Origin: Oceanispirochaeta sp.
Lineage (GTDB): Bacteria > Spirochaetota > Spirochaetia > DSM-2461
Direction: 5' to 3'
Length of the DNA: 64,000 bases
NCBI GenBank assembly: GCA_963663385.2
Contig: CAXXXD010000002.1
Location: forward strand, 1,440,001-1,504,000
Numbering within the stretch: position 1 is the first letter of the stretch; each line of letters opens with the position of its first letter. This document shows positions 1-64,000 of the stretch, piece after piece. The translations under genes and the position numbers were made by a program. The notes beneath the pieces were generated by a model, which worked only from the letters and a program-made list of their open reading frames with translations, did no database searches and was not told the origin of the DNA.

Positions 1-210
1 GATATGGTAACATCACCCCTCACACCAAAAGGGATGGTTGTATATGGAATCGGCTGCGGTTTTATGACCTATCTTCTGCGATTTTTCGGTTCTGTCCCTG
101 AAGGAGTATCTCTGGCCATTATTTTCATGAATATTTTCGTTCCCATGATCAACAGAGCCTTCCAGCCTGAAAAATTCGGTCTGGTTCCTAAAGAAAAGGA
201 GGCGGAATAG
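1..210 (+). CDS. rnfD: Rnf complex subunit D, C-terminal fragment (5' end outside window)
   Basis: DMVTSP...YGIGCG...R.FG..PEGVS.AI..MN..VP.IN C-terminal RnfD motifs; directly upstream of rnfG. Confidence 0.9.
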   Translation, partial: DMVTSPLTPKGMVVYGIGCGFMTYLLRFFGSVPEGVSLAIIFMNIFVPMINRAFQPEKFGLVPKEKEAE

Positions 211-749
211 TGACTTATACTATGGAAAAAGCAGGAAAACTGGCTTTGATCTGTGCTGTTTCGGCTCTTCTGCTGGGAATCATCAACAGCATGACCGAAC
301 CGGTTATTGCTGCCAGAAAAAAAATTGAGCTTCAGAATGCCCTTATTTCCCTTATTGAAGAGGGAACTCCCGGAGCTGTGGAAGCTGTCGGCGAAGGGCG
401 TGTCAACTCCCGGTATCCGATTGAAGGCCCCGGCGGCTGGATCCTGGATATGACCGGAAAAGGCTATGGCGGCGAGATGAAGATTCTGGCTTCCTTTCGT
501 CCTGACGGTTCTGTAATTGATGTGGTGCTGATGGATAATGCCGAAACCCCCGGTCTGGGGAAAAAGGCGGAAAAGTCCGAATACATGTCAAAATTCCGGA
601 ATACCGGTGGCGCTGAAGCTGTACCCGTATCGAAAGATATGGTTGATGAATCCCCCGATACAATTACGGGTGCGACAATTACCTTTTCGGGTATAGCAAA
701 CGCAGTCAGCGAGGGATCCGATTATGTTAAAACTCTGGGAGATAAATAA
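210..749 (+). CDS. rnfG: Rnf complex subunit G (FMN-binding)
   Basis: N-terminal TM, GYGG, ETPGLG and DTITGATIT FMN-attachment motif; operon position. Confidence 0.92.
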   Translation: MTYTMEKAGKLALICAVSALLLGIINSMTEPVIAARKKIELQNALISLIEEGTPGAVEAVGEGRVNSRYPIEGPGGWILDMTGKGYGGEMKILASFRPDGSVIDVVLMDNAETPGLGKKAEKSEYMSKFRNTGGAEAVPVSKDMVDESPDTITGATITFSGIANAVSEGSDYVKTLGDK

Positions 750-1373
750 ATGAGTGAATTTACCAAAGGATTTATCCGGGAAAATCCCATATTTATCCTG
801 ATGCTGGGGCTCTGTCCCTCTCTGGCTGTTTCAACCCAGGTTGTCAATGCCCTGGGAATGAGCGCCGGAACCATATTTGTATTGGTAGGATCCAATATTA
901 TGGTATCCCTTCTGAAGAATTTCATTCCCGATGAAATTCATATACCTGCCTATATTGTTATTATTGCCACCTTTGTTACCCTGGTGGATCTGCTGATGCA
1001 GGCCTATGCGCCGGCCCTTTCCAAAAGCCTCGGTGTTTTTGTACAGCTGATTGTTGTTAACTGTATTATCCTGGGCCGGGCGGAAGCTTTTGCCAGTAAA
1101 AATAATGTAAAAGATTCCATAACTGATGCTCTGAGTATGGGGCTGGGATTCTTTTTCGGCCTGACCATGATTGCTCTTATCCGTGAAGTTCTGGGTGCCG
1201 GGACTATTACACTCTTCCCCATGGGAAGTTTTGACGGTGTTATCGAGATCCCCGGGCTGGCAGCAGCTCCTGTAAGGATCATATCTCTTTCGGCAGGTGC
1301 CCTGTTTGTGGTGGGATACCTTAAAGCCATGTTCAACTGGCTGAGTACCAAACCCGGTAAGGAGGCCGCCTGA
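750..1373 (+). CDS. rnfE: Rnf complex subunit E
   Basis: ENP...LGLCPSLAVS and LIVVNCIILGRAEAFA motifs. Confidence 0.95.
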   Translation: MSEFTKGFIRENPIFILMLGLCPSLAVSTQVVNALGMSAGTIFVLVGSNIMVSLLKNFIPDEIHIPAYIVIIATFVTLVDLLMQAYAPALSKSLGVFVQLIVVNCIILGRAEAFASKNNVKDSITDALSMGLGFFFGLTMIALIREVLGAGTITLFPMGSFDGVIEIPGLAAAPVRIISLSAGALFVVGYLKAMFNWLSTKPGKEAA

Positions 1374-1963
1374 TGACCTATTTGGGAATTGTAATAACCT
1401 ATGTATTTATCAGTAACCTGATACTGGCCCAGTTTCTTGGCCTCTGTCCTTTTATCGGTGTTTCCAAAAATGTTGAATCTGCTGTTGGAATGGGGTTTGC
1501 CGTAACGTTTGTTATGTCTATTGCTTCTCTGGTAACCTGGGCGCTGTATCATCTGATACTGCTTCCCCTTGGACTGATCTATCTGCAGACTATTGTTTTT
1601 ATCCTGACGATTGCTTCTCTTGTTCAGCTGGTGGAAATGGTTGTTCAGAAATACTCCCCCATTCTGTATAAGGCTCTGGGGATCTACCTGCCCCTGATTA
1701 CAACCAACTGTGCCGTAATGGGTATTGCCCTGATCAATATCAACAGCGGCTACAATGTTCTTGAAAGCTTTACAGCCGGTTTCTCTGCGGGTCTTGGTTT
1801 TCTTCTGGCAATTGTTCTGATGTCCGCCATCCGGGTTCAGATGGAAACGGAAAATGTTCCCCGCTACCTTAAAGGCGCTCCCATTGCTTTTATCAGCGGC
1901 GGCTTGATGGCTATGGCATTTATGGCCTTTGATAAAGCTCTGCTTAATAATCTGATAGGATAG
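1373..1963 (+). CDS. rnfA: Rnf complex subunit A
   Basis: FLGLCPFIGVS and LGIYLPLITTNCAVMG motifs. Confidence 0.95.
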   Translation: MTYLGIVITYVFISNLILAQFLGLCPFIGVSKNVESAVGMGFAVTFVMSIASLVTWALYHLILLPLGLIYLQTIVFILTIASLVQLVEMVVQKYSPILYKALGIYLPLITTNCAVMGIALININSGYNVLESFTAGFSAGLGFLLAIVLMSAIRVQMETENVPRYLKGAPIAFISGGLMAMAFMAFDKALLNNLIG

Positions 1964-1970
1964 GAAACTG

Positions 1971-2825
1971 ATGGAAGAAGTAATGAGAATATTCTGGGGA
2001 TTCCTGTCCACCGTCCTTTTCGGAGGATTGCTGGGTTTGGGACTGGCTGTTGCCTCCCGGAAACTGAAAGTAGAAAAAGATGAAACCGTCGAGGCTCTGG
2101 ACGGGGCCATGCCCGGTCTGAACTGCGGTTCCTGCGGCTATGCCGGCTGTTCCGGATATGCCGAGGCTCTGGCAGAGGGCAGGGACGAGGATATTACCAG
2201 GTGTAAACCCGGGGGAGCTGATACTCTGGCTGCCATCGGTAAAATACTGGGAATCGAGGTTGATGCCAATGCCGTGCGTATGGTTGCCTGCGTTCACTGT
2301 ATCGGAACCAACGATAAAGCAACCCGCAGCTTTGAGTACGATGGCCTGACAGATTGTAATGCCGCGTCCATCCTCTTTGGAGGGAATAAGGATTGTAAAT
2401 ACGGATGCCTTGGCCTGGGAAGCTGTATTGATGTATGTCCTGCCAATGCCATTCGCAAAACAGGGGATGGTCTGGTGGAAGTAAACCCGGACCTCTGTAT
2501 TTCATGTGGCAAGTGTGTAGACATCTGTCCCACAGGTGTCATGAGGATGATTCCCGAGGATGCAGACTTTATTGTAGCCTGTAATTCCAGGGATAAAGGG
2601 AAAGATACAAAAGCAAATTGCAGTGTCGGATGCATCGCCTGCAGGATATGTGAGAAAAAATTTCCGGAAGCCGGGTATAAAGTGCAGGATAATTTGTCTA
2701 TAATGCAGTATGATAATAGGGGACCCGGAAGAGCAGATGCCGCGCAGAAATGCCCGGCCAAATGTATAATCCCCTATAATGTCGACAAATCGAAAGAGAT
2801 GACAGAGGTCGAAGAGACCGACTGA
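1971..2825 (+). CDS. rnfB: Rnf complex subunit B (polyferredoxin)
   Basis: PGLNCGSCGYAGC motif plus several CxxCxxCxxxCP ferredoxin motifs. Confidence 0.93.
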   Translation: MEEVMRIFWGFLSTVLFGGLLGLGLAVASRKLKVEKDETVEALDGAMPGLNCGSCGYAGCSGYAEALAEGRDEDITRCKPGGADTLAAIGKILGIEVDANAVRMVACVHCIGTNDKATRSFEYDGLTDCNAASILFGGNKDCKYGCLGLGSCIDVCPANAIRKTGDGLVEVNPDLCISCGKCVDICPTGVMRMIPEDADFIVACNSRDKGKDTKANCSVGCIACRICEKKFPEAGYKVQDNLSIMQYDNRGPGRADAAQKCPAKCIIPYNVDKSKEMTEVEETD

Positions 2826-2839
2826 CTTTTTAGAACTAA

Positions 2840-4837
2840 ATGAATAAGATAAAGCTGGTATTCGGAACATACAATACACAACCTCTCGGCCTTCAGGAGC
2901 ATCTCTACGAAGAGGCCTATCAGAAAGCCTATAAACCTTTTGTAACGGCTGTGTATAATTTCCCGGAGCTGGCTTTGTCTCTCCACTACTCAGGGCCTCT
3001 TCTATCCTGGCTGGAAAAGAGGCATCCTGAATTTATAACGGTACTCCGGGAGATGGTGGACCGGAAACAGGTGGAAATTCTGGGCGGCAGCTATTTTGAG
3101 CCGACCCTGCCCCTGATTCCTTCATCCGACAGGGTCGGGCAGATTGAGATGATGACTACCTATCTGCGGAAAACTTTCGGAAGAAGATCCAGGGGATTCT
3201 GGATTTCCGGCAATATCTGGGAGAATCAGCTTGCCTATACTCTTAAAAGCTGCGGTATGGAGTACCTTTTTCTGGATGAGAGAATCTTTCGTGATGCAGG
3301 CGTGCGGGAAAACAGATTGTTTGATGTTGTTCTCACGGAAGATCAGGGAAAAACCCTGGAGGTATTTCCTCTCTGTTATAGAATCTGTCAGCAGATGTTT
3401 CTGTGTTCTCCTTCGGAAGTTTTTGATCAGCTTAAGGAGCTGACCTCCTCCGCATGCAATTCTCCGATTGTATCTATTATGCTTCCGGGAGAATCCCTCT
3501 CTCAGGAAAAATCAAGAACAGCTGTATCCTGTCAGACCGCATGGCTGGAAGAGTTCTTCACTCTTCTTATCAGAAACAGAAATTGGATCACCACAGAACT
3601 GCCGGGCAGAATTCTCCGGGATGAGTCTGTTTCGGAAAGGCGGTATTTCCCTACCACATCCTATAATAGATTAATGGAGTGGCGGGAAGACTGTCATGGT
3701 GAGATCGGGAGTGATACCAGGCATTTCAGGCATTTTCTGACCAATTACAGGGAGAGCAATCTTCTTTATTCCAAAATGATGTACACCCAGGTTCTTGTTA
3801 ATCAGGTTCGGGGTGACAAATACAGAAAAAAGTCTGCCAGGGAAGAACTCTGGAAAGGGCAGAACCATAATCCTTACTGGCATGGACCGGACAGGGGGCT
3901 GTATAACATTCAGCTCAGGCACAATGCTTACCGTTTTCTGATTGAAGCCGAAAAGATAACCCGAGAAAAAGGGATATTCATTCCTGCCTTAATGCCCCTT
4001 GATTTTGATATGGACGGGAGTATTGAATACCTCTATCAGGGGTATACTCTCAATGCTTATACCCATGTCAAAGGCGGTTCACTTTTTGAGCTTGACTACC
4101 TGCCTTCCAGTTGGAACTATCTGAATACCCTTTCCCGCTATCAGGATTTCAGTAATCCCAAAGCTGCGGAAATCAGGGACTCCTATTCCAGAAAGGCCTT
4201 TCTGGATCACTTTTTTGAAGACGTTGATCTATCTTCTTTTATGGAAAATAAATACAAGGAAGTCGGGGATTTCCTTAACGGTGTTTATGATGTTCTGAAT
4301 CATAACAGGGAAAAACAGGTTCTTGTTCTGGGAAGGACGGGATCTGTCAGTCAGAAAGGACGAAAGACCCCTCTGCATATCAAAAAGCAGTATGATTTTA
4401 AACGCAATAGTGTAGAGCTTCAGTATGAAATCAGTAACAGGGGCTATGAAAAATGCCACTACTATTTCGGCAGTGAACTGAACCTCGCTCTTCCGGCGCC
4501 GGAAACATACGAATCCCGTTTCTGTTATATGAATTCAATGGATGAGTTTCTGGATTTTGACGGGGAACCGGTAGAGCTGAAACAGCTGAAGATTCTCCAG
4601 ATTCAGGATCTTATGAATAATACAACCATACAGGTGGATTACTCTCTGTCTCCCGATAAATTCTGGAGCTTTCCCCTGATGACCCCCTATGTATACCCCG
4701 GAACGGATTCAGAGGAATCCCTTTATCAGGGAACCACATTCCTGCCTCAATGGGAGATTACCCTTTTTCCCGGTGAGTCCTGGATACTGGATATAAGCCT
4801 GAAGATAGGGAAGAGCAAAGGAAAGGCCTTCGCCTGA
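2840..4837 (+). CDS. GH57 4-alpha-glucanotransferase/alpha-amylase-like protein (catalytic residues appear substituted)
   Basis: LHYSGPLL.WLE, EILGG.Y.EP.LPLIP, Q.H.PYWHG...GLY, DFDMDG..E motifs of GH57/DUF1925/DUF1926 proteins. Confidence 0.8.
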   Translation: MNKIKLVFGTYNTQPLGLQEHLYEEAYQKAYKPFVTAVYNFPELALSLHYSGPLLSWLEKRHPEFITVLREMVDRKQVEILGGSYFEPTLPLIPSSDRVGQIEMMTTYLRKTFGRRSRGFWISGNIWENQLAYTLKSCGMEYLFLDERIFRDAGVRENRLFDVVLTEDQGKTLEVFPLCYRICQQMFLCSPSEVFDQLKELTSSACNSPIVSIMLPGESLSQEKSRTAVSCQTAWLEEFFTLLIRNRNWITTELPGRILRDESVSERRYFPTTSYNRLMEWREDCHGEIGSDTRHFRHFLTNYRESNLLYSKMMYTQVLVNQVRGDKYRKKSAREELWKGQNHNPYWHGPDRGLYNIQLRHNAYRFLIEAEKITREKGIFIPALMPLDFDMDGSIEYLYQGYTLNAYTHVKGGSLFELDYLPSSWNYLNTLSRYQDFSNPKAAEIRDSYSRKAFLDHFFEDVDLSSFMENKYKEVGDFLNGVYDVLNHNREKQVLVLGRTGSVSQKGRKTPLHIKKQYDFKRNSVELQYEISNRGYEKCHYYFGSELNLALPAPETYESRFCYMNSMDEFLDFDGEPVELKQLKILQIQDLMNNTTIQVDYSLSPDKFWSFPLMTPYVYPGTDSEESLYQGTTFLPQWEITLFPGESWILDISLKIGKSKGKAFA

Positions 4838-5023
4838 ACTCATCTTTTTTTCAGCATCTTCGTTAGTCAAAAGCCTGGTCACAGCCTTCGGTTGTTGCTC
4901 TGGTCATTCCGCTGCGCTGCATTGCTCGAGTGTGCGACCGACTCGGCCATGCCGCCGGGCTCATTTACTGAAGTAAACTTCGCATTTTCCGGTCTCAATC
5001 CTGAAAAAAATATTTCGTTCAGG
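4833..5023. repeat. MITE-like structured element with imperfect terminal inverted repeats
   Basis: Left end CCTGAAC-TCATC-TTTTTTTCAG; right end reverse complement CCTGAAC-GAAATA-TTTTTTTCAG; internal hairpins such as TTTAC-TGAA-GTAAA. Confidence 0.55.
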
Positions 5024-5045
5024 AAATAAGGTTATTTCATGAGAT

Positions 5046-5073
5046 CCCTGAGTGAAGTCGAAGGGTCGAAGGG
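5046..5073. repeat. REP-like short element CCCTGAGTGAAGTCGAAGGG with duplicated TCGAAGGG tail
   Basis: Direct reading; related degenerate inverted copy at 9496-9516. Confidence 0.45.
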
Positions 5074-6357
5074 TCAGAATTCCACCCGTTCTTTTCTGGC
5101 TTGCAGCTGCTTTAATTTGAATATGTTGTAAATCCATTCATTGGATTCGCTATAGTATAGTTCTCTGGCTGTCAGAAAATCCATAAAGGCATATTCAAAT
5201 TCATTCCGGAAATAGAGAGCCTCGCCTCTGTAGTAGTGCAGTCTGGCCAGAATCTCCCTATCGTATACCTTATTAAGCTCCCGGTCTGTTCTGGTTATGA
5301 CAGATTCCCAATCCTGGTTTTCCAGAAGGAGAGGAATCCCTTCCAGAGCGGAATGGAGCGGTTCAACCCTGTCGGCATCCAGAACCTCAACTTCTTTCCA
5401 TTCAATATCCCTTACGGATTTTCCGAAATTCAGAGCTGCCAGTTTCAAAGCTGTATCGCCGCTCAGTTCAACAGGTGCATCAGGAAGCGCCGGACCGGGC
5501 AGGGGTTTGCCCTGTTCTATATCACTGCTGATATTTAAAACCGGGAGTGGTATATGGCGGGAGGGAAACTGGAAACTATGGGCCTCCGCCGGGCTCCACT
5601 CATCCAGGGGAATGATCACAGGTTCAAGGGTTACGCTGCCTTCATAAAGAATCTCTTCACTTCCCGCCTCGAAGAGATCCTTGTCCACAAGGGCATAATA
5701 AAAGGGGATTCCCGGGACAACCGTATCTTTCCACTGGAGTTTCCCGCCGCTGAGAGTCGCAACACGTGCTGCTTTCAGAAGGTCTTCCCTATTCCGGGGG
5801 TACTCTACACTTCGGAACAGGAGAACCGGCCGGTCCATTCTGGATGACAGGGCGCTGATCTGCATATCCTGAATATCTGGATTCACTTTCAAATCGGAAA
5901 TATAGGTGGTTCTTTCTTCTTCCACAGCATGAAGTACAGCGCCGACCGGTTCCATATTCATGTTTCTATAAGGAATAAAAACATCAAAAAGCCGGTCTCC
6001 TTCCTGAACCAGCACAAGAAAATACCACTCATCCCCGTTGCCCGGTTCAAACAGATACTGCTCCTCTCCGGTAGCAAGGGTCTCAAGCAGAGTCGCATCG
6101 TTCAGACTCTCTTTATTATTGAAAGGCTGGTCCGAATAGTAGATCTTATATACAGGAGAATCCAGATTTCTGGCATCCTTCCAGCTAAGGAGGATTGAAG
6201 CCCCTTTTGTTTCCGCTCTGAAGCGGCTGGCAAAAGGAGCAAATATCTCTTCCCGGCCTTCCTCAACTCCGGTCTGGGAGGATACCGGGATTAATGAAGA
6301 GAGACTTAATAGGAGGATGACGTGCAGGATTATCTTTTTATTCATAGTTGAACTCAT
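5074..6357 (-). CDS. Exported hypothetical protein with C-terminal TPR-like helices (start probably at MNKK, 6342)
   Basis: 427-aa ORF, signal-peptide-like N-terminus, HYYRGEALYF TPR-like segment. Confidence 0.7.
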   Translation of the reverse strand: MSSTMNKKIILHVILLLSLSSLIPVSSQTGVEEGREEIFAPFASRFRAETKGASILLSWKDARNLDSPVYKIYYSDQPFNNKESLNDATLLETLATGEEQYLFEPGNGDEWYFLVLVQEGDRLFDVFIPYRNMNMEPVGAVLHAVEEERTTYISDLKVNPDIQDMQISALSSRMDRPVLLFRSVEYPRNREDLLKAARVATLSGGKLQWKDTVVPGIPFYYALVDKDLFEAGSEEILYEGSVTLEPVIIPLDEWSPAEAHSFQFPSRHIPLPVLNISSDIEQGKPLPGPALPDAPVELSGDTALKLAALNFGKSVRDIEWKEVEVLDADRVEPLHSALEGIPLLLENQDWESVITRTDRELNKVYDREILARLHYYRGEALYFRNEFEYAFMDFLTARELYYSESNEWIYNIFKLKQLQARKERVEF

Positions 6358-6447
6358 TTATATTTTCGGCAGACAGGGTGGTAAACAGGACAAAAAAAGG
6401 AAATCTCTCCGTTGACCCCTCATTATGACGGAGGGTATGATGAATAC

Positions 6448-7662
6448 ATGAAATTCGGACAACGCGGCCTTGATGCCTATAAAGCGCAATCCAAACCCCA
6501 AAGGGATAGGACGGACGGAAATCCTGATGAAAATACGGCATTGAAAGCTCTTATCAAAGAGGATCGGAAGGGAGAGAGTGCCTTTGATCCTCCCGGGCTG
6601 ATTAAAACTGCCGGTGTCTCTGCGGATCGCGTAGGGCTTTCATCCTCCCTGAAACAGGCTCCTCCCCCGAAAGAATCACCTGCAGGTATTCGCAAGGCCG
6701 CCCGCTTTCTTCTGCTTCTGGGAAAAGAGGAAGCCGGAAATGTTCTGCGTAATATGACCGAAAGCGAGATTGAACAGATAACCGGAGAAATCGCCAGTAT
6801 TAAATCCGTTACTCTTGATGAAGCAAAACTGGTTCTTGAGGATTTCGGCTATAATATAGAGCCTCATACTGTTCGGGGCGGGATCAATATGGCCCGTGAT
6901 ATTCTCAGCAGAGCTTTCGGTAAAGAGAAGGGCGAGCAGTATATCCGTACAGCCTGCCCTGAAATCCTGCCGCATCCCTTTTCATTTATGAACGATCTGT
7001 CCCTGCCTCAACTGCTGCAGATTCTGAAGGATGAGCAGGTTGAGAGCCTGTCGGTCATTCTCTCCTTTATGGACGCGGAAAAGGTTTCTGCCTATATAAA
7101 GACTCTGGATCTGGCAAAGCAGGTAAGTCTTGTAAAACGGATGGCTCATATGCAGCAGGTTCACCCTGATGTCATTGCCAATATGGAGGGGGTGCTTCAG
7201 GAGCGTGTTCATGGTATTGCCAGAACGGAGGAGGTAGATATTGACGGCCCGGCCCGGTTGACAGAAATCCTGCGGTATATGAACAGGCAGGATGAAACGA
7301 CTATTCTGAGGGAGATTGAGGATAATAACCCGGATATCAGCCGTCAGATAAAGGAAAATCTGATGACCATGGAAAGTATCTTTCAACTGCGCCCCCGGGA
7401 CCTGCAGAATCTTCTCCTGGAGACAGCCAATGAGACGATTGTTCTGCTTCTCAAGGACAAGGAGAAACGTATCTGTGAACAGATCCTTTCTCACCTCTCC
7501 GCCCAGCGGCGTTTCCTGATTGAGGAAGAAAGGATAATTGCTCCTCTGGTACCACGGAAAGATGTTCAGAATGTCACCAGGGAGTTTCTGGAGATGATTC
7601 GTGTCAGGCAGGAGGAAGGGCGTTATATCCTTTTGGGTGAAGAGGATGAATATTTACTCTGA
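6448..7662 (+). CDS. fliG: Flagellar motor switch protein FliG paralogue
   Basis: RKAA.FLL.LGKE.A..VL, GG...AR.IL..AFG.EK, PFSF, DGPARL.EIL FliG motifs; start set at ATG 6448. Confidence 0.8.
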   Translation: MKFGQRGLDAYKAQSKPQRDRTDGNPDENTALKALIKEDRKGESAFDPPGLIKTAGVSADRVGLSSSLKQAPPPKESPAGIRKAARFLLLLGKEEAGNVLRNMTESEIEQITGEIASIKSVTLDEAKLVLEDFGYNIEPHTVRGGINMARDILSRAFGKEKGEQYIRTACPEILPHPFSFMNDLSLPQLLQILKDEQVESLSVILSFMDAEKVSAYIKTLDLAKQVSLVKRMAHMQQVHPDVIANMEGVLQERVHGIARTEEVDIDGPARLTEILRYMNRQDETTILREIEDNNPDISRQIKENLMTMESIFQLRPRDLQNLLLETANETIVLLLKDKEKRICEQILSHLSAQRRFLIEEERIIAPLVPRKDVQNVTREFLEMIRVRQEEGRYILLGEEDEYLL

Positions 7663-7702
7663 CTCTTGTCAATCCTCCGCGTGATATTATATTATTGCGT
7701 CT

Positions 7703-9490
7703 ATGACAGCTAACGAACTAAGAAAGAAATATATCGATTTTTTTGTTTCAAGAAATCATGCGGAAATATCCGGACAGTCTCTGATTCCTGAGAATGATCC
7801 GACTGTATTGTTTACCACTGCCGGAATGCACCCACTGGTTCCCTATCTTCAGGGACAGCCTCACCCTGCCGGTAAGCGTTTGACCAACTATCAGAAATGT
7901 ATCCGGACCGGTGATATTGAAGCAGTAGGGGATCCCTCGCATCTGACATTTTTTGAAATGCTGGGTAACTGGTCTCTGGGGGATTACTTTAAAGAAGAAG
8001 CGCTGAACATGAGTTATGAGTTCCTGACTTCACCGGATTACCTGGGGCTGGATAAGGACCGCTTGTCAGTTACGGTTTTTGCCGGTGATGATGATGTCCC
8101 CCGGGATGAAGAAGCAGCCGGTATCTGGCGAAAGCTGGGTATGCCTGAAGACCGCATCTACTTCCTTCCCCGCGAAGATAACTGGTGGGGGCCCGCCGGA
8201 AAAACCGGCCCCTGCGGTCCTGACAGTGAGATGTTCTATGATACAGGAAAGGAATCCTGCGGCGACGACTGTAAACCGGGATGTCACTGTGGCAAATACT
8301 TCGAAATCTGGAATGATGTATTTATGCAGTATAACAAGCAGGAAGACGGTTCCTATATTCCCCTGGATGCACCCTGTGTTGATACGGGGATGGGGATCGA
8401 ACGAACCGCCACAATGCTTCAGGGAAAAAAATCAGTTTACCAGACCGAACTGTTTCAGCCTATTATTGCCGCCCTGGAAGAACTGACAGGTCTTACGTAC
8501 GGAGAATCCGAGGAGAAGGATATTTCCATCCGTATTATCAGTGACCATATAAAATCAGCGACCATGATTATCGGGGATCCCAGAGGGGCTAAACCTTCCA
8601 ACCTGGGACAGGGGTATATCCTCCGCCGGCTTATACGGAGGGCTGTCCGCCACGGTAAAAAACTGGGGATACAGGATAATTTCCTGGCTGGAATCAGCAG
8701 GGTTGTCATCGGTATGTACAGTTCTATATACGAAGATTTGAAGACTAAAGAGGATATGATACTTCTTGAACTGACTCTGGAAGAGAAGCAGTTCAATACC
8801 ACATTGAAGAAGGGGGAACATGAGTTCGAAAAAATACTCCCCAATCTGATGAGGAATCCCAAAAAGATTATCCCCGGTCGTCTGGCATTCAAATTGTACG
8901 ATACCTACGGTTTCCCTGTTGAGCTGACAGAAGAGCTGGCCGCGGAGAACGGTATGACCGTTGACCGTGACGGATTTGACGAAGCCTTTAAAAAGCACCA
9001 GGAAGCCTCCAAAAAAGGTGCTGACAAGATATTCAAGGGCGGGCTGGCTGATCATTCCGAGATGACCACCCGTTACCATACGGCAACTCACCTGCTTCAC
9101 GAAGCTCTTATGCGTGTTCTGGGTGATCACGTAGAACAGAAGGGGAGTAACATTACCGAAGATCGCCTGCGTTTTGACTTCTCTCATCCCGAAAAGATGA
9201 CAGCGGAGCAACTGGCTGAAGTACAGGAAATCGTTAATGCGGAGATTAAAAAAGCCCATCCTGTTTCTGTCAGGAACATGACTGTAGAGGAGGCAAAAGG
9301 TCTGGGAGCCAGGGCTCTTTTCTCTTCCAAGTATGGTGAACAGGTTAAGGTTTACTTTATTGGAGATTTTTCAATTGAAGTCTGCGGCGGTCCTCATGTG
9401 GAAAACACCTCCGAGCTGGGTGAGTTTGTTATTAAAAAAGAACAGTCCTCTTCCAGAGGTGTACGAAGAATTAAGGCAATCCTTAAATAG
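7703..9490 (+). CDS. alaS: Alanine--tRNA ligase (short form without C-Ala domain)
   Basis: DPTVLFTTAGM, HLTFFEMLGNWS, DTGMGIER, HTATHLL, CGGPHV. Confidence 0.97.
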   Translation: MTANELRKKYIDFFVSRNHAEISGQSLIPENDPTVLFTTAGMHPLVPYLQGQPHPAGKRLTNYQKCIRTGDIEAVGDPSHLTFFEMLGNWSLGDYFKEEALNMSYEFLTSPDYLGLDKDRLSVTVFAGDDDVPRDEEAAGIWRKLGMPEDRIYFLPREDNWWGPAGKTGPCGPDSEMFYDTGKESCGDDCKPGCHCGKYFEIWNDVFMQYNKQEDGSYIPLDAPCVDTGMGIERTATMLQGKKSVYQTELFQPIIAALEELTGLTYGESEEKDISIRIISDHIKSATMIIGDPRGAKPSNLGQGYILRRLIRRAVRHGKKLGIQDNFLAGISRVVIGMYSSIYEDLKTKEDMILLELTLEEKQFNTTLKKGEHEFEKILPNLMRNPKKIIPGRLAFKLYDTYGFPVELTEELAAENGMTVDRDGFDEAFKKHQEASKKGADKIFKGGLADHSEMTTRYHTATHLLHEALMRVLGDHVEQKGSNITEDRLRFDFSHPEKMTAEQLAEVQEIVNAEIKKAHPVSVRNMTVEEAKGLGARALFSSKYGEQVKVYFIGDFSIEVCGGPHVENTSELGEFVIKKEQSSSRGVRRIKAILK

Positions 9491-9531
9491 GTAATCCCCT
9501 TCGGCTCCGCGTGGGGCAGTATTTCTATAGT

Positions 9532-9585
9532 AAAAAAGGCTGAAACCGAAGATTGTTAATCTATCGGGTTCAGCCTTTCTTTTTT
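9532..9585. terminator. Bidirectional intrinsic terminator between convergent alaS and TPR gene
   Basis: AAAAAAGGCTGAA...TTCAGCCTTTCTTTTT long stem with A/T tracts on both sides. Confidence 0.75.
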
Positions 9586-9590
9586 ATAGG

Positions 9591-9663
9591 CCTCTCCCAG
9601 CCCCTCCAAAGGAGGGGCTGCAATCTTTCAGCCGCATCTCCCCTCCGGGGAGACTGAGAGAGG
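9591..9663. repeat. Double-hairpin REP-like element
   Basis: CAGCCCCTCC-AAA-GGAGGGGCTG and TCTCCCC-TCC-GGGGAGA enclosed by CCTCTC...GAGAGG. Confidence 0.55.
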
Positions 9664-9670
9664 TTAGGTT

Positions 9671-10816
9671 TCAGAGCTTCTCTTTAAGCTCCATGACCTT
9701 GTCGATAATCTTGTTGTTTCGGATGCCGAGTTTTAAAAACTGTGAAAGGATTTCAACCGCCTCTTCAATATCGCCTGTCTGCTCAAAACATTCAGCCGCT
9801 TCGATATAGAGTCTGTAGTTTCTGGGGTCGTTACTGATCAGATCCTTCAAGGATGTTATAGCATCCTGATAGTTGCCTTTCTCCTTATTGATCATGGCCA
9901 GTCCAAGTATGGCATAGGTATCGAATTCAATGTTGAGGGCCTGCTTGTAGTAATTTTCCGCCTGATCATCATTTCCCATATTTCTATAGGCATCTCCGGC
10001 GCGGGTCAGTATAACCTTGTTTTTCTTATCCAGATTCAGGATTCTGTTCCAGTATACCAGAGATTGGTCCTGCATATTCATACCGCGGTAACAATCGGCC
10101 AATCCAAAGAGGGCGTAGAAGTTATTGGGCTGCTGTTTCAGGGCATCCTTGAAAAAGGGCACTCCCTTGTCAAACGTTTTAAGTTTTCTATGACAATTCC
10201 CAAGAGATGTCAGTACCCGGATATCTACATGGCCCCGGTTGATATCAAGCATCATCTCCCAGTATTTAAGGGCTTCATTGTAATCCTTGAAATCGTAGTA
10301 CAGGTGTCCCAACCCTATGATGGCATAGGAGTTGTTTTTCTCCATGGAAAGAACTTTCTGATACAAACTGTAAGACTTATCAAAATTCCGGACCTTCCTG
10401 TAGGCATCAGCAATCCGGGTAAGGACGGTAATATTTCTGTCGTCGTGAAGCAGATACTCTTCCCAGATATCAATGGCTCTGTTGTACTGGTTAAGGGCTT
10501 TGTAGCAGTCGGCTAATCCAAAAAGGGCATAGTTGTTACCGGGGTGGGACCCGAGGCATTTCTGATAATAGGTGATTGATTCCCTGAAATTCCTCTCCTT
10601 CCGGTAACAGTCCCCTAAACCTACAAGGGCATAGTTATTTTGGTCATCCAATTCCAGAATACGGTGGAATGACTGTTTGGCCCGTTCAGTCAGGTTTTCC
10701 TTAAGGAGCTGATACCCCCTTTTGGATAGTTCAGAAATTTCATTTAAAGAATCTTGCGAAGGCTCTTCAGGCAAACTTTTCGTTAACTCATCGATATTTA
10801 AATTTTCTTTCAACAT
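9671..10816 (-). CDS. Tetratricopeptide repeat protein
   Basis: Repeated N.YAL.GLADCY and VLTR.ADAYR TPR units. Confidence 0.9.
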   Translation of the reverse strand: MLKENLNIDELTKSLPEEPSQDSLNEISELSKRGYQLLKENLTERAKQSFHRILELDDQNNYALVGLGDCYRKERNFRESITYYQKCLGSHPGNNYALFGLADCYKALNQYNRAIDIWEEYLLHDDRNITVLTRIADAYRKVRNFDKSYSLYQKVLSMEKNNSYAIIGLGHLYYDFKDYNEALKYWEMMLDINRGHVDIRVLTSLGNCHRKLKTFDKGVPFFKDALKQQPNNFYALFGLADCYRGMNMQDQSLVYWNRILNLDKKNKVILTRAGDAYRNMGNDDQAENYYKQALNIEFDTYAILGLAMINKEKGNYQDAITSLKDLISNDPRNYRLYIEAAECFEQTGDIEEAVEILSQFLKLGIRNNKIIDKVMELKEKL

Positions 10817-10843
10817 TTATAAAATCCTTTTCTAATAAGTTCA

Positions 10844-11176
10844 TTAATTATCAGAAAGCCAGCTTCTTATAACTTGAGCCATCCGGGCTATAAGAAATTC
10901 TGCTTTCTGGGGAGCAGGGGCCGCCTTGTACATCTGAAGTGCTTCAAGAGGACGGTTATGATTATAATAATAATCACCTACTCTAATCATACCGTCGGTA
11001 TAGCCGATGGTAACGAAGATTTTACCGGCAGTTTCAACATCCCCTTCATTAAAAAGCTGATTCCCCTTGCGAAGAAGTTTCACTTTTCTTTCCGGAGTCA
11101 GAGATCTGTTGCCGGATACCGGAACTTTGATGAACCCTTCTTCAGGCATCAGGTCCAGGATTTCTCTCCGATTCAT
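10844..11176 (-). CDS. Hypothetical protein (helical, TPR-like)
   Basis: 110-aa ORF with SD-like AAGGGA and a consensus promoter upstream. Confidence 0.75.
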   Translation of the reverse strand: MNRREILDLMPEEGFIKVPVSGNRSLTPERKVKLLRKGNQLFNEGDVETAGKIFVTIGYTDGMIRVGDYYYNHNRPLEALQMYKAAPAPQKAEFLIARMAQVIRSWLSDN

Positions 11177-11190
11177 AAATTTCCCTTATT

Positions 11191-11219
11191 ATTATAGGAT
11201 TAAAATTTTCACTTTTCAA
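11191..11219 (-). promoter_or_regulatory. Sigma70-type promoter
   Basis: TTGAAA-N17-TATAAT on minus strand. Confidence 0.7.
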
Positions 11220-11258
11220 TAAAAAATGAACAAAACATATTCTTCTAACAACGATTCC

Positions 11259-11837
11259 CTATATTACACCTTTTGTAGACATTTTTTCACTGTTTTCCCC
11301 TGCAGGAGTATATGCAGTAAAAAGAGCTCTTCCGAGAGATTTGAAAAGAGCTTCTGCCATATGGTGGCTATTGTTTCCGTAACGGCAGTGGGCATGAATA
11401 TTAAGCCCGCCCCTGTTAGCCAGAGCCTGAAGGAATTCCTGTATCAGGAAAAAATCAAAGTTTCCGGCGCTTTCCTGGGGCCAGTCTGCCTGCAGAACAA
11501 GGTAGGGCCGGCGGCAGACATCAATAACTGTTTCAGAAAGAGCATCATCCATGGGAATAACCGAGTGGCCGTAGCGTTTTACAGCCCCGGTTTTTTCAAA
11601 TGTTTTCATCAGAGCATCTCCAAGAACCAGTCCCGTATCTTCAATAAGATGATGGGGGTCTACCTCCAGGTCGCCCCGTGCCTCTATCTTGAGAGTAAAA
11701 CCCCCATGAAAAGCCATGGCGTTAAGCATGTGATCAAAGAAGGGCAGGCCGGTGTTGATGTCTGCTTCCGGACCTTTATGCATATCCAGTTCAAGGCGGA
11801 TTACTGTTTCTTTTGTTTCTCTGTTGACTACAATCAT
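11259..11837 (-). CDS. hisB: Imidazoleglycerol-phosphate dehydratase
   Basis: FFDHML, D.HH..ED.G, N.HH..EA.FK, STKG. Confidence 0.96.
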   Translation of the reverse strand: MIVVNRETKETVIRLELDMHKGPEADINTGLPFFDHMLNAMAFHGGFTLKIEARGDLEVDPHHLIEDTGLVLGDALMKTFEKTGAVKRYGHSVIPMDDALSETVIDVCRRPYLVLQADWPQESAGNFDFFLIQEFLQALANRGGLNIHAHCRYGNNSHHMAEALFKSLGRALFTAYTPAGENSEKMSTKGVI

Positions 11838-11841
11838 CCCG

Positions 11842-12459
11842 TCAGTCCTCTTTTATCTGTTCAATGAATTTGTTGATCTGTTCGTAATGCACTTTGTAGT
11901 AGGCCGGATTGGCAATAAGGTATACCTTTATCTCGTGGAGTTTCTGAATAACTTCCAGGTTATTGGCTTTCAGGGTGCTTCCCGTTTCCACCAGGTCCAC
12001 AATACAGGGCGCCAGACCGAGCACCGGTGCCAGTTCCACACTCCCGTTCAGTTTTATAATCTTTACAGGGATGCCCTGCTTGTGAAAATATTTTCTGGTC
12101 ATTTCCGTATAGCTGGTGGCAATGGTCAAAGGGCTGTCGGCTTCTTCAAAACTGAAACCCTTCTTTCCGGCCAGACTGAGATTTGTTCCTCCGAAAGAGA
12201 AGGGAAGCAGTTTGTGAAACTGCTGACCCGATTCAAAGATGACATCTTCCCCGCAGATTCCCAATCCGGCTATTCCATGATTCACATAGGTAGGAAGATC
12301 ATGGTTCTTTACCAGGTATATTTTCAGGTTTTCCTCTTTGTCATAGGCTACGAGTTTTCTCTTTTCCACTTCAAAGAATATACCCTTTGATTCAAAGTGT
12401 TTTTGTACTGTATCAAAAAGTCTGCCCTTGGGCAGGGCTATGGTTAATGGTTCTGCCAT
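11842..12459 (-). CDS. hisG: ATP phosphoribosyltransferase, short form
   Basis: IALPKGRL, GSVELAP..GLA..IVDLVETGSTL..N.L. Confidence 0.96.
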   Translation of the reverse strand: MAEPLTIALPKGRLFDTVQKHFESKGIFFEVEKRKLVAYDKEENLKIYLVKNHDLPTYVNHGIAGLGICGEDVIFESGQQFHKLLPFSFGGTNLSLAGKKGFSFEEADSPLTIATSYTEMTRKYFHKQGIPVKIIKLNGSVELAPVLGLAPCIVDLVETGSTLKANNLEVIQKLHEIKVYLIANPAYYKVHYEQINKFIEQIKED

Positions 12460-12462
12460 GGT

Positions 12463-13560
12463 TTATCTCTCCTGTTTTTCTCTTCGGGCCGACGCTTTTC
12501 TGTAGCGTTCCGCCGCACTCAGCTGATCCGTATCTGCTCCATGGAGGGCTTCCAGTCTACCCGTGTCCAAACGGCTGAGTTTTTCCATTTTTCTCAGGAA
12601 AAGAGAAAACCCGATGGAAGAGGCAGGTGTATTCCCTGTATAGCCGAAGTTTTCAAGCATGCCGTCATAACGGCCCCCTGAAGCGAGGGATGTGCCGCAT
12701 CCGTCCGTATAGGCACTGAATACGATGCCTGAGTAGTAGGGCAGGTTTCCGGTTTCGGAGAGATCAATACGGAATATATCCCCGAAAACACCCAGAGCTT
12801 CCCAGCCCCTGTGAATCTGATCAAGGTAATCCAGAGCTCCGTTCAGAGCTCCATCCAGCAGGGTCTGCCACAACGGAAGCTTCCGGGCAAACTCTTCTCC
12901 TGTACCGATAAAAAGGAGAAGTTCTGTCAGTTTCTCCGCATCTTCCTTTTTGTAGACTGTCTGCAGAATCTGTCTGATGGAATACAGTTCCCTGGTTTGA
13001 AGTCTTTTATTCAGACTGATGCTGTCTTCTTTGGAAAGGGGACTTGATATCGCTTGAAACAGAGGGGTTGAGCCTATATGAATCCGGCTTTGGGGCAGTT
13101 TAAAAGATTCAAGTATTTCGGCCAGCAGAAAGATCATCTCAAGATCTCCCTCTTTTCCGGGACAGCCGATAAGTTCGCATCCTGTCTGGAAATATTCATG
13201 CCTGTTTATATCTTCATGGTCCTGATACCGGAGAATCGAATCCGCATAATAGACTCTGACGGGCATCTCCTCTTCCGAAAGGGTCATACCCATCTGTCTG
13301 GCCAGAAACAGTGTAATATCCGAACGCAGCATCATAAGTTCGCCGTCCCGGTCTATCAGCTTATATGTCTGCTCTTCAAGACGTTTATCCAGAAGAGGTC
13401 TGTAGTTGTCGTAGTAGTCAAATACAGGTGTCTGCACAGGGAGATATCCCCAGCTTTCCGTGAGGTCTTCCATATGCCGGAGAATCTTTTTATGTCTGTA
13501 TGTATCTTCCAGATAGAGTGATTCTGTTCCGTGAGGCAGCCTCAGCAGATTCTTTTTCAT
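12463..13560 (-). CDS. hisZ: ATP phosphoribosyltransferase regulatory subunit
   Basis: HisRS-like LRSDIT, E..Q.G.ELIG, YYSG.VF, GGRYD; adjacent to short hisG. Confidence 0.92.
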   Translation of the reverse strand: MKKNLLRLPHGTESLYLEDTYRHKKILRHMEDLTESWGYLPVQTPVFDYYDNYRPLLDKRLEEQTYKLIDRDGELMMLRSDITLFLARQMGMTLSEEEMPVRVYYADSILRYQDHEDINRHEYFQTGCELIGCPGKEGDLEMIFLLAEILESFKLPQSRIHIGSTPLFQAISSPLSKEDSISLNKRLQTRELYSIRQILQTVYKKEDAEKLTELLLFIGTGEEFARKLPLWQTLLDGALNGALDYLDQIHRGWEALGVFGDIFRIDLSETGNLPYYSGIVFSAYTDGCGTSLASGGRYDGMLENFGYTGNTPASSIGFSLFLRKMEKLSRLDTGRLEALHGADTDQLSAAERYRKASARREKQER

Positions 13561-13587
13561 TTACATGCTCCCTAATAATATGCAGGC

Positions 13588-13616
13588 AGTATAGTATATT
13601 TATACAGCAGATTCAA
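13588..13616 (-). promoter_or_regulatory. Sigma70-type promoter for hisZGB
   Basis: TTGAAT-N17-TATACT on minus strand upstream of SD GGAG and hisZ start. Confidence 0.6.
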
Positions 13617-13656
13617 CGGAGGACGTCCTTCCAGGGCGCTTCGGCAAATTGTTTCC

Positions 13657-15318
13657 TTATCGCTTCCCGTTTACATACGAAACAATTCCCCTGATGATCC
13701 TGTCTGCATCATTCTGTCTGAGATCTTCATTGCGTATCGCCCAGGAGTTATTGGGGTAGGCCAGATTCCTGGTCTCAATCAGAACGGAGGCTCCGGCGGG
13801 ATTGCTGTTCAGAATCCGTAGCTCCTGGCTGTGCGAACAGGACCCCATTCCCAGGTAATCCGTCATAAAATCGGCCAGTTTATGTGACTCTTTTCCTTCT
13901 TCATCGGGGTGGTAGAGGATGATAGTCCCCTCTCCGGCGTAGGGTTGGTTGTCCGCATGTATGCTGATAAAAAGGGTTTTCTCCCGGGGCGCCGATTCCA
14001 GAAATTTCTGTACAAGTTCCACTCTCCGGTTCAGACCGTACTGACCGCCGACAGGCCAGCAGTCAGACCGGTTTTTCTTATTCATCAGTGAATCATTCCA
14101 GACTTCATTCTTTTCATTGACAAAGGTCAGGGAGGCGTCAGGGGACTGCCTTATTGTCTGATTGGGGCTTATTACTGTTAAAAATACCTCGGCCCCGTAG
14201 CGTTTCAGGTCCTTGTATACCCGTAAGGCTATATCATAACAGTATTCATCCTCAACCACATAAACCTTGTTTCCCCGGCCATCCTGACTTTCCACGATAG
14301 CGCCCGGATCGAGGCCGCCATGCCCGGGGTCCAGTACGATTCGATACCCGTTCAGATCGGTTCCCAGGGGCTGGAGGGAATCAATGGCCTGGTTGAAATC
14401 ATTCAGCAGCTGTGAGGCTTTCTCATAGTTTTTCCAGGGGCTTTCCAGGTCTTCCTCAGAATATCCCCGGCTGGGCTGATACCTGCTGTCGGTAGGACGT
14501 GAGTAATAGAGGGGAGGTTCGAAACTGAGAGCGGCAAGTTTGACAGGGGGGGGGATAACAGGTTTCTCTTTTATAATTCCTTCTGTTTTTACGGAAAATT
14601 CATCCGGTTCGGCGAGATCCTTCAGAACCGTTTCGTAAAGTTGTATTTCCTGACCTCTATAAAGAATCTCACTCTCCAGATTATTCCATTTTTTCAGTGT
14701 TTCCATGGTGATGTTGTACCGGGACGAGATATTCCACAGAGAGTCCCCCTCTTCAACAGTGATGATCTGGGGACGGGGATCTGTCAGTTCCAGAATCTGT
14801 CCAATCCTCAGTTCATTGTTTTTCAGATTGTTGATCTGTTTAAGGCGGCTTACGGATATGTCATACTTCAGGGATATCCAGGATAGGGTATCTCCCGCCT
14901 CGACAGTTATGGTTTCTCCCTCTTCGGGCGGCCGCACAAGTTCCAGTTCCATCCCGGCTATCAGGGCGGATGGGTCCAGTCTGTTGAGGCTGGCCAGTCG
15001 GGTGAGTTCAATCCCTGTCCTTACGGCAATACCGGACAGAGTGTCCCCCGGCCGGACAATATATTTATCCTTGTTGTCCAGGGGAATGGTCAACTCCTCT
15101 CCTGTCCGGATCAGATCCCTGTTCAGGTTATTCGCTTCTTTGAGTGACTGGATACTGATGTCGTACTGCAGGGAGAGGGAGTAGAGTGTCTCGTCGGTTT
15201 TAACAATATGAATTCTGTCGCCGGCAAAAAGCACGAAAGGGATTATCCCGGATAAAAAAAGGAATATCAGGGTATAAACCAGTACAATCTGACAGGCAAT
15301 CTTCTTCAATGAGTGCAT
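13657..15318 (-). CDS. LysM-repeat N-acetylmuramoyl-L-alanine amidase (Amidase_3)
   Basis: Four LysM repeats (V..GDTL..I), IVLDPGHGG.DPGA, FISIHAD, VLIE. Confidence 0.88.
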   Translation of the reverse strand: MHSLKKIACQIVLVYTLIFLFLSGIIPFVLFAGDRIHIVKTDETLYSLSLQYDISIQSLKEANNLNRDLIRTGEELTIPLDNKDKYIVRPGDTLSGIAVRTGIELTRLASLNRLDPSALIAGMELELVRPPEEGETITVEAGDTLSWISLKYDISVSRLKQINNLKNNELRIGQILELTDPRPQIITVEEGDSLWNISSRYNITMETLKKWNNLESEILYRGQEIQLYETVLKDLAEPDEFSVKTEGIIKEKPVIPPPVKLAALSFEPPLYYSRPTDSRYQPSRGYSEEDLESPWKNYEKASQLLNDFNQAIDSLQPLGTDLNGYRIVLDPGHGGLDPGAIVESQDGRGNKVYVVEDEYCYDIALRVYKDLKRYGAEVFLTVISPNQTIRQSPDASLTFVNEKNEVWNDSLMNKKNRSDCWPVGGQYGLNRRVELVQKFLESAPREKTLFISIHADNQPYAGEGTIILYHPDEEGKESHKLADFMTDYLGMGSCSHSQELRILNSNPAGASVLIETRNLAYPNNSWAIRNEDLRQNDADRIIRGIVSYVNGKR

Positions 15319-15375
15319 ATTTTTTTATCGCCCGAATTTGAATACCGGTTAAGGGAAAGTTACAGGATATTTCCT

Positions 15376-15906
15376 TTAATCCCGTGTGTAGAAGATCAGT
15401 TCCGAGCGGCCGTATTTTCTCAGGTCGTACCGGCGGAGGCTGCCGATATTCTCCGGGTAACTTTCTTCTCCGGGGTAATGCATGGTCAGGGTTCCTCCTG
15501 CCTTCAGGACTTCAGCCTTTTCGGCCATCTCCAGAATTTCCAGTTTTTCACCCATAGGGAAGGGCGGATCCAGATGAACAAAATCATAACTTTCGGTACA
15601 GTTTTTCAGAAATCTTTGAACAGGCTGTAAAAAAAGTCTGATTTCGGTCTCGACCCATGAGATATTTTCTTCAATGGTTTTTTTCTTTATAAAGTCCTTT
15701 TCAACAAGATGAACCGGTTCGGCTCCTCTTGAAGCGGCTTCGATTCCAACAGCTCCGGATCCGGAGAACAGATCAAGATAGGAGAGTCCTTCCATGGGGC
15801 CCAGTATGGAAAACATGGACACCCGCATGCGGTCCATGGCAGGTCGGATTACTCCCTTCGGGCATTTTATAATACGGCCGTTGTAAAGGCCTCCTGTTAC
15901 TCTCAT
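15376..15906 (-). CDS. rsmD: 16S rRNA m2G966 methyltransferase
   Basis: MRVTGG...GR, IRP..DR.R, LDLFSGSG..GIEA.SRGA, DPPF. Confidence 0.9.
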   Translation of the reverse strand: MRVTGGLYNGRIIKCPKGVIRPAMDRMRVSMFSILGPMEGLSYLDLFSGSGAVGIEAASRGAEPVHLVEKDFIKKKTIEENISWVETEIRLFLQPVQRFLKNCTESYDFVHLDPPFPMGEKLEILEMAEKAEVLKAGGTLTMHYPGEESYPENIGSLRRYDLRKYGRSELIFYTRD

Positions 15907-16020
15907 TGTATCTCCTTACTTTTATCCAGATCTTTTTCTTTAACGGGATTTTCGCTGCGCCCAATTCCCTGCCGCTTCAGATAAGTTTCGTGACCCGGAT
16001 GCTTCGCATCTCACCAGAAA

Positions 16021-18087
16021 TTATCCTGATATCAAGTTTTCGCTGAAGGGCGGGGCGGTCTGCCATAAAACCTTCAGTATGCTGTTGTCAGGACTGGTCA
16101 ATTCCGGATCGTCTATCAGAAGATTACGGACATCCTCTCTGGCTTCTAAAAGGACTTCCGAATCTTCGACAAGATCGGCAATCTTCAGTTTCATATAACC
16201 GGACTGCCTTATACCGGCTATTTCACCGGGGCCTCTGATTTTCAGATCCTCTTCGGCAATGACAAATCCATCTGTTGATTCCAGTATAATCTTGAGGCGC
16301 TGTTTTCCGTCATCGGTCAGTTTGTTCCCGTAGATAAGGAAGGCATAGGACTGTTCGTTTCCCCGGCCGACCCGTCCCCGCAGCTGATGGAGGGCGCTTA
16401 ATCCGAAGCGTTCCGCGTGTTCAACCACCATCATTGTAGCATTGGGAACATCCACCCCTACTTCCACTACGCTTGTTGCAACAAGGATATGCAGGTCTCC
16501 CCTTGTAAAGGCCCCCATTGTTCTGTCTTTTTCATCTTCCTCTATACGGGAGTGTATCAGGCCGAGTTTTTTATGGGGGAAGGCTTTTTTCAGATCTTCA
16601 TACATGGATACGGCATCTTTCAGATCAAGTTTTTCCGACTGTTCGATAAGTGGATAGACAAAGTAGGCCTGCCGGCCCTTTTCCAGCTCCCTGCTGACAA
16701 AATTATAAACCTTCTGTTCATTTCCCTCCCGGGTAAGGTGGGTTTCCACGGGCTTACGTCCGGCAGGCATGGTTTTTATTGTTGAGACATCAAGGTCTCC
16801 GAAAGCGGTCATAGCCAGGGTTCGGGGAATGGGGGTAGCTGTCATATACAGAAGATCAGGCCGCTCTCCCTTGGAGGCAAGAGCCTGTCTCTGAGCAACT
16901 CCGAAACGGTGCTGTTCATCAATCACAGCCAATCCCAGATCCTTGAACTCCACATCCTCTGTAAAAAGGGCATGGGTTCCTATAAGGAAGTCGATATTCC
17001 CCTCCTTCAATTCTCTTAAAAGGATTTTCCTGCCTTCGCTTTGTATACCTCCCGAGAGGAAGGCTATGCGGATGCCCATTTTTTCCAGAAAACGAATGGC
17101 ATTTTCGGCATGCTGCCTGGCCAGGAGTTCCGTGGGAGCCATCATGGCAGCCTGTTTACCGCATTCTATTATGTTTAAAACAGAGAGAAAGGCTACAAGG
17201 GTTTTTCCGGATCCTACATCTCCCTGTATAAGACGGTTCATGGGACGGGCCGAACTCAAATCCCCGAATATTTCATCCAGGACCCGATTCTGATCGGCTG
17301 TGAGTTTAAAGGGGAGGGATTCCTTTGCTTCCTGTTCAAGCCTGCGTCTGGATATAACGGTTCTGTCTTTCTGTTCTTTCCGGATTTTCAGAGCGTTCAT
17401 CCCGACGGCTATCTGCAGGTGAAACAGCTCTTCGTAGATCAGGCAGGACCGGGCTTTTTCGGCTTCTTCCGGATTCCGGGGCTGATGAATCCAGGTCAGA
17501 GCTGTTTTTCTGTCCGGAAATCCGTAGCGGTTTTTTAGAGACTCGGGGAGTTCTTCAGACAAGCCGGGGGTATACTCCTTGAGAGCCTGAGTTACTGCTT
17601 TACGCAGAACTTTCTGATTGAGAGTCCCTCCCAGGGGGTATACAGGCAGAAGGGAACCGAATTTTTCCGGCTGTTTCGAATAAGGTTCAAACTCGAAAGA
17701 AGCGCACTGCCACTCTCCGAAACGGTGCTGAAAGTGACCATAAAGGTAGATACGGGAATCCGGGAGAAGCTTATCCGCCAGGAAATTTCTGCCGTAGCAG
17801 AGCAGCGATCCCTGTGTTCCCCCGTCATCTTCAATCAGAATCTTCAGGGTCATTTTGCCCTTCCAGTGAAAACTCTCCCTGCCGATCACGACAGCTTCTG
17901 TATTAACCGGGGATACTCCGGCTGCCTCTCTGATGGTCCGGGGGGTCTGATGATCTTCGTAGCGGACCGGGTAATGAGCCAGAAGCTGACCGATTGTCAG
18001 AATCCCCAGTCCGGAGAGAGATTTGTGATGGCCCGGTCCTATACCCTTCAGTCTGTTGACCGGCTGCTGCAGCTCTCCCTGAAACAT
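16021..18087 (-). CDS. recG: ATP-dependent DNA helicase RecG
   Basis: MNRLIQGDVGSGKT, DEQHRFGV, TATPIPRTL, HQLRGRVGRG, DL.IRGPGE. Confidence 0.97.
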   Translation of the reverse strand: MFQGELQQPVNRLKGIGPGHHKSLSGLGILTIGQLLAHYPVRYEDHQTPRTIREAAGVSPVNTEAVVIGRESFHWKGKMTLKILIEDDGGTQGSLLCYGRNFLADKLLPDSRIYLYGHFQHRFGEWQCASFEFEPYSKQPEKFGSLLPVYPLGGTLNQKVLRKAVTQALKEYTPGLSEELPESLKNRYGFPDRKTALTWIHQPRNPEEAEKARSCLIYEELFHLQIAVGMNALKIRKEQKDRTVISRRRLEQEAKESLPFKLTADQNRVLDEIFGDLSSARPMNRLIQGDVGSGKTLVAFLSVLNIIECGKQAAMMAPTELLARQHAENAIRFLEKMGIRIAFLSGGIQSEGRKILLRELKEGNIDFLIGTHALFTEDVEFKDLGLAVIDEQHRFGVAQRQALASKGERPDLLYMTATPIPRTLAMTAFGDLDVSTIKTMPAGRKPVETHLTREGNEQKVYNFVSRELEKGRQAYFVYPLIEQSEKLDLKDAVSMYEDLKKAFPHKKLGLIHSRIEEDEKDRTMGAFTRGDLHILVATSVVEVGVDVPNATMMVVEHAERFGLSALHQLRGRVGRGNEQSYAFLIYGNKLTDDGKQRLKIILESTDGFVIAEEDLKIRGPGEIAGIRQSGYMKLKIADLVEDSEVLLEAREDVRNLLIDDPELTSPDNSILKVLWQTAPPFSENLISG

Positions 18088-18094
18088 TTCTGCT

Positions 18095-18682
18095 TTAGAG
18101 ACTCATTAAATAGGATAAAAGGAAAGTCACAGCGAATGCTATCGCTACCCTGGCGGCCAGAAGAACCAGAGCTGAAACAGCCAGTGCAACAGAGAACTTT
18201 GTGTTTTTTGTGGTAAACATACCCAGTATGCGGGAAACCACCTTGTAAAGCAGGTTGTCCAGCTGAAAAAGCAGCTGATGGGACCAGCCGGAAAAAAATA
18301 TAACGGTTATCAGCCTGAATATCATCAGGATGATCAGGGCATCTGCAAAAAAGGAGATAAAACTCCAGATACTCCGGATCAGGTAGGCGATTACCATCCA
18401 GACCGTAAGCTGTCCTGTTATGGCAAAGGATGTAAAAATCTGGGAAAGAAGACCCAGAATAGCTATGGCTATTACCGGAGAAAAATCCAGGAACCCGAAA
18501 TGAAGCCAGGAAATATTCCTGAACCTGTCCAGATAGGGATCGGTTACTTTAATCAGCAGATCTACGCCTTTGCCGTTCAGACGTCCCTGAAACCAGGATA
18601 GGAGCACTCTGAAAATAATCAGAAGCATGTATATGGATACAACGGCAGAAAGAAATTGAAATACAGTTTGAAGCGGGGTCAT
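18095..18682 (-). CDS. YggT family membrane protein
   Basis: R.LLSW...TDPYL..FR...LDFSP.IA motif. Confidence 0.85.
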   Translation of the reverse strand: MTPLQTVFQFLSAVVSIYMLLIIFRVLLSWFQGRLNGKGVDLLIKVTDPYLDRFRNISWLHFGFLDFSPVIAIAILGLLSQIFTSFAITGQLTVWMVIAYLIRSIWSFISFFADALIILMIFRLITVIFFSGWSHQLLFQLDNLLYKVVSRILGMFTTKNTKFSVALAVSALVLLAARVAIAFAVTFLLSYLMSL

Positions 18683-18755
18683 AGGCCCTCCTGTCAGTTT
18701 TATATTTATAAAGATAATCAGTAAAAAGTTCTTCAGGCAAGTAAAAGGAGTGTTT

Positions 18756-21700
18756 TTACTCCTTCCAGACTGATTTTACAATAGGGGATTCCCCGATTTC
18801 CTGCAAGCAGGAGGGGGTGGAAGCAATGGAAATCTGTCCTGAGACCTTGATTACCACCTGACCCTGAGGACGGGGCAGATGGAGAAAAACCGTACTGTTT
18901 CCATTATTATCCTGCAGGAATGCCCTGAAATCGATCAGTTCTTCCTGGTTGTACTCCTTCTCCACCATCTCTATATGGACCTCGCTTTGGGCGATTTCCT
19001 TCATCTCTTCGGGTATGTATACCTCTTTAACTTTAAAACTCGGTTCGCTGCGGGACATATCAACCTGTCCGGAGAATCCCAGAACCCTGTCATTTTCCAG
19101 CAAATGACCGTATTGTTCATACACTTTGGAGAACAGGACAATATCGATGGAACCTTTAAAGCCTTCAACCGTGCCAAAGGCCATTTTTGTTCCCTTTTTG
19201 GTCATGGTCTGACGGATTCCCTTGATCATTCCCAGTATGGTGTAATCCTTGTCCGAAGCGGCTCTGCCGGGGTTATCCAGTCTGAGATTGGTGCACTTTC
19301 TCCAGAAGTATTCGTAATCATCAAGTGGGTGACCGGAAAAGTAGAACCCCAGGTTATCCTTTTCTATCTGAAGGATCTCTTTTGACTCCCAGGGCTCCTG
19401 TTCTTCAATATGAAGTTCGGGGGTGATCTCCTCTTCAAAGTCCCCGAAGAGGGATGCCTGCCCGTACATGGTCCGTTCTTTCTGGTTATTCACAAATTCC
19501 AGGATACGGTCCAGATTGTGCAGCAGGGTAGCTCTGTTCCAGGACTCGTACTTGTCAAACAGCCCGGACTGGATGCTCACTTCCACTACCTTCCGGTTGA
19601 CACAACGGAGATCAACCCTTTCCAGCATATCCTGAAGAGACTTGAAAAGGCCGTTTTCATCCCTCTCCCTTATTATCTCATCAACCGCCGCGGACCCCAT
19701 TCCCTTGATCCCGATCAGACCGTAGAATACTTTTCCATCCACAACGGTAAAGTATTTCTCTGAGTAGTTGATATCGGGAGGAAGAATCTCAATCCCCTCC
19801 TTACGGGCCTGCTCCATATAGTTTGTCATCTGGTTGGTGTCATTGATTTCATTGGTCAGGTTGGCCGCCCAGAACTCGGCGGGATGGTTGGCCTTGCAGT
19901 AGGCGGTTTTATAGGCGACGACAGAATAGGCCGCCGCATGAGATTTGTTGAAACCATAACCGGCAAATGGTTCGAGCATGTCAAAGATCCCCGAAGCATG
20001 TTCTTCCGAGTGACCGATCTCCCTGGCCCCCGCAATAAACTCTATCTTCATTTTTGCCATGTCTTTGACTTTTTTCTTACCCATGGCCCGGCGCAGGATA
20101 TCCGCTTTACCAAGGGAGAATCCGCCTATTATCTGGGCAACCTTCATTACCTGTTCCTGGTAGACAATTACCCCGTAGGTGGGCGTCAGGAGCTCTGTCA
20201 AAGAAGGGTCGGGGAATTTGATAGAGGCCGGATTTTTCTTCCCCTCAATGTACTGGGGGATAAACTGCATGGGCCCCGGGCGATAGAGGGCATTCAGGGC
20301 AATCAGGTCTTCGATGTTGCCGGGTTTGGCCCGGCGCAGGATATCCTGCATTCCCGAAGATTCAAACTGGAATACGGCCGTACTCAATCCTTCGCTGAGC
20401 ATCCGGAAGGTTTTTTCATCTTCATCGGATACGGTGTTTACATTAAAATCGGGATCCAGTTTCCTGACCAGCCCTTCAATGTTTTTAAGAAGAGTCAGGG
20501 TTTTCAGACCCAGAAAGTCCATCTTAACCAGACCGCAGGGTTCTATGATATCCATGGTGAATTCAGAGGTGATATCACCGGTCTTCTGATCCTTGTAGAG
20601 GGGGACGTAATCGGTCAGGATGGAGTTTCCGATGACCTTTCCGCAGGCATGGGTGGAGATATGCCGGTTCATCCCCTCCAGTACCTGGGCTACATCAAAA
20701 AGGTCTTTGTAGGCACCGCCCCTGTCGTAGAACTCTTTCAGTTTAGGTTCGATTTCCAGAGCCACCGCCGTATTGATCTTTCGTCCGTCCGGCGCTTTCC
20801 CTTCCGGGATCAGTTTGGTAATGGCATTGGACTCTCCGAAAGGAATATCCAGAACCCGTGCCACATCTTTCAGAACCGCCTTGGTTTTAAGGGTTCCGAA
20901 GGTACAGATCCCGCCCACCTGGTCATGACCGTATTTGCGGTTGACGTATTCTATAACTTCGCCCCGTCTTTCGAAGCAGAAGTCGATATCAAAGTCCGGC
21001 ATGGAGACTCGTTCGGGGTTGAGGAATCTCTCAAAAAGCAGATCGTATTTCAGAGGATCAATATCCGTGATCCCCATGGCATAGGCAATAATGGATCCCG
21101 CTCCGGAACCGCGTCCCGGTCCTACGGGGATATCATTCAGTCTGGCCCAGTGAATAAAATCCCATACAATAAGGAAGTATCCCTCAAAGCCCATCCCCAG
21201 CAGAATATCCAGTTCGTACTCGACCCGTTTGGTAATCTCATCAGTTACTTTGGAATAGCGGTTCTTTATCCCCTCCCATGTTATATGCTTCAGGTACTCG
21301 GCCTGAGTTTTGAAGTCCGTGGGGATTACGTATTCAGGGAGGATGGGACCGGGCTGGGGAATGGTGAGGTTACATTTCTCGGCCAGGCGGACCGTATTTT
21401 CAAGAGCACCGGGAACATGTCCCAGCAGTTCCTGCATCTGCTCGGCAGTTTTGAAATAAAGTTCCTCTTCATCCATTTTGAAGCGCTTTTCATCGCTCAG
21501 TTTTTTTCCGGTTCCTATACAGACCAGTATATCCTGGGCACGGGCATGCTCCTTTTTCAGGTAATGGATATCGTTTGTGGCAATAATGGGGATACCCGTT
21601 TCATCATGGAGCTTGATGATCCCCTCAATAATGGTCTTTTCCTCGGGGATGCCGTGATCCATGACCTCCAGGTAGAAATTGCCTTCTCCAAACAGACTGT

Positions 21701-22181
21701 TATAGTACAGGGCCTTCTCTTTGGCTTTATCGTACTCTCCCGCCACAAGGTAACGGGGTATCTCGCCGGCCATACAGGCGGTGGAACAGATCAGCCCTTC
21801 ATTGTATTTTTCAAGCAGCTCATCGTCTATCCGGGGACGGTAGTAATACCCTTCCGTATATCCCTTGGAAACAAGTCTCATCAGATTCCGGTAACCCTCT
21901 TCGTTCCTGCAGTAGAGTACCAGGTGAAAGTTCTTGTAGCCGGTGGACTGTTTCTCGTAGCGGGAAGTGGGGGAGACATAAACCTCACAGCCTACAACAG
22001 GGTTAATCCCGGCAGCATGACAGGCCTGTTCAAAGCGGAGGGCACCGAAAAGGTTGCCGTGATCAGTCAGTCCCAGGTGTTTCATCCCCATCTCCTGGGC
22101 CATCTCTATGTATTTGGGAATACGGGCGGCACCGTCCAGGAGTGAATAATCCGAGTGGTTGTGAAGATGAACAAATTCCAA
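18756..22181 (-). CDS. dnaE: DNA polymerase III alpha subunit
   Basis: FVHLH.HS.YSLLDGA, GPGRGSGAGS, MPDFDIDF, YGFNKSHAAAY; start placed at TTG 22181 behind SD AGGGGAG. Confidence 0.97.
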   Translation of the reverse strand: MEFVHLHNHSDYSLLDGAARIPKYIEMAQEMGMKHLGLTDHGNLFGALRFEQACHAAGINPVVGCEVYVSPTSRYEKQSTGYKNFHLVLYCRNEEGYRNLMRLVSKGYTEGYYYRPRIDDELLEKYNEGLICSTACMAGEIPRYLVAGEYDKAKEKALYYNSLFGEGNFYLEVMDHGIPEEKTIIEGIIKLHDETGIPIIATNDIHYLKKEHARAQDILVCIGTGKKLSDEKRFKMDEEELYFKTAEQMQELLGHVPGALENTVRLAEKCNLTIPQPGPILPEYVIPTDFKTQAEYLKHITWEGIKNRYSKVTDEITKRVEYELDILLGMGFEGYFLIVWDFIHWARLNDIPVGPGRGSGAGSIIAYAMGITDIDPLKYDLLFERFLNPERVSMPDFDIDFCFERRGEVIEYVNRKYGHDQVGGICTFGTLKTKAVLKDVARVLDIPFGESNAITKLIPEGKAPDGRKINTAVALEIEPKLKEFYDRGGAYKDLFDVAQVLEGMNRHISTHACGKVIGNSILTDYVPLYKDQKTGDITSEFTMDIIEPCGLVKMDFLGLKTLTLLKNIEGLVRKLDPDFNVNTVSDEDEKTFRMLSEGLSTAVFQFESSGMQDILRRAKPGNIEDLIALNALYRPGPMQFIPQYIEGKKNPASIKFPDPSLTELLTPTYGVIVYQEQVMKVAQIIGGFSLGKADILRRAMGKKKVKDMAKMKIEFIAGAREIGHSEEHASGIFDMLEPFAGYGFNKSHAAAYSVVAYKTAYCKANHPAEFWAANLTNEINDTNQMTNYMEQARKEGIEILPPDINYSEKYFTVVDGKVFYGLIGIKGMGSAAVDEIIRERDENGLFKSLQDMLERVDLRCVNRKVVEVSIQSGLFDKYESWNRATLLHNLDRILEFVNNQKERTMYGQASLFGDFEEEITPELHIEEQEPWESKEILQIEKDNLGFYFSGHPLDDYEYFWRKCTNLRLDNPGRAASDKDYTILGMIKGIRQTMTKKGTKMAFGTVEGFKGSIDIVLFSKVYEQYGHLLENDRVLGFSGQVDMSRSEPSFKVKEVYIPEEMKEIAQSEVHIEMVEKEYNQEELIDFRAFLQDNNGNSTVFLHLPRPQGQVVIKVSGQISIASTPSCLQEIGESPIVKSVWKE

Positions 22182-22296
22182 TTTAACTCCCCTTGGTTTT
22201 ATTGCTGTAAAAATTTCCATCCAGCGAAATCAGAGGACCAGTATAATCCTTCCCTCGGGTTTTTTAAACAGGGGGCGGGGAAAATCAGTGAACTTT

Positions 22297-23178
22297 TCAG
22301 CTCCCGAACGGGCTTTTAGGCGGGTCTGCCAGAGATTCCAGAAGCTGCCGGAACAGGTTGCGGATAAGATAGGTTTCATAAGGATTCTCACTGGGAGGAT
22401 AGTAATGTTCCAGATTTCCCATCAGCTGATCAGAATCTTTATGATTAAGGGGAAAACGCCGGCCCAGCAGGTTGGCTTCCAGATCCCTGTTCCGCATAAT
22501 GAGCTTTCCTCCATTGGTAAAAGCAAGGCGGATATCTGAAAGAATCCCTTTTTCCATGGAAGCCAGGCAGTTTACAGTAAGATAAAAATCGTTGCGGATA
22601 TTTATTTTACGATGGAATGTAAAATTTCCCAGGTAATAGGGGATGCGTACTCTGGTCAGCATTTCCCCTTCCCCCAGGTTGATCTCTCCCTCCGGTGTCA
22701 GCATATTACCAAGGGGTATCCAGCGTGATTTCATGGACATCTTCTCTTTCCGCCTCGGCCTTACATGGCGCAGTTCGATCCGTGAATCAAGCAGCTGCAG
22801 TACCGGAAAAAGGTCCATCCTGCGTTCGGGAATGCAGAGATTGCCTCCCAGTGTGGCGCAGTTCCGGATGGGGTTGGGACCCATTTGGCAGAGAGTATCC
22901 TGCAGAAGAGGTGACCGGAAAATATAGGAAGCTTCTATCATCCTGTTGATCGTCACACAGCAGCCGGCTTCGGCGTAGCGGTCGGTTCTGGATATCTTCT
23001 TCAGTTCTTCCAGCTGAGAGAGGGATAGAACCGAGTTATGAATACCCTCCCTGTTTAAAGTGTGGTTAAGGAGGTTGGTCCCCCCTGCCATAAGCAGGGC
23101 CCCCGGGTTTTTCCGGTATAGACTGAGAAGGTCCATAATATTTTGAGGAATACTGATATGGTAGGGAGGCTGTTTCAT
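22297..23178 (-). CDS. Xanthine/CO dehydrogenase family FAD-binding subunit
   Basis: MAGGTNL, IRN.ATLGGN motifs. Confidence 0.82.
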   Translation of the reverse strand: MKQPPYHISIPQNIMDLLSLYRKNPGALLMAGGTNLLNHTLNREGIHNSVLSLSQLEELKKISRTDRYAEAGCCVTINRMIEASYIFRSPLLQDTLCQMGPNPIRNCATLGGNLCIPERRMDLFPVLQLLDSRIELRHVRPRRKEKMSMKSRWIPLGNMLTPEGEINLGEGEMLTRVRIPYYLGNFTFHRKINIRNDFYLTVNCLASMEKGILSDIRLAFTNGGKLIMRNRDLEANLLGRRFPLNHKDSDQLMGNLEHYYPPSENPYETYLIRNLFRQLLESLADPPKSPFGS

Positions 23179-23651
23179 CTGCTCAGTCTCCTCTGTCTGA
23201 TTCGGGCGGAAGTGAGAATCCCTTCTTTAAGGGTTTCATAGGGGGTACAGTTACATTTCACGGTAGTCAGGATCTCATTGATATGCTTTTCTTCGGGTCG
23301 GATAAACTTGTCCAGCAGTACACCGGTAGTCAGAGTTCTTGCGGGGGCACAATAGTCGCATAGATGTACCCCGGCCTGTTTGAAACCTTCAACAATATCG
23401 TTGAATTCTTCAGTTTCGGCATAGCCTTCAATGGTTTGTACGGATTTTCCTTTTATCTGAAAGACCGGAACCATGCAGGAGTAAACCAGTTCTCCTTCCA
23501 GAACCACCGAACACAAACCGCAGAATCCCTTCTCACAGGCCGATCTGAGTCCTGTGAGACTAAAATCTTCCCGCAGTACATCCGACAGCCTTTTATAGGC
23601 TGGTACCTCTATGGATGTCTCCTGACCGTTCAGTTCAAATTCTATCAGCAT
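23175..23651 (-). CDS. Xanthine/CO dehydrogenase family 2Fe-2S subunit
   Basis: C..G.CG.C.V...G....SC and C.YC...C.C motifs. Confidence 0.85.
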   Translation of the reverse strand: MLIEFELNGQETSIEVPAYKRLSDVLREDFSLTGLRSACEKGFCGLCSVVLEGELVYSCMVPVFQIKGKSVQTIEGYAETEEFNDIVEGFKQAGVHLCDYCAPARTLTTGVLLDKFIRPEEKHINEILTTVKCNCTPYETLKEGILTSARIRQRRLSR

Positions 23652-25699
23652 CAGCCTGTCTCCTCTTGAAGGAGCTCGGCAGAATCGAGAGGAAGGGATT
23701 TTACAGTTTGTCCCGATGCCAGAGAAACAGCCTGAGCAAAGGCGGCGGGTATCGCTCCAAGGATTAATCCTTCCAATCCTCCAATCCTGGCATTTCTGCC
23801 CTCTATTTCAAGAAAATCAATATGAAGTTTCGGGAACACTGTCGGCCTGATGGCCTGCTTCTTCAGGCACTGGCATAGAGCCAGCCGGACTTCCGCTTCA
23901 ATAAATGAGCGGGCGGAAGTCCTGTCAAGCAAAAGCCCGCAATGGATGGAGATCCAAATACGGGGAACATGGATCTCCATAGTTGCCGTTTCCAGTTGAA
24001 CTTCTACCACCACGGCTGCCCATGAAGGAGCCGAGAAGGGAACCCCTATCATAATTTTCTCGTCCCAGTCAGATTTGGTCCTTCTTCGGTATGACCCCGT
24101 TTCTGTAATGGGAAGAGCTTCACGAAAACGCTTTTTCTGAATCAGATCACAGCTCTGGTCGATCAGTTTCGTCAGGATCGTACTGCTCCGTGAAAGGGTT
24201 GAAGGGCCTGTGAAAAGCTGTTCATCCGCTATATCCATGACAAAACTAATCTGCTCTTCCTCGATGGATAGTCTGTCGGCCACTCTTTTTGTCCAGACCG
24301 CCAGAAGGGCCGGCGTGGCGGGCACTCCGTTTATTATAATTCCCAGATCCCCTTCTTTTCCCAGGGTCGCGGAGACACTGGCCGCTGTCAGTACCTTTTC
24401 TCTGGAGAGGAATTCATTCCCCTGAAAGCAGGTTGCCAGGCCCACACCGTTATATGCGGTAGGCAGGAGATCCAGCTTTGTGCTGTTTAAACGGACCTGT
24501 CTGCCTGCAGCATGTTTCCTTGTATAATCGGATTCACGGCACAGGCTGTCTATCATGACGCCCAGGGGGAGATTCTGCCTGACCGGACCAGAAGTGGGGA
24601 GGAGGTTCCCTTTCTGCACCATATTCTGTTTTCTCCAGTCTGCCGGATCGATACCCGACTCCTCGGCCAGGTGATTGGCAAACATTTCCATTCCGAAGAA
24701 TCCCTGGGGCAGACCCCAGCCGGTCATGGGAAACCAGGGGGGGGTGTTACTGAGATAGGCATACCCGTCAATCTGGATATTCCGGCACTGATAGTAGGAG
24801 GCTGAGGATACGCATAACCGGGAAAGAACCTCGGTTGTAAAGCAGCCGAAGGCTCCTGCATCAATCTGGAAATCCGCCTTCAATGCGGTTAAACGCCCGT
24901 GGGAATCTATTCCCGCTTTATACCGGATCTTCAGTTCCCGGGGAATAAAGGGGTGGTTTTCCTGTTCATCCATAAGACGGATCGGCTGACGAAGGATGGA
25001 CGCCGCTGCAACCGTAAGGGCTGCCGGAACAGCACTCTGCCAGAGGTGGGTGTCCCAGCTTCTGCCTGCCGTATTAAAGCGAAGTTCAACCTGTTTTCGG
25101 CTGATATTGGCTGCCAGGGCGCAGAACTTTCTGATAATAGACGGCCATTGTGTATGCAGGTGGAGAATATATTTTCCCCCCTCTTTTGTACAGAAAATCC
25201 CCATGCGCGGGTAGCTTGGAATTTCCGGCATTACAAGATTGTATTCACCTTCCATAATCCGGTCGGCTTTAATCATCCCCCGGTCAATATCCCCTTTCCG
25301 TATTTTACGGTATCCCGCAGAAAAGCGGGGATCCTTTATGGCGGAAGGCGGAAAAGAGGGGATTCGGCGAATCCGACAGTGAATCTCCCTGCTGATCCTG
25401 GTAAGTGAGTCCTGGTCAGGTCCGCATAAAATACCGACTGGCTGTCCCGGATAGAGAATCCTGTCTTCGGCCAGAAGGGGAATGGCGCAGTCCGGGAGGG
25501 GCATGAGATTTTTACCCGGCAGATCACCGGCCCTCATAAAAAGCATGTCATCGGTCAGTTTCGGTATCTCTATGCTTTCCAGGAGCCCCTGGGAGTAGGG
25601 AGCCCGTATCAGTATGGCATGGGCCATTTTTTTATTTGTCAGGTCCTCGGGGAACCGGATCTGTCCGGCCAGGCGGTTACGGAATTTCACTTCATCCAC
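23651..25699 (-). CDS. Xanthine dehydrogenase family molybdopterin-binding-like large subunit (divergent)
   Basis: G...F..DL, D.PG.N, PL.A....Y.GQPV, G.DP...R..N; cofactor motifs degenerate. Confidence 0.72.
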   Translation of the reverse strand: MDEVKFRNRLAGQIRFPEDLTNKKMAHAILIRAPYSQGLLESIEIPKLTDDMLFMRAGDLPGKNLMPLPDCAIPLLAEDRILYPGQPVGILCGPDQDSLTRISREIHCRIRRIPSFPPSAIKDPRFSAGYRKIRKGDIDRGMIKADRIMEGEYNLVMPEIPSYPRMGIFCTKEGGKYILHLHTQWPSIIRKFCALAANISRKQVELRFNTAGRSWDTHLWQSAVPAALTVAAASILRQPIRLMDEQENHPFIPRELKIRYKAGIDSHGRLTALKADFQIDAGAFGCFTTEVLSRLCVSSASYYQCRNIQIDGYAYLSNTPPWFPMTGWGLPQGFFGMEMFANHLAEESGIDPADWRKQNMVQKGNLLPTSGPVRQNLPLGVMIDSLCRESDYTRKHAAGRQVRLNSTKLDLLPTAYNGVGLATCFQGNEFLSREKVLTAASVSATLGKEGDLGIIINGVPATPALLAVWTKRVADRLSIEEEQISFVMDIADEQLFTGPSTLSRSSTILTKLIDQSCDLIQKKRFREALPITETGSYRRRTKSDWDEKIMIGVPFSAPSWAAVVVEVQLETATMEIHVPRIWISIHCGLLLDRTSARSFIEAEVRLALCQCLKKQAIRPTVFPKLHIDFLEIEGRNARIGGLEGLILGAIPAAFAQAVSLASGQTVKSLPLDSAELLQEETG

Positions 25700-26894
25700 T
25701 GCTGACGCACTCCTTAATCCGGTAACGGCTGCCTATTTTCTGAACCGAATCTGTCACACGGTATAACTGATCCATTGTCATATCCGGAAAGAGGGGAAGG
25801 CTGATAACTCTCCTGAAGCTGTCCGCGGCAAAGGGGAAATCCTCCTCTGTGAAGCCGTATCGGTTCTTGTAGTAGCTCATCATATGCAGGGGTTTGTAGT
25901 GGACGGAAGTCCCGATACCCTCATTCTGAAGTTCTTCGATAAAGCGGTTCCGTGATATGCCGAGTTTCTCTGTCCGGATTTTTATCCAGAACAGATGCCA
26001 GGCATGTTCATCCTTCCAGGAGGGGAGTTCAATAAAATCCAGCTCTCCCAGAGCAGCAAGATAGGCTTTCACCAGCCGCTGTCTCCTCTCCATCATATCT
26101 TCCGCCCGTCCAAGCTGGATTCTTCCGATTGCAGCAGCCAGGTCGGTCATATTGTATTTGAATCCGGGAGCCACAACATCATACTCCCAGGCTGCCTTAT
26201 TCGAGGTGTAACGATCCCAGGCAGCCCTGTCAATGCCGTGAAGGCGCATAATTTCCATCCGTCTGGCCAACTCCGGATGAGAGACTGCTATCATACCTCC
26301 TTCTCCGGTCGTTATGGTTTTATTGGCGTAGAATGAGTAGACTCCCGCATCTGTGTAGGTCCCGACAAAACCCTGTTCCGTCCAGACAGGAAAACAGTGG
26401 GCGGCATCTTCGACCAGAAACAGATCATTCTGCCGGGCCAGATCGTGCAGGTCTTTCAGAAATTGGGGATCCCCCCCAATGTGAACGGGCAGGATCCCTT
26501 TAATACTCCGTTTCTTCTCTCTGAGTTTTCTGATGGCATCCTCTGTTTTTTCCGGATCCATATTCATCCCGCGGGGACCCATGTCCACAAACCATGGATC
26601 GGCGCCGCAGTACCGGACAACTTCCGCTGTCGCCGTAAAAGTATATGTGGGAAGGAGAACGGTATCTCCCGGACCGACTCCCATGGCTTCCATGGCAAGG
26701 TGAAGACCGGCGGTTGCGGAATTCACAGCCAGTGTATGAGCCGCCCCCGAGAAATCGGCAAACTCCTTCTCAAAAGCAAGGGTTTCTTTTCCTGTTGTGA
26801 GCCATCCGCTGCGCAGCACGCGCAGTACAGCTTCTTCTTCCTCTTTCCCGATTGACGGGCGTGAGAAGGGGATAAAATCAGTATTCCGGTTCAT
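25692..26894 (-). CDS. DegT/DnrJ/EryC1/StrS aminotransferase
   Basis: SGWLTTG, NSATAGLHLA, EDAAH, SFYANK.ITTGEGG. Confidence 0.93.
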   Translation of the reverse strand: MNRNTDFIPFSRPSIGKEEEEAVLRVLRSGWLTTGKETLAFEKEFADFSGAAHTLAVNSATAGLHLAMEAMGVGPGDTVLLPTYTFTATAEVVRYCGADPWFVDMGPRGMNMDPEKTEDAIRKLREKKRSIKGILPVHIGGDPQFLKDLHDLARQNDLFLVEDAAHCFPVWTEQGFVGTYTDAGVYSFYANKTITTGEGGMIAVSHPELARRMEIMRLHGIDRAAWDRYTSNKAAWEYDVVAPGFKYNMTDLAAAIGRIQLGRAEDMMERRQRLVKAYLAALGELDFIELPSWKDEHAWHLFWIKIRTEKLGISRNRFIEELQNEGIGTSVHYKPLHMMSYYKNRYGFTEEDFPFAADSFRRVISLPLFPDMTMDQLYRVTDSVQKIGSRYRIKECVSSG

Positions 26895-28350
26895 TTTCTG
26901 GTACCTGCATGGAGGGAAAATATTCCTGAAGGATAGTTCTCAGGCTGTGACGGTTTCGATAAAGTCCGGGATTTTCCGGATCAAAAAAGCAGATGGAGGA
27001 AACTTTTTCTGCAATCACAGAAGCAGGCACTGCGCCGGCATCCGGTTTTACTTTAAAAATCCTGGCATACTCTGTCTGTACGGGGTCTTCGAGTTCATTC
27101 CATAACTTCTCAATTATCTTCTCACCGGGGCGCATTCCTATAAACTGTATGGGTATATCCGATTCCCTGTAACCATAGAACCGTATCATCTGCCTGGCCA
27201 GGTCCAGGATTTTTATGGGTTCTCCCATGTCCAGAATATAAAGCCCGCCGTTGTGTCCGACTCCTCCGGCTTTAAGAACCAGGGAGGAAGCTTCCGGGAT
27301 GGTCATAAAGTAGCGGGTTGTATCGGGATGGGTAACTGTCACAGGCCCCCCTGTGAGAATCTGCTCTTTGAAGAGGGGGATGATGCTCCCTCTGGAGCCC
27401 AGCACATTCCCGAAACGCACTACCATAAAATCCAGGCCCTTTTTCCTCTTCTCCAGAACAAGCATCTCTGCCAGCCTTTTGGTCACACCGTAAACGCAGG
27501 AGGGGTTTACCGCCTTATCGGTCGAAATCAGAACAAGCCGCGGCACTCCAACCTCTTCGGCTGCACGGATCAGATTCAGGGTACCGAAAACATTGTTTTT
27601 TACAGCTTCCACCGGATTCACTTCCATCATGGGTACATGTTTATGAGCGGCACAATGAAAAATAACATCCGCTTTCAGGCGTTTCAGAATAAAATCCATG
27701 TAGTTACGGTCCTGCAGATCCCCTATTACAGGCACGACAGTCGCTCTCTCTCCAACGCCACCTTCCTGCAGGAGGCGCAGTTCCTTTTCAATCCGGTAGA
27801 TGCTGTTTTCTCCATGTCCCAGCAGGTACAGGCGTTCCGCACCGCCCGACAGGAGCTGACGGGCCAGTTCGCTGCCGATGCTTCCTCCCGCGCCTGTAAT
27901 CAGGACTCTTTTCCCTCGCAGGTAGGAGAGGCTTTCAAACAGATCAATCGAGACGGGAGTGCGGCCCAGAAGGTCCTCAGGGTTTATATCACGGGCCTGA
28001 ATAAGATGGGCATGACCGTTTACAATCTGTGAAATGTTGGGGAGTATCCGGATGCGTGTAAACTCTGCCTTGCTCAGTGTGCTGTATATTTTTGACAGCT
28101 CTTCCCGGGTTGCTGTCGGGATGGCTATGATGGCTTCGTCTGCCGGAGTGGTCGTCAAAATCCTTGTAAAAGCATTGATAGGTCCCAAAACAGGAATCCC
28201 ATTGATTTCCGTTCCTATCTTTTCCGGGTTATCATCGAGGAAGGCCACCACTTCGCCGGCTGTTTTTCTGCTGTTTATCTCTTCTGCAATATTGGTTCCG
28301 GCAAATCCGGCGCCAATTATAAATATTCTGGTCTTTTTCTTTGTACTCAC
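26878..28350 (-). CDS. Nucleotide-sugar 4,6-dehydratase (CapD/PglF-like, no N-terminal TM region)
   Basis: EDLLGR, TGAGGSIGSEL, HCAAHKHVP, ISTDKAVNP, VRFGNVLGSRGS, RPGEK; start GTG 28350 or TTG 28353. Confidence 0.9.
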   Translation of the reverse strand: MSTKKKTRIFIIGAGFAGTNIAEEINSRKTAGEVVAFLDDNPEKIGTEINGIPVLGPINAFTRILTTTPADEAIIAIPTATREELSKIYSTLSKAEFTRIRILPNISQIVNGHAHLIQARDINPEDLLGRTPVSIDLFESLSYLRGKRVLITGAGGSIGSELARQLLSGGAERLYLLGHGENSIYRIEKELRLLQEGGVGERATVVPVIGDLQDRNYMDFILKRLKADVIFHCAAHKHVPMMEVNPVEAVKNNVFGTLNLIRAAEEVGVPRLVLISTDKAVNPSCVYGVTKRLAEMLVLEKRKKGLDFMVVRFGNVLGSRGSIIPLFKEQILTGGPVTVTHPDTTRYFMTIPEASSLVLKAGGVGHNGGLYILDMGEPIKILDLARQMIRFYGYRESDIPIQFIGMRPGEKIIEKLWNELEDPVQTEYARIFKVKPDAGAVPASVIAEKVSSICFFDPENPGLYRNRHSLRTILQEYFPSMQVPENEPEY

Positions 28351-28522
28351 CAAATCAGAATAGCATAGCCCGATTGATTAGTTAATAGAAAACTGCCATT
28401 TTAAAGGCGGGGACGATTTCTTGTATAAAACACTTCTAAATCCTGAAATTACGCCGATAATATGAAAAACCTCTTATGGTCTTTAGAGAACCTGACAGAA
28501 GAGAAGGATAACGGGAGACAGA

Positions 28523-28978
28523 ATGAGAAAGTATTTATCCGGAAAAATATTTCCAGCAGGAATACTGGCTGCATTACTGCTGATGACAGATTTGACAGCG
28601 CAGACAGCCATAGTGAATGCTCAGCCCCTGAGCCCTGCGGCGGAAGCTGCTGCAGACTATACAAAAGATGTGGAAACGGGACTGTTGGAATACCTCTTTG
28701 ATCTGGGGTATATCATTTTCAATCAATCTACAGCAGACTCAGCTCCCGTACTGGTTGAGCTGGGAAAAGAGACCGGAGCGGATATTGTTATAGACTGGTC
28801 CCAGAACTCCGAAGGCCTTGACGGCTCTCTTATTGACTGCCGGACAGGACAGACAATAAGGGCCGTCACAATTGATCAGAAGGTTTTTGAGGACATATAT
28901 AAAAATAATGATCATGAAATGTATTCCGCAATGGGATATCGTTTATGTGAAGAGATGATACCGGATGAATGGAATTAA
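28523..28978 (+). CDS. Exported hypothetical protein
   Basis: 151-aa ORF with SD GGGAG and signal-peptide-like N-terminus. Confidence 0.65.
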   Translation: MRKYLSGKIFPAGILAALLLMTDLTAQTAIVNAQPLSPAAEAAADYTKDVETGLLEYLFDLGYIIFNQSTADSAPVLVELGKETGADIVIDWSQNSEGLDGSLIDCRTGQTIRAVTIDQKVFEDIYKNNDHEMYSAMGYRLCEEMIPDEWN

Positions 28979-30131
28979 GGCAGGAGCTTCAAAAATGATG
29001 GATTTTACGAAAAAACCGGGAAGAACGACTCTTATCGGATTATTACTGACTCTGGCGCTGGTCTGGTCTGTTACTGCCGAACCGGTCTGGTCCGGCAATG
29101 CATCTGTGGATAGTACGGAATTTATCAATTTTGTTGAGGATACTCCTCTGGCAGGAGCCTCAAGTTCATTCACCAGAAATACGGTTGTGGAAGTAACAAA
29201 TCCCCAGAACGGCAGAACTATTGAGGTGACAATAGTAAAAAGGGCTCCCAGACCGGGTGTCTTTCTCGTTTTGAGCGGGCAGGCCGGAGAGGCGCTGGAT
29301 TTTCCCGCTGATCAGGTCATCCCCGTTCAGGTCCGTGTCGTAACCGATAAGGAGGAGTCGGGTTATGACAGCCGTTTTGAAAGTACGGATCCCGATATCA
29401 ATCCTGCCGTTAATCTGCCTGCCAGCGAAGCCTCTGCCCTGGTACCCCCCGATCCGGAAGGGACTGTGGTGTCCGGCGATACAGAAGCCGGGCTCTCCCT
29501 GACTGAGGCGGCAGAAGATATTCCTGTGGATTCAGAGATAAGGGATCTCCCTCCCGAGACAGATTCCTTTCTGGATGAACCTGTTCCGGTACCCCTTCCA
29601 GCCGAACCGGAAGAGCTGCTTGCTCTGGCAGAGGAGACTCCCGATAAAGGAGATGTTCTGCCGGAGGAAACAGAAGAGTCTGTTCCGGAGGTTGAAGTAA
29701 CAGAAACTCCCGTTATAGACAGCGTGGCGGAAGTTCCCGCAGAGTTGATCCCGGAAAATCCGGATGAAGACAATGTCATCTACTTTCTGACACCCTCTGA
29801 TTTCAGACCTCCCGTTGCTCCTGTTGAAACAGCGGAGGAAGAAATTGTACCAGTCTATGTGGAAAGGGACGTTCTGGAAGATCAAATCGCGGATCAGTTG
29901 AAAAACGGATCTTCCTATATTCAGCTGGGAGCTTATACAAGTGCGGAAATTGTGTATTCCGAAATGGAGAGTATCGCATCCCGGTACCCCATGATTGTAT
30001 GGACTGACAAGGTGGATAAAGAAACCGTATACAAGCTTCTGATCGGTCCTCTGACCAGTGATGAAACCGGTGTTCTGGTTTACCGTTTTCGGGCCGGGGG
30101 ATACCCCGATCTTTTTCTGTACAAACCCTGA
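28965..30131 (+). CDS. SPOR-domain protein with RlpA-like N-terminal domain and acidic linker
   Basis: VEVTNP.NGR.IEV.I (DPBB-like), YIQLGAY...YKLLIGP (SPOR). Confidence 0.75.
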   Translation: MNGIKAGASKMMDFTKKPGRTTLIGLLLTLALVWSVTAEPVWSGNASVDSTEFINFVEDTPLAGASSSFTRNTVVEVTNPQNGRTIEVTIVKRAPRPGVFLVLSGQAGEALDFPADQVIPVQVRVVTDKEESGYDSRFESTDPDINPAVNLPASEASALVPPDPEGTVVSGDTEAGLSLTEAAEDIPVDSEIRDLPPETDSFLDEPVPVPLPAEPEELLALAEETPDKGDVLPEETEESVPEVEVTETPVIDSVAEVPAELIPENPDEDNVIYFLTPSDFRPPVAPVETAEEEIVPVYVERDVLEDQIADQLKNGSSYIQLGAYTSAEIVYSEMESIASRYPMIVWTDKVDKETVYKLLIGPLTSDETGVLVYRFRAGGYPDLFLYKP

Positions 30132-30304
30132 TATTTTTAATTCTGATTCTTTTTTTGCCCCGGATACTTTTCCGGGGTATAATTTTTATAACTTTTAAAA
30201 ACTTCTTTTTTTTGCCTATGGACAATAAAGGACTATAACGGACATAATAGGTCATAAAGTGATTGAAATTATTCCCGTCAGACGGGTTGTATAAAGAGGT
30301 TCCC

Positions 30305-30766
30305 ATGAAATTAAAGGATGTTGTATCAAAAGAGTGCTGCTTTCTTCTGAACGAAAGCAGGAAAACCGAAGTCTTGATCGAAATGATGGAGCGTATCCAT
30401 GCCGAGGGATTGGTAGCTGATCTTGATAATCTGAAAAAAGAGATTTTTTACCGGGAGCAGCTGATGAGCACGGGGATCGGTGTCGGTATAGGGCTCCCCC
30501 ATGTCCGCTTCAAAGGGGTAGACAAACCGTTAATAGCTGTGGGACTTAAAAAAAGCGGCATAACCGATTATGAAAGTATCGATAAGGAAGATGTTAGAAT
30601 CGTTATTATGATAATTGTGGGAGAATTTCAGCATAAGGAACATATCCGCCTCCTTTCGCAGGTTATGGAGAAACTCAAAGAGAAGGAAGATCGGGAAACT
30701 CTCATTCAGTCTGAAAACTCTGAAGAAATCTACAACTTCCTCACAGGAGAAAATGAAAATGACTGA
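30305..30766 (+). CDS. PTS EIIA (Ntr/fructose-type) domain protein
   Basis: RE..MSTGIG.GI.LPH motif; start ATG 30305 after GAGG. Confidence 0.88.
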   Translation: MKLKDVVSKECCFLLNESRKTEVLIEMMERIHAEGLVADLDNLKKEIFYREQLMSTGIGVGIGLPHVRFKGVDKPLIAVGLKKSGITDYESIDKEDVRIVIMIIVGEFQHKEHIRLLSQVMEKLKEKEDRETLIQSENSEEIYNFLTGENEND

Positions 30767-32420
30767 GATTCTGACAGGGCATATAAATATCATCCTGCTG
30801 CTCGGAGTTGTTCTTTCCCTGGGTACTCTGGGGGGGAGATTCTTTCAGTTTCTTAAAATCCCGCAGGTTGTGGGTTATATTGTTATTGGTATTATTCTGG
30901 GGCAATCCGGAATAAAAATGATCAATATCAATATTGTGGAAGATCTGAAATACTTCAGCTCCTTTGCTCTGGCTATCATCGGGTTTATGATAGGCGGGGA
31001 ATTGAAAATCAAGGTGCTGAAGAAATATGGCAAGCAGTTTGCCTGGATACTTTTTCTTGAGGCATTTGTCGCTTTCCTGGTTGTCTCCGTGCTTATCACA
31101 TTTGCCGCCATGTTCCTTTTTCATGATATAAAACTGGCTGTTTCTCTTGGTCTTCTTCTGGGAGCCATCTCCTCGGCAACCGCCCCGGCGGCAACTACCG
31201 ATGTTCTTTGGGAGAATAAAACCCGCGGCCCTCTTACCTCTACGGTACTGGGGCTTGTAGCCATGGATGACGGTGTGGCTCTGCTCCTTTTTGCAGTAGC
31301 TACGAGTGTAGCAGGTGCTCTTACAGGGGAAGTAACAGTCAGTCTCGGTATCAGCATTCTCAAACTGGTTTATGAAGTAGGTGTTGCCATACTGCTTGGT
31401 TCCTTCATGGGCTGGTCCCTGTCCAAACTCATCCGCGGCTATATAGAAGAGGATAAAATCCTGGTTTTCTCTATCGGGGCCATCCTTCTTATTATCGGTC
31501 TGACTCAGCTTCTGGAACTGGATATGATACTCTGTGCCATGTCCATGGGTTTTTTTATGTCAAACTTCTCTCCCAAAAGGAGTAAAGTCCTTTTTTCTCT
31601 GGTCGAGAAATTTGCGCCTCCCATCTATGTTCTGTTTTTTGTGCTGGTGGGAGCCAAACTGAATATATGGGCCATAACAGGTCTTGTAGCTGTGCTGGCT
31701 ATTCTTTTTCTGATAGGCCGGACCGGGGGAAAGTTTCTGGGTGCTTTTATGGGAGCCAAAATCTCCCATGCTCCCGACAGTGTGAGAAAATACCTTCCTT
31801 TCTGTCTTCTCAGTCAGGCAGGTGTGGCTGTCGGTCTGTCCATTGTGGCGGGACAGACATTTCAGGGGCCCCTGGGCAATATTATTGTTATGGTTGTTAC
31901 CACTTCCACCTTTATCGTACAGATCCTGGGACCTCCCTTTGTAAAATACGCTGTAAAACAGGCTGGAGAGATCGGTCTGAATATAACAGAGGATGATCTA
32001 CTGAAGCAGAGTAAAGCGTCGGATATGATGCATCCCGTACCTTCCATAAAGGAAAATCAGTCCATCAGCGATGTTCTGGCTCATTTCAGTGAATACGATA
32101 ATCTGATTTATCCTGTGATCGATCAGTCCGATAATCTGGCGGGAGTCATTACCATCGATCACCTGAAAGATACTTTTATGGCCTCCGGGCTTTCCGGATT
32201 TCTTCTGGCCCATGATATTACCGTTCCGGTTCTGTGCAGCTGCCGGGAAGATACTCCGGCGGAAGAGGTTTACCAGCTGATGAAAAAACATAATATCGAT
32301 TACATTCCGGTAACGGACAAACAGAATCGTGCAGTGGGTGTTGTGGAGAAGCGGATTGCCCAGAAACTGTTTTCACTGAGGATAATGGAGCTGCGTCAGA
32401 AAGCCGATGCCCTCGGCTGA
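30753..32420 (+). CDS. Cation:proton antiporter (CPA2-like) with C-terminal CBS pair
   Basis: IPQVVGYI..G, ATAPAAT, AMDD, SQAGVAVGL; two CBS repeats; start 30753 or 30759. Confidence 0.88.
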   Translation: MKMTEILTGHINIILLLGVVLSLGTLGGRFFQFLKIPQVVGYIVIGIILGQSGIKMININIVEDLKYFSSFALAIIGFMIGGELKIKVLKKYGKQFAWILFLEAFVAFLVVSVLITFAAMFLFHDIKLAVSLGLLLGAISSATAPAATTDVLWENKTRGPLTSTVLGLVAMDDGVALLLFAVATSVAGALTGEVTVSLGISILKLVYEVGVAILLGSFMGWSLSKLIRGYIEEDKILVFSIGAILLIIGLTQLLELDMILCAMSMGFFMSNFSPKRSKVLFSLVEKFAPPIYVLFFVLVGAKLNIWAITGLVAVLAILFLIGRTGGKFLGAFMGAKISHAPDSVRKYLPFCLLSQAGVAVGLSIVAGQTFQGPLGNIIVMVVTTSTFIVQILGPPFVKYAVKQAGEIGLNITEDDLLKQSKASDMMHPVPSIKENQSISDVLAHFSEYDNLIYPVIDQSDNLAGVITIDHLKDTFMASGLSGFLLAHDITVPVLCSCREDTPAEEVYQLMKKHNIDYIPVTDKQNRAVGVVEKRIAQKLFSLRIMELRQKADALG

Positions 32421-32443
32421 TTAATAGCGGGAGAAAAAGAAAA

Positions 32444-33217
32444 ATGCCGGCTGTCGGGGAAATGGATGAAATCCTAAAAAATTTTAATCTCAGCGAGGGG
32501 GATCTGGCCGAATACCTCAATAAAAAAGGCTGGGGAGTCGAACATCCCTCAACATTCAGGATTGACCTGGAGACAGATTTTCTGGCTTTGTGGGAAAAGG
32601 CTGTACCTTTCACAATGATCTCCATGGAAAGGGGATATGCTGTCTATCAGGCTGTGAATTATATTCTGAAAAATGATCTGCCCGGTGATTTTGTTGAATG
32701 CGGGGTATGGAAAGGCGGCAGCTGTATGCTGATGGCCCTGACTCTGATGGAATCCGGAGTTCAGGACAGGGCAATATGGCTGTACGATACTTTTAAGGGA
32801 ATGACCGAACCCGGTGATAATGACCGCATCTCATCCACGGGACAGGCTGTTTCCGAACGCTGGGAGGAGGGCTGGTGGGCCGTCAGTCCCGGAATGGTAG
32901 AAGCCAATCTTAAAAAAACGGGTTATCCCATGGAGAAATTCCGATTTGTCGAGGGGGATGTCTGTGAAACCCTGAAGATCAGCAGGCCGGAGGCTGTTTC
33001 CCTGCTTCGGCTGGATACGGACTGGTATGAATCCACCAGATTTGAGCTGGAAATACTGTACCCTCTTCTTAAGGAGAAAGGGGTTCTTATTATTGATGAC
33101 TACGGGCATTTCAGCGGATCACGCCTGGCGGTGGATGAGTACTTTGCAAACAGAACCCTGCCGCTCCTGCAGCGCAGTGATTATACAGGGCGTCTCGCTC
33201 TGAAACCGGGTCCTTAG
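32444..33217 (+). CDS. TylF/MycF family O-methyltransferase
   Basis: GDFVECGVWKGGS, LYDTF.GM, LRLDTDWYEST, IDDYG. Confidence 0.9.
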   Translation: MPAVGEMDEILKNFNLSEGDLAEYLNKKGWGVEHPSTFRIDLETDFLALWEKAVPFTMISMERGYAVYQAVNYILKNDLPGDFVECGVWKGGSCMLMALTLMESGVQDRAIWLYDTFKGMTEPGDNDRISSTGQAVSERWEEGWWAVSPGMVEANLKKTGYPMEKFRFVEGDVCETLKISRPEAVSLLRLDTDWYESTRFELEILYPLLKEKGVLIIDDYGHFSGSRLAVDEYFANRTLPLLQRSDYTGRLALKPGP

Positions 33218-33226
33218 CCTGGAATT

Positions 33227-34354
33227 TCAAGCCTCAAATGCCAGGGTATGCCTGTAATGGAACAGAAGTTCCAGAAAAGCCCTGTTCTGTAAAGGATCTT
33301 CTCTGAAGTAATACAGGTGGGAGGAGCAATGGCAGTCACTGCTTCCAAAACCTTTGATTTCATCTTCCGCGATCTTTTTCATATCCCCGGCCAGGGAACA
33401 CTCCAGATTTTTAACAGTATAGATTGGAAAGGCTTTTACCTTTATCGCTTCTCCCAGAAGGCGGTCTGCGTGCCAGTGGTACTTCTTTCTTTTTCTGAGA
33501 TGCCGGTCAACCCGGGACTTGAGGTTGGTCGCAGCTGATCCGACATAGATGTAATACCCTTTTTTAAAATCAATCTCACCCAGGCTGCCAACGGCAAGAC
33601 TTTTTCTGTCCATAGTGATTAGAAGCAGGTAGATCCCGCTGTTATTATCAGCAGCCGAAGTCAGATCGGTCCTGACGGGAATCCCGGTAGATACCAGATC
33701 TAATTCACCTGCTGCATCGCAAATAGTGCTGACACCGTGAAAATGGACATGAGGAGCTGTCTCGGATACTGTTCTGGCAAACTCCGGATCAGTATGGAGA
33801 TTAGGGATAAACTGTCTGGTTCCGGGATTCATGATAACAAAGACCACATGCCCTTCCATATTATCATTTCCCCGGCTTATAACGGCCAGTTCCTTCAGAT
33901 GGCGGGAGGCGCGGGCAGAGGGGGCATCTGGAAACATGGCAACCCCCTCTTCAATAAGAGTACAGGCCTTTACTTCGAGGAATATCTCTTTTTCGCCCGA
34001 AAAAAAGTGCCAGTCAAAGCGGGAGTGACCCCATTTGTATTCAGCTTTTATCTCCCTGGCTTCGGGAAAAAGGCGGGGGATGATCAGTTCTCCGGCAACC
34101 TCATTGGCTTTGGCGGAGAAGAGGGGAACGGTTTCTCCCCTGTATTCAGCCGCAACCAGGGTCCAGGCTGTTTTCCGGGAGGAATCCCTGCTTTTTTCCA
34201 GGATCATCTTTCTGCCGGGATTCATTAGCTCAATCAGACGCCCCGGGTTGGGGCAGTGGGCCCTAACGGGCCCCTCGGGAAGCTGAACGTGTACTATAAA
34301 ACGGTTGGGTCGTTCGAGGAGTGTTCCTTCCGCATCAGCCGAAAATATCTTCAT
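33227..34354 (-). CDS. sfsA: SfsA nuclease fused to GIY-YIG (DUF123-like) domain
   Basis: RPNRF, HCPNPGRL.E, EVK..TL, FPDAP..R..RHL.EL; then GIY.L, GYYIYVGSA, R..RH, HWH.D, GFGSSDC.C.SHL. Confidence 0.85.
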   Translation of the reverse strand: MKIFSADAEGTLLERPNRFIVHVQLPEGPVRAHCPNPGRLIELMNPGRKMILEKSRDSSRKTAWTLVAAEYRGETVPLFSAKANEVAGELIIPRLFPEAREIKAEYKWGHSRFDWHFFSGEKEIFLEVKACTLIEEGVAMFPDAPSARASRHLKELAVISRGNDNMEGHVVFVIMNPGTRQFIPNLHTDPEFARTVSETAPHVHFHGVSTICDAAGELDLVSTGIPVRTDLTSAADNNSGIYLLLITMDRKSLAVGSLGEIDFKKGYYIYVGSAATNLKSRVDRHLRKRKKYHWHADRLLGEAIKVKAFPIYTVKNLECSLAGDMKKIAEDEIKGFGSSDCHCSSHLYYFREDPLQNRAFLELLFHYRHTLAFEA

Positions 34355-34357
34355 GGT

Positions 34358-34912
34358 CTACTCTGTCAGCAGTTCCATTATTGTCCGGGCAATAGCGGGA
34401 TCATCCCAGTCTGTTCCCCCGATGCGGACGGCAGTCACCCGGCCTGCTTTATCAATCAGATAGGAAGCAGGAAGCCCTTCCAGTTTATACGCATCAAGGG
34501 CATCTCCGTCAGGGAAATAGAATACGGGGATGGTGATATCTGTTTCTTTCAGAAAGCTGCTGACTGTGGAAATTTCCTCATTCATGTTAATTGAAGCCAG
34601 CAGAAAATCCGTATCCTGAAGTCTTGCTGAAAGGCGCTGGAGTGAAGGCTGTTCAGTTCGGCTGGGAGGACTCCAGCTGACCCAGAAATTCAGAAGCGTC
34701 ACCCGTCCTTTAAAAGGAAGGAGTATTCTGTCTGCTGTATCTGCCGGAAAGTTTTCTACCGGGAGAACAGAGATGACAGGCGCATCTGTTCGTGTCGCCG
34801 GTATGGAGAAACCTTTTGATTTCAGGCGGACCATATCCGCTTCTGCCCGGAGTTGCGGCTGAAGCACGATCAGATAAAGAAAAAAAAGGGCCGATGCCTT
34901 TAGGATTTTCAT
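34358..34912 (-). CDS. TlpA/ResA-like thioredoxin-fold protein with SxxS instead of CxxC
   Basis: KG.V.LLNFW.SWSPPSR.E.P, LP.SYLIDK.G. Confidence 0.8.
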   Translation of the reverse strand: MKILKASALFFLYLIVLQPQLRAEADMVRLKSKGFSIPATRTDAPVISVLPVENFPADTADRILLPFKGRVTLLNFWVSWSPPSRTEQPSLQRLSARLQDTDFLLASINMNEEISTVSSFLKETDITIPVFYFPDGDALDAYKLEGLPASYLIDKAGRVTAVRIGGTDWDDPAIARTIMELLTE

Positions 34913-35643
34913 ATTTTCATTCCTTCTGTAAAAAAGTTTAACAGTATCTGGATAAAATTCAAAAGGGCATGGGCCGGGATGAGAGAAAAAAGCGAGGCTC
35001 CCTTCTGTATCCTGGATACCAGAAACAGGCCTGCCGCAAAAGCATAAAGCAGACCCGGGACTCCCTGGTAAAGATGACCGGCGCTGAATAGAACCGTAGA
35101 TATAAACATGGCTTTTGAAGGGGATATACCGGACTGAAGCAGTCTGTTATAGGCATAGCCCCTAAAGAAAATTTCTTCCTGAAGAGCACTGAAAAGGCAT
35201 GTGACCGCTGCCGGAATCAGCATAGGAGCTTTGGTAATAAGAACAGGTTTTTCCGGATTTCTGAAGACTCCTTCCCGGGGAAGCAGAGCGGATAAACCGG
35301 CTGAAATGACAAGATAAATCAGTGCCAGTCCTCCCAGGGTCAGGAGAAACTCACGGAACCGGGGGACTCCCAGACAATCCGCTACTTGATCCTGACGGCC
35401 AGACGGGATATTCTCCCATAAGTAATATATAAACAGGGAGTATACGGTCGAGAGCAGGATCATCTGGATATGAACGCCCGGAATATCGAAGAACCCCCGG
35501 ATGAATCCAGTCCCCTGATTCAGGTATGAAGGGAGATAGAGGATCACAAACAGTAGAGGCAGTTCCGCTTTAAGAGGGATCTGAAGTTTTTTATCCCGGA
35601 AGTTCAATTTTAATCCTTTATAGTAACAGTCAGGTTTTATCAT
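34909..35643 (-). CDS. CPBP (Abi/CAAX) family intramembrane metalloprotease
   Basis: EE.FFRGY, F...HLYQG, AH...N. Confidence 0.85.
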   Translation of the reverse strand: MIKPDCYYKGLKLNFRDKKLQIPLKAELPLLFVILYLPSYLNQGTGFIRGFFDIPGVHIQMILLSTVYSLFIYYLWENIPSGRQDQVADCLGVPRFREFLLTLGGLALIYLVISAGLSALLPREGVFRNPEKPVLITKAPMLIPAAVTCLFSALQEEIFFRGYAYNRLLQSGISPSKAMFISTVLFSAGHLYQGVPGLLYAFAAGLFLVSRIQKGASLFSLIPAHALLNFIQILLNFFTEGMKI

Positions 35644-35730
35644 ATCCTTTGTGGTGAAAAAAACAAAGACTGTGATAAAATGAATATTATTTGTTCTTAC
35701 ACGATTATATGCCGAAGATTTAAGTATTAA

Positions 35731-36891
35731 ATGAGTATTTTGAATATTCTCCTTACAGTGTTAATTATTGCGTCAGCAATCCCTCTCTTGTTCAGCCTGC
35801 GGAAAGGATTCAGGAGTATTAACTGGATAGAGTTTTATTCGACAGGGAAAGATGCCGGTTTCAGTTTCAAAGAAATCGGACTGCTTCGAAAAACGGCCGT
35901 TATTAACAGGCATCAAAAGCCTTCATCCCTCTTCTGGTCTCTTGATGTTCTGGATAAATCCATTGCGGGCATTCATAAAAAAAAGGAGATGGAAAAGGAT
36001 CCGGATGAAGTCGAATACCTGGATTACCTGCTCAAGAAAATTTATGTCTACAGAAAAAAAATAGAATTCCAGAAACCCCGTTACAACAGGGGATTGGAAA
36101 CCACCTGGGAAATCCCCCTGAATCAGGTGTTAAAACTGAAAGTTGATATGGTAGGTGTATACGAATGTTCTGTTATAGAGAATAACCGTAACTACCTGCT
36201 GATAACCTACCCGAAGGGACCTCCTCTGCCGGTCGGCTTCAGCTGGCGTGACAGAAATCTCAATGTCTACTTCTGGAAAAAGGAAGATGCCGGGTATTTT
36301 TTTCAGGCCAGGATAATGGAGGGGTATCCGGACAGGAAGTTCCAGACATTGAGGATGACCCAGTCCGATGTTGTCCTGCGGAGTCAGAAAAGAAAATCTG
36401 TCCGGACCGCCTGTGAAATCCCCGCTCAGCTCTACCCTGTAAGAAGTGTCCATACCGCGACAATCATCCCCGAATCCAAACCGGGGCTGCGCTGTATGCT
36501 TCGGGATCTTTCGGAAGACGGTGCGTCACTGCTCATCGGAGGCCGCGGGGAAAAGAGCATGAGTTTGAAGATCCAGTTTGAACTGTACGGGAAGACTGCC
36601 GTTATGAGAGGGGTTGTCCGTACCATCGATTATGATGCTGAAAAGAACATCTCCTGCCTTCACATACAGGCTCTTGAGCCTGATGAGGAGTCCAAATATC
36701 TGATACTTTCCTTCGTCTATAATATTTTCAGGGATGACGAGAAGAAAACCAGTCCTGTTGAATCTCTCGACAGGGAGCCCGACGGGGAAGTTGAGCTGAA
36801 AACCGATAAAAACTCCGACGGTCTGGAAGCTCTTGAGACACTGGAACCCATAGAAGAGGAATTACCTCTTTTAAATTCGGAAGAGGAGTAA
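35731..36891 (+). CDS. PilZ-domain (flagellar brake-like) c-di-GMP receptor
   Basis: QKRKSVR (RxxxR) and DLSEDG (DxSxxG). Confidence 0.82.
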   Translation: MSILNILLTVLIIASAIPLLFSLRKGFRSINWIEFYSTGKDAGFSFKEIGLLRKTAVINRHQKPSSLFWSLDVLDKSIAGIHKKKEMEKDPDEVEYLDYLLKKIYVYRKKIEFQKPRYNRGLETTWEIPLNQVLKLKVDMVGVYECSVIENNRNYLLITYPKGPPLPVGFSWRDRNLNVYFWKKEDAGYFFQARIMEGYPDRKFQTLRMTQSDVVLRSQKRKSVRTACEIPAQLYPVRSVHTATIIPESKPGLRCMLRDLSEDGASLLIGGRGEKSMSLKIQFELYGKTAVMRGVVRTIDYDAEKNISCLHIQALEPDEESKYLILSFVYNIFRDDEKKTSPVESLDREPDGEVELKTDKNSDGLEALETLEPIEEELPLLNSEEE

Positions 36892-37008
36892 TCTTCCGAG
36901 ATTTCTTTACTTTTTCTTTCAATCATATTAAGGTTGATTTCATCTGACTACCATTATAGCGCTCGATACAGGGGGAGGCCCCGATCAAGTAATAGGAGAT
37001 TGAAATCA

Positions 37009-37890
37009 ATGCTAAAATCCCTGAAGAAATGTGGAATGCTGCTGCTGATCGCATCTGTTTTCGGTTGTGCGACCACACCGGGCACAGTTGAAGAGAAACC
37101 TTCAGAAAAAGTAACAACCAATGAAGTAAAGGTTGAGAAAGAGAAGGAGCCCGAATGGGTAACTGTCACGGTAGATGAGTTTTTTATTTCACAGGAAACA
37201 ATCCAGTACGGAGACGGCTTTGTTGACGGGTATAAACTGTATGAATACGATGATAACGGATTGATTCAAAAACAATCCCAGATTGGTTCTGATGAATCGA
37301 TCATCTCTGAAGAATTTTTCTATTATGAGGGAGATCTGCTTGTCCGCAGTGAGTACTACTCCGGAAATGAAATGATATCCCAGTCCCTCTACTCTTATAA
37401 CGGAAAGAAACAGCTTGTTGAAGAATCCTTTATGGACCCCAAAGGTGATCTGCAGGGCGTTTCCTCCTATGAATATGATGAATCAGGAAGAAAAACCAAA
37501 TGGATATCCGGTGACAGCGGGGGGATCCCCATGATGTATACCGAGTATGAATACGATGAAAACGGTATTATCAGGATGAGCTACTTCCTCCCGACAGGCG
37601 AGATGGAAGGGTATACACAGATGATATATAAAGAAAATGTTCTTGTGGAGGAAGCTACTTATTCCGCCTCTTCCAAACTGGAGAAAAAAACAGAGTATGT
37701 CTATAATGAGGGCCGTCTGATGAAATCTCTTTACTATTTTGGTAAGAATCTTTCCCGCACCATTGAGCGCAGCTATGATGAAAACGGGAATGTATCAGAA
37801 CTGAAAACCCTGAACCGAAATGGTGATATTACAGATGTTGTTATTAAAGAGTATGTTGCAATTCCTGTTACGAAACAGGTTCTGATGTAG
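37009..37890 (+). CDS. Lipoprotein with YD-like (YxYDxxG) repeats
   Basis: Lipobox VFGC; repeated YEYDDNG/YEYDESG/YEYDENG; start ATG 37009 (or TTG 37000). Confidence 0.75.
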   Translation: MLKSLKKCGMLLLIASVFGCATTPGTVEEKPSEKVTTNEVKVEKEKEPEWVTVTVDEFFISQETIQYGDGFVDGYKLYEYDDNGLIQKQSQIGSDESIISEEFFYYEGDLLVRSEYYSGNEMISQSLYSYNGKKQLVEESFMDPKGDLQGVSSYEYDESGRKTKWISGDSGGIPMMYTEYEYDENGIIRMSYFLPTGEMEGYTQMIYKENVLVEEATYSASSKLEKKTEYVYNEGRLMKSLYYFGKNLSRTIERSYDENGNVSELKTLNRNGDITDVVIKEYVAIPVTKQVLM

Positions 37891-37899
37891 GAGGGACAA

Positions 37900-39081
37900 A
37901 TGAGAAATATCTTCAGAATAACACTTTCCCTTTTACTGCTCATGGGAGGATCTTCCCTGTTTGCCGGAGACCAGGCTGAAGTCTGGAGCCGGCTCTATCG
38001 CCGGGCCATATCCACAGAGCAGAAGGAGATGATCCTTAAGAATATAGTCCAGATAGATGACCGTGCCTTCGAGCCGGTATTGATTGAAGCTCTGGAAGAG
38101 ATGAACGGCAATCAGGAAAAGTTCCGTGGTGACATCGCTCTTATGGTCAAATGGGTTGATATGACAAGGCTGATTGTTAAAGAGCTGGGCGAGCTGAAAA
38201 GCCTTGATGCGGAAGATCAGATCTTTTTTGTTGTCACCCATACAGACGATCCCCTGCTTATTGCGGATGCCCTGGTAGCTCTCGGTAATATCCGGTCAGT
38301 CAAATACGCCCCGGATATTGCTACTATTCTCCGGAATCTGAACTTCAATACCCAGAAAGAGAACAGGGATAATGCGGAAATTCAGGCTTACGGCGCTGTA
38401 ATGGCTCTTCAGAAAATGCGGGAACCCGTTGGGTTTGAACCTGTGTTTTACTCCTATATCGGATGGTATTCCAAACGGACAAAAAATCTGGCGGGGGAAG
38501 CATTAAAGTATATTACCGAAGATCCTACCGAACCAGTCATGAGCATTATGGAAGAAGCGGATTATGATGTGAAGAAAACCGCTCTTATGGTAGAAAAAGA
38601 CTCTTCCGCTCCTGCAGCTAATAAAAACAGAGTAGCCATCCTTGGTCTGGAAGAAGGTCTGAAATATCAGACTACCGATAGAATCGAACAGGATGAACTG
38701 TCCAAGCTCAGGATTGAGGCAATCAAGATTCTAATCGAAAGTGAATCAAAGGATGATCCTGCTGTTCCTTTCCTCAAAGAGATATTCAGAAGGAATCATG
38801 ATGTAAATGAATCCCTTTATGCTCTTTATGCGCTTGGTGTAATTGGATCCGACAGCGCCCTGGAAGTCCTGACCGATAATCTGGCCAAATATAATCAGAG
38901 ACAGCAGGATGGTTTAAAGGCTACCCGGGAAGAGCTGGAGTTTATCAAACAGATTATCAAGTCAATAGGGATGTCCGGTAATCAGCTGGGAATGGGCGTT
39001 CTGACAGAAGTGCAGTTCTCCGATTATACGCCGGCTATTAACCGTCTGGCCAAAGAAGCCATCAATGCATTGGGAGGCTGA
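37900..39081 (+). CDS. Exported HEAT-repeat protein
   Basis: Signal peptide; AL.ALG helical repeats. Confidence 0.75.
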   Translation: MRNIFRITLSLLLLMGGSSLFAGDQAEVWSRLYRRAISTEQKEMILKNIVQIDDRAFEPVLIEALEEMNGNQEKFRGDIALMVKWVDMTRLIVKELGELKSLDAEDQIFFVVTHTDDPLLIADALVALGNIRSVKYAPDIATILRNLNFNTQKENRDNAEIQAYGAVMALQKMREPVGFEPVFYSYIGWYSKRTKNLAGEALKYITEDPTEPVMSIMEEADYDVKKTALMVEKDSSAPAANKNRVAILGLEEGLKYQTTDRIEQDELSKLRIEAIKILIESESKDDPAVPFLKEIFRRNHDVNESLYALYALGVIGSDSALEVLTDNLAKYNQRQQDGLKATREELEFIKQIIKSIGMSGNQLGMGVLTEVQFSDYTPAINRLAKEAINALGG

Positions 39082-39130
39082 CACCGGGTTGATTTTCCGG
39101 TTTAAGACTTCCCCTAACTGAAAATGGACC

Positions 39131-39157
39131 GCCGCGGGTAAAACCGCGGTTTTTTTG
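39131..39157 (+). terminator. Intrinsic terminator
   Basis: CCGCGG-GTAAAA-CCGCGG-TTTTTTT. Confidence 0.7.
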
Positions 39158-39190
39158 AAGCAGTCCGAAGAGATTTTCAGTTAAACTGAT

Positions 39191-40660
39191 ATGAGTCATT
39201 CAGATGCTCCTTTCACAATAAAAATAATACCCCGGTTTTTATTCTGCTGCAGCGTTTTTACAGTAGCAGCAGGCATGCTCTGTCAGAATCCGGGAGTTCT
39301 GAACAGGACAATCCTCTTTTTCCTTTTATTATTGTCTTCAACTCTCATCCTGCTGGGCAGAAGTGGACTGTTTTTCTCACTGGCCTCCATCATTATCCTC
39401 TTTGGTTTTCAGTATGTACTGCAGCAGTACTCTGTTTCCTATCTGCCTTTCCCCGAAAGTAAAATCTGCTGTATCGAAGGTAAATTGAAGGATGAGCCAG
39501 TATGGTGCGGTGAGTACTCTATCCGACTTTCTCTCCATTGTGATGCTGCAACCTGTTCTGACGGCAATAGTGCGAAATCTGATTCGGATGTAACGGCCTA
39601 TATTAATAAAAACAAATTGAAGGACCCATTCCTTTTGGGCCGCGGGATTCCCGTAATAATAGAAGGACAATTTTCCGGAGAGGAGGGCGGGGCTGCGGCT
39701 CCTGTCTTCAATGGGAAATCTATTCGGGTTGGAACAGGTTCTTCCTGTGCAACCTTACGGCTTGCCATCCTGCAGGCCGTCCGCAGAAAATGCAGTCTGC
39801 TGGGGCGAAATACGGAAATACTGCTTCCGGCTCTGGTTCTGGGGATAAATCATCCGGCCAGGGGAGAATTTGTCGAGCTGTTCCGGAAATCGGGAACAGC
39901 TCACATAATGGCTCTTTCCGGATTTCATGCAGGATTGGCTGGCATCGTTTTATTCCTGATGGGGAAGTTGTTCTTCGGAAACAGAGGCGGTTATGCTTTT
40001 TCGATAGCCGGGCTGCTTGTCTTTCTCTGGCTGGCAGGAATGCGTCCCTCTCTGCTGAGAGCTGTCTGTATGTATTGTATCTTTGCCTGGGGGAAATTAA
40101 CCCAGAGGAATTTCAGCGGGATGAATGTTCTGTTTTTCTCATATATATTAACCGGGTTTATAGACCCGCTTTCCCTGTCCTCTCTTTCCAGTCAGTTATC
40201 CTATCTGGCTTTGGCCGGGATTATAATCAGCGGCATGCGGCTAAACCATCTTTTATACCCCTTGATTCCGGGCTGGCTGAGACTGCCTCTCTGTACTTCC
40301 CTGGGTGCACAGCTATGGACAACCTTCCTTGTTCTTAAGGTTTTTGGCGTTACCTTTCCGGCAGGTCTGATAGCTTCTCTTGTGCTGACGCCCCTGGTTA
40401 CGGTCTATATGTATGGCGGTATCCTGTGGCTGTCTCTTCCTGCGACTTCCTTGAGCATTACGCTTTTTCGTCTGCTTCTGGGCACTATGGAAGGTATTCT
40501 GGTAAAAGTCGGTACCATCTTTGGAAACTTTCCCCCCATTGAGCTGATTATGCATGGACCGGGTCCTTTTCTTCTATTGTTTATTCCTGTATTATTACTC
40601 GAATTCCACATTCCCGGAGCGATCATTCATGGAAAAAGAAAAACTGGATTTAAATTATGA
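39191..40660 (+). CDS. comEC: ComEC/Rec2 family competence protein
   Basis: FR.SGTAHIMALSGFH, PS..RA, SSQLSY.A..GI. Confidence 0.85.
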   Translation: MSHSDAPFTIKIIPRFLFCCSVFTVAAGMLCQNPGVLNRTILFFLLLLSSTLILLGRSGLFFSLASIIILFGFQYVLQQYSVSYLPFPESKICCIEGKLKDEPVWCGEYSIRLSLHCDAATCSDGNSAKSDSDVTAYINKNKLKDPFLLGRGIPVIIEGQFSGEEGGAAAPVFNGKSIRVGTGSSCATLRLAILQAVRRKCSLLGRNTEILLPALVLGINHPARGEFVELFRKSGTAHIMALSGFHAGLAGIVLFLMGKLFFGNRGGYAFSIAGLLVFLWLAGMRPSLLRAVCMYCIFAWGKLTQRNFSGMNVLFFSYILTGFIDPLSLSSLSSQLSYLALAGIIISGMRLNHLLYPLIPGWLRLPLCTSLGAQLWTTFLVLKVFGVTFPAGLIASLVLTPLVTVYMYGGILWLSLPATSLSITLFRLLLGTMEGILVKVGTIFGNFPPIELIMHGPGPFLLLFIPVLLLEFHIPGAIIHGKRKTGFKL

Positions 40661-41513
40661 TTCCATTTCGGAAATCAAAGCCCTTCTTGAGATGATGGGA
40701 CTTGGTCCCCGTAAAAGATGGGGTCAGAATTTTCTTATTAACAGAGGAGCCCGAGAAAAGATCATTCGTCAGCTGGATCTGCAGGAGGATGAGAAGGTTT
40801 GGGAGATCGGTCCCGGTCTTGGAGCCATGACAAAAATGGCTGCAGCGTTTCCTGTCGATCTGACCGCTTTTGAGATAGATCCCGGATACGTGGAGTATTT
40901 AAACCGGGCAATGGCAGATTTTCCCCGGTTTCATATTGTCGCAGGAGACGTGCTGAAAACATGGAAAGGGGAAGCCGAAAAGAGCGGCAAACCCCAAAAG
41001 GTATTGGGGAACCTTCCCTATAATGCCGCATCAGCCATTATTGCCGATTTTATTGAGAATGATCTACTGCCCGAGAGGCTGGTTCTTACAGTGCAGAGTG
41101 AAATGGGAGACAGGATGACCGCTGCCTGTGGTTCGAAAAACTACTCTTCCTTCTCCATCCTCTGTCAGTCTGCCTTTGATGTGAAGGATTGCGGCGTTCT
41201 GAATCCGGGGTCTTTCTATCCAGTCCCGCGGGTAGGATCCAAAATAATAATGCTTACGCCTCATGGTAAGTACTCCGATATGAAGGATCCTGTGTTATTT
41301 CATCATCTTATGAGGGATATATTTATTTCCCGCCGCAAAACCATACGGAATAATCTTACATCTATGGGGGGGCACCGTTTCCAGCGTTTTGGTAAGGATG
41401 TCCTTTTTCAGGTTTTCGAAGAGGAGGGTATTGATCTGACCCTGAGACCGGAGAGGGTCTCTGTTGAATCCTTTATCCGTATTTCCAATCGTCTGGCGGT
41501 TCTGGATAAATAG
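40629..41513 (+). CDS. rsmA: 16S rRNA adenine dimethyltransferase
   Basis: GQNFL, EIGPGLGA.T, GNLPYN, FYP.P.V.S, RRKT.RNNL; start ATG 40629. Confidence 0.95.
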   Translation: MEKEKLDLNYDSISEIKALLEMMGLGPRKRWGQNFLINRGAREKIIRQLDLQEDEKVWEIGPGLGAMTKMAAAFPVDLTAFEIDPGYVEYLNRAMADFPRFHIVAGDVLKTWKGEAEKSGKPQKVLGNLPYNAASAIIADFIENDLLPERLVLTVQSEMGDRMTAACGSKNYSSFSILCQSAFDVKDCGVLNPGSFYPVPRVGSKIIMLTPHGKYSDMKDPVLFHHLMRDIFISRRKTIRNNLTSMGGHRFQRFGKDVLFQVFEEEGIDLTLRPERVSVESFIRISNRLAVLDK

Positions 41514-41524
41514 GATTACACGCA

Positions 41525-42193
41525 TTGCCGGAAAAATCTTATGCAAAATGCCCTGTCTGCGGGAGCAGGGCTTCTTTTTTTTATCATCATAAAAAACAGG
41601 AAAGGCGTTTCTTTCTCTGCGCTGACTGCTCTCTGGTTTTTCAGGAGGAGGCGTCCCTGCCTGAACCGGATAGGGAACAGGAACGTTACTCCCTTCATCA
41701 GAACTCCCTGAAGGACAGAGGTTATGTTCATTGGCTGGAGAAATTTATGAAGGAGGCGATCTTTCCCTGGTATCAAACAGGGGATATTCTGGATTTCGGG
41801 AGCGGACCGGAACCGGTCCTGACGAAGCTTTTAAGACAGTGCAATCGGAATGTTTATCCTTATGATAAGTACTTTGCACCCCAATGGCCCGAGGGTAAAA
41901 CATTTTCCATGATCGTGCTGTCAGAAGTCCTGGAGCATCTGGATGATCCGGTTTCAGAATTCAGACGGATAGCAGCAGTAGCGGATAATGGCTGCTTCCT
42001 GACCCTGCAGACATCCTTCCTCCGGAATCTTGACAGTAAAACCTTTTCAGCCTGGTGGTATAAGGACGATATAACCCATAAACGATTCTATTGTGCTTCA
42101 TCCCTTTTGAGACTCGGTCTGGAAAGTGGTTGGGATCTGATTTATCAGGATGGAACGTCGATCGCTGTTTATAAAAAAAGTAGAGACAGGTAA
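41525..42193 (+). CDS. Class I SAM-dependent methyltransferase with N-terminal zinc ribbon
   Basis: CPVC...C..C, LDFGSGP.P, EV.EH, WWY..D.TH. Confidence 0.8.
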   Translation: MPEKSYAKCPVCGSRASFFYHHKKQERRFFLCADCSLVFQEEASLPEPDREQERYSLHQNSLKDRGYVHWLEKFMKEAIFPWYQTGDILDFGSGPEPVLTKLLRQCNRNVYPYDKYFAPQWPEGKTFSMIVLSEVLEHLDDPVSEFRRIAAVADNGCFLTLQTSFLRNLDSKTFSAWWYKDDITHKRFYCASSLLRLGLESGWDLIYQDGTSIAVYKKSRDR

Positions 42194-42207
42194 AACCTGC
42201 CTCTACA
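42173..42207 (-). terminator. Intrinsic terminator downstream of dapA
   Basis: GTAGAGACAGG-TAAAA-CCTGCCTCTAC with T-run on minus strand. Confidence 0.6.
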
Positions 42208-42226
42208 GTAATAGTAATCTTCTAAA

Positions 42227-43102
42227 CTAAATCAGACCCTGATCTGTCAGAACTTTTCTCAGGTATTCCCTGTTACTGTCCGAGGGCGGACAGAGGGGCA
42301 GTCTGAACTCTTCCTCCAGGAGACCCATTAATGCCATGGCAGATTTTACAGGAATCGGATTGGTTTCGACAAACATGGATTTGAACAGGGGAAACAGCTC
42401 ATAATGGATGGTTCTGGCTTTTTCAATATCCCCTCTACGGGCTGCCTGAATCATCTCTTCCATCCACTGGGGGATAATATTGCTGGCTACAGAAACCACA
42501 CCGTTTCCGCCCATTAGAGTCAGGGGAAGAGCCAGGTTGTCATCACCCGAAAGGACATCGAAGTCTGCCGGTTTCCGTTTCAGCACCTCCATCATCTGCA
42601 TCATATCACCGCTTGCTTCTTTTACAGCCACGATATTTTCGTGCTTGGCCAGCTTCATAAGTGTATCCGTTTCGATGTTGACACCTGTCCGGCCTTTGAT
42701 GTTGTAAACCATAACAGGCAGATCCACCGCATCAGCAATGGTCATAAAGTGACGGTACAGGCCTTCCTGTGTCGGTTTGTTGTAGTAAGGAGAAACCTGA
42801 AGGCTGCAGTCAGCACCAATCTGTTTGGCCCGCCTGGTCATTCTGATAGCTTCATCGGTAGAGTTGGATCCGGTACCGGCGATAACCGGTACTTTCCCGT
42901 TTGTCTCTTTTACAACGATTTCAATGACATCCATATTTTCGTCATGAGTTACCGTAGGGCTTTCTCCGGTTGTGCCCACCGGAACCAGTCCGGAAATCCC
43001 TTTTTCAAGCTGAAATCGGACAATCTTCTTCAGAGCATCCGTATCAATCTCTTTATTGCTCTTGAAAGGGGTTACGAGGGCTGTGAAAACTCCGTTAAAC
43101 AT
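42227..43102 (-). CDS. dapA: 4-hydroxy-tetrahydrodipicolinate synthase
   Basis: TALVTPF, GTTGESPT, PYYNKP.QEG, YN..GRTG, KEASG. Confidence 0.96.
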   Translation of the reverse strand: MFNGVFTALVTPFKSNKEIDTDALKKIVRFQLEKGISGLVPVGTTGESPTVTHDENMDVIEIVVKETNGKVPVIAGTGSNSTDEAIRMTRRAKQIGADCSLQVSPYYNKPTQEGLYRHFMTIADAVDLPVMVYNIKGRTGVNIETDTLMKLAKHENIVAVKEASGDMMQMMEVLKRKPADFDVLSGDDNLALPLTLMGGNGVVSVASNIIPQWMEEMIQAARRGDIEKARTIHYELFPLFKSMFVETNPIPVKSAMALMGLLEEEFRLPLCPPSDSNREYLRKVLTDQGLI

Positions 43103-43196
43103 TTAATTATTTCTCCTTATTTCAAACAGTCATGGGCCGAAGCCGTCTGGTATGCTGTTTTATTTCCATTTCAATAGACAGAGAGGCAAACTGCTG

Positions 43197-43940
43197 TCAA
43201 TCCAGAAAGTCCTGCATAAACTCATCTACCGAGAAAATCCCTGAACGGTTATAAAGCCATTCCGCTGCCAGCACGGAACCCAGGGCAAATCCGCCTCTGG
43301 TTCGAGCACTGTGGGATACTTCAATTGTATCAGCCATTGAGTCCATGGTCATCGTATGTATTCCGGGGATATTTCCGACCCGGACAGATGCCACATGAAG
43401 CTGATCGGGTTTAATGGCTCCCGGAGGGTTTCCCGGGAGTATCTCCTTCTTTCTATCCAGATTTTCCAGGATTCTGCCGGCTGCCGTCAGGGCTGTACCG
43501 GAAGGGGAGTCTATTTTCTTGTTATGGTGGTACTCAATCAGAGATACATCATAATCCTCTACCTTATTAATAAGAGAAGCAGCATAGGATGTGAGCCTGA
43601 AAAACAGGTGAGCCCCAATCGAGAAATTTGAACCGTAAAGGATAGCAGCCGAATCATTGGTAAACAGAGACAATACATCCTTTTTTTGTTTTTCCCATCC
43701 TGTTGTGGCTATTACCGCCTTAAGACCGTAACGGCTGTACATCTCAGCCCTTTCTACCAACCCGTCAGGGAGAGCGAACTCGATAACGGCATCTGCCGCA
43801 TCAAGGCTTTTTTCGTCCGGAGTGAGCATATCTCCCATTCCTCCCGGATCAACCCGGGCGACAATGGTGTGGTTCCTCTGTTTAAGGATCTGTTCAACTT
43901 CACGACCCATCCGGCCGTATCCCATCAGGATGATATTCAT
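43197..43940 (-). CDS. dapB: 4-hydroxy-tetrahydrodipicolinate reductase
   Basis: GYGRMG, SNFSIG, E.HH..K.DSPSGTA. Confidence 0.95.
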   Translation of the reverse strand: MNIILMGYGRMGREVEQILKQRNHTIVARVDPGGMGDMLTPDEKSLDAADAVIEFALPDGLVERAEMYSRYGLKAVIATTGWEKQKKDVLSLFTNDSAAILYGSNFSIGAHLFFRLTSYAASLINKVEDYDVSLIEYHHNKKIDSPSGTALTAAGRILENLDRKKEILPGNPPGAIKPDQLHVASVRVGNIPGIHTMTMDSMADTIEVSHSARTRGGFALGSVLAAEWLYNRSGIFSVDEFMQDFLD

Positions 43941-43953
43941 ATTTTTTCCTGTC

Positions 43954-44952
43954 CTAGTCTTCTACCTGAGTCATGGTAACCGATATGGTGTTGACAATAT
44001 CTTCCACGGAACATCCTCTGGAAAGGTCGGAAATGGGTTTGGCAAATCCCTGAAGGAAGGGGCCGTAGGCTCCGGCGTTTCCAAATCTCTGCGCCAGCTT
44101 GTATCCGATGTTTCCAGACTGAAGGTCCGGGAAAATCAGGGTGTTTGCTTTTCCGGCAACTTTTGAACCGGGGGCTTTTTTGGCGCCGACACTTTCCACT
44201 ATTGCGGCATCCAGCTGAAGTTCTCCGTCCACATTCAGTTCCGGTGCTCTTTCCCTCACCAGTTTAAGAGCATCCGTAACCTTGTCTACATTGGGATGGG
44301 CGGCGGAACCTTTTGTAGAGAAAGACAGCATGGCTGTTACAGGCTCTGTCTGAAGGAATGTTTTACAGGATACGGAAGACTGTATAGTAATTTCAGCCAG
44401 CTGTTCAACCGTAGGATCGGGAATTGTCGCGCAGTCCGAGAAGATCATCAGTCCGTCTTTTCCCCACTTTTTATCAGGAAAGTCCATTACAAAGCAGGAT
44501 GAAGCTGAAGATACGCCGGGAGAGGTTTTGATAATGGTAAATCCGGCGACCAGTACTTTTCCTGTGGGATTGTCGGCTCCGGCAACCATGGCATCCGCAT
44601 CGCCTTTGCGGACCATCATGGCTCCCCATTTCAGGCAGTCCCTGATCTGTGCTGCCGCATCCTCTTCAGAAAGACCTTTGTGTTTTCTCAATTCGTAGTA
44701 CTCTTTTCCGTAGGCTTCGGCCAGTTCGGATTTTTCCGGGTCAATGACTGTGAGGCCGTCCAGGGATACGCCGGCTGCTGATGCCGCTGATGCAATGGCA
44801 TCTTCTGCTCCGATAAGGAATACTTCGGATACGATTTTTTCATCCATAACAATTCTTGCAGCTTCCAGAGTTCTGGGTTCGGTTCCCTCGGGAAGAACGA
44901 GTTTCTTCTGCATTTTTATGGCTTGTTCTTTCATATCTGTAACAAATGACAT
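43954..44952 (-). CDS. pta: Phosphate acetyltransferase (short form)
   Basis: LPEG.EPR.L.AA, AMLSFSTKGS, DGELQLDAA, GNIGYK, DLSRGCS. Confidence 0.96.
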   Translation of the reverse strand: MSFVTDMKEQAIKMQKKLVLPEGTEPRTLEAARIVMDEKIVSEVFLIGAEDAIASAASAAGVSLDGLTVIDPEKSELAEAYGKEYYELRKHKGLSEEDAAAQIRDCLKWGAMMVRKGDADAMVAGADNPTGKVLVAGFTIIKTSPGVSSASSCFVMDFPDKKWGKDGLMIFSDCATIPDPTVEQLAEITIQSSVSCKTFLQTEPVTAMLSFSTKGSAAHPNVDKVTDALKLVRERAPELNVDGELQLDAAIVESVGAKKAPGSKVAGKANTLIFPDLQSGNIGYKLAQRFGNAGAYGPFLQGFAKPISDLSRGCSVEDIVNTISVTMTQVED

Positions 44953-45081
44953 TTCTGATCTCCTGATAAAGTGTTATGTATTTCAAATACTATATCCTTT
45001 TTGGGCAAGTAGGAAAATACTCCTTAAGGGGAATTCCTGAACAGTCTTTGCAACTGACTGAAATTATTGTATGATGGGGCC

Positions 45082-45852
45082 ATGCGTGTAGGTGTTTACG
45101 GTTTAGGGCGTTTCGGCGCTTTCTGGGCCGGTTTGTTAGCTGAAACTTTTGAAGTATGCGGGTATTCCAGAAATTCTGACCGAATTACCCCCCAGGGAGT
45201 ACGCAGGGTTTCCTATGAGGAGCTTTTTGAGTGTCAGGTTATTTACCTGTGTAATTCCATTTCATCCATGGAACCTGTTCTGAAGAAGCTTTCAGAGCAT
45301 CTGAAACCGGGGACGCTTGTGATAGACACCTGTTCGGTCAAAGTCTATCCCGTAAGATTGATGAAAGAGCTTCTTCCTGAAAATGTTGAGATTCTGGGAA
45401 CCCACCCGATGTTTGGTCCGGATTCGGGGAAAAACGGTGTTCAGGGTCTTCCCATTGTTGTTTGCCCGGTCAGGGTCAGTGATGACAAATTCGTTTTCTG
45501 GAAGGACCGGTTCAGGAGTATCGGTCTGGTTCTCCAGGAGATGACTGCAGATGAACATGACCGGGAAGCAGCCTACACACAGGGGATTACGCATTTTATA
45601 GGCAGAACTCTGAATGAATTAAATCTTCATCAGAGTGCCATAGGGACATCCGGTTACGATCGTTTGCTTGATATCATCAAACAAACCTGTAACGATCCCT
45701 GGCAGCTTTTTCTTGATCTTCAGAAATACAATCCATATACAGACCGTATGAGGAAGGATCTGCACAGAGGATTGGAAAAAATGCTGAAAACATTTGATTC
45801 TATCGAGAGTTTAGGAGACCTGAATGGCGGAAATTCATTCAAGGAAAATTAA
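45082..45852 (+). CDS. tyrA: Prephenate/arogenate dehydrogenase
   Basis: G.YG.GRFG, D.CSVK, HPMFGP, EHDR..A.TQG.TH; start ATG 45082. Confidence 0.85.
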   Translation: MRVGVYGLGRFGAFWAGLLAETFEVCGYSRNSDRITPQGVRRVSYEELFECQVIYLCNSISSMEPVLKKLSEHLKPGTLVIDTCSVKVYPVRLMKELLPENVEILGTHPMFGPDSGKNGVQGLPIVVCPVRVSDDKFVFWKDRFRSIGLVLQEMTADEHDREAAYTQGITHFIGRTLNELNLHQSAIGTSGYDRLLDIIKQTCNDPWQLFLDLQKYNPYTDRMRKDLHRGLEKMLKTFDSIESLGDLNGGNSFKEN

Positions 45853-46195
45853 GGAACACAGGCTGGATACGGTTCTGGCGGAAGATATAATTTTCAATGG
45901 GGAAGTCTTTTTCTCCAAGGAACTGATGGTAAAGGGAAAACTGGAAGGCCGTATACAGGCGGAAGGTGATCTTTTTATTGGAGAAAATGCTGATGTTAAA
46001 GCTGAAATCGGAGCAAAATCCGTACATGTCATGGGAAAGGTCTATGGGAATGTGACAGCAGAGACTCAGGTGGAACTGTCAGGGTGCGCCGAGGTCGTGG
46101 GAGATATTACCGCTCCCCGGATTTTAATGGAAACCGGATGCCGCTTTGAAGGTGTCAGCCGTATGCTGCCCCGGGAGAACTCAGATGAAAAATAG
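45824..46195 (+). CDS. Bactofilin (polymer-forming cytoskeletal protein)
   Basis: Repeated V.G...G.I.A beta-helix units ending G.RFEG. Confidence 0.85.
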   Translation: MAEIHSRKIKEHRLDTVLAEDIIFNGEVFFSKELMVKGKLEGRIQAEGDLFIGENADVKAEIGAKSVHVMGKVYGNVTAETQVELSGCAEVVGDITAPRILMETGCRFEGVSRMLPRENSDEK

Positions 46196-46823
46196 AAAAA
46201 GAAGAACTGCTTTATTCCTGCTGACAGTGCTGATTCTGCCTCTTTCCGCTCAGGAAAGGGATGCTCTGAAATTATACAGACAGGGGAAATATAATGATTC
46301 CGTAAAAATCTGTCTGGAAGAACTGGCTTCCTATGGGGAAAACCAGATAACCAGACGGATGGACTCTTATACAGTTCTTGGGTGGGCTCTCATCCGGCTG
46401 GGGCGATACGATGATGCTATAAAATACTCCAGGGATGCTCTGAAAATATCCCGTTATGATGCCCGGGTTATTGAAACCATGGGGGAAGCCAATTATTTTC
46501 TGGGGAATTATGAGGAAGGTCTGAACTTCTTTCAGCAGTATGCGGCTCTTAATCCTACGGGTGACAGAATCGGGCAGGTCTATTCCTATATGGGAGAGGC
46601 TTATATCCGGATGGGTCAGTATCAGCATGCGGATATTGCCCTGACAACAGCGCTGTACCATGTTCCTTCTGTTGCTCAATGGTGGTCACGGCTGGGCTAT
46701 GCCCGGGAAGGGGCCGGCAGTACGGACTCTGCCAGAGAAGCCTATAATAAGGCTCTCTCTCTTCAGCCTTCGCTTCAGGAGGCACGGAAGGGGTTGGACA
46801 GGATCCGGGGAACCGAATCGTAA
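46185..46823 (+). CDS. Exported TPR protein
   Basis: Signal peptide and TPR repeats; start ATG 46185. Confidence 0.82.
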   Translation: MKNRKRRTALFLLTVLILPLSAQERDALKLYRQGKYNDSVKICLEELASYGENQITRRMDSYTVLGWALIRLGRYDDAIKYSRDALKISRYDARVIETMGEANYFLGNYEEGLNFFQQYAALNPTGDRIGQVYSYMGEAYIRMGQYQHADIALTTALYHVPSVAQWWSRLGYAREGAGSTDSAREAYNKALSLQPSLQEARKGLDRIRGTES

Positions 46824-46828
46824 TACAG

Positions 46829-48175
46829 ATGAAAGCTTCTTTTTTTACTTTCGGCTGCAAGCTGAATCAGTGTGAAACAGAAGCCCTTGCAGAATCCTTT
46901 GAACAGCAGGGCTTTGAAATTGTGGATTTCGAAAATCCATCGGATGTCTTTGTTGTCAACACGTGTACGGTAACCTCCAAAAGCGAGCAGAAAGCCCGGA
47001 GGATTATACGAAAGGCCAGTCGGGATTATCCGGAATCTCTTGTTCTGGTAACCGGATGTTATGCACAGCTGGAGCCGGACATCATCCGCTCTCTCGGCGA
47101 TAATGTCCTTTCTGTTCCGCTGGATCAGAAAGATCTTATTATGGATCTGGCTGCATTTCTGGGCAGTGAAACCGTAGAAGGGGACGATCTTTATAAGAAA
47201 TCCGGATTCTGGCTGGAAACCCAGGCTCCGGGTGTGGACGATGCTGCAGCCCGGTTCAGGTTTTCCGCTGCGGATTTCAATTTCCACTCAAGGGCTTTTC
47301 TGAAGATCCAGGACGGCTGTGATAACCGCTGTGCCTACTGCAGGGTCTGTCTGGCCAGAGGGGCTTCTGTCAGTCTGGACAGTGACACCCTGATGTCCCG
47401 TATAAAGGAACTGGAGAGTGCCGGTTACAGGGAAATTGTTCTGACCGGAGTTAATATTGATTCCTACCGGGACGGGGAGATGAATTTATCGGACCTGCTT
47501 GAAAGAATCCTGGAGGAGACCAGTCATTTCAGAATACGATTATCCTCTCTCGAACCCAAGACTCTATTAAGCCGCGATTTAAGTATACTCTCTCATCCGA
47601 GGATATGTCCCCATTTTCATGTATCGGTTCAATCCTGTTCCGATAAGGTACTGCAGCGTATGAATCGGCCCTATCTGACAGATTCTGTGAGACAGGCGGT
47701 GGAAAGGTTGAGAACCCTAAAATCGGACCCCTTTCTGGCAGCCGATATAATTGCCGGTTTTCCCGGAGAGAGCGAGAGGGAGTATCAGGAGACTCTTACG
47801 GCTCTGGAAAAGCTGCAGTTCTCCCGGATTCATGTTTTCCCTTTTTCCGCCCGGCCCGGAACTGCAGCCTGGCAGATGAAACCAGCTGTTCCCGAAAGGG
47901 TAACGGGAGAGAGAACCCGAGCCATCCGTGAAATTTCACAGCGCTCTCATAAAGCCTATTTTGACCGCTGGATCGGGAGGGAGGTCTCTGTTTTGCTTGA
48001 GGAGAGAAAGGCCATTGATGGAAAAGTGTACTGGGAGGGAACATCGGAAAACTATCTGAAAGTTCGAATCCCTGAGAACCAGCTCAGCGGCAGTGAAGAA
48101 CAGCTCAGGGGAGCCCTTGTTTCCTGCCGGGTCGAGTATCATAGCGGTTTTTCCTGTTTCGCCAATATTTTATAA
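46829..48175 (+). CDS. mtaB: tRNA t6A37 methylthiotransferase
   Basis: TFGCKLNQ.E, NTCTVT, RAFLKIQDGC.NRC.YC, HVFPFS.RPGT. Confidence 0.92.
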   Translation: MKASFFTFGCKLNQCETEALAESFEQQGFEIVDFENPSDVFVVNTCTVTSKSEQKARRIIRKASRDYPESLVLVTGCYAQLEPDIIRSLGDNVLSVPLDQKDLIMDLAAFLGSETVEGDDLYKKSGFWLETQAPGVDDAAARFRFSAADFNFHSRAFLKIQDGCDNRCAYCRVCLARGASVSLDSDTLMSRIKELESAGYREIVLTGVNIDSYRDGEMNLSDLLERILEETSHFRIRLSSLEPKTLLSRDLSILSHPRICPHFHVSVQSCSDKVLQRMNRPYLTDSVRQAVERLRTLKSDPFLAADIIAGFPGESEREYQETLTALEKLQFSRIHVFPFSARPGTAAWQMKPAVPERVTGERTRAIREISQRSHKAYFDRWIGREVSVLLEERKAIDGKVYWEGTSENYLKVRIPENQLSGSEEQLRGALVSCRVEYHSGFSCFANIL

Positions 48176-48325
48176 CTGCCAGAGAACTGTTCCCGTATTG
48201 ATTTATCAGGGATCTGTGATAAATTTAAAGTAGGATTTTTGTTTTTATAGTGCAGAAAGTACTATAATTATACAAACTTTATAAAAATTCATTTACAAAA
48301 ACTTGTAGTGATTATGGAGGAAAAA

Positions 48326-49225
48326 ATGAACAGAAGAATATTCCATTTTACAGTTATACTGCTGGTCATTCTGTTTATGGCCGGTTGCAACCCCTTTACA
48401 ACCAACATCTACAGCGGTTTTGACAAGTATAAAATGCCCGATCTCGGTGATGTGGACGATGTTTTGAGTGCGGCCCATGATGCTTCATTTTATGAGAATC
48501 TGGAGGATGATGAGGATGCCAAGGCGGAAGTTCTTGAAACCCTGGAGGATACCTACAACGACCCCGATGTAGATGACGAAACCCGGCAGGAAGCTGCCCT
48601 GATGGCGGTCGATGTACATTTGAAGACTTCCAACACGGAAGATACAATGACAAACTTCAATGACCTGATCAGCGATGCAGCCAACGGGGAAGAGGTTTAT
48701 GATGAGGATGATGGGCCGGAAATCCTGTTTAAAAGCCTTTTTGGCGATCCTCCCTACCCGGAAGGCACTCCTGTTACAGATTCCAAGCGGGTGGACTATA
48801 CGGCAAATGTGAGGGTTCAGCTCCAGGCTTTTCTCTATTCTGTCGAACCGCTGGAAGCCTATGGGGCCATTTTGAAATCCGGTGCTCCCGCCCCTCCTGA
48901 TACGAACCGGGGTGATACGTCAACCAAGGCTCTTATGTCGGGTCTGGTACGGTTCATCTGTTACAGTCTGGACAGCGATAACGATAACAGCGGCAGCGGC
49001 GAATATGTGGCCGGTATTGAAGAGGGCGACCTTGATACCATGGCCTATTTTCTGGCCGATCCCGATCCGGAAGCCAGTCTGGAGGACGAGTACAATCGGG
49101 AGCCTGAACAGCCTGAAGATGAGGATGATGAGATTAAATTCTACCTGTCAGATCCTGTGACCGGCGATGACGGACTTTATTATGCCGCTAACGATGGCTT
49201 GAATCTCAAAGAGCTGATGGATTAA
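48326..49225 (+). CDS. Highly acidic hypothetical lipoprotein
   Basis: SD GGAGG, lipobox MAGC, D/E-rich mature region. Confidence 0.75.
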   Translation: MNRRIFHFTVILLVILFMAGCNPFTTNIYSGFDKYKMPDLGDVDDVLSAAHDASFYENLEDDEDAKAEVLETLEDTYNDPDVDDETRQEAALMAVDVHLKTSNTEDTMTNFNDLISDAANGEEVYDEDDGPEILFKSLFGDPPYPEGTPVTDSKRVDYTANVRVQLQAFLYSVEPLEAYGAILKSGAPAPPDTNRGDTSTKALMSGLVRFICYSLDSDNDNSGSGEYVAGIEEGDLDTMAYFLADPDPEASLEDEYNREPEQPEDEDDEIKFYLSDPVTGDDGLYYAANDGLNLKELMD

Positions 49226-49236
49226 GGGGGAACTGG

Positions 49237-50445
49237 ATGAAAAAGAAAATACTACTTCTCGTATTGATGATAACAATTGGCAGTGGATTCCTTTTTGCTG
49301 CAGACCGCTATTACACTTCACCTTTTACCTGGTACAGTCCCGAAGTGCAGGCTCAGGGGGGATCATTTCTGGCCAATGCCCAGGGATTTAATGCTCTATT
49401 GTCCAATCCGGCCGCTTTTGCCAAGTATCAGGAAAAAGAGAGACGGGACGGGGAAGTCAGAAAAAAAGGCGAAATAACGGTTCTTTCTCTGAGCGGATCC
49501 TATTCCGGAGATATTTTTACCTTTATGGATGAGTATCAGGAGGATCCTGATGATATTATCGCTATCGTTCTGGATCAGGTTACCTCTTCCGGATTGGGGG
49601 CCGGGCTTCAGGTTGGTGCCGGGTATGTGGGAAAAGGATTTGGAATCGGATACATGTCTGTTGTTGATTTCAGTCTTCCTCCGGTGGAAACGACTCTTGG
49701 AATTAAAGCTGATATGGCCTGGACAAATGGTCTTGTCGCCGGCTATGCCCATCCCTTCCATGTGGGGCCCTTTAAACTTGTTGCCGGAGCCGATTTGAGG
49801 CCCATGTACAGGTTTCTTGTTCCCGGAGTAGATATCGCCTCCATAACCGGCTCTGTAAGCGGGGACGATGAAGAGGAAGAAGATGACAGCGATGACCTGG
49901 ATATGAGCAATATTGATGCCCTGGCCGGTATAGGAGTCGGTGTGGATGCCGGAGCCGACCTGTACTGGAATGATTTTATTTTCAGTCTGGTTATGAGGGA
50001 TATAGGCAATACACGTTTTTTCTTTAAACCTGTAAACGCTTTCGGCAGTTTGACCTTTTCCGATGCGGATGAGGTTGACGATACCTACATCACTCCCTGG
50101 TCCCTGAATCTGGGGGTCGCGTATCATCCTGTGCTGGGAGACTGGAATAAATTTATGGACCTGACGGTTCATACGTCCTATTCGCAGCCCCTTATCTTTG
50201 AAGACAAAATCTACGGGTATGATTCTCAGTCATTCTGGACAAAGCTGGATCTGGGAGCAGAAGTTGTTCTCCTCTCGTCAGTTGCTTTGAGAACCGGTTT
50301 TCAGGGCGGGTACTTTACGGCTGGTTTCGGACTGGATCTGTTTTTTGTTGAGCTGAACGGAGCCCTCTATTCGGAAGAGATCGGTTCAAATGCCGGTGTT
50401 CAGCAGAAGATGGGCGGAGCTTTGGAACTGGCGTTCCGTTTCTGA
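49237..50445 (+). CDS. Putative outer-membrane beta-barrel protein (FadL/TraF-like)
   Basis: Signal peptide, AQGG...NALLSNPAA plug-like motif, amphipathic strands, C-terminal Phe. Confidence 0.65.
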   Translation: MKKKILLLVLMITIGSGFLFAADRYYTSPFTWYSPEVQAQGGSFLANAQGFNALLSNPAAFAKYQEKERRDGEVRKKGEITVLSLSGSYSGDIFTFMDEYQEDPDDIIAIVLDQVTSSGLGAGLQVGAGYVGKGFGIGYMSVVDFSLPPVETTLGIKADMAWTNGLVAGYAHPFHVGPFKLVAGADLRPMYRFLVPGVDIASITGSVSGDDEEEEDDSDDLDMSNIDALAGIGVGVDAGADLYWNDFIFSLVMRDIGNTRFFFKPVNAFGSLTFSDADEVDDTYITPWSLNLGVAYHPVLGDWNKFMDLTVHTSYSQPLIFEDKIYGYDSQSFWTKLDLGAEVVLLSSVALRTGFQGGYFTAGFGLDLFFVELNGALYSEEIGSNAGVQQKMGGALELAFRF

Positions 50446-50467
50446 TTTGATCAGCTAATTTTGATTG

Positions 50468-50500
50468 ACCCGGTAATATTTAAATTACCGGGTTTTTTTT
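50468..50500 (+). terminator. Intrinsic terminator
   Basis: ACCCGGTAAT-ATTTAA-ATTACCGGGT followed by T-run. Confidence 0.8.
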
Positions 50501-50605
50501 GGGTTTGAATCTTCTAAAGATTTTTTAAATCGTTGTTGTGAAAGTAAATGAAAATGAATTTTCGAGTATATTTTCAATTTATATTTATATTTTTTCAAAT
50601 AAGTG

Positions 50606-50634
50606 TTGACACTTTCAGGGCCATTTGGTATCTT
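50606..50634 (+). promoter_or_regulatory. Sigma70 promoter of tRNA cluster
   Basis: TTGACA-N17-TATCTT with AT-rich upstream region. Confidence 0.75.
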
Positions 50635-50648
50635 CTCAATCGTTCTAC

Positions 50649-50721
50649 GGGCCGCTAGCTCAGCTGGCAGAGCAACGCCCTTTTAAGGCGTGGGTCACTG
50701 GTTCGAACCCAGTGCGGCTCA
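50649..50721 (+). tRNA. tRNA-Lys(TTT)
   Basis: Cloverleaf; anticodon stem ACGCC/GGCGT, loop CTTTTAA; no encoded CCA. Confidence 0.95.
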
Positions 50722-50744
50722 AAGGCTAACCGAACGAACAAAAT

Positions 50745-50816
50745 GTCTCCATCGTCTAGGGGTTAGGACACCGGGTTTTCATCCCGGCAACGGGGGTTCG
50801 ATTCCCCCTGGAGATG
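50745..50816 (+). tRNA. tRNA-Glu(TTC)
   Basis: Cloverleaf; stem CCGGG/CCCGG, loop TTTTCAT. Confidence 0.95.
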
Positions 50817-50819
50817 AAC

Positions 50820-50892
50820 GGGCCGCTAGCTCAGCTGGCAGAGCAACGCCCTTTTAAGGCGTGGGTCACTGGTTCGAACCCAGTGCGGCTCA
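50820..50892 (+). tRNA. tRNA-Lys(TTT), identical second copy
   Basis: Sequence identical to 50649-50721. Confidence 0.95.
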
Positions 50893-50917
50893 TCCGTTTT
50901 TGTTCGGTTAGTTTTAT

Positions 50918-50989
50918 GTCTCCATCGTCTAGGGGTTAGGACACCGGGTTTTCATCCCGGCAACGGGGGTTCGATTCCCCCTGGAGATG
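50918..50989 (+). tRNA. tRNA-Glu(TTC), identical second copy
   Basis: Sequence identical to 50745-50816. Confidence 0.95.
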
Positions 50990-50995
50990 CTAATG

Positions 50996-51030
50996 AAAAA
51001 GGCTGCTCGATTGTGAGTAGCCTTTTTTCT
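50996..51030 (+). terminator. Intrinsic terminator of tRNA cluster
   Basis: AAAAAGGCTGCTC-GATTGT-GAGTAGCCTTTTTT. Confidence 0.8.
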
Positions 51031-51143
51031 TTTATAATTCCCAGGGGAGTCGAAACCCTCCGTCTAATCCTGACAGTTACTGTTTAACTCAAATCATATT
51101 GTGTGTATAATACTGCTAATACATTGGTAAGAGGATATGGAAT

Positions 51144-52214
51144 ATGAAACAGAATATTATTTTAAAGGCAGAAGACCTGAATGGTTATCTGACGGAAGAA
51201 GATCATAATAATATTGCAAGAATGAATGAGTACTACTCGGAAGCTATGGTGTCGTATAAGGCCCTTTCAGCCGCCGAGGGAAACTCTGCGGTAATTAAAA
51301 AAGAAACCGATAAGATTATTAAAATGTATGAGATTATGGGTGATTTCATGAAAGAGATTACCTCTAAAGAGGATGCTATTCGTGTCTACTCTTTTGAGAC
51401 TCCTCAGTTAAAGCATGGAGAGGTTTCCCGTTTGATTGCAAAACTGCGTGATATCCGTACGCCCCATGATGAGTTTGTCTACTATGTTCAACGCGCTTAC
51501 GAGCTTCTTTTTAATCTAGCCTACGATGGCGGAGAATCCAACCGGAAGAATCATCTGATTGTAAAAACACCTGTTACAATGCCTGTTCAGAATTACGCTG
51601 TACATAAGATACCTGATGTGGATGAGGCAATTGCCGACTCGGTAATGTGTGTTATGCTCCGGGGGGCTTTGCTCCCCTCTATGATTCTCAGCAAGGAGAT
51701 ACAGGAGTATTCATCAACCGGTTATGTCACACCCTTTGCTCTTTTCAAGATTAAAAGGGATGATTCAAGGATGAAGCATAATATGGAATATGTTCTGGAT
51801 CTTGAGAAATCTTTTTTTGATCCGGCTGATCTGGATGGGAAGAATCTTATTTTTGCAGATCCCATGAATGCAACCGGAGGAAGTCTGGTAACCATAGTTA
51901 AGTATATATTGAGCCTCGGAGTTAAACCGAAGTCTATTCGATTCCTTAATGTGATCTCCGCATTGAAGGGGACATTGCAGATCATCCGTTCCATTGAAGG
52001 GATAACCTGCTATACCCTGTGGATGGACCCTGTACTGAATGACGCCGCTTATATCCTTCCCGGGTTGGGGGATGCGGGAGATCGCCTGAATGGAGCGGAT
52101 CATGATGATTATCCCAGGAATATGATTCAGCTGATTGCCGATTACGGAGCAAACCTTGCCAACTTGTACAGATCTCAGGTCCGGACGATTGAACAGACTA
52201 TTCTGGGGCATTAA
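51144..52214 (+). CDS. upp: Uracil phosphoribosyltransferase, long form
   Basis: LR.AL, DPMNATGGS PRPP-binding loop, LN..AYILPGLGDAGDR. Confidence 0.85.
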   Translation: MKQNIILKAEDLNGYLTEEDHNNIARMNEYYSEAMVSYKALSAAEGNSAVIKKETDKIIKMYEIMGDFMKEITSKEDAIRVYSFETPQLKHGEVSRLIAKLRDIRTPHDEFVYYVQRAYELLFNLAYDGGESNRKNHLIVKTPVTMPVQNYAVHKIPDVDEAIADSVMCVMLRGALLPSMILSKEIQEYSSTGYVTPFALFKIKRDDSRMKHNMEYVLDLEKSFFDPADLDGKNLIFADPMNATGGSLVTIVKYILSLGVKPKSIRFLNVISALKGTLQIIRSIEGITCYTLWMDPVLNDAAYILPGLGDAGDRLNGADHDDYPRNMIQLIADYGANLANLYRSQVRTIEQTILGH

Positions 52215-53214
52215 TTTTTTTCTATTATCCCTGTTATTGATCTCCTGCCAGAGTTCTCCTGTAAGGGAAGAGCTGGCCAGGGATTATTATAATATCGGGA
52301 ATGCCTATTTTGATCTGGGAGAGTACGAAAAGGCTGTCGAGTACTACGATCGTTCTCTGGAGCTGGACCCCGGGATTAATCAGGCGGTTTTTAACCTTGC
52401 CAGGACGAATATCGAGACAGGGCGGTATAAAAAATCCTTAAAACTGCTTTCTCAGCTGGAATTAAAGGATCCTGAAAATATTATGGTTCTGGAGATGAAG
52501 GCTTTTACCTATTATAAAATGGAAGAAATAGACCTCGCTTCCGAGTATTACAGAAAAATCCTGGATATTAATCTGTATAGTAAAAGAGCTTTGTACAATC
52601 TGAGTCTGATTGAGAAAGGGGAGGGACGTCTTGCCTCTTCCCGACTGTATCTGGAGCGTTTGCTGGAGCTGGATGATAAACAGGAGTATCGGATTCTACT
52701 TGCGGAGTTGGCGTTGGCGGAAGGTGATCAGGATGAGGCGATTGTTCTGTATGAGTCTTTGCTGCTTGAGGATGATACTCCGTACGAAGTATATGTTGCG
52801 TTAAAAGATCTTTATATAGATACTGAACAGTATTTCGGAGTTTCTGAGATGTTTGACCAGCTTCTTAATACGCCAGAGGGGCAGGAAGTCAGGAAGGACC
52901 TCTTTTTTGAGCGCTGCCGGATTGAGTTTTTGTACCTGGATGACATTATCAGTGCCCAGGAAAATCTGATTCAGGCTCTGGATCTTGGCTATGGACGGGA
53001 AGATAGAGCGTCGCTGGATCTTTTGCTTGAGGAAGTCGATACCGTCTTAAAGGATCAGATTGAAGGAATTATTGAAGAACACCTTCTGGAGCCAGAAGAA
53101 TCAAATGAGCCGGCTGTAGATAATAGCACGGAAGATAATCAGAATTCTGAAGATTCAGGAGTGACTGATGATCTGGAAGAAGAATCAGATCAGAATGTTG
53201 AGTCTGAACAGTAA
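52189..53214 (+). CDS. TPR lipoprotein with acidic tail
   Basis: Lipobox LISC, YYN.GNAY..LG.YEKA TPR; start uncertain (TTG 52189 chosen). Confidence 0.78.
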   Translation: MNRLFWGINFFLLSLLLISCQSSPVREELARDYYNIGNAYFDLGEYEKAVEYYDRSLELDPGINQAVFNLARTNIETGRYKKSLKLLSQLELKDPENIMVLEMKAFTYYKMEEIDLASEYYRKILDINLYSKRALYNLSLIEKGEGRLASSRLYLERLLELDDKQEYRILLAELALAEGDQDEAIVLYESLLLEDDTPYEVYVALKDLYIDTEQYFGVSEMFDQLLNTPEGQEVRKDLFFERCRIEFLYLDDIISAQENLIQALDLGYGREDRASLDLLLEEVDTVLKDQIEGIIEEHLLEPEESNEPAVDNSTEDNQNSEDSGVTDDLEEESDQNVESEQ

Positions 53215-53222
53215 TAGGGTAT

Positions 53223-53262
53223 AAAAAAAGCCTTCCGGGAACTATTCTCAGAAGGCTTTTTT
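53223..53262. terminator. Bidirectional terminator
   Basis: AAAAAAAGCCTTC...GAAGGCTTTTTT between convergent genes. Confidence 0.75.
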
Positions 53263-53286
53263 AGTTTTTTGATTTAAATAAAAGAA

Positions 53287-53913
53287 CTACTTCAGGATAT
53301 TTTTCAAATCCTTAAAAACATCTTCGGGTTTCTGGCTGCTGTCCACATCTATCAGGGCCCCTTCGTTCTGGTAGAATTCGATTAATGGCGCTGTTGATTT
53401 ATCATAAACTGATAAACGGTTTTTGATAGCCTCGATTTTGTCATCATCTCTGGTGTACAGTTCTCCGGAGCATTTATCGCATACCCCGTCTTTCCTGGGG
53501 GGGATGAATTCAATATGAAAACTTTCACCGCAGGATCTGCAAACCCTTCTTCCTGATAATCTTCTGATAACTTCATCTTCGGGGATGGTAAAATTTACGA
53601 CTTTATCAATTGAAGTAAATTCCTTCAGGGATTCAGCCTGAGGTATGGTACGGGGAAATCCGTCCAGGATATAACCGTTTTTTGTGTCATCCTGCTCAAG
53701 TCTTTCTCTAACCATCGCAGTGGTAAGCTCATCAGGCACAAGGTCTCCCTTGTCGAGAATACTTTTTACCTGTTTGCCAAGTTCTGTCTGATTTTTAATG
53801 GCTGCTCTGAAAAGATCACCGGTAGATATATGAGGAATACTGTAATGTTCTTTAGCCTTAAAAGCCATAGTACCTTTTCCCGCCCCGGGAGGTCCTAAAA
53901 AAATCAAATTCAT
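53287..53913 (-). CDS. adk: Adenylate kinase (zinc-LID type)
   Basis: GPPGAGKGT, HISTGDLFR, LDGFPRT, CxxC...CxxC LID. Confidence 0.97.
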   Translation of the reverse strand: MNLIFLGPPGAGKGTMAFKAKEHYSIPHISTGDLFRAAIKNQTELGKQVKSILDKGDLVPDELTTAMVRERLEQDDTKNGYILDGFPRTIPQAESLKEFTSIDKVVNFTIPEDEVIRRLSGRRVCRSCGESFHIEFIPPRKDGVCDKCSGELYTRDDDKIEAIKNRLSVYDKSTAPLIEFYQNEGALIDVDSSQKPEDVFKDLKNILK

Positions 53914-54140
53914 TCTTTCACCTCTTCTTCTGTATTTGTGTAAGTATTATGACATGCTCTGGAACAAAAACCTTGAGTGAATTCTGTATCCAGAGAATAG
54001 TATCGGCCGCAGCTTTTACAGCATCCGTATTGATCGGCACAATCTTCGGAACAGTAGGCTCCATTGATCATTACTACTTCGGGGCAGTATTTTCCGCAAT
54101 TGACACACTTCTTGTAACTCTTGGATTCTGTTTCAGACAT
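53910..54140 (-). CDS. Small protein with two tandem FCS/TRASH-like Cys motifs
   Basis: CVNC-x14-CSEDC and CKSC-x14-CSRAC; stop overlaps adk start (ATGA); start ATG 54140. Confidence 0.7.
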   Translation of the reverse strand: MSETESKSYKKCVNCGKYCPEVVMINGAYCSEDCADQYGCCKSCGRYYSLDTEFTQGFCSRACHNTYTNTEEEVKE

Positions 54141-54147
54141 AGATAAA

Positions 54148-54176
54148 ATAATATCCAAATAAAATTGTCCGGTCAA
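54148..54176 (-). promoter_or_regulatory. Sigma70 promoter, probably producing a leaderless transcript
   Basis: TTGACC-N17-TATTAT-N7-ATG. Confidence 0.6.
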
Positions 54177-54251
54177 TAATATCCTTATTGTCTGTTATGA
54201 AAAGATTTAACACTGATCTGTCTTTTTTAAAGGTTTTTTTATAATATTCGG

Positions 54252-54281
54252 TTGACAAAAAAGCGCGATAAGTTATATATT
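54252..54281 (+). promoter_or_regulatory. rRNA operon promoter
   Basis: TTGACA then TATATA/TATATT at 16-18 nt; boxA-like TGTTCTTTTACAA near 54327. Confidence 0.65.
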
Positions 54282-54603
54282 CACGGAGCACTCGGGGCGA
54301 TAAGCTGCGAACCGCACAGAACTAAATGTTCTTTTACAAAGGAATTAGAGAAGGGAAATTGAAGTATTTGACGAGAGTCAAGACTGCTGCGTACCGGAGG
54401 CCCGAAGGGCTGAGGAACGCAGTAACTGGTAGAAATGTTCAAATCCTGAAACTTTACGGTTGAGGGGTTTGTCCTAGACGTTAGTTTTCTTTAGAGATAA
54501 AGGGACTGACTTTCGCTTTCAGCTGTTCAGGATGATTACATCCGCTTTGCAATGGCTGAGGGTTTTGGTAGAAAGTTATCCACCTTGTGTGGATAAATTA
54601 TAT

Positions 54604-56143
<1,540 letters not shown>

Positions 56144-56340
56144 AGCGTGAAAGGTATAAGTCTTGAGGTTTGTACGCCTTGAGCAGTGAGTCACTATTTA
56201 TAGTGCCTATCAGTAGTTACGTTCCTCGGTCTTTGACCTGTGGTACGTAACTTGCTTGATTCTCGTCAACTACTTCTAATTTCCCGTCAGATAATTCCTT
56301 AAAGGGCTTTAGGCGATTTGAGTTTAAGGCCAAACAATTA

Positions 56341-56414
<74 letters not shown>

Positions 56415-56548
56415 TAAAATTAAGTTTGTATCTTGAACAGGATCAAACTTTTTTTACGCCGAATTGCTTGCAGTGAGGCGGGAGATGCGGGAGGCTTTAC
56501 TCTTGCGGATCTTTGAAAAGGTAATAGCGAAGGGATAAATAATAATAT

Positions 56549-59472
<2,924 letters not shown>

Positions 59473-59583
59473 ATATTATTATTTATCTCTTCAGTTTTAT
59501 ATAAATTGCAATCGCTTTGGAAGCTAGGAATACTTCTGGAGAGTGAATGCTTCTTGTCAGGGTAAGACTTGATAAGATTATTA

Positions 59584-59692
<109 letters not shown>

Positions 59693-59697
59693 TATTT

Positions 59698-59731
59698 GCC
59701 CCTTGTCTTAGGATGAGGGGCTTTTTCTTTT
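59698..59731 (+). terminator. rRNA operon terminator
   Basis: GCCCCTTGTC-TTAG-GATGAGGGGC followed by T-run. Confidence 0.75.
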
Positions 59732-59762
59732 ATAACCGGTTGCGACGACCTTTTTATTAAAA

Positions 59763-61394
59763 TTATAACTCTGAAAAGCAGTCCCCCTGACAGAATCCTT
59801 CCTCATGAAGGGGGCAGTTCCTGCAGATATCAAATACCGGTCTCTGAATAAGGTTATTTAGCGTAGAGTAATAGTTTCCCGGTAAATTGTCCGCCCCTGA
59901 ATATTCCTTGAATCGGTATGTATCTTTTGTTAATGCTTCGCAGGGACTGTAAGTCCCATCGGGATTAAGATTAAAATGAGAAGTAAAATCGTTCCTGTCC
60001 AGATTGCAGATATTGTTTAGATGAGTGTTCCGGAGCAGGTACTTTGATGATTCATTGTCAAAGAGGCAAAGCGGTATAGGGTTTGATATGATGATTTTAT
60101 GTCTTCTGAATTCATATCTGCTTTTTAAATGTTTAACAATAGAGAGAAGATAATCCGCATAGGTTTTAATGGTTTGTTCCGACTTAACTTTATTACAGCG
60201 GGATAATGAGGCTGACAGGCTGATAACCGGATATTGAACTATATCAATATACTTGTTAAGGAAATCCCAGCTCTCATTTTCAGTAAAAGAAACATCATAT
60301 CGCAGAACAATCTGTTTAGAGCAGGTTGTTGCTTTCAGGATATTCTGTGTTATCTGGCGGATCTGCTGTTCTGATTTCAGATTTCTATCTTCAAATAGCT
60401 GAATCACAATTTTTTTCAGATCTTCGAATCTGATAATCTGTGACCAGATATTTTCATGAAATTGCGCCGTTGATGTTATGGTTGTCTGTAGATTGAATCG
60501 TGCTGTTTCAGACAGATAATTCAGGCAGTGGGGTAAAAGGTTTTCCAGACCAGACAGGTTCAGGGTTTTCTTTTCTTTTTCTGATGCGGTAATATTTAAA
60601 ATATCTTCAAACTTTTCCCAATTTATCTGCAGATCCGGAGCTGACGTGTCTTTTTTCCGGTTGGTGCAGTGAAAGCAGCTCATCGGGCCTGAATCCCGTA
60701 AATTAATGGAAACCTGGGTTGAAACCGATTCAAAGATCTTCTCCCGTTCTGCCCTGAATGTTTCATATAGTTTGAATTTCCCTTCTTTGAAAACTATTGT
60801 GCTGTCCAGATTTTCAATTCCCGGAAAATATGCCAGAGACAGGTAATGCTGCAAAAAAAGTTCATCCGGAATGCTGGAGAGAAGGTTTGAAAGATTTCTG
60901 AGTCTAAGTTCTGACAAGAGATGCAGAAAGAGGCTGTTATTAAAATGCCGTATATCAGGGTGAAAATCCTTTTTTTCAACCAACTTCCTTTTCCTGAATG
61001 AGAAGGCGGGATCCATCATAAGGAGATCAAATGCTTTATCTCTGATTGATGGATCATGGTAGAAGAGGAGAGGCAGTATATTTTCGGTTTGATTAAAATC
61101 AAAGTTGTTTTTCTGAAGATCCAGTAAACCTTTGAGGATAAAATCATTTGAAGACTGATTACCTCTGCTTAATTCAGGATTGACTTTATGGCCGGACTCT
61201 CCTGCAGTTGACTCATTCTCCACTTCCTGTTCCATTTGATTAATATTGAATTCTTTACCGATGGATCTGATCTGATACCATATTTTTTTTATTTTACCCA
61301 TATAAAAACCCAGCTTTCTTAAATGGGCAACAGAGTTTTTAGGGTCCAGAAGAAGAATTATAAAAAGAATCAGTATAATCTCAATTAATACCAT
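59763..61394 (-). CDS. TatB-like N-terminus fused to a degenerate radical SAM core and SPASM domain
   Basis: EIILILFIILLLDPK...LRKLG.YMGKIKK (TatB-like TM plus amphipathic helix); GPMSCFHC (CxxxCxxC missing first Cys); PLC, NIC, NPDG.YSPC, CRNC-x7-C-x3-C. Confidence 0.7.
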   Translation of the reverse strand: MVLIEIILILFIILLLDPKNSVAHLRKLGFYMGKIKKIWYQIRSIGKEFNINQMEQEVENESTAGESGHKVNPELSRGNQSSNDFILKGLLDLQKNNFDFNQTENILPLLFYHDPSIRDKAFDLLMMDPAFSFRKRKLVEKKDFHPDIRHFNNSLFLHLLSELRLRNLSNLLSSIPDELFLQHYLSLAYFPGIENLDSTIVFKEGKFKLYETFRAEREKIFESVSTQVSINLRDSGPMSCFHCTNRKKDTSAPDLQINWEKFEDILNITASEKEKKTLNLSGLENLLPHCLNYLSETARFNLQTTITSTAQFHENIWSQIIRFEDLKKIVIQLFEDRNLKSEQQIRQITQNILKATTCSKQIVLRYDVSFTENESWDFLNKYIDIVQYPVISLSASLSRCNKVKSEQTIKTYADYLLSIVKHLKSRYEFRRHKIIISNPIPLCLFDNESSKYLLRNTHLNNICNLDRNDFTSHFNLNPDGTYSPCEALTKDTYRFKEYSGADNLPGNYYSTLNNLIQRPVFDICRNCPLHEEGFCQGDCFSEL

Positions 61395-61395
61395 A

Positions 61396-62091
61396 TCAGC
61401 CCCATTTCAGGAGTTTTGCAGCAGCAAGACAGAGGAGATACAGGATGAACAGGGGGATCGCTACAATAAACTGGGATAGTAGGTCCTGAGTCATGACAGC
61501 CGAAATCAACAGGGCTACGGGAATAAAATAGGGAATGAATTTAATAAGTCTGGCTCTTTTCAGAATTCGGAATCTGAGCAGTATCAGGGTAATTACCGGA
61601 AACTGGAGCGCTACACAGAAGGCCAGGGTGAATTTGAAATAGAAGCTGATGAATTCATTATAGGAAAAAATCTTGGTCAGACTATCCGGAATAAATGCTT
61701 TAGATTCCAGAAAATAGATTGTTATGGGGAGAAAAATTCTTACAGCGTAAATGGCTGTACAGTAGAGAATTAGACTTAACAGAAAAAGAGTTGAAAAAGT
61801 TGTTTTCTCTTTTTTTTCCAGAGCCGGGAGGATAAAAAGAAGAATATTAAACAGGAAAACAGGAAGAGACAATAGCAGTCCTATATACAGTGAAACCTGG
61901 ATCCTGATAGTGAAGCCTTCATAGACTTTCATTACATGAAAATCTATTTGAAAGGTGCTGTTCAGATATCCTATAAAACGAGGGAAAAGAATGTAGGCGC
62001 TTATTGAAAAAATTATGAAAAAAACTAACGCAATTATCAGTTTCGTCCGTAACTCAATGAGGTGTTGTGTAAATGTGAGGTTTTTTTCCAT
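61396..62091 (-). CDS. tatC: Twin-arginine translocase subunit TatC
   Basis: HLIELR, FILPAL...EK, FQ-like LQFPV, D.LSQ...AIP...LY; multi-TM hydrophobic pattern; next to tatA. Confidence 0.9.
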   Translation of the reverse strand: MEKNLTFTQHLIELRTKLIIALVFFIIFSISAYILFPRFIGYLNSTFQIDFHVMKVYEGFTIRIQVSLYIGLLLSLPVFLFNILLFILPALEKKEKTTFSTLFLLSLILYCTAIYAVRIFLPITIYFLESKAFIPDSLTKIFSYNEFISFYFKFTLAFCVALQFPVITLILLRFRILKRARLIKFIPYFIPVALLISAVMTQDLLSQFIVAIPLFILYLLCLAAAKLLKWG

Positions 62092-62298
62092 TTAATGGTT
62101 ATTGGAATCGGAATCGGATGGGTCATCATCCGGTTTTGAAGATTTCTCTTCACTCTCTTCTTTCATTCCGCTTTTAAGACCTTTCTTGAATTCTACCAGC
62201 CCTTCACCGATTGAGCGGCCCAGTTTCGGCAGCTTGGATGAACCGAAAATGAGTAATATGGCACCGCCAACTACAAGTATTTCTACAAGACTGATCAT
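62092..62298 (-). CDS. tatA: Twin-arginine translocase subunit TatA/E
   Basis: EI.V....LLIFG..KLP.LGRSIG.G..EFKKG. Confidence 0.93.
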   Translation of the reverse strand: MISLVEILVVGGAILLIFGSSKLPKLGRSIGEGLVEFKKGLKSGMKEESEEKSSKPDDDPSDSDSNNH

Positions 62299-62331
62299 GA
62301 GATACCTCTTTTATTAAAGCAAAGTTATTAC

Positions 62332-62595
62332 CTATTTAGTCTGTCCGTAATAGTAGTAATAATAGTAATAATAATTATAGTAGTCGGAATAGTAGTAGTA
62401 ATTGTAATAATTAGAGTAGTAATAGTAGTAATTGTAATAGTTAGAGTAATTGTAATAATCAGAGTAAGTAAAAAGATCACAGCTGCTGACGACTACTGCT
62501 GTTCCGATACCAAGACCGATTTTTCCAATTCTTTCCAGAGCCTGTCTACGGGAGATAGTCGGTTTTTCTTTGCTTTCACCAGTATCAGTTCCCAT
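62332..62595 (-). CDS. Tat-signal, Tyr-rich lipoprotein; putative radical-SAM-modified precursor peptide (87 aa)
   Basis: SD GGAG 7 nt before ATG 62595; SRRQAL twin-Arg, h-region, VSS-C39 lipobox; tail with 4x YS(D/N)YYN and poly-Tyr. Confidence 0.85.
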   Translation of the reverse strand: MGTDTGESKEKPTISRRQALERIGKIGLGIGTAVVVSSCDLFTYSDYYNYSNYYNYYYYYSNYYNYYYYSDYYNYYYYYYYYYGQTK

Positions 62596-62627
62596 TTTCT
62601 TCTCCAAAAAATGTTCTCTTATACTTA

Positions 62628-62656
62628 AGTATAAATTCAATAATATCATATATCTA
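62628..62656 (-). promoter_or_regulatory. Putative internal sigma70 promoter for the precursor gene, overlapping a 16-bp palindrome
   Basis: TAGATA-N17-TATACT on minus strand; TTATACTTAAGTATAA palindrome at 62619-62634. Confidence 0.45.
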
Positions 62657-63760
62657 CTCATTCGGAAACATTTCTATTCGATTCCCGGTTAAAGGCTCGA
62701 TATACTGTGTCATCAGTCTTTGCACTATTTCACAGGCTTCTCCCCGTTTCATAATATCCCCCTTCAAAGCCAGTGTATCGATAGGGCATCCTCCATGACA
62801 CATCCCCCAGAAACGGCAGTATTTGCAGTCAGTCTGTTTCAGAACAATTTGCCGTTTATTTATGATATCTCTTTTACTGTGTTCCAAGGCCGCTCTGATA
62901 CCGGTATTCCGGATATTTCCATAATCTGCCAGGTTTTCATCTCCTGCTTTTCCGCATTGGGAAAGCTTTCCCGTTGGACCTATGTAGAGCCAGTGGTTGG
63001 CGCAATTACCGGCATAATCACATAGAAGTCCACCTTTGCCATTTATAAACCTGATAAACATATCAATTGGACGAAGACCTTCATACTTTTCCGGATTTGC
63101 CAGGTAGATCGGCACCAGCTTTCCAAGGAAGTCGGCATACTCTTCGGGCGTAATATTTATATTGAAGGGATCATCCCCGTAAATGTAAATTTTATTAAAG
63201 GCTGGAGTTGTCTTAGTGTTTATATTTTTCAGGTGGTTAAGTATTCCTACCGGATTTTCAAGGGATCTTCTATGAACGACATATATAACCCCCCAGCTCA
63301 GGTTGTTCCGTTCAGCCAGTTCCGTTCCCTTGAAAAAAAGCTCCTTATAGATCTTTGAATCCCTTTTTTCTCCTATTCCCCGAATACCTTCTATGGGGTC
63401 GTAACTTGAACCTATCATATCAATCTTCAACTCTTTAAATACATCAACTAATTCCTGTGTCAAGCAAGTCATATTTGATTGGATCAGATGCCGGATTCTG
63501 TTTTCAGTCTCTCTGCAATAGGTTCTCTGGTATTCCAGTGCCTTTCTGAAATAGTCAGGACCAAGAAGGCAGGGTTCTCCTCCATGCCAGGTCAGCTGTA
63601 TGGATTCATCCGGGAATTCCTTTAAATAGTCATTCATACGTTTAAACACTGTTTCCAGTATTTCGAAAGTCATTATTTTTTCCTGATGCTTTTTTATAAC
63701 ACCGCAGTAAAGACAGTTGGAATTGCAGAGTTCAATGGGTTTGAAAATTATAACTGCCAT
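62654..63760 (-). CDS. Radical SAM/SPASM domain enzyme (anSME/peptide-maturase clan)
   Basis: CNSNCLYC, WHGGEP, QSN; SPASM C-x5-C...C...CKYC-x5-C-x3-C...C (8 Cys). Confidence 0.92.
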   Translation of the reverse strand: MAVIIFKPIELCNSNCLYCGVIKKHQEKIMTFEILETVFKRMNDYLKEFPDESIQLTWHGGEPCLLGPDYFRKALEYQRTYCRETENRIRHLIQSNMTCLTQELVDVFKELKIDMIGSSYDPIEGIRGIGEKRDSKIYKELFFKGTELAERNNLSWGVIYVVHRRSLENPVGILNHLKNINTKTTPAFNKIYIYGDDPFNINITPEEYADFLGKLVPIYLANPEKYEGLRPIDMFIRFINGKGGLLCDYAGNCANHWLYIGPTGKLSQCGKAGDENLADYGNIRNTGIRAALEHSKRDIINKRQIVLKQTDCKYCRFWGMCHGGCPIDTLALKGDIMKRGEACEIVQRLMTQYIEPLTGNRIEMFPNE

Positions 63761-64000
63761 TTTTCGCCTTCCCGGCGGGGCTCCCGCTTCGTTGCTGAAT
63801 CTATATATTTGAGAATGCTGTCAAACAGGATTTTATAGGAATCATCTTTTTCACACTGGTTCAGGTAAGCCATCCGGCAGCTTCTCCAGGCCGAGCAGAA
63901 AGAACACTTTTCATTATCTATAAATACTCTGGTGCGAATTTCCCGGATTTTTCTGTTTTCACAATCATTGATAATCTCTTTCAGCTGTTCCAATCCGGAA
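63748..64000 (-). CDS. C-terminal fragment of a protein with a SPASM-like Cys motif (5' end outside window)
   Basis: Frame is open to the window edge; CSFCSAWRSC (Cx2Cx5C); overlaps the rSAM start by 13 nt. Confidence 0.6.
   Translation of the reverse strand, partial: SGLEQLKEIINDCENRKIREIRTRVFIDNEKCSFCSAWRSCRMAYLNQCEKDDSYKILFDSILKYIDSATKREPRREGEKWQL

Follow-up and report, generated by a model that had tools for sequence, protein, structure and literature searches.

The end of a 64,000-nt stretch of DNA from Oceanispirochaeta sp. (hereafter the window; host genome G000) places an ORF for a tyrosine-rich peptide between the gene of a radical SAM (rSAM)/SPASM protein and the genes of a Tat translocase. 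This locus raises the question of whether these genes form a single pathway, in which a ribosomal peptide would be modified in the cytoplasm and then exported by a Tat system encoded beside it. A sequence-only reading of the window had proposed such a system and had not recognised its architecture as described; likewise, the literature that we searched gave no published description of this arrangement of Tyr-rich peptide, rSAM proteins and Tat fusion.

Organisation of the operon

The six ORFs of that reading, together with their overlap, gaps and strand, were all confirmed from the ORF listing and the coordinates. Extension of the contig past position 64,000, as the same reading had recommended, completes the gene of p293 and reveals the rSAM-1 gene. 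Because this 331-aa rSAM gene lies upstream of p293, the operon contains seven genes (extended locus record L004) and not the six visible in the window, and the "partial Cys-motif ORF", correctly described as far as the window goes, belongs to a protein of 293 aa. In operon order the genes are:

rSAM-1: L004 5626-6621, wholly outside the window, upstream of p293; 331 aa (extended contig)
p293: 63748..64000, minus strand, C-terminal part in the window; full gene L004 4748-5629 (ORF listing)
rSAM-2: 62654..63760, minus strand; 368 aa, rSAM/SPASM (Pfam Radical_SAM 37.6 bits; SPASM TIGR04085)
Precursor peptide: 62332..62595, minus strand; 87 aa, Tyr-rich (ATG at 62595, stop included)
tatA: 62092..62298, minus strand; 68 aa (PF02416, 54.5 bits)
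tatC: 61396..62091, minus strand; 231 aa (PF00902, 119.8 bits)
TatB-like::rSAM-3 fusion: 59763..61394, minus strand; 543 aa, TatA/B-like N-terminus and rSAM/SPASM-fold part

From p293 to the fusion, the coordinates give a 13-nt overlap followed by gaps of 58, 33, 0 and 1 nt. Scans of the operon proteins with Pfam and NCBIfam detected no sulfatase, leader peptidase or ABC exporter, extending to the whole operon what had been said of its visible part. The stretch is identical in the contigs of two public runs and shows 6 differences in a third, and the 112-nt Tyr-coding repeat has equal length in all three (record spacing), one of which may itself be the source of the assembly.

The rSAM-fold proteins and the precursor peptide

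rSAM-2 matches the SPASM model TIGR04085 with 40.9 bits (cut-off 27), and its best named models are TIGR04083 (1e-37), DynA (2.8e-35), anSME (5.4e-35) and DarE (8.2e-33), all with scores far below the model cut-offs. Among solved structures, anSMEcpe is the only relative found by sequence (E 1.8e-11). These matches indicate that rSAM-2 is likely a peptide maturase of the anSME/DynA/DarE-like branch. A role as sulfatase maturase was rejected because a genuine anSME is encoded elsewhere in the genome (381.5 bits, cut-off 349.45); rSAM-2 itself reaches 121 bits with this model, against a cut-off of 349. In profile scans of the NCBIfam/Pfam type, rSAM-1 weakly resembles the tungsten-enzyme rSAM and MoaA.

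For p293 nothing scored above cut-off in Pfam or NCBIfam. Its AlphaFold model (pLDDT 78, pTM 0.77) displays a radical-SAM/SPASM-like fold, the best Foldseek matches being CteB (5wgg), anSMEcpe (4k39, TMq 0.57) and SuiB. The CX3CX2C motif is missing and four invariant cysteines lie at the C-terminus; an alignment of seven sequences gives C52, C242, C245, C251 and C259 as invariant. In our reading, p293 is a predicted inactive rSAM look-alike.

The fusion can be divided into a transmembrane helix and an amphipathic helix (residues ~1-48), an all-helical middle region (~80-225) and an rSAM/SPASM-fold part, whose model matches SuiB, anSMEcpe and SkfB in Foldseek. Its TatA/B-like N-terminus, as claimed earlier, stands: the fusion N-termini align with TatA in hhalign (94.8%, E 5e-8, 49 columns), one relative carries a precomputed PF02416 match, and NCBIfam gives two sub-threshold matches of the protein, to TatB_Rickett (E 0.0027) and to SPASM (E 7e-4). 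The claim of an rSAM/SPASM enzyme does not hold for the G000 copy, in which GGEP and the initial cysteine of CX3CX2C, both kept in its 11 relatives, are missing and which is the only one of 12 members that Pfam Radical_SAM fails to match. Considering that this core is degenerate and that the fusion gene of another genome (G119, L023) is interrupted by four stops, catalysis by the fusion at the translocon is untenable in this case, as judged from sequence.

The start codon of the precursor is preceded by GGAGA, and the peptide consists of an n-region, a Tat-like motif (SRRQALERIGK), a hydrophobic stretch, a lipobox-like Cys (VSSC) and a 48-residue core of Tyr, Asn, Ser and Asp. There are 28 Tyr in the 48 residues after the Cys, and they make up 28 of the 40 residues from the first to the last Tyr, a count that agrees with the earlier description of an 87-aa product whose core is 70% Tyr. 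An alignment of seven orthologues shows R16, A19, L20, R22 and K25 to be invariant, with RK instead of RR in two of them. TIGR01409 matches four of the seven (best E 0.008) and Iro, a Tat-signal protein model, three of the seven; the G000 precursor matched no Tat-signal model at E<=10, and those of G038, G039 and G040 were among the Tat-signal matches listed in whole-genome scans, below cut-off. Since Y-x-[N/D/S] motifs exceed the shuffled expectation in only three of the seven cores, cyclophane chemistry on the Tyr core is a weak guess. Several metagenome relatives of the precursor have no Cys and show signal-peptidase-I-like sites, so predicted lipid anchoring does not extend to the whole family.

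Recurrence of the cassette and lineage of its Tat genes

The cassette occurs in 2 of 38 genomes of the family and in 4 of 401 of the phylum. In all seven spirochaete loci, rSAM-1, p293 and rSAM-2 are accompanied by a Tyr-rich ORF with an [ST]R[RK]xALKR signal, a hydrophobic stretch and a Cys. The genes of the peptide, TatA, TatC and the fusion remain syntenic in five loci of different genera; in L022 these four genes lie together on the opposite strand, 9 kb from the rSAM genes, and L017 and L023 contain the cassette without a cassette-type tatC. A metagenome scan seeded with rSAM-1, from which 80 of 232 relatives were kept, gave 26 loci carrying both rSAM-1 (at least 230 bits) and p293. Thirteen of these were well covered (both flanks at least 500 nt, rSAM-2 visible), and a Tyr-containing ORF of the RRxA[LIM]KR[IM] type was found by pattern in 10. 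In the other three a signal-bearing peptide was seen on inspection: those of L048 and L049 ('LSRRDALKRAAK...') are ended by the contig edge before the Tyr part, and that of L060 has a KR-type signal and a Tyr/Asn tail. A neighbourhood search of the kind proposed in the sequence-only reading thus revealed a recurrent association (7/7 spirochaete and 13/13 well-covered metagenome loci) and supports its proposal to the extent that the Tyr-rich Tat peptide travels with these rSAM families.

Beside the 26 metagenome triads we found no tatA, no fusion and one weak tatC; since most of them have no adjacent tat genes, the family does not need a private translocon. A relative without Tat genes (G181) pairs a 49-aa poly-Tyr peptide ending YYYSLYYTYYYYYYY with PqqD (E 1.5e-9), rSAM-1-like genes and an ABC exporter, together with a fusion-like rSAM devoid of the TatB part and a weak lasso-B2-like protein. 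Because this peptide is coupled to related rSAMs without Tat, the poly-Tyr peptide is the element common to these rSAM families.

In G000, tatA is the only TatA/B-family match at E<=0.1 and tatC is the only tatC, scoring below the TIGR00945 cut-off (110 vs 132.7). The G000 TatC groups with four other cassette-linked TatCs (support 84/93), separately from relatives' housekeeping TatCs (99/98). Cassette linkage requires one change on the TatC tree in 86% of bootstrap trees, and 0 of 500 shuffles were as low. By these sequence comparisons, the cassette-linked tat genes are a divergent lineage of their own. The translocase had been called the system's own, which is accurate for its cassette-linked branch, but as its tatC is the only one in the genome it is also the sole Tat system of the cell and might carry further, undetected substrates. 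Next to the housekeeping tat genes of relatives lie a large ORF resembling oxidoreductases and one for a Cys-rich subunit that bears a Tat-type signal, both named by reading only.

Whole-genome scans showed no TIGR01409 match over cut-off in G000 or in G023, compared with 2 to 5 matches in each of four same-genus genomes with a housekeeping TatC. G023 carries the cassette, and the three other genomes of its genus show no TatC. The apparent absence of other Tat substrates in G000 is only suggestive because the model lacks sensitivity. It gives nothing over cut-off in G038 despite the two TatCs there, and in G039, whose TatC is solely of the cassette type, it gives one marginal Tat-signal match (17.1 bits), to a different protein. 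A loose Tat-motif scan of G000 yielded 117 candidates, and a few of these could be genuine substrates.

A proposed export pathway and its alternatives

We lean towards a pathway in which the seven-gene cassette modifies a ribosomal Tyr-rich peptide in the cytoplasm and exports it through its own Tat. The N-terminus of the precursor would direct it to twin-arginine export and probably also give the maturases a recognition handle; rSAM-1 and rSAM-2, partnered by a non-catalytic p293, would act on the Tyr/Asn/Ser/Asp core, most likely forming carbon-carbon or ether cross-links at the Tyr rings. Stiffened by its cross-links, the product would leave via Tat because it could not be made outside the cell and would be a poor Sec substrate. 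The spirochaete cassette would supply a TatA and a TatC of divergent type, together with a TatB-type subunit joined to a third rSAM protein, a fusion that would put recognition or a last maturation step at the translocon. The conserved Cys would probably be lipidated after export and keep the product tethered on the periplasmic side; the product may also be displayed on the surface, as suggested earlier. In TorD/DmsD-type proofreading, a dedicated cytoplasmic protein keeps hold of the Tat signal while the cargo is being completed. By analogy p293 or the fusion could fill such a role, although to our knowledge these chaperones have no sequence or fold relation to the rSAM-fold candidates, and in the fusion the candidate is covalently joined to a TatB-type subunit.

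The enzymes of darobactin and dynobactin (DarE, DynA) and the cyclophane enzymes GrrM/OscB, XyeB, FxsB and YhhB belong to the same branch, rSAM-2 scoring well below the curated cut-offs of all these cross-linking models (GrrM/OscB, E 1.7e-22). In their cores, too, aromatic residues are frequent and followed by small polar ones, but the cassette has three or four rSAM-fold proteins, neither peptidase nor ABC exporter, and a precursor with a Tat signal and a lipobox-like Cys instead of a cleaved cytoplasmic leader. Modification by a cytoplasmic rSAM/SPASM protein followed by export is also shared with anSME and its sulfatases and with QhpD (E 9.4e-14 for rSAM-2), whose partner is the gamma subunit of quinohemoprotein amine dehydrogenase; the cassette has no sulfatase or dehydrogenase partner. 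Bufferins, which are MNIO-modified RiPPs, also carry an export signal instead of a classical leader and about 16% of Buf2 precursors are predicted membrane-anchored lipoproteins, but the enzyme is an MNIO and not an rSAM, the signal is Sec and not Tat, the clusters have no translocase genes and the cores are Cys-rich and copper-binding instead of poly-Tyr (PMC12452194).

It is unlikely that the tat genes are a general Tat system, lying beside or captured into a RiPP-like operon, with the peptide as one client and the fusion N-terminus as a mere anchor. Such an origin would fit the lack in G000 of any second tatC or second Pfam-level TatA/B gene, a family that normally relies on the host Tat, as the metagenome triads without tat neighbours suggest, the marginal match of G039 and the few loose-motif candidates that could be real. 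It is difficult to reconcile with the synteny across genera, the separate branching of cassette and housekeeping TatCs within the same family, the presence of both types in G040 and G041, the contrast in Tat-signal matches between G000 or G023 and the four relatives, and a TatB-type module physically fused to a cassette enzyme.

Somewhat more doubtful is a role of the exported Tyr-repeat product as a periplasmic defence effector in place of an adhesin, redox coat or natural product, with paired rSAM enzymes maturing it as they do HxsA in the antiphage system HXS. Mobile defence genes are often AT-rich, and the cassette is both patchy in distribution and low in GC (39.6% vs 46.5%, with 4.2% of genome windows equally low). 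In HXS (HxsA/B/C/D), a repeat protein matured in an rSAM-dependent manner acts in the periplasm, and that system likewise has two rSAM enzymes, a small non-catalytic helper and a signal-bearing repeat protein matured in the cytoplasm (PMC13128918). The matches of rSAM-2 to HxsB (E 1.5e-16) and rSAM-1 to HxsC (E 1.4e-4) are weak and far below the family cut-offs (60.3 vs 370; 20.8 vs 267.9), Pfam and NCBIfam detected no HxsD-family or peptidoglycan-binding domain in the cassette proteins, and PADLOC gave generic viperin-level rSAM matches only. Moreover, the repeats are Tyr-rich and not His-x-Ser, the peptide combines a Tat-type signal with a lipobox-like Cys, and the cassette has its own tatA, tatC and TatB-like fusion.

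Finally, anSME among the nearest solved and named relatives of rSAM-2, the weak resemblance of rSAM-1 to cofactor maturases and the oxidoreductase-like neighbours of the relatives' tat genes would suit rSAMs that mature another protein or cofactor (for example a sulfatase or a Tat-exported metalloenzyme), with the Tyr ORF either spurious or coding for a small lipoprotein unconnected with them, but this is very improbable given an operon in which Pfam and NCBIfam detect no such enzyme, a Tyr ORF that stays with the triad at every spirochaete and well-covered metagenome locus as other neighbours vary, the G181 coupling of a poly-Tyr peptide to PqqD and related rSAMs, and the separate anSME of G000.

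Layout of the operon and its recurrence

The window, G000:C2:1440001-1504000, ends inside the operon, and the next 14 kb of the contig (locus L004) hold the rest of p293 together with a further radical-SAM gene, rSAM-1 (331 aa, motif CVRSCPYC), which lies upstream of p293 with a 4-nt overlap; the operon therefore has seven genes. In order, these are rSAM-1, p293 (293 aa), rSAM-2 (368 aa), the 87-aa Tyr-rich precursor, tatA, tatC and a 543-aa fusion of a TatB-like N-terminus with an rSAM/SPASM-fold protein. The six minus-strand ORFs listed by the sequence-only reading were all recovered in place, with a 13-nt overlap followed by gaps of 58, 33, 0 and 1 nt, although six is not the full count. 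The partial Cys-motif ORF among them is real and partial only at the window edge, the complete gene (L004) being that of p293. The absence of a sulfatase, first noted for the visible part, holds for the whole operon in Pfam and NCBIfam family scans after extension.

The proposed neighbourhood also recurs: the triad of rSAM-1, p293 and rSAM-2 stands beside a Tyr-rich signal peptide in 7/7 spirochaete loci. Scanning genome contigs yielded L017-L023, all from spirochaetes, besides two weak hits that are unrelated; of these seven spirochaete loci, L021 shares a contig with L016, the locus of genome G023, and L018 is too short for context. The triad-bearing set, including the studied Oceanispirochaeta genome (G000) and G023, consists of L004, L016, L017, L019, L020, L022 and L023, and every member encodes a Tyr-rich ORF in which the motif [ST]R[RK]xALKR is accompanied by a hydrophobic stretch and by a Cys. 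The fusion gene directly follows tatC in five of the seven loci, four of which also have tatA. In L022, peptide, tatA, tatC and fusion lie together on the opposite strand, 9 kb from the rSAM genes, and in L017 the fusion gene directly follows the peptide, the only tatA/tatC pair being of a distant type, convergent and 1.2 kb off. The distribution is sparse, with rSAM-2 in 2/38 genomes of G000's GTDB family (G000 and G023, of another genus, at 62% identity) and the fusion profile matching, at E <= 1e-20, 4/401 genomes sampled from the phylum. Weak rSAM matches in L024 (Gracilibacteria), L025 (Elusimicrobiota) and genome G376 were rejected, having neither cassette nor Tyr-rich signal peptide.

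The features surrounding the cassette in G000 are the following.

Window 50649-50989: array of four tRNA genes, further upstream of the rRNA operon (Rfam scores 64.3, 64.3 and 60.5, 60.5)
Window 54602-59692, plus strand: complete 16S-tRNA-23S-5S operon, head-on into the cassette's downstream end
Window 56341-56414: tRNA gene within the rRNA region (Rfam scan)
L004 6722-7396 (G000:C2:1505722-1506396), plus strand: PNP_UDP_1 / MTA-SAH-nucleosidase-like gene, divergent from rSAM-1

The two pairs of equal scores suggest a tandem duplication in the tRNA array. The nucleosidase-like gene could clear 5'-deoxyadenosine; we rejected it as a cassette member because it adjoins the cassette in G000 alone among the loci scanned. 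The G000 assembly (four contigs, 98% complete) is matched over the cassette stretch by contigs of three public runs, one of which may be its source, with 0, 0 and 6 differences and identical repeat length. Cassette GC is 39.6% vs 46.5% for the genome, a value equally low in 4.2% of same-size genome windows, and this AT-rich composition fits acquisition from elsewhere without proving it. Promoter and terminator counts were close to shuffle expectation, a candidate TTGACT-18-TAGAAT site upstream of rSAM-1 being the sole noteworthy result of the promoter scan.

The Tyr-rich precursor and its radical SAM partners

The precursor starts at an ATG at 62595 behind GGAGA and reads MGTDTGESKEKPTISRRQALERIGKIGLGIGTAVVVSSC, followed by 48 residues including 28 Tyr; the 70% Tyr core announced earlier is exact, since 28 of the 40 residues between the first and the last Tyr are Tyr. 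The segment SRRQALER and its hydrophobic stretch were read directly from the G000 precursor, the twin-arginine consensus being S/T-R-R-x-F-L-K ahead of a hydrophobic region. When the peptides were scanned directly, the Tat-signal model TIGR01409 matched 4/7 orthologues (best E 0.008) and the Tat-signal region of the Iro model 3/7, with the G000 peptide in neither group; in whole-genome TIGR01409 scans the Tyr peptides of the compared genomes G038, G039 and G040 are among the listed matches, below the 16.7-bit cut-off. RK replaces RR in two of the seven orthologous peptides. The lipobox consensus at the signal end is [LVI][ASTVI][GAS]C, and lipobox-like Cys sites occur in G000 (VSSC) and in four orthologues (ATSC, ATSC, AASC and AAAC), those of L017 (LSRC) and L023 (FVDC) being poor; some metagenome precursors have an Ala-x-Ala-like site instead of a Cys. 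Tyr runs are the sole feature universal to the seven cores. Counts of Y-x-[NDS] exceed those of shuffled cores in L017, L019 and L020 (reached by 0, 1 and 13 of 1000 shuffles, respectively), are marginal in G000 (77/1000) and do not exceed them in L016, L022 and L023.

Both triad enzymes carry a radical SAM motif. That of rSAM-2 is CNSNCLYC, with PF04055 at 37.6 bits (cut-off 29.5) and the SPASM model TIGR04085 at 40.9 bits vs a cut-off of 27; rSAM-1 scores 45.8 bits with PF04055 and, with no SPASM match among the matches listed, has four C-terminal Cys (C301, C304, C312 and C316) that are invariant in the alignment. For rSAM-1, the NCBIfam scan gave no close named family, and sequence comparison no solved structure. 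By its best named NCBIfam models (TIGR04083, 1e-37; DynA, 2.8e-35; anSME, 5.4e-35; DarE, 8.2e-33; all far under their cut-offs), rSAM-2 falls in the anSME/DynA/DarE-like branch, and anSMEcpe is its sole solved relative by sequence. Assignment to a member of that branch fails at the curated thresholds. As a darobactin-type maturase rSAM-2 reaches 121.9 vs 450 bits for DynA and 113.8 vs 650 for DarE, and as an anaerobic sulfatase-maturating enzyme (TIGR03942) 121.1 vs 349.45 bits, in an operon without a sulfatase. A genuine anSME is encoded far from the cassette, at L002 1402-2505 (G000:C2:834474-835577; TIGR03942 381.5 vs 349.45 bits). A three-residue cyclophane enzyme is likewise rejected (GrrM/OscB 80 vs 310 bits, YhhB 71.8 vs 445, FxsB 38.2 vs 370, AmcB 81.3 vs 425).

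The third member of the triad, p293, has no family match in Pfam/NCBIfam scans. Its predicted structure, built with seven orthologues (pLDDT 78, pTM 0.77), is nearest to the rSAM/SPASM maturases CteB and anSMEcpe (TMq up to 0.57) and SuiB; it has no CX3CX2C and retains four invariant C-terminal Cys. By modelled fold and motifs, p293 is an rSAM look-alike without the SAM cluster.

The cassette-borne Tat genes and the fusion protein

The TatC proteins of the cassette-carrying genomes G000 and G023 score 119.8 and 116.2 bits with PF00902 (cut-off 25.1), and TatA of G000 scores 54.5 bits with PF02416 (cut-off 21); G000 TatC stays under the equivalog model TIGR00945 (110 vs 132.7 bits). These are the only tatC and the only Pfam-level TatA/B gene of G000, both inside the cassette. 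Eight of the ten other genomes of the genus carry a TatC of 151-214 bits and no rSAM-2, and no TatC was found in the remaining three genomes from the genus of G023. A TatC tree was built with 19 sequences: those linked to the cassette, five in number, lie on one side of a branch with support 84/93 and 11 housekeeping TatCs group at 99/98; cassette linkage needs one change in 86% of the bootstrap trees, a value as low being reached in 0/500 shuffles. Both types coexist in genomes G040 and G041, and the cassette type occurs alone in G039. The claim that the cassette has its own translocase is thus backed by a separate TatC branch, but the same tatC is the only one that G000 possesses, and G023 is in the same sole-Tat position.

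Matches to TIGR01409 above the cut-off number 0 in G000, 0 in G023 and 2-5 per genome in four members of the genus that have a housekeeping TatC, counts from an insensitive model that finds 0 above the cut-off in G038, which has two TatCs, and one marginal match, in another protein, in G039. Most of the 117 candidates that a loose twin-arginine regular expression gave in six frames of G000 were spurious ORFs or membrane proteins, which made the list too noisy for a substrate count. In G002, a genome of the same genus (L120 1310-6418; G002:C1:220810-225918), two ORFs, named by reading alone, precede a housekeeping tatC, of a type that G000 lacks, and a TatB-like gene of 104 aa; one ORF is Cys-rich with an ITRRDFLKF signal and the other, of 700 aa, is oxidoreductase-like.

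The fusion family is rare, a search of 5.8 billion proteins yielding 11 close relatives (E <= 2.6e-83); where their source is named it is a Spirochaetaceae or Spirochaetales bacterium, the others bearing a generic radical-SAM name. Comparison of six fusion N-termini with a profile of eleven TatA sequences (hhalign) gave 94.8% probability (E 5e-8, 49 columns), the TatA/B models of Pfam and NCBIfam alone staying under their cut-offs. In the structure model, helices at 2-16 and 18-48 are followed by a linker without order, next by a domain of helices (about 80-225) and finally by the rSAM fold. The 104-aa TatB-like protein next to tatC in G002 matches the L020 fusion in pairwise BLAST (E 3e-4) and not significantly that of G000 (E 3.5). 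Fitting the layout of transmembrane helix, hinge Pro and amphipathic helix, the N-terminus is probably a TatB-type subunit, the choice of B-type over A-type coming from our reading of it. Since it is missing in 5/11 relatives, the fusion is a subgroup feature.

The rSAM part of the fusion has diverged in G000. Pfam Radical_SAM (PF04055) matches 11 of the 12 aligned family members, the exception being the G000 copy, in which the GGEP motif and the initial Cys of CX3CX2C are gone and the SPASM Cys remain; its SPASM score is 19.9 bits, under the cut-off of 27, and its modelled fold is nonetheless rSAM/SPASM-like. The proposed TatB-like::rSAM/SPASM fusion is therefore sustained at its TatA/B-like N-terminus, whereas its SAM-cluster motif is degenerate in G000. 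In the MAG G119 (L034/L023, 5031-6410; G119:C114:5159-6697), 2 TAG and 2 TAA stops disrupt the fusion gene, and no tat gene lies between the peptide and the broken gene; the Tat-linked part may be decaying, or the assembly may be at fault. Because the rSAM core is inactive in G000 and the gene disrupted in G119, the fusion, if it has a constant role at all, more probably serves as a TatB-type receptor or gatekeeper than as a catalyst. Complex prediction pairing a 5-row alignment of cassette TatC with 6 rows of the fusion N-terminus scored 0.00, which counts for neither side.

The wider family and a possible mechanism

A metagenome scan with the rSAM-1 alignment found 232 relatives, from which 80 loci were kept; 26 of these hold rSAM-1 (at least 230 bits) and p293, and 13 of the 26 also rSAM-2 and at least 500 nt on either side. 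A Tyr-containing ORF with an RRxA[LIM]KR[IM]-type motif was detected by pattern in 10 of these 13. The other three were resolved by inspection: the ORFs of L048 and L049 begin LSRRDALKRAAK and are cut at the contig end, and that of L060 has a KR-type signal with a Tyr/Asn-rich tail. Metagenomes thus commonly contain this wider triad family with its Tat-signal Tyr repeats, whose core types are diverse (YYNYY, GYDSGYTSGY, GYGVSGDYTDS, SYSSY). Next to the 26 loci, tat genes are all but missing: a single weak tatC was found, and neither tatA nor the fusion. A related cluster occurs in genome G181.

L038 9152-18345 (G181:C1:221152-230345): poly-Tyr RiPP-type cluster without Tat genes

Besides four rSAM-type genes, it holds genes for a PqqD (E 1.5e-9), a signal-less 49-aa peptide ending YYYSLYYTYYYYYYY, an ABC exporter, a B12-binding rSAM, an rSAM look-alike and a weak lasso-B2-like protein. 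One of its rSAM proteins resembles the fusion but has no TatB part; the 260-aa protein at the position corresponding to p293 is not significantly similar to it in pairwise BLAST (E 0.35). Because G181 pairs a poly-Tyr peptide with related rSAMs in a cluster free of Tat genes, it is the poly-Tyr peptide that these rSAM families have in common, and the route of export varies.

Taken together, comparative genomics largely supports the RiPP-like, Tat-linked interpretation of the sequence-only reading; the cassette would encode a type of rSAM-matured ribosomal peptide with a Tat signal, a Tyr-rich core and a cassette-borne translocon. We propose that rSAM-1 and rSAM-2 would modify the precursor in the cytoplasm, because both need SAM and reduced Fe-S clusters, with p293 as a putative non-catalytic partner that may replace a PqqD-type recognition protein such as that of G181. 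The highly conserved RRxALKRIA region may double as Tat signal and recognition handle; the rigid finished product would exit via Tat and its Cys would be lipidated afterwards. Judging from the enzyme branch and from a core composed of Tyr/Asn/Ser/Asp, the chemistry may consist of ring-to-beta-carbon or aryl-aryl/ether links; however, Y-x-[NDS] is enriched in just 3/7 cores. Normally, a radical-SAM-modified peptide is freed once a peptidase has cut off the leader, with export by an ABC or PCAT transporter; in this cassette the leader would itself be the export signal and the product would probably stay attached to the cell. In a spirochaete subgroup, the arrangement would include a dedicated, divergent Tat system with a TatB-type subunit fused to a maturase-like protein. 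If confirmed, this would connect two fields: Tat biology would gain a natural minimal system, seemingly single-client, for studying the recognition of finished cargo, and natural-product enzymology a new class of Tyr-rich substrate with two to three unassigned rSAM enzymes and a built-in inactive paralogue.

A more specific and rather doubtful extension is a private, modification-coupled translocon, in which the TatB-type/rSAM-fold fusion would recognize the Tyr-rich precursor at TatC, carry out (or in G000 merely check) the last maturation and pass only the fully cross-linked peptide, the product being a lipid-tethered poly-aromatic layer on the periplasmic face. Such a layer might bind metals, keep out phage or take part in chemistry of electrons or radicals; no RiPP-like product would have had a Tat machine of its own before, and the fusion would be the first case of a Tat subunit joined to a maturase.

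Literature searches combining radical SAM, twin-arginine/Tat signals and RiPP precursors or Tyr-rich peptides listed no paper that unites them, nor one on the wider triad family with its Tat-signal Tyr repeats. By curated cut-offs the cassette falls outside the anSME, DynA/DarE, cyclophane-forming and HXS families. In the HXS system, two rSAM enzymes and a helper process a repeat protein that carries a signal and afterwards works in the periplasm to counter the entry of phage DNA (PMC13128918). The cassette differs in its Tyr-rich instead of His-x-Ser repeats and stays below both cut-offs (HxsB 60.3 vs 370 bits, HxsC 20.8 vs 267.9), with no HxsD for any cassette protein among the matches listed. 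Bufferins, which MNIO enzymes make, are RiPPs that carry Sec signals, and for some of them a lipoprotein nature is predicted (PMC12452194); no cassette protein has a Pfam match to the MNIO family (DUF692). PADLOC returned nothing on the cassette beyond generic viperin-level rSAM hits.

Many of the metagenome relatives show one of two further traits. The rSAM-2 ORFs of L053, L054, L056, L058 and L068 measure about 2.1 kb, roughly double length. A heptosyltransferase-like gene, which the window's cassette lacks, follows rSAM-2 in some relatives, for example at L048 10958-11872 (TIGR02195, E 7.7e-7), and hints at glycosylation in the non-spirochaete forms.

Follow-up and report, generated by a model that had tools for sequence, protein, structure and literature searches.

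ORF543, a protein of 543 residues encoded in an Oceanispirochaeta sp. genome, joins a TatB-like membrane anchor to a degenerate radical SAM/SPASM body, as an earlier reading of the sequence alone had observed. Its gene ends a cluster with the apparent task of modifying and exporting a tyrosine-rich lipopeptide. We lean slightly towards the explanation that ORF543 still works as TatB, that its pseudo-enzyme body may act as a scaffold, and that two other radical SAM enzymes of the cluster (rSAM_A and rSAM_B) do the chemistry. The interpretation offered in the sequence-only reading, in which a non-catalytic radical SAM fold tethered to the translocase couples maturation to export, was partly supported.

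Gene cluster

The cluster comprises, in order, rSAM_A, P293, rSAM_B, the tyrosine-rich precursor, tatA, tatC and the fusion gene. The following features lie in the window (the whole 64,000-nt stretch of DNA analysed):

59584..59692, plus strand: 5S rRNA (Rfam), the end of a converging rRNA operon, which forms the cluster boundary 71 nt past the ORF543 stop
59763..61394, minus strand: ORF543, 543 aa, ATG start, no internal stop
61396..62091, minus strand: tatC, 231 aa (Pfam TatC, E 1.8e-34), the only TatC in the genome
62092..62298, minus strand: tatA, 68 aa (Pfam, E 6.9e-15), the only TatA_B_E match in the genome
62332..62595, minus strand: tyrosine-rich precursor, 87 aa from Met23, within a 109-aa ORF starting at 62661
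62654..63760, minus strand: rSAM_B, 368 aa, intact radical SAM/SPASM peptide maturase with CNSNCLYC and GGEP (Pfam Radical_SAM, 3.3e-9)
63748..64000, minus strand: 3' part of the P293 gene (293 aa in full) with a CxxCxxWRxC motif

The gap between tatA and tatC is 0 nt and that between tatC and ORF543 is 1 nt, all on the same strand. The uniqueness of tatA and tatC was established by scanning the 5.3-Mb genome, which bears out the earlier remark that ORF543 follows tatA–tatC with no other tatB in sight. No other TatA/B or TatC genes over the cut-offs were found in G000, G018, or G037. Since TatA and TatC suffice in many bacteria, the absence of another tatB is not proof that the ORF543 N-terminus is needed. 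The TatC of the cluster groups with the other seven cluster-linked TatCs, apart from the other TatCs of the relatives.

P293 and rSAM_A (331 aa) run past the end of the window, and both rSAM_A and rSAM_B are intact in the genome. The best NCBIfam rows for rSAM_B (TIGR04083, DynA, anSME, and DarE) were all below their cut-offs. Homologues of P293 occupy the same position in eight other loci, and family searches gave no assignment for it. A YcaO or D325 gene follows the fusion in six other loci and is missing at the ORF543 locus.

Tyrosine-rich precursor

The precursor starts with SRRQALERIGK, followed by an h-region, VSSC, and a core of approximately 47 aa consisting mostly of Tyr with D, N, and S; its sequence carries a twin-arginine signal and a lipobox Cys ahead of the Tyr-rich core. 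Translation probably starts at Met23, judging from the n-region length of the homologues. The same three elements, the signal reading RR/RK-x-ALKR, recur in nine homologous spirochaete precursors, and such precursors are encoded in 10 spirochaete clusters (the window and nine relatives) and in one cluster of a Myxococcales-labelled MAG. In the non-subscription literature searched, no RiPP precursor with a Tat signal was found.

The precursor homologue of G039 scored 16.3 bits against TIGR01409 (cut-off of 16.7). Genome scans with this model gave no matches in G000 and G018, two in G039, four in G002, and two in G005; the scan is too insensitive to show the precursor as the sole Tat substrate, as it failed to pick up even the cluster precursor in G000 and G018. 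A regex scan of the genome for twin-arginine motifs was discarded; its 118 candidates were mostly spurious and did not include the precursor, whose n-to-h spacing is long.

Intactness and architecture of ORF543

The fusion is not an assembly artefact. ORF543 is covered by contigs from runs of three studies with zero indels, which settles in favour of one frame the read check that the earlier reading had proposed. Two of the three covering contigs are identical to the window, and the third differs by six substitutions (five in ORF543 and one in tatA); one of the three read sets may be the sample behind the window assembly. No RNA data set figured among the sequencing runs listed. The motifs quoted in the earlier reading were all present in ORF543 where it had placed them. 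The protein begins with a TatB-like unit (helix, hinge, and amphipathic helix), which a flexible linker joins to a helical domain; a radical SAM/SPASM body completes it:

61251..61394, minus strand: residues 1–48, TatB-like domain with E5 in the transmembrane (TM) helix, hinge D17-P18, and amphipathic helix
61140..61250, minus strand: residues 49–85, charged linker, poorly conserved (pLDDT 52–63 over residues 41–80)
60729..61139, minus strand: residues 86–222, all-helical domain with DPxFxFxxR and LPGIxNL motifs
60090..60728, minus strand: residues 223–435, degenerate radical SAM core and bridge, from the alignment and column conservation
59766..60089, minus strand: residues 436–543, SPASM domain with seven Cys retained (stop codon at 59763–59765)

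The linker shows 27% identity to the nearest relative and varies in length across the family. Beyond the TatB domain, 495 codons remain open at 38–40% GC. The AF2 model of ORF543 had a pLDDT of 88.1 and a pTM of 0.84; its alignment was dominated by active relatives, on which the confident fold leans. Scored alone against curated models, ORF543 reached 19.9 bits for SPASM (TIGR04085; E 7e-4, cut-off of 27) and 17.9 bits for TatB_Rickett (cut-off of 75), and it had neither a Radical_SAM nor a TatA_B_E match in Pfam. As these single-sequence scores are weak, the domain assignments rest on family profiles and the predicted fold. No curated NCBIfam family was over its cut-off for any family member scanned. 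The protein atlas gave nothing more specific than "radical SAM/SPASM-like".

Radical SAM core, SPASM domain, and helical domain

The C-terminal part is predicted to adopt a radical SAM/SPASM fold, as had been proposed. The core was modelled as a partial TIM barrel, and the top Foldseek matches of the AF2 model were SuiB, DesII, CteB, PqqE, and anSME (E from 3e-7 to 5e-6 for SuiB 5v1s, CteB 5why, PqqE 6c8v, and anSME 4k37). The alignment confirmed that only two cluster cysteines remain and that GGEP has decayed: G236-PMS-C240-FH-C243 stands in place of CX3CX2C, with G236 replacing the first Cys, and in the S281-GLENLL-287 region, GLE-N stands for GGEP. Furthermore, TNG has become STA, the FP motif is deleted, and the conserved H332 is lost. 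With the first cysteine of the SAM cluster and the SAM-binding motifs lost in this way, ORF543 is probably no longer able to cleave SAM.

The decay is selective. Of the conserved columns, 11 of 32 survive in the core (30 and 31 of 32 in active relatives), as against 10 of 11 in the helical domain and 21 of 29 in the SPASM domain. The TatB part is 54% identical to its counterpart in the nearest relative, the core 23%. As noted earlier, the SPASM cysteines are retained; all seven (C443, C463, C485, C524, C527, C535, and C539) stand in columns that are invariant or nearly so in the family. The last four are spaced C524-x2-C527-x7-C535-x3-C539, the canonical SPASM spacing being CX2CX5CX3C.

The helical domain is present in 36 of 147 representatives and, folded alone, gave only helices at a pLDDT of 85.9. 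It contains HDPSIRDKAFDLL at about residues 112–124, the segment previously described as HEAT-like. Structural support for the HEAT label is weak: Foldseek returned nothing at E ≤ 0.001, and VIA-align returned only HEAT, ARM, and helical-repeat rows, whose Z of up to 6.9 does not rise above the noise level given for helical models. Neither a TorD-like chaperone nor a peptide-recognition (RRE) domain was listed in these structure searches, which is not an exclusion.

Distribution and repeated inactivation

A single-protein search with ORF543 found only itself; the relatives came from an exhaustive HMMER search, and the related loci were found with an alignment of 12 active members. The TatB fusion is carried by 13 of 147 representative relatives, and tatC lies directly upstream in eight of nine full loci; homologues therefore keep the fusion, rather than being split into two genes as the earlier reading had allowed. 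The non-catalytic state that it proposed applies to the ORF543 copy but not to the family, since CX3CX2C and GGEP are kept in 10 of the 13 fused representatives. Two further fused members lack CX3CX2C and keep the TatB and helical parts. An AU test rejected a single clade of inactivated fused members (p 3.7e-7), and the motifs have been lost independently at least three times, ORF543 being one instance.

What happened to the enzyme body after inactivation bears on the strongest alternative, namely that only the TatB part works and that the radical SAM/SPASM body is a functionless, decaying remnant, retained through its fusion to an N-terminus that is needed, in a cluster that may itself be partly defunct in this species. 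We regard this as unlikely. The poor retention of core columns is what it would predict. The two other inactivated members keep 14 and 8 of 29 SPASM columns and carry deletions, a pattern closer to ongoing degradation than to retention as a scaffold. The usual downstream neighbour of the fusion is lacking, with the rRNA operon abutting ORF543, and the ORF543 gene and its cluster were found in none of the 10 same-genus genomes searched. All five strain differences in ORF543 are nonsynonymous (residues 83, 163, 226, 250, and 425), none of them in the TatB or SPASM parts, and the single one in tatA is synonymous; this fits weak present-day constraint, the contig having a depth of only 2.9 and coming from a related strain. 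However, a stop after the TatB domain would be cost-free, yet the 495 further codons are open. The terminal branch of ORF543, at 1.31, is 2.5 times as long as the 0.53 of the active sister; the surplus amounts to some 0.8 replacements per site, and by a rough estimate neutral drift of such size is expected to yield many stops. All seven SPASM cysteines and nearly all helical-domain columns persist, and the three inactivated members are all full-length frames of 482–561 aa.

TatB-like N-terminus

On sequence comparison, the N-terminus of ORF543 is a TatB homologue, as the earlier reading had supposed. Its motifs are E5 in the TM helix, D17-P18-K19, and L25-RKLG-YMGKIKK-37, and AF2 placed helices at residues 2–16 and 18–48. 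E5, P18, and G29 are invariant across the 13 fused N-termini. A profile of these N-termini matched four solved TatB chains (E 1.9e-7, 7.1e-7, 2.8e-5, and 1e-4), aligning over positions 1–60 with the whole unit of TM helix, hinge, and amphipathic helix; its matches to TatAd (E 0.0077) and TatA (E 0.56) were weaker. The Pfam comparison suggested for this region came out differently at the two levels: at E ≤ 1, TatA_B_E (PF02416) was matched by 8 of the 13 N-termini (best 7.5e-7), but not by ORF543's own, which is below every curated TatA/B threshold.

The homology is also reflected in unfused genes. Same-genus genomes have free-standing TatB-like ORFs of 77–138 aa between tatC and tatA, which resemble the ORF543 N-terminus by blastp, and G040 has a 78-aa free-standing ORF directly after tatC that resembles the N-terminus of the fusion. 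The position after tatC is held by such unfused TatB-like genes in G040, L034, L036, and L042. The predicted complex of TatC with the N-terminal 58 residues scored 0.00; it gives no verdict and counts neither for nor against binding.

It is improbable that the N-terminal helix is a generic membrane anchor of a cytoplasmic enzyme with no Tat role, with tatC adjacency reflecting co-regulation only. Such an anchor would be in keeping with the missing Pfam match of ORF543 itself, with the hinge (D-P in ORF543 and A/S/N/F-P in relatives, instead of the usual G-P), and with the unfused family members that are paired with Tat-signal precursors in L015 and L021. Against it stand the profile matches over the entire TatB unit, the invariant Glu, Pro, and Gly, and the lack of another tatB candidate at the fused locus; moreover, the free-standing TatB-like genes of the relatives share both the operon position and a non-Gly hinge (R-P and S-P).

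Proposed function

Residual catalysis is the least probable account: ORF543 could be a radical SAM enzyme using non-canonical ligands (e.g., C240, H242, and C243 with a distant residue), given that two of the three cluster cysteines are left with a His between them, that the barrel is predicted with high confidence, and that variant cluster motifs exist elsewhere in the superfamily, but this is very hard to reconcile with the loss of the first Cys, GGEP, T-N-G, H332, and FP (21 of 32 conserved core columns are gone), with a missing Pfam Radical_SAM match where 18 of 21 aligned relatives match, and with a confident fold that came from an alignment dominated by active relatives.

In the explanation that we favour, ORF543 would be the TatB subunit of a Tat translocase borne by the cluster. 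An ancestral tatB gene may have fused to the next gene, whose product would have been a radical SAM/SPASM maturase acting on a tyrosine-rich peptide. In the family as a whole, the TatB helix and hinge would be placed in the TatBC receptor, and the linker, about 35 residues long, would leave the helical domain and the enzyme body hanging below TatBC in the cytoplasm. Docking of the precursor's twin-arginine signal on TatBC would then bring the Tyr-rich core to the tethered enzyme, and the product would be exported and probably lipidated at the Cys ending the signal. In ORF543, the body is presumably non-catalytic, with the helical domain and the auxiliary-cluster cysteines kept; it may hold the substrate or a partner, and the intact rSAM_A and rSAM_B could take over the chemistry. 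ORF543 might also serve in proofreading or in coupling maturation to export, as the earlier reading proposed.

A bolder version, possible but doubtful, is that, across the family, the Tat signal doubles as the RiPP leader and that TatBC is the substrate-recognition module of the TatB-borne maturase. A private Tat system would thereby modify and export the Tyr-rich lipopeptide in one coupled step, and in lineages such as that of ORF543, the body would be a non-catalytic gatekeeper, retaining the substrate for as long as the other two radical SAM enzymes are at work.

Comparison with known systems

ORF543 shares with TatB (PF02416; 2mi2_A, 9dzz_B, 9e02_F, and 9e03_B) a TM helix with Glu, a Pro hinge, an amphipathic helix, a disordered charged region, and a tatC neighbour. 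Ordinary TatB stops after a short cytoplasmic tail, whereas ORF543 continues for ~460 residues, has a D-P rather than a G-P hinge, and falls below the curated cut-offs on its own. With SuiB, CteB, PqqE, and anSME, it has in common a Cys-rich SPASM domain behind a partial TIM barrel, a further domain in front of the barrel, and a gene beside a small precursor. It differs in that its front domain is all-helical, with no RRE row in the structure searches, and in that it is membrane-tethered via TatB and lacks CX3CX2C and GGEP.

There is a precedent for the inactive body. TIGR04150 (pseudo_rSAM_GG) and TIGR04347 (pseudo_SAM_Halo) are radical SAM/SPASM-like proteins that lack the SAM-cluster motif and belong to peptide-modification clusters. 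Similarity to them was sub-threshold only (best E 5.6e-10 among relatives), and they are whole pseudo-enzyme families, whereas the ORF543 family is otherwise active with sporadic inactivation. TorD, DmsD, and NapD are soluble Tat proofreading chaperones that hold their substrates by or near the signal peptide until maturation is complete. The likeness to them is conceptual (a cytoplasmic factor holding a Tat substrate); they are not fused to a translocase subunit, and none was listed in the search with the ORF543 helical domain.

The Tat system exports folded or cofactor-loaded proteins. It has long been asked how their maturation is verified ahead of export, and to our knowledge the answers so far have come only from soluble, substrate-specific chaperones. 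No fusion of a Tat subunit to a radical SAM protein was found in the non-subscription literature searched, in line with the earlier reading; within that coverage, the TatB–maturase fusion, which several spirochaete lineages keep beside tatC, would be the first example found of a modifying enzyme within the translocase. If the body turns out to have no function, what remains is an unusual TatB carrying the relic of an enzyme. The cluster, with one small precursor and seven genes, would be a simple test system for the coupling of modification to export, and it suggests a so far undescribed class of Tyr-rich lipopeptides that are probably cross-linked. The three separate inactivations of the tethered enzyme are natural experiments.

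Gene organization and integrity of the reading frame

The fusion gene ORF543 was preceded on the same strand, in the order of transcription, by P293, rSAM_B, a small Tyr-rich ORF, tatA, and tatC.

Features of the locus
59763..61394, reverse strand, ORF543, 543 aa, ATG start
61396-62091, reverse strand, tatC; ORF543 begins 1 nt past its stop
62092-62298, reverse strand, tatA, abutting tatC
62332-62661, reverse strand, small Tyr-rich ORF (precursor), upstream of tatA
62654-63760, reverse strand, rSAM_B, intact radical SAM/SPASM enzyme (CNSNCLYC, GGEP)
63748 to the window end, reverse strand, 3' part of P293, a 293-aa protein, the remainder lying beyond the window
L031:748-1629, reverse strand, P293 gene, running into window 63748-64000
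Beyond the window, past the rest of P293, rSAM_A, second intact radical SAM gene (331 aa; CVRSCPYC, GGEPS)
54602-59692, forward strand, complete rRNA operon (16S, one spacer tRNA at 56341-56414, 23S, and 5S)

The rRNA operon downstream converges on ORF543, with the end of the 5S rRNA (59692) 71 nt from the ORF543 stop. Sequencing-run contigs of three studies spanned 59708-62344 with zero indels, and thus the single frame of the fusion, assumed in the sequence-only reading, is not a sequencing error. Two of these contigs matched the window exactly, and six substitutions were present in the third; one of the three may be the assembly's own source. Breaks in the run contigs at 59735-59750 are what the border of a repeated rRNA operon would be expected to cause. 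Elsewhere in the window, an 88-aa ORF with many CxxC pairs (53910-54176, reverse strand) was found directly upstream of an adenylate-kinase-like gene (53287-53913).

Domains of ORF543

Searching the ORF543 protein against Pfam found neither Radical_SAM nor TatA_B_E, and NCBIfam returned only SPASM (19.9 bits, cut-off 27) and TatB_Rickett (17.9 bits, cut-off 75), both below cut-off. A word-indexed protein search retrieved no relative besides the self-match; an exhaustive HMMER search retrieved 147 representative relatives at E ≤ 0.001, 17 of them at E ≤ 1e-30. The AlphaFold2 model, built from an alignment of 70 of the 147 relatives (pLDDT 88.1, pTM 0.84), was confident overall and comprised two N-terminal helices (residues 2-16 and 18-48), low-confidence residues at about 49-80, a region that is helical throughout up to residue 222, an alternating strand-helix barrel, and a C-terminal Cys-rich part. 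Its top Foldseek matches in the PDB were SuiB (3.2e-7), DesII, CteB, PqqE, and anSME. The predicted structure, which leans on active homologues within the input alignment, matches the fold of SuiB, CteB, PqqE, and anSME, which are radical SAM/SPASM peptide maturases and relatives, in agreement with the fold proposed earlier for the C-terminal part.

The N-terminus of ORF543 is, as judged from family-level comparisons, a TatB. Glu (E5), Pro (P18), and Gly (G29) were invariant across the 13 aligned family N-termini (window numbering). A profile of these N-termini had six matches at E ≤ 1 among PDB sequences, every one a Tat subunit: four TatB sequences (1.9e-7, 7.1e-7, 2.8e-5, and 1e-4) and, more weakly, TatAd (0.0077) and chloroplast TatA (0.56). 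Pfam TatA_B_E was matched at E ≤ 1 by eight of the 13 N-terminal pieces (best 7.5e-7) and not by the window's own piece; the proposed TatA/B similarity therefore stands for the family profile but not for the window piece alone in Pfam. Relatives without the fusion give independent support: in three same-genus tat loci, a separate ORF of 77-138 aa lies between tatC and tatA and matched the fusion N-terminus (blastp E 1e-4 to 1e-6). In the related genome G040, the order was tatA, tatC, and then a 78-aa TatB-like gene, and its TatC was sister to the cluster-linked TatCs. As the residue before the hinge Pro is also non-glycine in the free-standing TatB-like proteins of relatives, the D-P hinge of the window is a group trait rather than a defect. 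The most parsimonious history is a fusion of tatB with the gene following it.

Conservation of the fusion and its neighbourhood

The TatB-like N-terminus was present in 13 of the 147 representatives, all of which also had the helical domain; this figure is a description of the set rather than an independent test, as the TatB profile was built from the same sequences. The helical domain and CX3CX2C without TatB were found in 23 further representatives, the enzyme part alone was common to 89 more, and the leftover 22 were short fragments (101-322 aa). A homologue occurred in four of 40 relatives' genomes; the 10 same-genus genomes had none. Scanning species-representative genomes yielded 19 loci, the nearest labelled Spirochaetales or Spirochaetaceae MAGs and the farther ones labelled Myxococcales, Desulfobacterales, Bacteroidales families, and others.

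That homologues keep the fusion was confirmed in nine loci, counted as distinct contigs and including the window (with L008, L009, L010, L012, L013, L016, L017, and L018), which carried the fused gene with its N-terminus; tatC was directly upstream in all except L016. The usual gene order was rSAM_A, P287/P299 (counterparts of P293), rSAM_B, precursor, tatA, tatC, and fusion, and the L009 cluster had its tatA on another contig. The fusion was followed by a YcaO-family gene (Pfam 1.1e-17) in L009 (5865-6929), L010, L012, and L016, and by an unrelated 307-325-aa gene without a family match in L008 and L011; neither followed ORF543 in the window, where the rRNA operon adjoins the cluster instead. 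In every case, P293 homologues (241-322 aa for complete genes) lay between rSAM_A and rSAM_B and shared a C-terminal C-x2-C-x2-WR-x-C...C motif and a (K/R)WQ(L/F) end overlapping the rSAM_B start; domain-library searches found no family for P293 and its homologues.

Loss of catalytic motifs

Against the consensus of the family alignment, ORF543 has Gly at the first Cys position of CX3CX2C, reads G-L-E-N where the family has G-G-E-P and S-T-A where it has T-N-G, carries Gln at the site of a conserved His, and lacks the F-P motif through a deletion.

Conserved columns kept (columns conserved in at least 85% of 17 active members)
P0001 (ORF543, window): core 11/32; helical domain 10/11; SPASM 21/29, with all 7 Cys
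P0002 (active relative): core 30/32; helical domain 11/11; SPASM 29/29
P0003 (active relative): core 31/32; helical domain 10/11; SPASM 27/29

These counts bear out the decayed radical SAM motifs and kept SPASM cysteines noted earlier. Compared with P0002, ORF543 was 54% identical over the TatB part, 38% over the helical domain, 23% over the core, and 43% over SPASM; between P0002 and P0003, core identity was 42%. CX3CX2C was also absent from two other fused representatives, P0022 and P0030, the latter encoded in G037 within the complete cluster L010; they kept 14/29 and 8/29 SPASM columns and 10/11 and 9/11 helical-domain columns, respectively. The protein tree paired ORF543 with active P0002 (97) and P0022 with active P0011 (100) and left P0030 alone, and the AU test rejected a single clade of the inactivated members (p 3.7e-7), indicating at least three independent losses. 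Judged by its motifs, ORF543 is inactivated; the family as a whole is not.

We consider it somewhat probable that ORF543 has been kept as a TatB whose body, though non-catalytic, is still in use. Its terminal branch was 1.31 replacements per site, compared with 0.53 for the sister, yet all 543 codons remained open in a sequence of 38-40% GC. Under neutral drift, the excess divergence would give many nonsense changes, by a rough estimate rather than a computed test, and a stop after the TatB domain would be harmless to a TatB-only function. A TatB with a functionless, eroding body is the less probable reading. In its favour, in a related strain's contig (depth 2.9, with only one change seen in a second run), all five ORF543 differences were nonsynonymous (N83D, L163H, T226N, T250A, and S425N), while the lone tatA difference was synonymous. 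Since about 79% of random ORF543 changes are nonsynonymous, five of five fits neutrality and not strong constraint.

Tat system of the cluster

In the window's own genome (G000), G018, and G037, only one TatC and one TatA-family gene exceeded the cut-offs, each time those of the cluster; in G039, the sole TatC was the cluster copy and tatA was on another contig. Eight of the 10 same-genus genomes had no fusion and encoded one or two other TatCs, each about 250-270 aa long. In the TatC tree, one branch (support 89/79; 96/90 with G040) divided the eight cluster-linked sequences from the relatives' other TatCs. Thus, G000 has the Tat system of the cluster and none of the TatC type of its same-genus relatives. 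The twin-arginine signal model TIGR01409 (E ≤ 0.1) had no match in G000 or G018, four in G002, and two in G005. Taken with the TatC counts, this result suggests that G000 may have no Tat system besides that of the cluster and that few substrates may use it.

Tyr-rich precursor and possible modification chemistry

From its second Met, the small ORF reads MGTDTGESKEKPTISRRQALERIGKIGLGIGTAVVVSSC, followed by approximately 47 residues, mostly Tyr with D, N, and S. Nine homologous spirochaete precursors had in common an (S/T)R(R/K)-x-ALKR motif, a hydrophobic stretch ending in Cys, and a Tyr-rich repeat core; the Cys is a putative lipobox. The G039 homologue scored 16.3 bits on the twin-arginine signal model (cut-off 16.7). 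The window core (62332-62661, reverse strand) is nearly all Y, N, D, and S and ends in nine consecutive Tyr codons, and Logan contigs leave out 62345-62456 as a repeat. Opposite-frame ORFs at the precursor (62328-62480 and 62102-62317) were rejected as mechanical by-products of low-complexity DNA.

The same kind of precursor accompanied an unfused enzyme in L021 (Myxococcales-labelled) and the spirochaete L015, and in Bacteroidales-labelled L024-L027 the enzymes were also unfused and the Tyr-rich precursors had an ordinary leader and lacked a Tat signal. Hence, the wider enzyme family accompanies peptides rich in Tyr, and fusion to TatB is a development within spirochaetes. In L015, a very AT-rich MAG, the enzyme homologue (5040-6422, forward strand) was open from about 5040 with CNLECNYC and GGEPT intact, had no TatB part and no tatA or tatC nearby, and had its first ATG, GTG, or TTG start not before 5550; its precursor kept an RK-type signal. 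L024-L027 are MAGs labelled Prevotellaceae, Tannerellaceae, and Dysgonamonadaceae, with three or four radical SAM genes around precursors of 38-57 aa that have a conserved KP-x-TKKH-x-x-MN-x-VQGS leader and a Tyr/Thr/Leu-rich core. These precursor clusters matched no curated family, and their peptides may represent a class of Tyr-rich peptides that is undescribed and related to that of the spirochaetes.

No protein of the window's cluster reached the curated NCBIfam cut-offs. The nearest sub-cut-off models for rSAM_B were TIGR04083, DynA, anSME, and DarE, and its N-terminal half was nearest to cyclophane-forming maturases; these likenesses suggest that aromatic residues may be cross-linked.

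Proposed role and novelty

The C-terminus of TatB is cytoplasmic, which is the location required for an Fe-S and SAM enzyme. In the family, the enzyme would hang from the TatBC receptor by a linker of about 35 residues and would meet the Tyr-rich core once the precursor signal peptide docks at TatBC. In the window, rSAM_A and rSAM_B would modify the peptide; the ORF543 body, presumably unable to cleave SAM, may still bind the Tyr-rich core, an auxiliary cluster, or a partner enzyme. A full-text literature search of non-subscription journals returned nothing relevant to a TatB-radical SAM fusion, consistent within that scope with the earlier statement that no fusion of a Tat subunit with a radical SAM protein was known to have been described. 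The component families are already known; what is new is the fusion architecture, the private Tat system within a peptide-modification cluster, and the family of Tyr-rich Tat-signal precursors.

Follow-up and report, generated by a model that had tools for sequence, protein, structure and literature searches.

Organization of the locus

The window, meaning the whole 64,000-nucleotide stretch of Oceanispirochaeta sp. DNA analysed here, carries at its far end an operon made of genes which abut or overlap, all on the minus strand. The genes are arranged in the order radical SAM (rSAM) enzyme, rSAM-fold protein without SAM cluster, rSAM/SPASM enzyme, precursor, TatA, TatC and a 543-aa fusion protein. 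The first enzyme, rSAM1, is an intact radical SAM protein of 331 aa encoded just beyond the window edge. The gene for the 293-aa rSAM-fold protein, which lacks the CxxxCxxC motif, extends from 1503748 to 1504629 of the contig and runs past the window, in which only its 3' part (63748..64000) is included. The enzyme rSAM2 (62654..63760), a radical SAM/SPASM protein of 368 aa carrying the motif CNSNCLYC, was assigned by NCBIfam and structure matches. The precursor gene (62332..62595) follows, and next to it are found the genes for TatA (62092..62298, 68 aa), TatC (61396..62091, 231 aa) and the fusion protein (59763..61394). A G+C-rich hairpin, likely a two-way terminator, resides between the last cassette gene and a converging 5S rRNA gene ending at 59692 (59698..59721; terminator-like site L001 1698-1721).

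The tyrosine-rich precursor

The precursor gene, supported by its reading frame and translation and by a profile match, encodes a peptide of 87 aa that is rich in Tyr and combines a Tat-like signal with a lipobox. A GGAG ribosome-binding site (62602..62605, read from the sequence) lies 6 nt 5' of the ATG at 62595. A longer product of 109 aa, starting at 62661, was discarded in favour of this start, which has the GGAG and fits the lengths of the relatives. An Ile/Thr-rich ORF of 50 aa overlaps the gene in another frame, but conservation across phyla is limited to the Tyr frame with its RR head, and this alternative was dismissed as well. The signal or leader part spans residues 1-38 (62482..62595), and includes an n-region with acidic and basic residues, the segment SRRQALERIG with the twin arginines R16-R17, the hydrophobic stretch IGLGIGTAVVV (residues 26-36, rich in Gly, Thr and Val), and two serines. 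Cys39 (62479..62481), within VSSC, is the putative site of cleavage and lipidation suggested by the alignment of relatives. The Tyr-rich core (residues 44-83, 62347..62466) counts 28 Tyr and four YS(D/N)YYN units, located at residues 44-49, 50-55, 60-65 and 69-74; the C-terminus is GQTK, the end of the peptide reading YYYGQTK. The 28 Tyr in 40 residues, the four cassettes, the lipobox and the final codon run listed in the original prediction are all found in the ORF.

Tyr makes up 3.6% of the long ORFs of the genome. Among 74,887 ORFs of at least 35 aa the precursor is the richest in Tyr, with 28 per 40 residues against 11 in the runner-up, a density far above chance expectation. To our knowledge, the tails of the family are among the most Tyr-rich sequences known, and because of this extreme content its product might behave unusually as a material or in redox terms. 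The Tyr codons are 17 TAC and 11 TAT, and the last run reads TAT TAT TAC TAT TAT TAC TAC TAT TAC. Such interleaving rules out a pure one-codon microsatellite. It had also been taken as a sign of selection at the protein level, but the signal is no stronger than random order, since 17 codon runs were counted against 14.4 +/- 2.5 in shuffled sequences (P(>=17) = 0.20), and interleaving alone is no proof of selection. The concern that the repeat could be an assembly artefact was dispelled by contigs of three sequencing runs from as many studies; one of these runs is possibly the source of the assembly itself. All bridge the repeat with an identical length of 112 nt and identical flanks, except that one of the runs shows a single SNP outside the gene.

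Tat-like signal and lipobox

The precursor had been described as a Tat-dependent lipoprotein of the RiPP type. This description is partly supported. The sequence S15-R16-R17-Q-A-L followed by the hydrophobic stretch has the layout of a Tat substrate, the organism encodes one TatA and one TatC, both in this operon, and V36-S37-S38-C39 fits the lipobox [LVI][ASTVI][GAS]C. Lgt and LspA are encoded in the genome (PF01790, 1.9e-66; PF01252, 1.7e-33), and the gene is set between conserved rSAM genes upstream and TatA-TatC downstream. The fit to curated Tat-signal models is not supported. A direct scan of the precursor gave no hit, nor is it among the best six-frame matches of the genome to TIGR01409 or PF10518, and the head RRQALERIG deviates both from the family consensus and from RRxFLK. 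Some relatives have canonical RRxFLK heads and pass TIGR01409, the cut-off of which is exceeded by 11 of 150 family representatives; most of the remaining weak N-terminal matches of representatives concern Tat-signal segments in other proteins. A strict lipobox is present in 25 of 150 relatives, a relaxed one in 68. No other convincing Tat signal emerged from a census of the genome carried out with crude tools rather than TatP or SignalP: nothing scored over the cut-off of the two curated models, and a regex scan retrieved the precursor alone.

Conservation of the precursor family

A profile search for the family retrieved 189 representatives, and the counts out of 150 given here refer to the best of them. 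The few members whose names were checked are annotated only as "hypothetical protein". In its own genome the precursor is the sole match to the family profile (E 6e-24). Members combine an RR(E/D)ALKR(I/M)A head with a tail of Y, S, N and D residues, and most also have a Cys. The RR pair is kept in 118/150 and a Cys after the signal in 116/150, so that the original prediction is not refuted by a loss of the RR motif or the lipobox among homologues. Residues R16, A19 and R22 are invariant in the 17 relatives of alignment A2, and Cys39 in 17/17 synteny-verified relatives. The head is conserved beyond the needs of Tat, the invariant Arg22 included, which makes plausible the idea that the Tat-like signal doubles as a leader recognized by the enzymes.

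The trio formed by rSAM enzyme, pseudo-rSAM protein and rSAM/SPASM enzyme was found in 27 orthologous loci of Spirochaetota, Bacteroidota, Ignavibacteria, Planctomycetota and Nitrospinota. Across the five phyla, 22 of these loci hold a precursor of the family (E <= 1e-5). The cassette is sporadic (3/301 genomes in a phylum sample). Judged by comparison of sequences, the precursor is a real, conserved gene. One may argue that it is an unmodified lipoprotein, exported via Tat or Sec, and that the radical SAM neighbours have no functional meaning. The joint occurrence of precursor family and enzyme trio in 22 of the 27 loci, and the confinement of the family to this single locus in this genome, make such an explanation highly improbable.

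The composition of the tails (30% Y, 18% S, 9% N, 8% D), in which Tyr residues are most often spaced by 3, gives a hint of the chemistry that may take place. Of the triplets led by Tyr, YSS, YYS, YSD and YSN prevail in the family, and YSD, YSN and YYN units form the tail of the window peptide. Tyr-x-(S/D/N) units, which include the YxD and YxN triplets proposed at the outset, are therefore dominant, and fit the aromatic-X-X logic described for triceptides (PMC11499958). The terminal YYG, which had been suggested to be a site for a splicease excising tyramine at X-Y-G, fared differently: YYG occurs at that place in 0/16 synteny-verified relatives, no X-Y-G site is conserved in the family, and YG is found anywhere in 72 of 145 tails, as composition predicts. 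Splicing is thus not supported. The formation of biaryl bonds is similarly unsupported, as no P450 gene occurs at the locus.

Radical SAM enzymes and similarity to known systems

The orthologues of rSAM2 are 41-63% identical across phyla. The top NCBIfam matches of rSAM2 are TIGR04083, DynA, anSME and DarE (E 1e-33 to 1e-37), all far under cut-off, and the nearest solved structures are those of anSME (2.6e-30) and, next, ChlB (8e-11). The best curated matches include therefore both aromatic cross-linkers and anSME. The latter oxidises Ser/Cys, and does not cross-link; that rSAM2 is closest to anSME in sequence counts against aromatic cross-linking. Like rSAM2 as proposed here, anSME works in the cytoplasm on a protein with an export signal. 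Yet rSAM2 scores 121.1 bits with TIGR03942 (cut-off 349.45), the precursor lacks the C/S-x-P/A-x-R motif, and there is no sulfatase gene at this locus. DarE and DynA, the darobactin and dynobactin enzymes, cross-link aromatic side chains, and are among the top matches (E 8e-33 and 3e-35), but rSAM2 reaches only 114-122 bits where the cut-offs are 450-650. Substrates in these systems are Trp-containing heptapeptide or nonapeptide cores, not Tyr repeats, and export relies on ABC-type transporters.

Among known systems, the cassette comes closest to triceptides and to the HXS antiphage system, and falls within the limits of neither. Triceptides are three-residue cyclophane RiPPs defined by aromatic-X-X units, and ChlB acts on a Tyr-Asp-Arg motif (PMC11499958). 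As in the systems of the 3-CyFE enzymes ChlB, OscB/GrrM, YhhB, HaaB and HtkB, a SPASM rSAM enzyme adjoins here a short precursor with many such units, and aromatic(1)-X(2)-X(3) repeats are found both in the window tail and in the family. ChlB is not only the second closest structure to rSAM2, but also a fold match of the 293-aa protein. In contrast, three or four rSAM-fold proteins occur here, one in triceptide systems; the leader takes the form of a lipobox-bearing twin-arginine signal, the cassette includes Tat genes, and neither a protease nor an ABC exporter is present. rSAM2 scores 81, 80, 72 and 38 bits with the cyclophane-synthase families AmcB, GrrM/OscB, YhhB and FxsB, the cut-offs of which are 425, 310, 445 and 370.

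The 293-aa protein belongs to no curated family, NCBIfam yielding one chance-level match only, but is present in 27/27 orthologous loci, and features three invariant Cys in CxxCxxWRxC. CteB, anSME, ChlB and SuiB are the top Foldseek matches (TM 0.50-0.58) of its AF2 model (pLDDT 85.9). The predicted complex of rSAM2, precursor, SAM and three 4Fe-4S clusters scored 0.06, the mark being 0.32, a value that speaks neither for nor against an interaction.

Maturation in the HXS system takes place in the cytoplasm, where two rSAM enzymes, one of the SPASM type, and HxsD process a repeat effector which works in the periplasm (PMC13128918). The likeness is in the cytoplasmic maturation by two rSAM enzymes and an accessory protein, and in the three-residue period of the repeat (X-x-Ser). 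The product of the cassette could accordingly be an envelope defence effector of similar kind, for instance a periplasmic barrier to phage entry, a hypothesis which concerns the role of the product and is compatible with maturation followed by export. The shared architecture (PMC13128918), with an exported repeat protein next to the enzymes, as well as the sporadic occurrence already noted, are in keeping with it. Matches of rSAM2 to HxsB (E 1.5e-16) and of rSAM1 to HxsC (1.4e-4) point in the same direction, and 7/150 family representatives weakly match HxsA3/HxsA4, the best (2.9e-7) having a tail of mixed His and Tyr. We consider this role unlikely. No Hxs model comes near its cut-off (rSAM2 60.3 bits with TIGR03978 against 370, rSAM1 20.8 with TIGR03977 against 267.9), and neither HxsD nor a His-Xaa-Ser HxsA was found, the precursor having no His and no NCBIfam match. 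PADLOC yields only generic viperin-type radical SAM matches, and the neighbours are housekeeping genes and the rRNA operon, not a defence island. The repeat is based on Tyr rather than His, and a peptidoglycan-binding domain is missing. The tail is acidic, not basic, so that the charge-based DNA binding proposed for HxsA is not transferable. HXS systems are confined for 99.7% to Pseudomonadota (PMC13128918), whereas the cassette family described here occurs in five other phyla. Finally, the export route is made explicit here by the Tat genes, while it is left open in the HXS paper (PMC13128918).

Tat genes and the 543-aa fusion

TatA (Pfam TatA_B_E, 6.9e-15) and TatC (Pfam TatC, 1.8e-34) are the sole members of their families in the genome, which is 98% complete. 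Six cassettes contain Tat genes, and their TatC proteins form one clade (support 100/97), separate from the second TatC copies found in two of the same genomes; 4 of the 6 genomes have no TatC besides that of the cassette. Cassettes lack Tat genes in 13/13 non-spirochaete genomes, where TatC is encoded elsewhere. The sole Tat system of this organism could be just the housekeeping one, located here by chance.

The distribution of Tat genes bears on another interpretation. The RR head could be only a recognition leader, Tyr being turned into a small released molecule or a cofactor, as in the case of PQQ and mycofactocin, and Tat would serve other substrates. The leader motif is indeed conserved more tightly than Tat needs, the window peptide falls below the curated Tat models, most non-spirochaete cassettes have no transporter gene, and PqqE and MftC are among the weak radical SAM matches. 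A diffusible product is nevertheless quite improbable, in view of the Tat genes inside six cassettes and their separate clade, the lack of further Tat substrates in the genome by regex and curated models, and the presence in most relatives of a hydrophobic stretch and a Cys after the motif. Some relatives, as reported above, have canonical heads recognized by TIGR01409, and family scans revealed no peptidase gene in the cassette of the window.

The last gene of the operon encodes a 543-aa protein in which a TatA/B-like membrane anchor precedes a domain of helices and, after it, a radical SAM/SPASM domain in degenerate form. Among the matches listed by word-indexed homologue searches there were only the protein itself and generic radical SAM proteins, and the distribution of the fusion is described for the orthologous loci retrieved. 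Its N-terminus aligns to the cassette TatA in hhalign (probability 83.7%, E 8e-6), and the AF2 model shows helices at 2-16 and 18-47, and then a beta/alpha barrel; a TM helix in it leads through a kink to a helix of amphipathic character. Among the seven orthologues, all coming from the loci fetched, none reaches the gathering score of Pfam TatA_B_E (21 bits), and three score 12-15 bits. Profile match and modelled helices suggest that the N-terminus works like a TatA/B anchor, though below the threshold for membership in the family. The SPASM match is weak. Orthologues retain CxxxCxxC and GGEP, while the window copy has G-x3-C-x2-C and GLE; because the SAM-cluster motif is partly lost, the fused domain probably only binds the substrate in this genome.

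A proposed modify-then-export system

The location of the precursor between radical SAM enzymes and the only Tat genes of the genome points to an undescribed system in which a peptide is modified and then exported. We favour, on balance, the view that the precursor is the substrate of a cassette for radical-SAM maturation and Tat export. In the cytoplasm, rSAM1 (331 aa) and rSAM2 (368 aa) would act on the Tyr-rich tail, assisted by the cluster-less 293-aa protein. The N-terminal RR head would serve both as a handle for the enzymes and as twin-arginine signal. The most likely chemistry would be the abstraction of hydrogen at the side-chain carbon of the third residue in Tyr-x-(Ser/Asp/Asn), and then cross-linking to the Tyr ring, as in triceptides, repeated many times along the tail. 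Cross-links at these units are probably set by the radical SAM enzymes, but the precise chemistry is a guess, all the enzyme matches being far under the family cut-offs. The bulky modified peptide would be handed to the TatA/TatC translocase of the cassette, at which the TatA/B-like anchor fused to the radical SAM/SPASM domain would sit. After export, cleavage at VSS|C and lipidation of the Cys would follow, and the end product may be a lipid-anchored, Tyr-rich and probably fibrous structure on the envelope.

In a bolder version of the model, the maturation machinery is in physical contact with a Tat system dedicated to it. According to this version, the TatB-like anchor of the rSAM/SPASM protein docks at the cassette TatC, and the cross-linked Tyr-repeat peptide, which in some lineages may be glycosylated or trimerised by an S74 chaperone domain, is passed straight over to form a lipid-anchored Tyr fibre on the envelope. 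Relatives in the loci L021 and L025 bear S74. We regard the coupling as tentative, and rather doubtful. If correct, RiPP chemistry would here build a surface structure of a new kind, which might act as a barrier or have an adhesive or redox role.

The usual way out for radical-SAM-modified peptides involves proteases and export by ABC transporters, whereas folded enzymes are the cargo for which the Tat pathway is known. A cassette having its own TatA, TatC and a TatA/B-like anchor fused to a maturase would thus provide a case of natural Tat export of a cross-linked peptide, in which the twin-arginine signal doubles as enzyme handle. In literature searches, neither the family nor its motifs were found described, nor was any radical SAM peptide that Tat exports in nature. 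Among the texts found, Tat and RiPPs came together only in an engineered nisin display (PMC11048544). Term searches within PMC10288494 and PMC10352776, the supplements of which may list the enzymes, gave no mention of Tat signals or Tyr-rich precursors. The model also offers a tractable answer to the question, left open in the HXS paper (PMC13128918), of how a protein gets to the periplasm after its maturation by cytoplasmic rSAM enzymes. With 189 profile matches and cassettes in five phyla, the family is widespread.

A gene similar to those for 5'-methylthioadenosine/SAH nucleosidases is divergently transcribed beside the operon, and its presence fits a heavy radical-SAM turnover.

Results

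A tyrosine-rich ORF with a twin-arginine motif, a cysteine and YS(D/N)YYN units had been predicted at 62332-62595, and its translation agrees in all these features. The ORF lies on the minus strand, encodes 87 aa, and is preceded by a GGAG ribosome binding site 6 nt 5' of the ATG. The peptide carries an SRR motif (residues 15-17), a hydrophobic stretch rich in Gly, Thr and Val, a VSSC sequence (residues 36-39) and YS(D/N)YYN units at residues 44-49, 50-55, 60-65 and 69-74, and ends with GQTK; residues 44-83 include 28 tyrosines. Tyr accounts for 3.6% of long ORFs in this genome, and the precursor is the top of 74,887 genome ORFs in Tyr richness, with 28 Tyr per 40 residues versus 11 for the runner-up. 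An assembly artefact can be ruled out, as contigs from three public runs, produced in three studies, span the repeat at the identical length of 112 nt. Tyrosines are specified by 17 TAC and 11 TAT codons, the last nine in exactly the order given in the original prediction. The interleaving of the two codons had been read as a mark of selection at the protein level, an argument which is not supported, since TAC and TAT are no more mixed than expected by chance (17 runs vs 14.4 +/- 2.5, P = 0.20).

The precursor belongs to a cassette of seven genes, all on the minus strand and abutting or overlapping; it starts beyond the end of the window, which spans G000:C2:1440001-1504000. The first encodes a 331-aa radical SAM protein featuring CVRSCPYC and a CxxCx7CxxxC end (contig C2:1504626-1505621), and is followed by the genes for a 293-aa protein without curated family (from 63748 onward) and a 368-aa radical SAM/SPASM enzyme (62654-63760), for which all NCBIfam matches are under cut-off. 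Downstream of the precursor are TatA (62092-62298), TatC (61396-62091) and a 543-aa TatA/B-like fusion protein (59763-61394). A phosphorylase-superfamily gene, MTA/SAH nucleosidase- and HpnG-like, lies on the plus strand just outside the window (G000:C2:1505722-1506396, or 7722-8396 of L001, a stretch of the same genome reaching past the window end). It is divergent from the 331-aa gene, promoter-like sites are found in the gap, and its product may clear 5'-deoxyadenosine. A hairpin is found 3' of the last gene of the cassette, on which a complete plus-strand rRNA operon (54602-59692; 16S 54602-56142, tRNA 56341-56414, 23S 56549-59474, 5S 59584-59692) converges, leaving a spacer of about 70 nt with this single hairpin. 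Elsewhere in the genome, a 68-aa ORF starting with MKREACFLSS occurs in identical copies at G000:C2:118258-118464 and at least nine other sites on contigs C2, C3 and C4, none inside the window, and thus marks a repeated element.

A word-indexed search detected 216 relatives of the 368-aa enzyme at E <= 1e-3; the best 120 are 45-63% identical, and the few source-named ones span several phyla. Scanning one genome per species, 27 clearly orthologous loci (L002-L028; 41-62% identity) were kept, coming from Spirochaetales, Bacteroidales and other Bacteroidota, Ignavibacteria, Planctomycetota and Nitrospinales. The 293-aa protein is found in all 27, and the 331-aa enzyme is encoded immediately upstream in 25, the exceptions being L003, where the contig begins within the 293-aa gene, and L027, which has a distant copy only. 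With a profile built on 17 precursors, 22 of the 27 loci yielded a family member at E <= 1e-5. Precursors of L016 and L017 gave weaker scores, that of L023 was recognised by eye only, and the L022 contig stops within the enzyme gene; profile search and inspection of the locus revealed no precursor in L027. Precursors share the sequence [ST/K]RR[ED]ALKR[IM]A, a hydrophobic stretch, a Cys (17/17) and a tail made of Y, S, D and N. R16, A19, R22 and C39 are invariant in the 17-sequence alignment, and Asp or Glu directly follows the Cys in 12 sequences. A variant precursor resides in termite-gut-type Bacteroidota (L016 4368-4718, L017 2948-3394, L023 8400-8861); its head reads KKRxAFKRF, the Cys is missing, the spacer is longer and the repeats are NYSNNYS.

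Among 1.84 billion representatives, the profile matched 189 proteins at E <= 1e-3, of which 30 reach E <= 1e-10. In the best 150 of the 189, RR is present at the motif in 118, a Cys lies 12-44 residues past it in 116, and Tyr makes up at least 15% of the tail in 140. Their tails are composed of 30% Y, 18% S, 9% N and 8% D, and the most frequent Tyr-to-Tyr spacing is three. Ten family members looked up by exact sequence are unnamed or labelled "hypothetical protein".

Discussion

The genome is 98% complete and has a single TatC gene and a single gene of the TatA family, and both lie within the cassette operon. A six-frame search with two curated Tat-signal models (TIGR01409 and PF10518), which give matches in most control genomes, yielded zero matches above cut-off; the precursor itself does not reach either model, and is the sole convincing candidate in a regex census of Tat signals. 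Of its 150 best relatives, 24 match TIGR01409 at E <= 0.05, 11 of them above cut-off, and other weak N-terminal matches mostly involve Tat-signal regions of formate dehydrogenase-associated, iron oxidase and MsrP families. TatC is found 3' of the precursor in six cassettes (window, L002, L003, L004, L005 and L014), accompanied by TatA in all except L002, and the TatA/B-like fusion in seven of the eight spirochaete-labelled loci. Tat genes are absent from all 19 non-spirochaete cassettes, and a high-scoring TatC is encoded outside the cassette in all 13 non-spirochaete cassette genomes searched. The cassette TatC is the sole TatC in four of the six genomes with Tat-bearing cassettes. In a tree of 27 TatCs, which includes one outgroup row with a very long branch, possibly a wrong ORF, the six cassette TatCs form one clade (support 100/97), and the second copies of two cassette genomes (G312 and G314) fall outside. 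Of 301 genomes sampled from the phylum, 153 encode TatC and three the cassette; among the 21 same-class genomes listed, just one other has TatC. Taken together, these results indicate that Tat genes accompany the cassette in hosts otherwise devoid of Tat, as would be expected of a peptide that depends on Tat. That the precursor itself reaches neither Tat-signal model counts against this.

Radical SAM enzymes require SAM and a reductant, hence work in the cytoplasm, and Tat cargo is folded or bulky. Accordingly, the tail would be modified by the radical SAM enzymes in the cytoplasm, the modified peptide exported by Tat, and cleavage and lipidation at Cys39 would plausibly come last. Lgt and LspA are both encoded in the genome.

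The best NCBIfam matches of the 368-aa enzyme are TIGR04083, DynA, anSME and DarE (114-130 bits, all far below cut-offs). The favoured chemistry would be repeated cross-linking of ring to side chain within Tyr-x-(S/D/N) units, because most of the closest curated families cross-link aromatic residues, ChlB is the second-nearest solved relative, and the repeat period is three. ChlB is a triceptide synthase acting on YDR (PMC11499958). anSME is a nearer solved relative than ChlB, so that Ser oxidation is a realistic alternative to the favoured cross-linking. The predicted model of the 293-aa protein (pLDDT 85.9) matches the radical SAM/SPASM peptide maturases CteB, anSME, ChlB and SuiB (TM 0.50-0.58, E about 1e-3). 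The protein lacks CxxxCxxC, has three invariant Cys within a CxxCxxWRxC motif, and may be read as a cluster-less partner with a radical SAM fold.

The N-terminal segment of the 543-aa protein aligns to the cassette TatA profile (hhalign probability 83.7%, E 8e-6), and Pfam TatA_B_E is slightly sub-threshold on this segment in three of seven orthologues. In the model this segment is a membrane helix and, past a kink at Pro18, a long amphipathic helix; C-terminal to it come a linker modelled as disordered, a helical domain modelled with confidence, and a beta/alpha barrel whose end is SPASM-like. CxxxCxxC and GGEP are kept in the orthologues of L002, L003, L005, L008 and L014, and that of L002, the one scanned, matches radical SAM families up to 1.5e-14. 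All three Cys are gone in L004. In the window copy the first Cys is changed to Gly and GGE to GLE, so that in this genome the fused domain is probably inactive as a catalyst.

The cassette satisfies the criteria of no curated family, a PADLOC scan of it returned nothing specific, and literature searches, together with term searches or readings in individual papers, gave no description of the precursor family or the cassette. In logic, its closest kin are triceptide pathways and the HXS antiphage system. In HXS, the effector bears His-Xaa-Ser repeats, is matured by HxsB, HxsC and HxsD, and acts in the periplasm, which it reaches by a route that the study leaves open (PMC13128918). Tails of seven of the 150 relatives (P0171 and six others) weakly match HxsA3/HxsA4 models (strongest 2.9e-7, 31 bits, below cut-off). 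Such tails combine His with Tyr repeats, and may bridge the Tyr-repeat and His-Xaa-Ser families. We regard the cassette as one case of a broader kind, that of exported repeat peptides matured by radical SAM enzymes; its new features are the private Tat module and the fusion of a TatA/B-like part to a maturase.

Other cassettes host additional genes. A heptosyltransferase-like gene (about 295 aa) separates the SPASM enzyme and the precursor in seven non-spirochaete loci (L006 7359-8249 and six more), and a B12-binding radical SAM methylase-like gene is found in L009 (9377-10846), L012 and the spirochaete-labelled L024. A YcaO-like gene (TIGR03266, E 2e-13, below cut-off) and/or a partner of 366-384 aa, without NCBIfam family, lie 3' of the fusion gene in the spirochaete cassettes of L002 (5865-8010), L003, L004, L005 and L008, both together in L002, L003 and L008. 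A genome-wide search found none of these four genes in this genome. In three relatives (L021 9040-9804, L025 8604-9353, and protein P0161) a Peptidase_S74 "chaperone of endosialidase" domain lies immediately C-terminal to the Tyr-rich part (E 4e-16 to 4e-18). Since this domain occurs in trimeric phage fibres, the arrangement hints that the Tyr-rich tail may be able to fold as a trimeric fibre.
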